Below, piece by piece: positions 1 through 22,789 of a DNA stretch of 22,789 nucleotides. The notes under the pieces were generated by a model that worked only from the letters and a program-made list of their open reading frames with translations, made no database searches and was not told where the DNA came from. Made by a program: the position numbers and the translations under genes. The stretch is taken from contig JBDRIL010000046.1 of NCBI GenBank assembly GCA_043815885.1, forward strand, positions 1-22,789, given 5' to 3'. The stretch comes from an archaeon (GTDB taxonomy: Archaea > Iainarchaeota > Iainarchaeia > Iainarchaeales > 1-14-0-10-31-34). Position 1 is the first letter of the stretch, and each line of letters starts with the position of its first letter.

Positions 1-468
1 ATATACCCGCTCATCGTCTCAAACAAAAATAAGGTAAGTATTGATTTCTTCCATTTAATCAGGCAGGGAAGGGCAAAAAATTTGCCTAAAACAAAATTCC
101 ATTTTTCAAGTGTTTACAATCAAAAGTGCCGTGGAATCAGAGGGGTCCACCTCAGCACATCAGGGGATGCATATATTTGCTGCAATTCACCCATTGCGCC
201 AACAACAAACAATTCAGTTTTCAAGCTAGGCAATGTCAAAAGAGATTCGCTTTCAATCATATTTGATAACTACAAGAAAAGCAAGCTTATAAGATTTCTG
301 AGTGATTACGGCCCTTACAGCCTGGTGGAAGGAATGCATAAAAAAAAGAAAAAAAGTTTCTGCAAAAATAAAAGTTATTCACAGATTTGTGATTACTGCA
401 TTGAAAAATTAGGTAAACACGAAAAAAGGGGCGTGGATAAATTTCTTACTAAATTTTATTCAGATTAA
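1..468 (+). CDS. Radical SAM protein, C-terminal twitch/SPASM-type domain (5'-partial; runs off the window edge)
   Basis: Frame is open from base 1 (IYPLIVSNKNKVSIDFFHLIRQGRAKNLPK...), so the TTG start at 82 is probably internal. GRA motif, then C-x11-GDAYICC, LGNV..DSL..I, GPxxL and a terminal ICDYC, the typical auxiliary Fe-S domain pattern. The CxxxCxxC core is outside the window. Confidence 0.75.
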   Translation: MYPLIVSNKNKVSIDFFHLIRQGRAKNLPKTKFHFSSVYNQKCRGIRGVHLSTSGDAYICCNSPIAPTTNNSVFKLGNVKRDSLSIIFDNYKKSKLIRFLSDYGPYSLVEGMHKKKKKSFCKNKSYSQICDYCIEKLGKHEKRGVDKFLTKFYSD

Positions 469-712
469 ACTCCATGAGTTTTTCTTTTTTTAGCCCTCCT
501 ATAAATTCTTTTAAATCCTTTTTAGCTTTTTCTTCTGTTATGCCGTATTTTCCGACAATCTTTTTTACGATATTTTTGAGGGATTTTTTTCTCTCAAGGT
601 TTTTCCAGATAAATGCCCCAGTCTTATTTAACTTATAAAAAGACAATCTGGCGTTTGAGAAAATTAATATTTCACTGCCAATCTCAGTCCATTCCAAGTC
701 TCCCTTCCTCAT
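449..712 (-). CDS. PqqD-family protein / stand-alone RiPP recognition element (87 aa)
   Basis: EIGSEILIF...FYKLNKTGAFIWKNL...SLKNIVKKIVGKYGITEEKAKKDLKEFIGGL matches the PqqD pattern (LNxTGxxIWxxL; Y.V..E.A..DL..F...L). The ATG at 712 avoids a 59-nt overlap with the upstream gene. Confidence 0.9.
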   Translation of the reverse strand: MRKGDLEWTEIGSEILIFSNARLSFYKLNKTGAFIWKNLERKKSLKNIVKKIVGKYGITEEKAKKDLKEFIGGLKKEKLMEFNLNKI

Positions 713-743
713 AAAAACCAACAAAAAGAATCCAGGGAAAAAT

Positions 744-1613
744 TTATAACCCTTTCTTGATTTTACTCCAAAATGCCTTGCTACGAGAGAAACGCATTTC
801 ATAGCAGTCTATTTTTTTTACGATCTCTGCTGCTGTATTAAAAATTTTTTTGCGGACGTTACCGGTCTCCACCCAGAGCAGTGATGGCAGCCGCAGGTTA
901 TACAGTAGCCTAACGAGCGCTTCCTCTTTTTTTAGTTTTATGAAATCATTTTTTTTGGCTTTTCTAATGAAAAAAACATTCCTTACAACAGTCCGGCAAT
1001 TCCTTGATTTTACTCTTCCCACTCCCTTTTGAAAAGTGAAGCCGTAAACCACTGGCTTGTCTTTTTTGTCCATTATCACGTTTATGTCATCATGGAGGGC
1101 ATATCTTGGAAAAAAATTTGCTATAGTTGTCTTGCCTTGGTGTGCTCTTCCAGCAAAAACAAATCCTTTTCCTTTATAGGACAAAGCAGACGAGTGAACA
1201 AGCAGAGCTTTTCTATCCAACAGAAACAGCGAATAACAGAGCCAAATAACTTGTTGGAGGGCACCCAAAAAAAATTTTTTTGGCGCCTTTATGGTTATTG
1301 ACGCCTTTTTTTCTTTTAAGTCTATTTCCCCCCAACCATATTTGAAACGCGAATTCTTCTTATTAATAAAAATTTTTTTAGAATTTTTTTTTCCGCAATC
1401 CAATCGCATTGCAAGTTTCTTCTTTAATATTTTTTTGCATTGTTTTTTTTCAGTGAGATTCGCAGTAATTATGAAATCAGCTGTTTTATAAGACCCGACA
1501 ATTTTGTAATGTTTTTTTAATTTTTTAAGTGTTTCTTCTGAATTACTTTTTATTAATGCAACTGTTCCAGCAACGCTAATTTTCAAGCCAAGGTTTTTAT
1601 TCGTGTTTTTCAC
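744..1613 (-). CDS. HPr-kinase-related P-loop protein (HprK-rel / ScmC-like)
   Basis: LLVHSSAL (conserved His), Walker A GRAHQGKTT, LHDD acidic pair; GTG start; directly upstream of the PqqD gene. Confidence 0.75.
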   Translation of the reverse strand: MKNTNKNLGLKISVAGTVALIKSNSEETLKKLKKHYKIVGSYKTADFIITANLTEKKQCKKILKKKLAMRLDCGKKNSKKIFINKKNSRFKYGWGEIDLKEKKASITIKAPKKFFLGALQQVIWLCYSLFLLDRKALLVHSSALSYKGKGFVFAGRAHQGKTTIANFFPRYALHDDINVIMDKKDKPVVYGFTFQKGVGRVKSRNCRTVVRNVFFIRKAKKNDFIKLKKEEALVRLLYNLRLPSLLWVETGNVRKKIFNTAAEIVKKIDCYEMRFSRSKAFWSKIKKGL

Positions 1614-1643
1614 TTTATCAATTCCTTTAAATTCCGCTTTTCA

Positions 1644-2987
1644 TTATGGCTTAAAACGTTTTTGGGATAGTGAAGCCACTATTTCTTGTTTATCGTATAT
1701 TCCTTTATGGGAATAATAATAAAAGTCGGGAAAAACAAGCGGAAATTTTTTTATTAAATGCATTATCTCCTTTTTTGTTTTTTGATTGCATTCATTCAAC
1801 ATCGTGTCGTTGTTAGCGTAATGAATGAATTTCCCTGAAAAACGCAGCAAGTGCTTGAATTCAAAATAAAGTGCTGATAATGGAACAGGGCTCAGTAAAG
1901 AAAGATGAACTGACACTCTTTCTTTGAAAAAATATTTGTATGCATTCATATAAAAAACACTTTTTTTAAGGTCTTCAACTGATTCAAATGGAAACCCCCA
2001 TATAAAGCTAATGAATGTTAATTTGAATTGGTCTGCGGATTTTTTTATTACCTTGTCAGCCAACGCAAAGTTAAAAGGCTTGTTTATTCTTCTAAGGATT
2101 TTATCTGAAGCGGACTCAACGCCATACAGCACTGTAATAAACCCGCTTCCAATTAATTTTTTCATTAGCTTAGAATCCATGCAGTTTAAATTAGCCGAAA
2201 AACCACAGTCAACATCTAGTTTTTCTTTTTTGATTTTTTCACAAATGGAAAGAACTCTTTTCCTGTCAAACAAAAAATTGTCATCATTAAACCTGATGCA
2301 TTTCTTTGACTTTGAGGCAATCAACTTGATTTCTTCAATTACGTTGTCCGGGCTTCTCGCAGTGATTTGGTGGCTCCAAAAAGCACAATTATTGCAAAAA
2401 GTACAATTAAACCTGCATCCCCTCGAGGTCATTAAACTATTGAAATTGTATTTTTTTAGTTTTATTTTGTGGCATGCCGGAAAGGGCAGTTCATCCAAAT
2501 CAACGATTCTTTTCCTGGGCCCAGTAAAAGCAACATTCCCCTTGTCTTTAAAAAAAATTCCTTTCACATAACGCAAATCTTTTTCTTTCTGCAGTGAATC
2601 CAACAAATCAACTATTGTTAGTTCCCCTTCGCCTCTGGCAATTATGTCTGCTTCATTGAAGTTTTTCAACAGGTTTTCTTCAACCCCCGCCACTCCAGGC
2701 CCTCCTAAAATAATTTTTTTCTCAGGAAACTTGGCCTTCAATTCCCTTAAGCATAACAAAACAAAAGGAAGCAATTCATCCGAAACACTTATTCCAATAA
2801 CATCGGAAGAATTTTTCATGAAAGAAACAAATTTTTTCGGGTCATAGGGGTCCTTAAAAGAATTCAGCTGGTAATCACGAAAGTCAACTGAAAAACCCTT
2901 AGATTCAAGGAAGGAAGTCAGATACAAAGAACCTAAAGGAACTCCCTTCTGGGAAATATTGTTCATATTCAATAGTGTAATGTCCAT
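1644..2987 (-). CDS. Cobalamin (B12)-binding radical SAM protein (class B methyltransferase-like)
   Basis: N-terminal PLGSLYL, IILGGP and RGEGE B12-domain motifs; TSRGCRFNCTFC (CxxxCxxC); FNDDNF, GVESAS, FIWGFPFES. Confidence 0.95.
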   Translation of the reverse strand: MDITLLNMNNISQKGVPLGSLYLTSFLESKGFSVDFRDYQLNSFKDPYDPKKFVSFMKNSSDVIGISVSDELLPFVLLCLRELKAKFPEKKIILGGPGVAGVEENLLKNFNEADIIARGEGELTIVDLLDSLQKEKDLRYVKGIFFKDKGNVAFTGPRKRIVDLDELPFPACHKIKLKKYNFNSLMTSRGCRFNCTFCNNCAFWSHQITARSPDNVIEEIKLIASKSKKCIRFNDDNFLFDRKRVLSICEKIKKEKLDVDCGFSANLNCMDSKLMKKLIGSGFITVLYGVESASDKILRRINKPFNFALADKVIKKSADQFKLTFISFIWGFPFESVEDLKKSVFYMNAYKYFFKERVSVHLSLLSPVPLSALYFEFKHLLRFSGKFIHYANNDTMLNECNQKTKKEIMHLIKKFPLVFPDFYYYSHKGIYDKQEIVASLSQKRFKP

Positions 2988-3075
2988 TCTTTCCGACCAA
3001 CCTTTTCCATTAAAACAGCCTTATTAAGCCAATCAAAAAAAATCCAGCAATCTTTTTTTAACTCTATCAATAATC

Positions 3076-3210
3076 TTAACAATCTTCCAATGAACTAACC
3101 AAGTACAATGAACCAACTGGCAGATATTTGCATCTGTTAGAGCCAGTTCCAACTTCCCCTAAGCTCAAATTCAATCCAGTATTAAAATTAATCAAGGTAA
3201 TGTCAGCCAT
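3076..3210 (-). pseudogene. 44-aa ORF missed by the ORF track; probably a truncated B12 radical SAM paralog (alternatively a small peptide)
   Basis: Hand translation: MADITLINFNTGLNLSLGEVGTGSNRCKYLPVGSLYLVSSLEDC*. GGAGG lies 8 nt upstream (3219-3223). DITLINFN and KYLPVGSLYLVSSLE match DITLLNMN and KGVPLGSLYLTSFLE of the next gene. Confidence 0.65.
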
Positions 3211-3257
3211 TCAACTATCCTCCCCAAAATAATACTCCCCAAAGCATTTTAATTACT

Positions 3258-4343
3258 TTATTGCTCAAACCAGAAACTTTTAATGAACGGGATAATCTTC
3301 AACTTATCCTTCAAGCCTTTAGTCCAATAAAATTTGAAGAATGTCCTTCTGCAGTTAAGCAATATTACGCCAGCCATAGATGAATTAATTTTGAGTATTT
3401 CGTTCACATTGAAGTTATTTAAATACTTCAGTTTCTTTCTGTCTGAATGCAGTCTTAATTTATTCATCACGCTTTCAGGAATTTTTTCTCCGAAAAATTC
3501 CTGTTCCAAAAACAATGCATGGCAGAGAATTTCACTTACATTGGATTCTATTGCTCTTTCAACTAATTTATTCCAATTAATTGTGCATTTTTTGATTACT
3601 CTCCTCATTTTTAACAGGTTTGGCAGGGAAAGAAAGAATGCATGAGAGTAAACCAAATGAAGCGAAAAATGAATCAATTGGTCTTCCGGAGAGAAGACTA
3701 GAAGAGATTTATTCTCTTTTATTGGAGCAGAATCTTTCCGTAAATTATCTAAATTTATGCTAAAAGAATTTATCGGGAAAACAAGGTGCCTGTGCAATTC
3801 AAATAATACGTTGATTGGACCAATTTTTTTAAAGAAAGAAATATGCGTGTAATAATTCTTAAGAAATCCATAGAAAATTGTTTTTTTGCATTTATAACCC
3901 ATTGCTTCCAATTCTCTTTCTATTAAAGGAAAGTCCTCTTTCCTTACAAGCAAATCAATATCTGCCTGGCTCTCGAAATCATCTCCAAGTGTCTCCTTTA
4001 ACGCCCAGCCCTTTAAAAGAACTGCATTAATGTCTTTTTTATTCAGTTTCCCTGCCAGCTTAAATAATTCCCTTCTCAAAACAAGGTTTCTTGAGGAAGA
4101 AAAAATAAATAATTCCTCCAATTCCTTTATTCCTTTTTTTGGGAAACGTGTTTTCTTTAAATTCAGGTAAAGAGAACCAAAAGTTCCGTGGTATTTGCTC
4201 AGTTTAATTATTTCATTAACATTAATTCCCTTGAGCAAAATTTGATTTAAATCATTTATCTCTTTTTCACTCAAATCAGTCTTTATGCAGGAAAGAAAGA
4301 ACTGCTCTTCCCTTGTTAAATCCATAAAATCACTTTTAATCAT
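3258..4343 (-). CDS. Nucleotidyltransferase family protein (NTP_transf_5-like)
   Basis: VLLKGWAL, DIDLLV, FELH, SPEDQLIHFSLH and a C-terminal INWNKLVERA segment. Confidence 0.85.
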   Translation of the reverse strand: MIKSDFMDLTREEQFFLSCIKTDLSEKEINDLNQILLKGINVNEIIKLSKYHGTFGSLYLNLKKTRFPKKGIKELEELFIFSSSRNLVLRRELFKLAGKLNKKDINAVLLKGWALKETLGDDFESQADIDLLVRKEDFPLIERELEAMGYKCKKTIFYGFLKNYYTHISFFKKIGPINVLFELHRHLVFPINSFSINLDNLRKDSAPIKENKSLLVFSPEDQLIHFSLHLVYSHAFFLSLPNLLKMRRVIKKCTINWNKLVERAIESNVSEILCHALFLEQEFFGEKIPESVMNKLRLHSDRKKLKYLNNFNVNEILKINSSMAGVILLNCRRTFFKFYWTKGLKDKLKIIPFIKSFWFEQ

Positions 4344-4409
4344 CCAAAAAAACTAAGTAATTAAATAGCTTTAAAACATAATGATAATAGTGTCGTTTAG
4401 GGGAAAAAA

Positions 4410-5567
4410 ATGAAGATATTGATTGTTGTGCCTTACTTCCATCCCTCTGCGGGGGGATTACAGCAATACGCGTTAAACCTCCACAATTACCTTAAGGATA
4501 ACAAACACGAAGTAGTAATTGTAACCTCAAATAAAGAAAACAAATTAAAGGAAGAAAAAATAAACAACACAAGAATATATAGATTACCGACGCTATTCAG
4601 GATATCAAATACCCCGATCAATTTTTTTTGGGTAAAACATTTAAGAAGGATAATCGAAACAGAAAAACCTGATTTAATTAACGCTCATCTCCCTGTCCCT
4701 TTTATTGCTGATTTAGCTGCAAGGGTTGCCAAAGAAAGAAAGATTCCATTCATATTAACCTACCAAAACGACCTGATTAAAGAAAATCCCCTGCTGAATT
4801 TGCTCTGCAAAGCATACTATTTTTTTCTCGGAAACAAGACTCTGGAGATTTCAAAAAAAATAATTGTTAATTCATTTTATTACGCTGAAACTTCGCCTCA
4901 TCTAAAAAAACACTTAAAGAAAGTCAGCTGTGTTCCTCCAAGCGTTGATGTAAAAAAATTCAATTTAAGCATTAACAGAGACTGGCTGAAAAGGAAATAC
5001 AATCTAAAAAATAACATTGTACTCTTTGTAGGCCAACTTGATAAATCACACAACCACAAGGGACTGAAATATTTGATTGAAGCAATAAAAAAAATAAAAG
5101 AAGAAAAGACTCCAATCAAACTTTTAATCGTAGGTGAGGGAGATAACATTAATTACTTTAAGAAAATATCCAAAAAAATTGGAATAGAGGAAGACATAAT
5201 TTTTGCCGGAAAAAAAGAAAAAACGCTTCCATTGCATTATGCAGGAAGCAATGTAACTGTTTTGCCTTCCACTAACAGGTCTGAAGGATTCGGGATTGTA
5301 TTAATTGAGTCAATGGCTTGCGGGACACCGGTTATCGGAACAAGAGTTGGGGGGATTCCAGCAGTAATTGATGACAAAAAAGATGGTTTTTTAGTTGAAC
5401 CAAAGAATTCAATTGAATTAAGCAAGGCAATAAAAAAAATTCTCACAGAAAAAGAATTATCTAAAGAAATGGGATTGAATGGAGCAAAAAAAGTCCAGGA
5501 AAAGTATTCAATTGAAAAATTCGGGAAAAAAACCTTAAAATTATTCAATGAAGTGACAAAAGAGTGA
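4410..5567 (+). CDS. Glycosyltransferase family 4 (GT-B)
   Basis: MKILIVVPYFHPSAGG N-terminus; FVGQL...HKG; EGFGIVLIESMACGTPVI (E-x7-E). Confidence 0.95.
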   Translation: MKILIVVPYFHPSAGGLQQYALNLHNYLKDNKHEVVIVTSNKENKLKEEKINNTRIYRLPTLFRISNTPINFFWVKHLRRIIETEKPDLINAHLPVPFIADLAARVAKERKIPFILTYQNDLIKENPLLNLLCKAYYFFLGNKTLEISKKIIVNSFYYAETSPHLKKHLKKVSCVPPSVDVKKFNLSINRDWLKRKYNLKNNIVLFVGQLDKSHNHKGLKYLIEAIKKIKEEKTPIKLLIVGEGDNINYFKKISKKIGIEEDIIFAGKKEKTLPLHYAGSNVTVLPSTNRSEGFGIVLIESMACGTPVIGTRVGGIPAVIDDKKDGFLVEPKNSIELSKAIKKILTEKELSKEMGLNGAKKVQEKYSIEKFGKKTLKLFNEVTKE

Positions 5568-7213
5568 ATAAGAAACAACTAAAAATTTTAGGAGTTTTAC
5601 TGCTTTCAACTTTGTTTATTTCTTTAACTATTGAAATTACTTCTCCAACAACTCTTTACAGAGACCCGTGGGATTGGAGGCACTTAGCAGGAACAAATAA
5701 AATAATCGAAGAAAAATCCCTGCCAACTGAATCTGAGTTATCATTAAAAGGAAATCAAGATCCTGCTTCGTATGCATACGCACAGGAAATAATACAATAC
5801 CCTGCCCCAAACATTCTTTTGGCTGTTCTTGTAATTCTTTGTGGGATAGATATTGCTTTCTTTTTGAACAGCTTCTATATAATGCTTTTCATTTTAGGTT
5901 TAAGCTTATTCATATTATTCAGGAAAGTCTTTGGCAATGACCTTCTGGCATTATGCGGCTCTGTTATATTCATGTTCTTTCCGTTTGAAACAATCTATTT
6001 TAAGACAAGCCTTGATGGAACGCCCCTGTCACAAATTTTTTATTTTGTTTCATTTTATTTCCTGATTAATGCAATAATTGTTTGCAAAAAAAAAGAAAAT
6101 GGCTTAACCAAAAATGTGTTTTTTGTTTTATTTTTCATGCTGATGGGGATAATAAGTTATAAGGCTGCCGGACTCTTGTTTTCAATACTTCCCTTGCTGT
6201 TTTTTGTTTTAGTTTATTTATTCTGGAAAAAGAATCCCCTTAAAAACAAGGGATTTAAATTCAAAATCTTTTTTATTGCTTCAGTTCTAGTTGTAGTGTC
6301 ATTCCTTATATTTTTGTTCCTCAATTTCACAGAGAATTACGCTTTATCGCCAGTAATGGCGGCAGCATACAATATCAAAAACCTCAATTTAATTCCATCA
6401 TTTATTTTTTGGAGTGTTCCCTCGGCCCAATATTACTTAAAAACTTCCCTTGGATACCATATTTTAAGATACGTTATTCCATTTGTTTTTCTCGCATTTC
6501 TGCTTCTCATAAATTTCAAAAAAATCGAGTGGTATTTGAATAAAGACAGACTGGTTTTTTCATTCGTTGTCTCACAGAGCATATTCTATTTTATTATGGG
6601 GGGACTGTTCCTGTATTCATTGCCCTTTGTTTCCCTCAGAGGAATTGGATTCATCCTTTGGATATCGATGTTATTAAATGTAATAGGAATTTTCCTGATG
6701 AAAGGAAAAAAGAGGATAATTCTTGCAACACTATTTTTTATTTTGGTTTGCATTGTTCCTTTCTCTATTTACACTCAATCCCCTGCCTACAAATACAATC
6801 AGTTCAATCTCCAAGAAGAAAAATCAATCGAGTGGGTTAACCTACAAATTAAGGAAAGCAAGCATATATACTCTGACATCAAAATGGGAGGGGCAATATT
6901 TGCATTAAACGAAAACAGAAACGTATTTCATGCAAGCGCTGACATTGGAAAAGCAGGAGAAACTGAAATAACCCCGATCTTTTATGATTCAAACATTGAA
7001 AAATCAATAGAGGCATTGGAATGGTATGGAACAGACTATTTAATATTAACAAACGATATGACAGAGATTGCTTTCCAACCAAAAAACGAGTTGTTTCATC
7101 CTACAAGCAGCAAAATACTTTCAAAATACAATAATTCAAATAAATTCAACAAAGTCTTCGAGAACAGTTATGTTAGAATCTATGGAATAGACAGGGGCGA
7201 GAAAGAAAAATGA
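5564..7213 (+). CDS. Polytopic membrane protein with GT-C-like architecture, in a glycosylation locus
   Basis: About a dozen hydrophobic segments; external loop after TM1 with DPWDWRH and QYP; soluble C-terminal domain ending FNKVFENSYVRIY; 4-nt overlaps with both flanking GT4 genes. Confidence 0.6.
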   Translation: MNKKQLKILGVLLLSTLFISLTIEITSPTTLYRDPWDWRHLAGTNKIIEEKSLPTESELSLKGNQDPASYAYAQEIIQYPAPNILLAVLVILCGIDIAFFLNSFYIMLFILGLSLFILFRKVFGNDLLALCGSVIFMFFPFETIYFKTSLDGTPLSQIFYFVSFYFLINAIIVCKKKENGLTKNVFFVLFFMLMGIISYKAAGLLFSILPLLFFVLVYLFWKKNPLKNKGFKFKIFFIASVLVVVSFLIFLFLNFTENYALSPVMAAAYNIKNLNLIPSFIFWSVPSAQYYLKTSLGYHILRYVIPFVFLAFLLLINFKKIEWYLNKDRLVFSFVVSQSIFYFIMGGLFLYSLPFVSLRGIGFILWISMLLNVIGIFLMKGKKRIILATLFFILVCIVPFSIYTQSPAYKYNQFNLQEEKSIEWVNLQIKESKHIYSDIKMGGAIFALNENRNVFHASADIGKAGETEITPIFYDSNIEKSIEALEWYGTDYLILTNDMTEIAFQPKNELFHPTSSKILSKYNNSNKFNKVFENSYVRIYGIDRGEKEK

Positions 7214-8352
7214 AAATATTAATAGTATATGACTGCATTTATCCTTTCGTTAAGGGAGGAGTGGAGAAAAGGAATTGGGAAATAGCAAAAAGATTGGCTG
7301 AAAGGAATGAAGTGCATTTGATTGGATTAAAGTGGTGGGAAGGCAATTCAACCATTAAAAAAGAAAATGTATTCCTGCATGGAATTGCCCCTGCAACAGG
7401 ACTCTACAACGAAAAAGGAAAGAGAAAGGCATTTGAAGCAATTTATTTTTCCTTTCACTTGTTCTTTTTTTTAATGAGAGAAAGATTTGATTTAATTGAA
7501 TGCTCTGAATTCCCCTTTATTCCAGTATTTGTATGCAAGTTTTATTCTTTGCTCAGAAAAAAACCTTTCACTGCAACATGGTATGAGGTGTGGGGAAATT
7601 ACTGGTATGAGTATGCAGGAAATGTGAAAGGCATTTTTGGGAAAAAAATTGAATGGATTGCTTCAAGACTTCCAGAAAAAATTATTGCTAATTCAAATAC
7701 AACAAAAAGAAAGTTGATTGAAGAAGGAATAAGAAAAGAAAAAATAACCGTGATTACGAATGGAATTGATTTAAAGGAAATAAATTCAATTGCTCCTTCT
7801 GGAAAGAAATTTGATGTGATATTTGTTGGGAGGTTAATGAAAGAGAAAAATATTGATGTATTAATTGAAGGGATTTCAATAGTGAAAAAAACTCTTCCTA
7901 CAATTTCTTGCGGGATAACTGGAGAAGGGCCAGAAAAAAATAATTTAATTGAATTAAGGAATAAACTGAATCTGAAAAACAATATTGAATTTATTGGGGA
8001 AGTGAAAGAAGACAAAGAAATAATTGCTTTAATGAAGTCAGCAAAAGTATTTGTATTGCCTTCCTCCAGAGAGGGATTCAGTATTGCCCTGCTGGAAGCA
8101 AGAGCAAGCGGTTTGCCTGTAATAACTGTGAGAAATGAGAATAATGCTGCAATGGAGTTAGTGAAAGAAGGAGGAAATGGATTTATAATTGAATTGAATG
8201 CTGAGAGGATTGCAGAAAAAATAATTTTATTATTAAAAAACCCTTCCCTGCAAAAAAAAATGAGTATAGAAGCAGGAAAAAATCTGGAGAAGTATGACTG
8301 GAAGCTTCTTGCTTTAAAAACTGAAAAGATTTATAAGGAAATGTCGGCATAA
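7210..8352 (+). CDS. Glycosyltransferase family 4 (GT-B)
   Basis: MKILIVYDCIYPFVKGGVE; FVGRLMKEKN; REGFSIALLEARASGLPVI. Confidence 0.95.
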   Translation: MKILIVYDCIYPFVKGGVEKRNWEIAKRLAERNEVHLIGLKWWEGNSTIKKENVFLHGIAPATGLYNEKGKRKAFEAIYFSFHLFFFLMRERFDLIECSEFPFIPVFVCKFYSLLRKKPFTATWYEVWGNYWYEYAGNVKGIFGKKIEWIASRLPEKIIANSNTTKRKLIEEGIRKEKITVITNGIDLKEINSIAPSGKKFDVIFVGRLMKEKNIDVLIEGISIVKKTLPTISCGITGEGPEKNNLIELRNKLNLKNNIEFIGEVKEDKEIIALMKSAKVFVLPSSREGFSIALLEARASGLPVITVRNENNAAMELVKEGGNGFIIELNAERIAEKIILLLKNPSLQKKMSIEAGKNLEKYDWKLLALKTEKIYKEMSA

Positions 8353-8364
8353 AAATGATTAACT

Positions 8365-9597
8365 ATGAATATAGATGAAGTGAGAAAGGATTTCCCTATA
8401 CTAGAGAAAAAGATTGACGGAAAACCAATCATTTACTTGGATAATGCCGCTACCTCTCTCAAGCCAATCCAAGTTATTGATGCAATCAAGTACTATTATT
8501 CTGAAGCGACTGCAAACATTCACAGGGGGGCACACAAATTAAGCGATGAAGCCTCTGAGGCTTATGAAAAATGCCATGAAAGGATTGCTTCATTTATTGG
8601 AGCAAAGAAAGAGGAATTTGTTTTCTGCAAGAACACAACTGAAGCAATAAACGGAATAGCTATTTCCTTGCAGAGAGACAATTTTTTCCATGAAGGAGAC
8701 GAAATACTTGTAAGCAAAATGGAACACCATTCCAATCTTGTTCCATGGCAGATGGCTGCAAAATACAATAAAGCAAAATTGAATTTCATTGAAGTAAAGG
8801 AAGACTTTTCCCTGGATTTAGAGGATTTAGAGAAGAAAGTGAATGAAAAGACTAAATTGATTGCTGTAGCGCATGCATCCAATACAATTGGAACAATCAA
8901 TCCAGTAAAGGAAATAAGCAAAATTGCCCACGACCATAATGCATTGATTTTAGTTGACGCTGCGCAATCAGTCCCGCACATGGAAGTGAATGCAAAAAAA
9001 ATGGATGCAGACTTTCTTGCTTTTTCAGGCCATAAAATGTTAGGCCCAACTTCTTCCGGAGGATTTTATGGGAGAAAGGAATTGCTGGAAAAAATTCCTC
9101 CATTCTTTTTTGGAGGGGGAATGATTCAGGAAGTGAGCTTAGAGGGAGCAAAATGGACTACACTTCCATGGAAATTTGAGGCAGGCACTCCGGGGATAGG
9201 GGAATGCATTGGTTTGGGCAAGGCAGTAGAATACCTGAAAAAAATTGGAATGAATGAAGTAAGGAAACACGAAAAAGAATTAATTAAGTATTCATTCAAG
9301 AAACTGGAGGAAATTAATTCAGCGGAAAAATTAATTTTCTATAATCCAAGAGATGAGGAAAAGCAGGTTGGAATACTATTGTTTGAAGCAAAGGGAATCG
9401 AGGCCCATGATTTAGCTTTAGCGTTGGATGAAACAGAAAACATTGCTGTAAGGAGCGGAATGCACTGCGCTGAACCACTTGTAAGCTCATACAATGAAAA
9501 AGGATTGGTCAGAGGTTCATTTTATCTGTACAACTCAAAGGAAGAAATCGATTTATTTTCAGAAGCATTAGACAAGGTAATCAAGACCCTTGGATGA
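8365..9597 (+). CDS. sufS: Cysteine desulfurase, group II (SufS/CsdA family)
   Basis: YLDNAATSLKP, ANIHRG, MEHHSN, DAAQS, SGHKMLGP (PLP lysine), KFEAGTP, RSGMHCA (group II catalytic Cys). Confidence 0.93.
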   Translation: MNIDEVRKDFPILEKKIDGKPIIYLDNAATSLKPIQVIDAIKYYYSEATANIHRGAHKLSDEASEAYEKCHERIASFIGAKKEEFVFCKNTTEAINGIAISLQRDNFFHEGDEILVSKMEHHSNLVPWQMAAKYNKAKLNFIEVKEDFSLDLEDLEKKVNEKTKLIAVAHASNTIGTINPVKEISKIAHDHNALILVDAAQSVPHMEVNAKKMDADFLAFSGHKMLGPTSSGGFYGRKELLEKIPPFFFGGGMIQEVSLEGAKWTTLPWKFEAGTPGIGECIGLGKAVEYLKKIGMNEVRKHEKELIKYSFKKLEEINSAEKLIFYNPRDEEKQVGILLFEAKGIEAHDLALALDETENIAVRSGMHCAEPLVSSYNEKGLVRGSFYLYNSKEEIDLFSEALDKVIKTLG

Positions 9598-9601
9598 TTG
9601 A

Positions 9602-10444
9602 ATGTTTCAGTTCTTTTATGCACTGGCTGTAGTGTTTTCCTGGGGTTCAGCAATCATCTTTGATAAAAAAGCATTAGAGAAACTTAATCCATTCAATGCA
9701 TTGAGTGTAAGGTATTTTTTTTCCTTTATTCTGGTAATTATTTCAACCCTGGTTTTTAGTGAAGTGAGGTTTCCTTCAATTGAATTCCTTCCATACATTC
9801 TTTTCACGTGTTTGATTGGGAGTGCTGCAATAATCTTTTTCTTCAAGGCAGTGAAGGAAACAGATGCAAGCCTTGCTACAGCAATTGCAAAAAACTCCTT
9901 TCTGGTTACTGTTGCAATCTCAATCATTTTCTTGAATGAAACCATTTCACTCATTCAATTCATTGCTGTTCTATTGATTGTTTCCTCGATTTTTTTTCTT
10001 TCAATTGAAAGAAAAGAAAATAAATTTGTTTTAGGGAAAGGAGTGGTTTTTGCTTTACTGACTCTTGTGGGATGGGGCGCATACTTTGCCATGATAAAGC
10101 CCATTGTACTGGAACTGAATCCATTCAATGCAGCATTATTCACTGAAAGCATTATCTTCTTCATGATTCTGGTTTACTCTGTTGGAACAAAAAAAGAATT
10201 CAAGCTGAATGAAAGAAAATCCAATATCTTCCTCTTTGCAAATGCAGTTCTTTTAATCATTGGACTGCTTTCCTACAATTATTCCATTACATTAATCGGC
10301 GCTTCCCTTACAGCAATAATCGTTGCTCCAAGCCCAATCCTGACTTCAGTTCTTGCAAGAATATTCCTCAAAGAAAGGCTCTCCAAAACAAAATACATTG
10401 CAATAATTGTCTCAATAACTGGATTGGTTTTATTGTTTATTTAA
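9602..10444 (+). CDS. EamA / DMT family transporter
   Basis: 280 aa, ~10 TM segments, two internal repeats (WG...LNPFNA twice; FLNETIS and FLKERLS). Confidence 0.9.
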   Translation: MFQFFYALAVVFSWGSAIIFDKKALEKLNPFNALSVRYFFSFILVIISTLVFSEVRFPSIEFLPYILFTCLIGSAAIIFFFKAVKETDASLATAIAKNSFLVTVAISIIFLNETISLIQFIAVLLIVSSIFFLSIERKENKFVLGKGVVFALLTLVGWGAYFAMIKPIVLELNPFNAALFTESIIFFMILVYSVGTKKEFKLNERKSNIFLFANAVLLIIGLLSYNYSITLIGASLTAIIVAPSPILTSVLARIFLKERLSKTKYIAIIVSITGLVLLFI

Positions 10445-10889
10445 CAATTTCAGCAACAATCATGCCTTCATTGGATTCAATTATTTCCTTTGGAGAGATT
10501 TTAAGAAAGAGGTTTTCTTTTCCTGCAGGAGAGAAAACGAATTCTTTTCCCTCAATTTTTTTATCCATTATTGTTTTTATCCCGTAAACGCTTACTGGAG
10601 GAATCAATCCTTCTTCATAACCAGTAATTTCAAGAGCTTCGTTTGGAGATGCCTCCAAGAAAAATTTTACGTTGACCAATTTTTTTGCTTTTGTTTCATC
10701 GAGTTTGTCTGATGCAAGGAAAATAATGAGAAAGGGTTCCTGGATTGAATCGAGAAAGGGTTTAACTGAAATGAATTCACTGAACGAACATTTAAGTTCC
10801 TTTAGAGCGTTTTTCAGGGAATACGCTGGTTTCTCTAATTTAATGAGTTCAGCCTTCAATTCGTTGACTTCAATGAAATCTTCAAGCAT
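10437..10889 (-). CDS. YbaK/EbsC (aminoacyl-tRNA editing domain) family protein, 150 aa
   Basis: SVK motif, ASPNEALEITGYEEGLIPPV (TGYxxGxxPP), LKISPKEI. The ATG at 10889 gives the typical length and removes overlap with the divergent gene. Confidence 0.8.
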   Translation of the reverse strand: MLEDFIEVNELKAELIKLEKPAYSLKNALKELKCSFSEFISVKPFLDSIQEPFLIIFLASDKLDETKAKKLVNVKFFLEASPNEALEITGYEEGLIPPVSVYGIKTIMDKKIEGKEFVFSPAGKENLFLKISPKEIIESNEGMIVAEIVK

Positions 10890-10904
10890 TTTAGATAATT
10901 TTCG

Positions 10905-10921
10905 GGAAAAAGATTTAAAAA
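10905..10921 (+). promoter_or_regulatory. Putative archaeal BRE + TATA box
   Basis: Purine-rich GGAAAAAGA followed by TTTAAAA (10914-10920), ~32 nt upstream of the ATG at 10952. Confidence 0.45.
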
Positions 10922-10925
10922 CAAC

Positions 10926-10945
10926 TTCCCTTATCATTAAGGGAA
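10926..10945. promoter_or_regulatory. Perfect inverted repeat TTCCCTTA-N4-TAAGGGAA, candidate operator
   Basis: 8-bp perfect arms with a 4-nt spacer, between the TATA-like box and the start codon in a divergent intergenic region. Confidence 0.5.
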
Positions 10946-10951
10946 CAGCAA

Positions 10952-11662
10952 ATGAACAAAAAAACACTGGTTGCAGCAGTATTGATGGTGGCAGTAATTG
11001 CCCTGGTTTCAGTATATATTTACATGCAGGAAGCATTCAATTATGAAGCCTTCTTGTTTGCTTTTGCGCCAACTTTTTTGGCTGGATTGATTGTAGTAAT
11101 GGTTATTTACTTTATAGTGAAAAGAAGGCATCAGCCGATTGTTGCGCCAGCAGCTGAAATGATAGAACAAAAGGAAATAAAGACAATGGACAAAATGAAG
11201 GTGGAAGAAAAAGAGCCAAAGGGAATGGAGCAATTCGAGGAAATGGAAATAAAGGAGAAAGCCGAAGAAATGCCTGAAGAGCGAATAGAGGAAGATATTC
11301 CTGAAGAAGGAAAAGAAATGATTCCTGAAGAAGGAATAGAAGAAAAACAGGAATTTAAAGAAAGAGAGATTAAAGAAGAAATTAAGGAAGAAAAAAAAGA
11401 CATAATACCAAAAGAAATAGAGGAAGAGAAGGGATTCCGAAGGGAAGAAAAAAGAGTTGAAGAGAAAAAGCTTAGCCTGAAAGAACTCATTCCATCAAAA
11501 GGATTAAGCCCAGATGAAGAAGAAGAAGTAACAAAGATAGTTGATGCATTGAAGGAAAAAAAGGAGCAGTACACGCAGGAAGAAACCAGGGAAGCAATGA
11601 AGAGACTAGGGTATAATGAAAGCATAATAAGTGAGGCACTTAAAAGAATTTACTCTGAATAA
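10952..11662 (+). CDS. Hypothetical membrane protein: two N-terminal hydrophobic segments, Glu/Lys-rich linker, small C-terminal helical module
   Basis: Hydrophobic aa 6-24 and 33-56; low-complexity linker with PEE repeats; C-terminus EAMKRLGYNESIISEALKRIY. Confidence 0.8.
   Translation: MNKKTLVAAVLMVAVIALVSVYIYMQEAFNYEAFLFAFAPTFLAGLIVVMVIYFIVKRRHQPIVAPAAEMIEQKEIKTMDKMKVEEKEPKGMEQFEEMEIKEKAEEMPEERIEEDIPEEGKEMIPEEGIEEKQEFKEREIKEEIKEEKKDIIPKEIEEEKGFRREEKRVEEKKLSLKELIPSKGLSPDEEEEVTKIVDALKEKKEQYTQEETREAMKRLGYNESIISEALKRIYSE
11297..11336 (+). repeat. 16-nt direct repeat (ATTCCTGAAGAAGGAA, 24-nt period) encoding IPEEG
   Basis: Identical copies at 11297-11312 and 11321-11336; a degenerate MPEER copy lies upstream. 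Confidence 0.7.
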
Positions 11663-11712
11663 AGGCATTAATTTAAATATTACTTTTGCCATCTATAATT
11701 CAGTGAGATGAA

Positions 11713-12852
11713 TTGAACAAATTTTTATTGATTGCAGGAATTCTGCTGTTTTTTCTGATTTTACTAGCCAATGTTAACGCTCAGGAGGACTTGAACAGTT
11801 CAAGGGAATGGAGGATTGAATTCAACAAGGATTTAAGCGTAAAACAGGATTTTAAGGTTGAGGGAGTCCTCCCGGAAGAAGTGATTGGATGGGGGAAGGA
11901 TTGTTCAAAAAAGTTAATGGAAAAAATAGATGCAAAGGCATTGGTATTGCAGAACAACATAGTTAAATTAAAGGCAGATCCTAACCTGGATGAAAACGAG
12001 GTAAAGGAATTAAGTGAAGTCATTTACTCTGCAGTAAACGCTCTAATCAGGATGAAGTCAACTATATCATGCACTCTATTAAAGGAAGAAGGCGGGAAAG
12101 GAGTATTGAATTACTCCTTTGTATTGGATAAAGGAGTCATTGATTCATTGAAGAGAGCAAAGGAAGATGAAAGAAATTTCTCAATAAGCAGGGACAACGG
12201 AAAGATAAGGGTTTCCTTCAAGGCTATTGAAGACAATGAATTAATTGAAAGCAAGACAAAGAAGCTTACAATAAAGGTGGAAGGAGAATTAATTGAATTA
12301 AAAAGAGAGGACTACAAACAGGTTGGAGCAGAATTTGTTTTCCCTGATTTTGATTCAGTTGAAAACAGTACAGTAAAACTGGTTTATGGGATTGAAGAAG
12401 ATGGAAAAAAAGAGGAAGAAGGATCATTGTTTGGGGGGCTTGATTCAATCTTTTCTGGAATAACCGCCTCAAGCATATTGCTGTATGGAGCAATTGGATT
12501 TGTTTTTCTTGTAATCGTTATTGCTGTAATCATTTTAGTGAAGAAAATAAAGAAGAAAAAAGAGAAAGAAGAGGAAGAGGAAGAATTAACTGATAAAGAA
12601 AAGCTTGAGAAAAAGGTATTGGATAGGGGAAAGGGAAAATCCGCTGCCTATATGGAAGAGGTTGAAGAAAAGCCGGGTAAAAGAGAAAAAAAAGGAAACG
12701 GAAAAGAGGAAGTAGAAAAGTTATATGATATCCTCAAAGAACATAAAGATGAATTCGATTACGAACAGGTAAAAAAAGCTGTATTGATACAGGGTTATTC
12801 AGAAGGAGTAGCTGAAAACGTAGCAAAAAAAATTTATCCAAAAGAAGGGTAA
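11713..12852 (+). CDS. Hypothetical single-pass membrane protein (signal peptide, external domain, TM, charged tail, C-terminal helical module)
   Basis: TTG start; signal peptide ending ANVNA; TM LLYGAIGFVFLVIVIAVIILV followed by KKIKKKK; TATA-like TTTAAATA at 11672-11679. Confidence 0.8.
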   Translation: MNKFLLIAGILLFFLILLANVNAQEDLNSSREWRIEFNKDLSVKQDFKVEGVLPEEVIGWGKDCSKKLMEKIDAKALVLQNNIVKLKADPNLDENEVKELSEVIYSAVNALIRMKSTISCTLLKEEGGKGVLNYSFVLDKGVIDSLKRAKEDERNFSISRDNGKIRVSFKAIEDNELIESKTKKLTIKVEGELIELKREDYKQVGAEFVFPDFDSVENSTVKLVYGIEEDGKKEEEGSLFGGLDSIFSGITASSILLYGAIGFVFLVIVIAVIILVKKIKKKKEKEEEEEELTDKEKLEKKVLDRGKGKSAAYMEEVEEKPGKREKKGNGKEEVEKLYDILKEHKDEFDYEQVKKAVLIQGYSEGVAENVAKKIYPKEG

Positions 12853-12862
12853 GCAGGAATCC

Positions 12863-15379
12863 CTATAATCCTGCTTCTTTCCTTAGTTTTTCAGCTAAAT
12901 CTGTTTTCTCCCAAGTGAATTCCGCTTCCTCTCTACCGAAATGACCGTAAACTGAAGTCTTTCTGTAGATCGGCCTTCTAAGATTAAGTTGTTCTATCAT
13001 TCCATTTGCGTCAAGCTTGAAGTGCTTCTTCACTAAATCGTATATTTTTCCGTTTTCAAGCTTTTCTGTTCTGAAAGTGTCAATCATCAGTGAGAGCGGT
13101 TCACTGCCTCCAATTACATATGAAAGCTGGACTTCACATTTCTCAGCCAAACCTGCTTTCACTAAATTCTTTGCAATATATCTCGCCATGTATGCCGCTG
13201 TTTTGTCCACTTTCGTACAGTCCTTCCCGGAATTATGGCAAACGAATCCATTTGCAGTAAATGTGTGGCTCTCTGGCACTAATAAATCATATACGTGAGC
13301 AAAGGATTCTTTAATGCTTTCTACTTTTGCATAATAGTTATTCATTTCAAGCAATAATTCAAGTTCCCTGAACTCTTTCTCATCCTCCAGTTTTTCCTTA
13401 TACACTTTCAAAAAATCCTTGAGCTTATTGTAGGTTAATTCTTTTGTTGCCTTTCCTTTCCTGCTTCTTGCAAACCTTCCAATTTTAGATTCATCTCTTT
13501 GTCTTTCTCTCGATATTAATTTATCCCAAAGTTTTTTGATCTTTTTTTGTTGATGTGAAATAATGAAATACTCTTTACATGAATCTATGCTTATTGAATT
13601 TAGTAATTTTTGTTTCCTTGGCAAACAAAACCCTATTTCTTCTTTAAAAATCTTAACGCTCTCCATACCTTTTATCCTTAAGGCATAAATTAGCCTTCTA
13701 GTTGTTACTTCCCTTTCTTTGATTTTAGATTTTGCCCCAATCCTGTCTATCGTTTGAATGTTTGAAATTATCCCAAAATTCAAGAGCAGCTGCTGAACCT
13801 GTTGGACCAATGTATATGAAGTTGAAACAAGCTTTATGTCAGGAAAGCTTTTATTTCTCCCATGGAATCTTACGCCGCCATCAGTATCAAATAATCCTCT
13901 CAGAAATGCTGCCACTGCTTCGTTTGGGGCATTGAAAATTTTTTCAGGAACTTCCTTTTCCCAAGCTCTTTTATAATCCAAACCAACATATTTTAAGTAG
14001 GCTCTAAGTTCAACACCGGCAACATACGCCCAGTGCCCAAAAAATTTCCATTTGTTTCCAAAAAGTTTATTATATAACTTCCCAATATTTTTTTTCTGTT
14101 CTTCTTCACAAACACAGATAGCAATTGCACCATCCATCATACAATTACCGTCTCCAACCAACAAACCGAGCAGGTACGCATAATCTGATGTTAATTCTTT
14201 TGGCAAATTAAATTTATTTTTTCTTTTCTCTTTAGTTCCTCTCTTGTAAGTATATGAAAAACTGCTTAAATCAACTTTTTCTCCAAATAATCTATTTTTC
14301 CTATGGATTGCAACAAAATCCCCTATCTTTAATTTGTCAAACCTTCTCCAAACATAATTTCCTTGCACATCAATGACTCTAATACATTGATTTTTTGAAC
14401 CCTCTAATGAATAACCGTCTTTTGTTGAAACCACAAGTGTTTCCATTACATCATTATCATACCACTCTTTTGCTGGCATTGGATGTATATCCGTTTTAAT
14501 TAATAAATTATTTTTTACAGTATCGCTTAAGTTCTTTATTTTTTCTAAACCTTTCTGAGTGTTTACTAAAGAGTTTCCTTCAATACAGAAGGCGCCTCCT
14601 CCGTGATTGCCTACTCCTCCATAGGTGTCAGCAATAATCTTTCTTCCAGTCATTCCTGAATCAGCCACTGGGCCTCCAATAACAAATCTTCCAGTATTGT
14701 TGATGAAGTAATTGGTTTTGTCGTCAATCCATTTCTTGCATACAGGCTTTATCACTTTTTCCTTTATGTCTTTCCTCAGTTTTTCAATCTCTACATCTGG
14801 GTCGTGCTGTGCTGCAATAACCACTGAATCAATTCTCTTGGGTTTCCCGTCAATGTATTCTGCTGTAATCTGAGTTTTTCCGTCAGGCCGAAGGTAAGGC
14901 AGTTCCCCGGATTTCCTTACTTCACTTAATTTTTTTGCAAGCCTGTTGGAAAGAAGTATTGGAAGAGGCATTAATTCAGGCGTTTCGTTGGTGGCATACC
15001 CAGACATCATTCCCTGGTCGCCTGCTCCTAACTGCTTATCTCCTCCTTCATCCACCCCCATAGCAATATCCGCAGACTGCTCATGGATTGAGGTAAGCAC
15101 TCCAACAGTATTATAGTCAAATCCATACTTTGGATCGTCATAGCCAATTTCCTTCAATACCTTTCTAACAAGCTTTGATACATCAACATAGGTTTTGGTT
15201 GTAACCTCTCCAGTCACTATCACAAAACCCATTCCAACCATGCACTCGCATGCAACCCTTGAATTAGGGTCGCCCTTCATAATGTAATCCAGGATCTCAT
15301 CACTTATCTGGTCGCATACCTTATCCGGATGGCCTTCAGTCATTGCCTCTGAAGTAAACAAAAAATTGCCTGTTCTCAT
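12863..15379 (-). CDS. metK: S-adenosylmethionine synthetase, bacterial/eukaryotic type, intein-containing (838-aa precursor, 386 aa spliced)
   Basis: [70 protein letters not shown]. Likely start is the ATG at 15379, with GGAGG 7 nt upstream (15387-15391). Confidence 0.97.
13232..14587 (-). mobile_element. Intein (452 aa) with LAGLIDADG homing endonuclease, inserted in metK
   Basis: Starts CIEGNSLV (block A) and ends [21 protein letters not shown] (blocks F/G), followed by Ser+1. Two dodecapeptide motifs: [10 protein letters not shown] and [10 protein letters not shown]. Excision restores GGGAFSGKD. Confidence 0.97.
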
Positions 15380-15462
15380 AAAATTTCCTCCTCTAAAAAG
15401 ACGATAGAAGAAAAAAAGAAGCATATATTTATAATAATAATTACAATGATAAATATTCATAA

Positions 15463-16056
15463 ATGAATAATAAAACTCCCTCCCTGCTTCCGGAACTGGA
15501 AGAGATAAAGGCAAAGAGAAAAGAATTGGGTATGACACAGACAGGATTGTCAAAACTGAGTGGTGTTTCCCAGCCATTGATTGCAAAGATTGAGGCAGGA
15601 AAGGTAATTCCTTCCTATGAGAACGCAAGGAAACTGTTTAATTCGCTTGGAAAAATAAGTACTGAAAGCTTTGTTACTGCGGAAGAGATAATGCATTTTC
15701 CACTGATTCATGTGAATGAAAATGAATCCATTGAGAGGGTAATTAAATTAATGAACAGGCATGGAATAAGCCAGATTCCTGTTTTGATGAAGAATGCCTC
15801 TATAGGGGTTATTGCAGAGGAAACCATGATTGAAAGAATCTCCAGGAGAAAGTCTTCAACCAAGGCAAAAGAAGTAATGGAATCCTCCCTCCCGATAATT
15901 GAAAGCTCGACAGAAATGGCTGCAATCAGCTCGCTTCTCAATTACAACAAGGCGGTGTTGGTGAGAAAAAAGGGAAGAATGGCGGGAATAATAACCAAAA
16001 CAGACCTGATTCAGAGAATGGTTAAGGCAGAGAGAAAAACAAGAAAAAAAGAGTAA
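15463..16056 (+). CDS. Transcriptional regulator, XRE-type HTH plus tandem CBS domains (COG3620-like)
   Basis: [29 protein letters not shown] (HTH); TAEEIM...GISQIPV...GIITKTDL (CBS pair). Confidence 0.92.
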
Positions 16057-16112
16057 AACGTTATGTTTAAAAATAATGTTATGCCTAATTAGTAATAACA
16101 AAATAACGTTTT
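16055..16112. promoter_or_regulatory. Nested inverted repeats built from YGTTAT/ATAACR half-sites
   Basis: AAAACGTTAT (16055-64) and ATAACGTTTT (16103-12) are exact reverse complements. Inside them is TGTTAT-gc-CTAATTAG-ta-ATAACA (16077-16100). Confidence 0.5.
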
Positions 16113-16129
16113 TTATAGTGGTTTATCAG

Positions 16130-16948
16130 ATGTTATTCAAGAGAATGATTGTTCCAGTGTTCTTGGTGCTCGTTTTTCTAATTTTCGCTCAAAGCGTTTC
16201 AGCTGAGGAAAATTACAGCATAAGGTTTTTCGGGGAACCAAAGGAACTGGGATTGCTTATAGAGAATCCATTTGATGAAAAGAAAGAACTAGAGATAGAA
16301 CTGTTTTCTCCGATTGAATTCGAGTTTTTGGATGGAGTTCCCTCTTACATTAAGGCAGGAGAGGAATTAAAGCTGATGGTAAAGTTTTATCCAAGAGAGG
16401 AATTGACTGGTTCTGTTTATGAATCAACTCTCTTAATCAGGATAGGGGAAAAAGAGGTTGAGAAGAGCATTATAATGGAATTCAATAAGAGGTTTTCCTG
16501 CCCGGTTAATTTTTCCTTTAATTACAATACCTTAAAGAATAATGGAGAAGACGTAATAGAATTAATTGTTTCCCTTGAGAATACCTCTCTGAATGAAACA
16601 AAACTCAGTTTTGCAGGAATTGAGGGCCTTCCAGAAGACTGGGAAGTAAAGCCTTCAAAAAAGCTTATTTCTTTGGATGGATCAGAAGAAAGGGAATTCG
16701 TAATTATAATTACCCCTAAATCCTCTTTTGAGGAAAAAGCCACTGTTAATTTCTTTTGTTCCGGATTTGAATTGAAAAAGGATTTAAGAATTAATTACAA
16801 GCCGAATGCCACGCTTCTTCCGGGATTAGCTAGTTTATTTGAACCTTCTTCTTTGCCTTCAATGAATTTATTTGACGTCTTCCTTGTATTCATTGCAGCA
16901 GTCTTGCTCATAGCATTTATTTCAAGGTTAGTGAAGAGACTTTACTGA
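16130..16948 (+). CDS. Secreted, C-terminally anchored protein with ~2 Ig-like (COG1470/NEW3-like) domains
   Basis: Signal peptide ending SVSA (start 16130 or 16145); LENTS...GLPEDW...L.GSEE..F.I.ITP pattern; C-terminal TM plus basic tail. Confidence 0.75.
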   Translation: MLFKRMIVPVFLVLVFLIFAQSVSAEENYSIRFFGEPKELGLLIENPFDEKKELEIELFSPIEFEFLDGVPSYIKAGEELKLMVKFYPREELTGSVYESTLLIRIGEKEVEKSIIMEFNKRFSCPVNFSFNYNTLKNNGEDVIELIVSLENTSLNETKLSFAGIEGLPEDWEVKPSKKLISLDGSEEREFVIIITPKSSFEEKATVNFFCSGFELKKDLRINYKPNATLLPGLASLFEPSSLPSMNLFDVFLVFIAAVLLIAFISRLVKRLY

Positions 16949-16963
16949 AAAGGAGTTGAAAAA

Positions 16964-18841
16964 ATGAAGAAATGGTTTTTGACAGTGATTTTCCTGGCAA
17001 TAATTCTATCCACAGTAAACGCAGGCATATATGCAGAAAAGGATTCAGTCACAATAGAGCCAGACAGCGGAATAAATGTAATGCTGTTCCTAGAGAATGA
17101 TTCAAGCGAAGACACAAAATTTGAATTATATGCAAAAAGCCATTCTCCTTACATTCAGGCAGAACTTCCATTGGATGAAGTGTTCCTGAATTCAGGGGAA
17201 AGCACTTCATTTAACCTGAATATTTATGCTTTAGAGGATGCTCCAAAAGGATTTTCATTAATCGAGGTAAGAATGGAGAACGGTTTTACGGATACTGCTT
17301 TTATTGGAGTAATGATTGCAAAGGAAGATGATTTCAGGGACAATTTACTGGAAATAACTGCTTTTGATAAAAAGCTCTGCAGAAAGGAAGAGGGAAGCAT
17401 TAACATCAGGATAGAGAATAAAGCTGACTTCACTCAGGAAATTGAGCTTTACCTTAATTCTGAAACAATGAATGCAAGCCTTGAACCAGACTACCTGGAA
17501 CTGCTTTCAAATGAAGTAAAGTATGTTCAATTGGTTGTTCCTGCATATCCTGTGCTGGGAGAAGGAACTCATTCAGTGGAATTAATGATTGAAACCACTT
17601 CTTCAATAATGAAGAAGGAAATTGAATTTGAGATAATTGAATGCTCTGGGGTGGAAGAACTATTTTCCCTTAACCTTGAAGGAGAATGCATTAGAGTCAG
17701 CAAGGGTTCATTCAAGGAAATCAATTACAGCATTGAAAACCTTTCAGAAACAGAACAGGAAATAAATATTGCAATTACAAGTGATTTGCTGTTGGATTAC
17801 AGCAAGAAAAGAATTTTCCTGGATGAAGATGAGAAAGCAGAACTTTCATTCACTGTTGAAGCAGACAAAGACACTGGATACGGAAAGCATTTGGTGGAAG
17901 TGTTTGCATTCAATGACTCCTATTACGAGAAAAGGACTGCATGTGTTTATGTAGAGCAAATGCATGAATTCAAGGCAAGGCTATTGAATAACAATTTACA
18001 AATAGAGAGAGGCACTACAGCAATATTTGAAGTAGAGGTAGAGAATACAGGGGACTATGACGAGGACTTCCATATAAGCGTCAGAGAAAAGCCAAGAGAA
18101 GTAAAAGTGATTTTCAGTGAAGAAGATTTTTTGGTTAGAAAGGGAGAAAGTGAAACCATCTATGTTTCAGTTACTCCTTCTCTTGAAGCATATTTGGGAG
18201 AAAATGAAATCGAGTTAAGGCTAAGGAATTCAGAAACACTCACTAAAACCCTTAAATTCAAGGTAGTGGAGGAAGGGACTCCCCCTGAAAGAGAAAATGC
18301 AGTGGAATTCAAGACTTTCCCTAAAAAGATTGTATTGAATAGAGGGGATTCAATTGAAGTGTTTTTAGTGATTGAAAACATTTCAGGAAAGGAACTGAAA
18401 GATGTTGAGTTTAAAGCAGAAGGACTGCCTTTTGGAGTAAAAATGGATGAAGTAATGCTCTCTCTTATTGAAGAGGGAGAGCTGATTGAGGTAAGCACTA
18501 ACATTAGTGCAACTGAAGGCGCAGTAAAGGAAAATACTTCCTTTACTCTTGTAGTGGAAAATGATTTATTCAGGGAAGAAAAAGAAATAGAATTAGAGGT
18601 AAGGGAAGACAATCCCTACTACAGCAATTCCGAGAACATGAGTGTAAAGACAACTGTTGAAAAGGAGGATTCATTCCTTGCAGGATTGATTGGTTTGGGA
18701 AGCAATAGTTTTGCTGGATTGCTTGGAGGAATTATTATTGTGTTAGTCGTATTAATATTAATTGTAGTGGCTTTATCCTCTAATCCTTCTCCTAGAAGGT
18801 TAAGGTACAGGGGAGAAACTGTAGGAGGCATTGTTAAATGA
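16964..18841 (+). CDS. Secreted, C-terminally anchored acidic protein with ~5 Ig-like (COG1470-like) repeats
   Basis: AGGAG RBS; signal peptide ending TVNA; ~100-aa repeats (LEND, IENK, IENL, VENTG, IENISG, each followed by L..GE-type motifs); C-terminal TM and RRLRYR tail. Confidence 0.8.
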   Translation: MKKWFLTVIFLAIILSTVNAGIYAEKDSVTIEPDSGINVMLFLENDSSEDTKFELYAKSHSPYIQAELPLDEVFLNSGESTSFNLNIYALEDAPKGFSLIEVRMENGFTDTAFIGVMIAKEDDFRDNLLEITAFDKKLCRKEEGSINIRIENKADFTQEIELYLNSETMNASLEPDYLELLSNEVKYVQLVVPAYPVLGEGTHSVELMIETTSSIMKKEIEFEIIECSGVEELFSLNLEGECIRVSKGSFKEINYSIENLSETEQEINIAITSDLLLDYSKKRIFLDEDEKAELSFTVEADKDTGYGKHLVEVFAFNDSYYEKRTACVYVEQMHEFKARLLNNNLQIERGTTAIFEVEVENTGDYDEDFHISVREKPREVKVIFSEEDFLVRKGESETIYVSVTPSLEAYLGENEIELRLRNSETLTKTLKFKVVEEGTPPERENAVEFKTFPKKIVLNRGDSIEVFLVIENISGKELKDVEFKAEGLPFGVKMDEVMLSLIEEGELIEVSTNISATEGAVKENTSFTLVVENDLFREEKEIELEVREDNPYYSNSENMSVKTTVEKEDSFLAGLIGLGSNSFAGLLGGIIIVLVVLILIVVALSSNPSPRRLRYRGETVGGIVK

Positions 18842-21234
18842 ACAAATATATTTCGCTTGGATTAATATTAATCTTCCTTGGCCTGAGTGTCAAGGCAGCA
18901 ACACTGGAGGGAGACTTTACTGCAGAAGCATACCAGTCACAGCCATTGGAAAAGGTATTCACTCTATGCAATGATTCCAGTCACAGTGAAAGCTATTCAA
19001 TAGATGAATTCGGGGAATACTCTTACTGGATGCATGTAAAGCCAGAAGAACTCTCGCTCTCTGCAGGCAAATGTGAAGATATTTATGCTTTTATTACTCC
19101 AGAACCTTATGCAAGGGAAGGAAGCTATGACTTAGGAATAAGGATAAGGAATTCAAAGACACTGGATAAAATAATTGAATTAACTGTATTACAGGGCCAC
19201 ACACTGTCTCTTTCAGTAGATGAATCCTACAAGGAAGCTTCTCAATGTGAAGAAAGAAATTATTCATTAAAAATAAAGAATACTGGAATATTTGAGGAAA
19301 GAGCAAAAATAGAAGTGGAAGGACTGAATGAATTATGGTTTGAATTTGACTCAGATGAACCAGTACTGGAAAAAAATGAATCCACTACAGTAAGACTTTC
19401 AGTTAAAGCTCCATGCAATGCAGAAAGAAAGGCATACGAATTCACTGTAAAGGCATCAATACCTTACACTGATTTTGAAACAGAAGAAGTTCTTACATAT
19501 AAAGTAGTTAATGAACAGGAAGTAATGATTGACGTAAAGGAAGAGGTCAGCGCGTGCAAGGACAGCACAGAAACAGAAGAAATTACTTTCAAGAATAACG
19601 GAAGATTGGATGATGAGTTAAAACTTCAATTGATTGGCCCTGAATGGGTTCTTCTTGAAAAAGAAAGCATTAGTATTGGAGAAGGAGAAAGCAAGAGCAT
19701 TGACCTTATATTTGAGAAAAACGATGAAGAGGAAGGAGTGTATGAAGCTGAAATAAGGGTTATTTCAGACAGATTCAATACCTCTTACACTCAAAAATTC
19801 GATATCTCCCTGAAAGACTGTTATGGACTGAAACTGGAGAAAGTAGAGGGAGAAGCCACGAGCTGCCTGGAAGAAGAATTCAGCTATGTGTTTTCTTTAA
19901 CCAATACAGGATTAAAGGAAGTAGAGCTAAAACTTTCTTCAACCGGAATTCCGGCAGAAATAGAAAACAGTTCTTTAACAATACAGCCAGGAGAGAGCGA
20001 AGAAATTGAAGTAAAATTCAATTTAGAGAAGGAAGAAAAAGGAAGCAAGCAATTCAAGTTTATTGTTGATTCAGCTTACTTCACTAAAACAGCTGAATAC
20101 GAGATTGAATTATTGGATTGCTTTAATGCAGGAATTGAAGTAAAGGAATTAAGGCTATGCAAGTGCGTTCCAATGCATTCATTCTTTACAGTAAGCAATC
20201 CAGGAAAGGCAGTACAGACTTTTTCAATTACCTCTAGTGTTGAATGGATTGAACCAGAATTAGAGGAAATAGAACTCCAGCCAGATGAAACCAAAGAAAT
20301 AAAGCTAATAATGGATACCCCTTGTGATGCAACTGAAACAGAGTATGGAATAAAGGTTGAATCAGAGAAAAACCTTGTGAGTGACACCAAAGGAATTATT
20401 TACGAAAGAAAGAAGCAATGCTTTGGAATAGAAATGACTAACTCTCAAGGGCCAGTGGACGTTAATGCAGGAAAGGGAAGCATTGAAACCCTTTACATTA
20501 CAAACAACGGAGTAACAAAGCAAAAGGTAACTGTAAGAGTGGAAGACAATGACTGGATTTTCTTTGATCCAAAAGTAGTAGAGATTGGTGCAGGGGAAAC
20601 AAAAGAAGTGTATGTTTACTTTTCTCCTCCGCTTGATTTTGGGGAAGAGGAAGTAATAGTAAACATAGAAGCAATGACTGACTATGGCTATAGAGCAGAG
20701 GAAACATTGAAATTGAAGGTAGCTGCAGGAGGAATTGATTTAGAAATCTCTCCGGAAGAAATCTCAGTTGAAGGAATAAAGGTAACAGAGATAAAGGACA
20801 CAAAGGAAAAGGAATTAGAACTTTCAATAAAGTTGACCAACAACACTGGAAGTAGTTTAAAGATTGAAGACATTAATTCTCCTAGGTATGCCCTGTCTTA
20901 CAATATAAAGAATCCAGTGCTGAAGAAGGGCGAATCAACTGTAATTGAATTAACCTTCAGAGTAGGAGAAGAAGTTGATTTGTCAAGCCTGCTTCTTCCT
21001 TTAAGCCTTAATACTGATAAGGGAGTGTACGAGAAAGGAGTATTGATTGAGGTAGAGGAAGAGAAGGAAACAGAAACCCCTGCTGGGTTAGCTGTATTTA
21101 CTTCTGCGCAAAGCACTACAGTTGTATTGCTAATAATAGTGATTGTACTGATTATTGCTTTCATTGCATTGAAGGCAAAGGAAGCAGAAGAAGAAAAGAA
21201 GCCAAGAAAAAGAACCAGAAAAAAGAAGGAATAA
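18838..21234 (+). CDS. Secreted, C-terminally anchored acidic protein with ~7 Ig-like repeats and many cysteines
   Basis: ATGA overlap with the previous gene; signal peptide ending SVKA; recurring IKNTG/FKNNG/LTNTG/VSNPG/ITNNG/LTNNTG and I.PGES/L.PDET/I.AGET motifs; C-terminal TM and KKPRKRTRKKKE tail. Confidence 0.8.
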   Translation: MNKYISLGLILIFLGLSVKAATLEGDFTAEAYQSQPLEKVFTLCNDSSHSESYSIDEFGEYSYWMHVKPEELSLSAGKCEDIYAFITPEPYAREGSYDLGIRIRNSKTLDKIIELTVLQGHTLSLSVDESYKEASQCEERNYSLKIKNTGIFEERAKIEVEGLNELWFEFDSDEPVLEKNESTTVRLSVKAPCNAERKAYEFTVKASIPYTDFETEEVLTYKVVNEQEVMIDVKEEVSACKDSTETEEITFKNNGRLDDELKLQLIGPEWVLLEKESISIGEGESKSIDLIFEKNDEEEGVYEAEIRVISDRFNTSYTQKFDISLKDCYGLKLEKVEGEATSCLEEEFSYVFSLTNTGLKEVELKLSSTGIPAEIENSSLTIQPGESEEIEVKFNLEKEEKGSKQFKFIVDSAYFTKTAEYEIELLDCFNAGIEVKELRLCKCVPMHSFFTVSNPGKAVQTFSITSSVEWIEPELEEIELQPDETKEIKLIMDTPCDATETEYGIKVESEKNLVSDTKGIIYERKKQCFGIEMTNSQGPVDVNAGKGSIETLYITNNGVTKQKVTVRVEDNDWIFFDPKVVEIGAGETKEVYVYFSPPLDFGEEEVIVNIEAMTDYGYRAEETLKLKVAAGGIDLEISPEEISVEGIKVTEIKDTKEKELELSIKLTNNTGSSLKIEDINSPRYALSYNIKNPVLKKGESTVIELTFRVGEEVDLSSLLLPLSLNTDKGVYEKGVLIEVEEEKETETPAGLAVFTSAQSTTVVLLIIVIVLIIAFIALKAKEAEEEKKPRKRTRKKKE

Positions 21235-21236
21235 AA

Positions 21237-21260
21237 TTCTTCTTTTCTTTTTTTATTTTT
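21237..21260 (+). terminator. Putative oligo-T (archaeal-type) terminator
   Basis: Pyrimidine/T-rich run directly after the stop codon of the surface-protein operon, at a convergent junction. Confidence 0.35.
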
Positions 21261-21990
21261 TATGGAAATAATTTGCAATGAATGGGCTCTCAATTAATAC
21301 TGCTCTCTCTGATTCCTCGTTTGGAACTGAATGATTAAGGAACAATAAAACTGCATTCTTATCAAATACAATAAACCTTGAATTCAATTCAGAGAAATTA
21401 ATTTTTGCTATTTCCTTTAATTCCTTTAAAGGAATTGCATTCTTGTTTGCAGAATGCACATTAAAGTTTACCTTGATTCCCTTCCTGCTTAATTGCTTTA
21501 ATTTATGCTTAAAGGCATCTATCTTCTGCAATGCATTGGTCTCATTTGTTGAAATTATAACGCTTTCCTTAACGCTATTCAGTTGTTCTCTTATAATTGA
21601 GTAAATCTTGTTTCTTCCCTTCAGTAGCCACGTCTTATCTGTCTCTTCCTCTGTCTCTCCCACTGGCCCTAGCTTTGAGGAAATAGTTCCTGCTAATTCC
21701 CTTAATTCCTTTGTGTTTTCATCGCATTCCTTTTTTCTTGTATTGCAAAGATTCTCCAATGCCCTTGAAGGCGTCAATGCCCTGAATCTTATAGGGCGAG
21801 AGGGATTAACTAATACAAAGCCTTTCTTCTCCAATCCAATCAATACATCATACACTCTTGCTCTGGGAATTCCTGCTTTCTTGCTTACATCTGAAGCAGT
21901 GCCTGTATTCAGTGAAAGCAAAGAAGAATAAGCCTTGGACTCATATTCATTCAATCCAGTTCTCTTCAATAAAGCAATCAGTTCACTCAA
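21253..21990 (-). CDS. TrmB-family transcriptional regulator
   Basis: LKRTGLNEYESKAYSSLL...TASDVSKKAGIPRARVYDVLIGLEKKGFV...RPIRFRA; second domain WLLKGR...SRFIVFDK; TTG start with GTGA upstream. Confidence 0.92.
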   Translation of the reverse strand: MSELIALLKRTGLNEYESKAYSSLLSLNTGTASDVSKKAGIPRARVYDVLIGLEKKGFVLVNPSRPIRFRALTPSRALENLCNTRKKECDENTKELRELAGTISSKLGPVGETEEETDKTWLLKGRNKIYSIIREQLNSVKESVIISTNETNALQKIDAFKHKLKQLSRKGIKVNFNVHSANKNAIPLKELKEIAKINFSELNSRFIVFDKNAVLLFLNHSVPNEESERAVLIESPFIANYFHKK

Positions 21991-22078
21991 TTTCCATCAC
22001 TAAGAATAATCAAAAATCAATTATATAGAAGCAGTTTTACTTTATAATCCTTACTGTTTTATGCAAAGAAAAAAGTAT

Positions 22079-22789
22079 TTACTTGAATACCCCAAACAAG
22101 AACCTATAGTCAATGCATGCAAGGCACTGGTCAACTGAATTGCATTGAGAGCATTTTTTAATAATTTCTTCTGACGGGCCTCCCTCTACAGGCTCAATAA
22201 ATCCCTTTGACTTGCAGTATCCTTCCTGTCCTTCCTTTCCGTAATTCTCTGTGAATACCCTGTACCAAGCCAGTACATTTGGAACATATTCTTCTCTTGT
22301 GCTTTGTAATGAGATTTCATCGCATTTAACATTTTCTTTTACAGTATCATATCTTGCAATAATTAAAGCAGTATTCCAATTGGCTTTTGCGTCTCCGCTA
22401 TTAGAAAGGACTATGCTTCCGCTGGGGCAATTCAATTCCTGAATTTCCTTGGAATATGTAGTGTAAGGATCGGTTTTTTGCTTAATTTTTTCTTCTGCAT
22501 TCTCCCATCCATCAACCTCTACCAATGCCCTCAATAAATTCTTTGGCATGCTTCCTGCCTTAGCATCAATTATATCACTAGATTTTTTTGCATTCTCCAT
22601 TGCCTCAACACATTTAGTTTCACTTATTATTGTTTCCCCTGCTGCTAAAATTGTTACGCTTGCTGCCTCATAAGAAGGCTCAACATACAATCCATCAGTC
22701 TTACTAGTAGGATACAGACAACTTCCATCGCCATCCTTATCCTGACAACCATAAATTTCAAACTCTTCTCCAGTCCAATCAGTTATCGT
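22079..22789 (-). CDS. C-terminal part of a larger Cys-rich protein (5'-partial) with a DxDxDG motif and a possible degenerate SLT-like domain
   Basis: Frame stays open from 22789 (TITDWTGEEFEIYGCQDKDGDGSCLYPTSKTDGLYVEP...), so the listed start at 22690 is probably internal. Contains PKNLLRALVEVD, WNTALIIARY and TREEYVPNVLAWY. Confidence 0.65.
   Translation of the reverse strand, partial: TITDWTGEEFEIYGCQDKDGDGSCLYPTSKTDGLYVEPSYEAASVTILAAGETIISETKCVEAMENAKKSSDIIDAKAGSMPKNLLRALVEVDGWENAEEKIKQKTDPYTTYSKEIQELNCPSGSIVLSNSGDAKANWNTALIIARYDTVKENVKCDEISLQSTREEYVPNVLAWYRVFTENYGKEGQEGYCKSKGFIEPVEGGPSEEIIKKCSQCNSVDQCLACIDYRFLFGVFK

Follow-up and report, generated by a model that had tools for sequence, protein, structure and literature searches.

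Most known inteins interrupt proteins of replication, repair and nucleotide metabolism. Those with solved structures that carry a homing endonuclease, namely the TliVMA and P. horikoshii VMA inteins (PDBIDs 7qss, 7qsu and 7qst; Thermococcus litoralis, Pyrococcus horikoshii), PI-PfuI (1dq3), PI-TkoII (2cw7) and yeast PI-SceI (1vde, 1lws), join a Hint splicing fold to a nested double-motif LAGLIDADG endonuclease. The same architecture is found in a window of archaeal DNA, meaning here the whole stretch of 22,789 nucleotides that was analysed, where it splits the S-adenosylmethionine (SAM) synthetase MetK. The solved inteins and the MetK intein share Cys1, a C-terminal His-Asn and a +1 nucleophile, and all sit within an essential enzyme, at a conserved motif that binds nucleotides. 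Foldseek searches with the MetK intein match the solved endonuclease-bearing inteins at E 3e-22 to 1e-8 and TMq 0.44-0.67, with TliVMA (7qss, E 3e-22), PI-PfuI (1dq3, E 6e-19) and PI-TkoII (2cw7, E 3e-16) as the best matches. The solved inteins are nevertheless only 10-19% identical to it in structural alignments, and the MetK intein differs from them in its host, in a glutamine within block B and in an extra basic helical segment (aa 331-415).

The nearest sequence relatives outside MetK are inteins of phage terminase large subunits, ribonucleotide reductase, family-A DNA polymerase, MutS, PhoH, a RecD2-like helicase and a Toprim primase. These align along the full aa 1-452 in the same block order but at only 27-37% identity, and bit scores fall from 517 to 279 where the MetK group ends. 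With the residues and predicted fold described below, the element is very likely a full-length, bifunctional class 1 intein with a nested double-motif LAGLIDADG endonuclease, lodged at GGGAF|SGKD, the triphosphate-binding loop of MetK, in a DPANN archaeon; it would splice and home, and was most likely acquired horizontally.

The metK precursor is encoded on the reverse strand at 12863..15379 and comprises 838 amino acids followed by a TAG stop codon (12863-12865), with a single intein inside. Its ATG start codon (15377-15379, reverse strand) aligns with the start of an intein-free homologue, P0121, and lies 8 nt downstream of a ribosome-binding-like GGAGG (15387..15391, reverse strand). A longer open reading frame from a TTG at 15628 was rejected as a read-through artefact because homologues begin at MRTGNF. 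The N-extein (14588..15379, reverse strand; 264 aa) ends in GNHGGGAF, with Phe at position -1 (14588-14590), and aligns to residues 3-262 of the E. coli MetK chain 1fug, its matches to solved MetK structures ranging from E 4e-95 to 1e-90. The C-extein (12866..13231, reverse strand; 122 aa) opens with the +1 nucleophile Ser (13229-13231) and matches S-AdoMet_synt_C. Across the host protein the Pfam S-AdoMet_synt N, M and C domains are matched at E 2e-41, 1e-46 and 2e-56, and TIGR01034 (metK) scores 540.8 bits against a cut-off of 309.4 in two stretches, which identifies a bacterial/eukaryotic-type MetK.

Removal of the intein in silico yields a 386-aa MetK with GHPDK, GAGDQG and GGGAFSGKD, the signature motifs of the enzyme; the last of these is contiguous only once the intein is removed. 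Rfam returns zero matches across the whole window, and hence no riboswitch upstream of metK, and no second SAM synthetase is encoded in these 22.8 kb.

The intein itself occupies 13232..14587 on the reverse strand (1356 nt, 452 aa), between the Phe and Ser of GGGAF|SGKD. It begins with Cys1 (TGT, 14585-14587) and ends with His451-Asn452 (13232-13237). An earlier note, made from the sequence alone, had described this insert, its terminal residues, Ser+1, two LAGLIDADG motifs and the 386-aa product, and its coordinates and anatomy proved exact. Secondary structure from the AlphaFold2 model (pLDDT 94.5, pTM 0.93) and an alignment to the Mxe GyrA intein place the N-terminal part of the Hint domain at aa 1-125 (14213..14587, reverse strand), comprising block A (CIEGNSLV) and block B. 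The C-terminal part, which holds block F, spans aa 416-452 (13232..13342, reverse strand) and supplies D434, H441, H451 and N452. The intein alone scores 37.7 bits with Intein_splicing (PF14890; cut-off 35.8), and the intein C-terminus model TIGR01443 gives 28.4 bits on the precursor and 27.2 on the intein alone, with a cut-off of 15.6. Foldseek retrieves both whole inteins and splicing domains alone (1am2, 3ifj, 4oz6), in keeping with a Hint fold.

Nested between the two Hint parts is the endonuclease domain, aa 126-330 (13598..14212, reverse strand), which matches LAGLIDADG_3 (PF14528) at E about 1e-17 to 1.7e-18 and superimposes on I-DmoI and I-Tsp061I with a TMt of 0.64-0.70, as expected of the duplicated alpha-beta-beta-alpha-beta-beta-alpha fold. 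Its two motifs are LLGLLVGDG (14144..14179, reverse strand), with the acidic residue Asp146, and LRGLFDTDG (13874..13909, reverse strand), with Asp236. Domain matches, at strengths well outside coincidence, and the AlphaFold2 and Foldseek results thus agree with the earlier identification of a LAGLIDADG homing-endonuclease intein within GGGAF|SGKD of a bacterial-type MetK. A basic, mostly helical region, aa 331-415 (13343..13597, reverse strand), separates the endonuclease domain from the C-terminal Hint strands; it includes a conserved GKATKELTY, is modelled as helices over residues 347-415 and is probably an extra DNA-contact region.

Relatives of this protein were gathered as the best 120 long MetK relatives by database search, and all 120 carry an intein at GGGAF|SGKD with Cys1, a terminal His-Asn and Ser+1. 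Named intein-bearing members of this set are DPANN archaea. Intein lengths range from 447 to 459 aa. No shortened intein occurs among the best 120, a set outside which mini-inteins would fall, since they would rank with lower-scoring matches. The catalytic columns are almost uniformly retained (C1, D434, H451 and N452 in all 120; H441 in 112), as are the acidic residues of the endonuclease (D146 in 120, D236 in 116). Cysteines are conserved beyond position 1, with C149 in 117/120 and C450 in 106/120, and C158 and C160 are kept in at least 90% of 66 aligned rows. Over 7140 pairs, mean pairwise identity is 57.9% for the endonuclease domain, 52.3% for the N-terminal and 58.7% for the C-terminal part of Hint, so the endonuclease shows no faster decay than the splicing parts; the basic region averages 49.7%. 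A DNA-level scan of genome contigs with the intein as query, its search patterns drawn from poorly conserved stretches, recovered one locus.

Six of the best 120 relatives carry a second MetK intein at GAGDQG|S, which we call MetK-a to distinguish it from the GGGAF|SGKD intein, MetK-b; the window contains no MetK-a. Both interrupt an active-site motif of the same host, run from Cys1 to His-Asn|Ser+1 and hold two LAGLIDADG motifs. MetK-a differs in its length (405-406 aa), in the Gly at position -1 and in a canonical block B, T-P-x-H, and it is 25-30% identical to the MetK-b inteins compared.

The in-frame insertion, Cys1, His451-Asn452 and Ser+1 are those of a class 1 intein, and the one departure lies in block B (14372..14416, reverse strand), where Ser64 replaces the usual Thr and Gln67 (CAA, 14387-14389) the usual His. 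In the Mxe GyrA intein the aligned residues are T-A-N-H, so the window's S64-K-N-Q67 departs from T-x-x-H. On its sequence the intein is an atypical member of class 1 rather than a non-member. Class 3 inteins lack the position-1 nucleophile and use a Trp-Cys-Thr triad in blocks B, F and G; such an assignment was rejected on the strength of Cys1, present in all of the best 120 relatives.

According to PMC6333167, no intein residue is better conserved than the block B histidine, and many inteins cannot do without it. Among the best 120 MetK relatives this column holds Gln in 93 and His in 27, and an intein tree of 118 rows (91 Gln, 27 His) needs only two changes between the two residues. The column is His in 57 and Gln in one of 58 related inteins, and non-MetK relatives keep the histidine in 56 of 57 examined. 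The residue at -1 is a bulky aromatic throughout the best 120 relatives (Phe 114, Tyr 6). The substitution was not among the features listed in the earlier note.

PMC6333167 also describes a small set of natural inteins without the block B His, exceptions accepted as inteins. It further reports that bulky -1 residues can offset the loss of this His, an effect shown with engineered inteins and ascribed to steric strain, and it names a compensating residue for CDC21-1. Those natural inteins and the MetK family alike lack the histidine in maintained lineages and have a bulky -1 residue, Leu there and Phe or Tyr in MetK; host and clade differ, and the MetK family has Gln in its place, with His still present in 27/120. 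A relocated histidine does not account for the exception, as His35 of the conserved K-T-D-I-H-P was ruled out as compensating for Gln67; position 35 is Ser in 52 of the 93 Gln-bearing members. We infer from the residues retained that the intein can probably splice despite Gln67, because the Gln lineage has kept all other catalytic residues while diverging to about 50-60% identity, and also because natural His-less inteins and compensation by a bulky -1 residue are known (PMC6333167). The bulky Phe or Tyr at -1 may help the first splicing step, possibly together with hydrogen bonding by Gln.

A wider proposal, put forward tentatively and on balance unlikely to hold in full, is that the GGGAF|SGKD inteins form a large natural lineage that has Gln instead of the block B His, that the aromatic -1 residue permits this, a case in nature of the compensation by steric strain that PMC6333167 shows with engineered inteins, and that splicing could gate methyl-group metabolism in host-dependent DPANN archaea. 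Were this so, the 27 of 120 members that bear His would serve as built-in controls for the His-less lineage. The replacement of His by Gln beside an invariantly aromatic -1 position offers a natural test set for a first splicing step without His.

Close relatives of the host illuminate the history of the insertion. The closest, P0121 (387 aa), lacks an intein: its GGGAFSGKD is unbroken, and it shares 94% identity with the window's extein. P0122, also intein-free, has an extein 84.5% identical to that of the window. A tree built from 238 extein rows pairs the window with P0121 (support 99) and joins P0122 next; on it, intein presence requires at least eight changes, a count drawn from a biased sample in that both tree sets consist of the best 120 hits each. 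The intein tree groups the window with P0002 and P0003 (SH-aLRT 99). The nearest sampled inteins are 71% identical to the window's, whereas their host MetKs are only 57-60% identical to it (exteins of P0002 and P0003, 60% and 57.5%). Comparison of the two histories, which the earlier note had suggested, reveals a conflict: the extein alignment rejects a grouping of the window with P0002 and P0003 (delta lnL 295, p-AU 7.6e-42), the tested group having been chosen from the intein tree with the identity table already known. Intein identity exceeds extein identity in only 12 of the 120 relatives. Base composition was set aside as a sign of foreign origin: GC3 is 28.3% in the intein and 40.4% in the extein, and is uninformative because the intein value equals that of the lowest of 16 neighbouring genes (28.3-42.4%). 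Most likely, as judged from these sequences, the window's lineage acquired the intein horizontally after its split from the sampled intein-free relatives. A very recent transfer is undocumented, the nearest sampled intein being only 71% identical, and this copy's endonuclease may have lost its activity.

The residues present suggest the following sequence of events, each step being deduced from them. Briefly, the 838-aa precursor would be translated, Cys1 would attack the carbonyl of Phe(-1), the acyl group would be handed to Ser+1, and Asn452 would cyclise with the assistance of His451. The expected products are a 386-aa MetK with the GGGAFSGKD loop restored and a free 452-aa endonuclease. 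For homing, the endonuclease would cut an intein-less metK at the fused site, and repair would copy the intein in. It is reasonable to suppose, as the earlier note did, that SAM synthesis here would depend on splicing.

Whether the element both splices and homes is best judged against the ways in which either activity could have been lost. The intein may splice yet be immobile, a fixed passenger whose endonuclease is inactive in this copy or throughout the clade; we regard this as possible but unlikely. The distance to the nearest sampled intein, which leaves no trace of recent homing, is compatible with such a passenger, and the loss of Asp236 in 4 of the 120 relatives demonstrates that decay occurs. 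However, both LAGLIDADG acidic residues are intact in the window's intein, conservation of the endonuclease domain matches that of the splicing domain, and shortened inteins number zero among the best 120 relatives. Patchy presence in close relatives and the conflict between intein and extein trees also argue for a mobile element. The earlier suggestion that the intein may still be mobile is thereby strengthened, through the intein-free closest relatives, the discordant trees and the evenly conserved endonuclease.

A more drastic reading, in which loss of the block B His stops the first splicing step, MetK is inactive and SAM comes from a second synthetase or from a host, appears to us highly improbable. 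DPANN archaea are often host-dependent, and a second source of SAM could lie beyond the visible 22.8 kb; Gln67 does stand where the His essential in many inteins is expected (PMC6333167). Against this, the reading frame is open for 838 codons, and the extein is 94% identical to its intein-free homologue and keeps all MetK motifs. Moreover, the 93 of 120 relatives that have Gln retain C1, D434, H451, N452 and Ser+1 with only two changes between Gln and His, a pattern consistent with a working element that has long been under purifying selection. Compatible with a functional, mobile intein, but improbable in our estimate, is a regulatory role in which redox state, temperature or substrate governs splicing, so that the intein acts as a switch on SAM synthesis and is retained partly for adaptive reasons. 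Insertion in a nucleotide-binding loop is in line with this, such sites being discussed against a purely parasitic model in PMC4760082, as are the conserved cysteines C1, C149, C158, C160 and C450. The intein is, however, unneeded for MetK function, because the closest relatives are intein-free, and conservation of the endonuclease target explains insertion at a conserved site equally well. The functional, homing intein thus remains our preferred explanation.

The earlier note had named many documented MetK inteins at this site as grounds for lowering the novelty, and the databases supply them: novelty was over-rated, since inteins at the same site fill the best 120 database relatives. In print, no description of a MetK intein was found, judged largely from search listings. 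In the 2015 intein survey by Novikova (PMC4760082) the main text contains zero occurrences of MetK, adenosylmethionine or methionine, two of its supplementary files contain none, and MetK is missing from the top-15 host tables. Passages of PMC3087415 hold unrelated mentions only and describe no MetK intein. The MetK intein represents a familiar kind of mobile element, of which this example is new to the literature; the same insertion is common in related uncultured archaea, and the general picture of inteins is unchanged by it. A populous family at two sites in substrate-binding motifs does bring a central enzyme of metabolism into the range of intein hosts, and these sites fit the reported preference for nucleotide-binding loops. 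In some DPANN lineages an essential cofactor pathway would accordingly pass through a self-splicing step. Public annotation hides such inteins under the name of their host: the NCBI protein identical to the one analysed here is entered simply as 'methionine adenosyltransferase [Candidatus Micrarchaeota archaeon]'.

The minus-strand open reading frame returned by an ORF scan of the window runs from 15628 to 12863. Its first 83 codons are read-through rather than a coding start, as intein-free homologues begin MRTGNF...; the metK start is the ATG at 15377-15379, which gives an N-terminus (MRTGNF...) in agreement with those homologues and is preceded by GGAGG at 15387-15391 (minus strand). The 838-residue product contains three S-adenosylmethionine synthetase domains (Pfam E-values of 2e-41, 1e-46 and 2e-56), a LAGLIDADG_3 domain (1e-17) and an intein splicing domain. 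It also matches the intein C-terminal model TIGR01443 and the metK model TIGR01034 (540.8 bits against a cut-off of 309.4 bits), the latter split into two stretches.

The 452-residue insert (13232-14587, minus strand), with Cys1, a C-terminal His-Asn, Phe at -1 and Ser at +1, lies exactly where the earlier note had placed it. Both LAGLIDADG motifs, described there as intact, retain their acidic residues, and taking the insert out of the precursor leaves, as had been claimed, a 386-residue MetK with contiguous GGGAFSGKD. These results confirm the observation and support its interpretation as an intein that presumably splices. Residues 3-262 of E. coli MetK (1fug) align with the N-extein, placing the insertion point two residues ahead of a loop lysine that we take to be the triphosphate-contacting Lys265. 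The enzyme is of the bacterial/eukaryotic type (TIGR01034) and not the archaeal type; close intein-free MetK relatives are labelled Aenigmarchaeota, Woesearchaeota, Diapherotrites, Nanoarchaeota and Thermoplasmata.

An AlphaFold2 model of the intein (pLDDT 94.5, pTM 0.93) predicts the fold of a canonical bifunctional intein. The best Foldseek match in the PDB is the T. litoralis VMA intein (7qss; E 3e-22, TMq 0.67), and PI-PfuI (1dq3; E 6e-19), PI-TkoII (2cw7; E 3e-16), the P. horikoshii VMA intein and PI-SceI are also among the best; free-standing LAGLIDADG enzymes such as I-DmoI (TMt 0.64-0.70) and isolated splicing domains are matched likewise. Cys149, Cys158, Cys160 and His185 of the endonuclease domain, each kept in at least 90% of the 66 rows of an alignment of the window intein with 65 relatives, could form a metal site. 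In the model, a basic helical segment (residues 331-415) with a conserved GKATKELTY follows the endonuclease domain; this segment and residues 149-185 fall within 13343-14212 (minus strand).

A protein search with the precursor, limited to lengths of 460-1467 residues, scored 7998 candidates, 2893 of which matched. The best 120 of these 2893 (53-100% identity) all combine MetK with LAGLIDADG, and all 120 carry an intein of 447-459 residues at the same site, between GGG[A/C/S][F/Y] and SGKD, beginning with Cys and ending in His-Asn (67 recognized by an initial pattern and 53 more once it was relaxed). NCBI lists the protein of the window under 'methionine adenosyltransferase [Candidatus Micrarchaeota archaeon]', further named members bear the labels Nanoarchaeota, Aenigmarchaeota and Woesearchaeota, and the single genome locus retrieved, L001, belongs to a Candidatus Iainarchaeum MAG. 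The element abounds in DPANN MetKs. An intein is not mentioned in any of the source names seen for the records, and the NCBIfam models matching the precursor include none for an intein-containing MetK; 'exception' models for intein-containing proteins exist for GyrA, RtcB and Tes. The cluster of one relative, P0002, includes NCBI records of 160, 174 and 730 residues named 'methionine adenosyltransferase domain-containing protein' or 'partial', and because such short records cluster with an intein-bearing MetK, some MAG annotations may split or truncate intein-containing metK genes.

The earlier note had left room for documented MetK inteins at this site; databases hold them in quantity, but our search of the literature (intein with SAM-synthetase names, and DPANN), with subscription-only papers and InBase outside its scope, found no description of one. 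The terms MetK, adenosylmethionine and methionine do not occur in the main text of a 2015 intein survey (PMC4760082), nor in two of its supplementary files, and MetK is missing from its top-15 host tables. Host and site appear to be new and undescribed for a well-known kind of element.

Intein-free MetKs were gathered by a search for shorter proteins. One of them, P0121 (387 residues), is 94% identical to the window extein and contiguous through the junction; another, P0122, whose cluster holds a record labelled Candidatus Diapherotrites, is 84.5% identical. Among the best 120 relatives, the closest intein-bearing exteins reach only 75% (P0005) and 74% (P0009), and the closest inteins (P0002, P0010 and P0003, the last being L001) reach 71% within exteins 57.5-60% identical to that of the window. 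In a FastTree phylogeny of 238 exteins (118 with and 120 without an intein, after removal of two truncated rows and of L001 as a duplicate), the window is sister to P0121 (support 99), then P0122, and intein presence requires at least eight changes, where shuffling gives about 80 on average. The tree of the inteins themselves (118 rows) instead joins the window with P0002 and P0003 (SH-aLRT 99). The comparison that the earlier note had proposed thus yields conflicting trees, the intein-bearing and intein-free sets each being a best-120 sample: the extein data reject this grouping, which was taken from the intein tree after the identities had been seen (AU test, 138-row alignment; delta lnL 295, p-AU 7.6e-42). 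Vertical inheritance would demand at least three precise losses and a single gain suffices, so horizontal acquisition, by homing into a formerly empty allele, is the simplest reading; the donor lineage has no close sampling, the nearest sampled inteins being 71% identical. Intein identity exceeds extein identity in only 12 of the 120 relatives. Across the family, the endonuclease domain is conserved to the same degree as the Hint parts (mean pairwise identity 57.9% versus 52.3% and 58.7%). The endonuclease may be active.

An exhaustive search with the intein alone recovered 7018 proteins at E<=1e-3, of which 217 also pass E<=1e-30, with scores falling from 517 bits for MetK representatives to 279 bits. 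A Pfam scan of the 32 top representatives shows 3 to be MetK-associated; recognizable other hosts are ribonucleotide reductase (5), terminase large subunit (2), family-A DNA polymerase, MutS, Toprim primase, PhoH and a RecD2-like helicase. The MetK intein therefore forms a distinct clade, 27-37% identical to ordinary inteins. A second intein, of 405-406 residues and absent from the window, lies between GAGDQG and Ser in six of the 120 MetK relatives (P0027, P0034, P0038, P0050, P0056 and P0082), each about 1240 residues long. It looks unrelated to the inteins of the window's site (25-30% identity in the pairs compared) and has Cys1, a terminal His-Asn followed by Ser, two LAGLIDADG motifs, a canonical block B (T-P-x-H) and Gly at -1. 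Six more single-intein MetKs have Ser at this +1 position with no intein there, as do none of the 120 intein-free MetKs.

Block B of the window intein reads S64-K-N-Q67, over T-A-N-H of the Mxe GyrA intein in a phmmer alignment. Of the best 120 MetK relatives, 93 have Gln in this column and 27 have His, with just two Q/H changes on the intein tree, which makes Gln a trait passed down within a large and diversified lineage. The exhaustive search also supplied 58 related full-length inteins (a set that takes in one divergent MetK intein, P0244), of which 57 have His. The sole Gln case, P0253, has Tyr at -1; P0290, with Trp, is the only other with an aromatic -1 and retains His; the pairing is anecdotal. 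In the MetK family the -1 residue is Phe (114/120) or Tyr (6/120). The block B His is described in PMC6333167 as the single most conserved intein residue, whose loss can be offset by large -1 side chains; a few natural inteins are said there to go without it, and natural occurrence of such compensation is raised as speculation. The pattern of a bulky aromatic -1 with Gln, as against Gly with T-P-x-H in the second MetK intein, is suggestive of it, and the variant adds moderate specialist interest. A conserved His35 as stand-in is ruled out, Ser35 occupying that position in 52 of the 93 Gln-bearing members.

A Pfam scan of the window finds ordinary archaeal genes around metK: two GT4 glycosyltransferases, a class-V aminotransferase, an EamA transporter, a B12-binding radical SAM enzyme, a TrmB regulator and large Ig-like surface proteins. 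The window contains no second SAM synthetase, no further intein and no Rfam match. The cell presumably relies on this metK for SAM. Directly upstream and divergent lies a gene for a small HTH_3 protein with tandem CBS domains (15463-16056, plus strand), an arrangement shared with L001 (2509-3075, minus strand) although the two MetK exteins are only 57.5% identical. Because CBS domains often bind adenosyl ligands, this protein might regulate metK in response to SAM. Adjacent plus-strand genes at 10952-11662 and 11713-12852 encode membrane-anchored proteins that match no Pfam family above cut-off; both have long low-complexity tails rich in Glu and Lys, and their C-terminal ends are similar, ...GY(N/S)E...A..(L/V)...IY. 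Two large consecutive genes at 16964-21234 (plus strand; 625 and 798 residues) weakly match domains of the Ig-like and FixG_C types and probably encode surface proteins.
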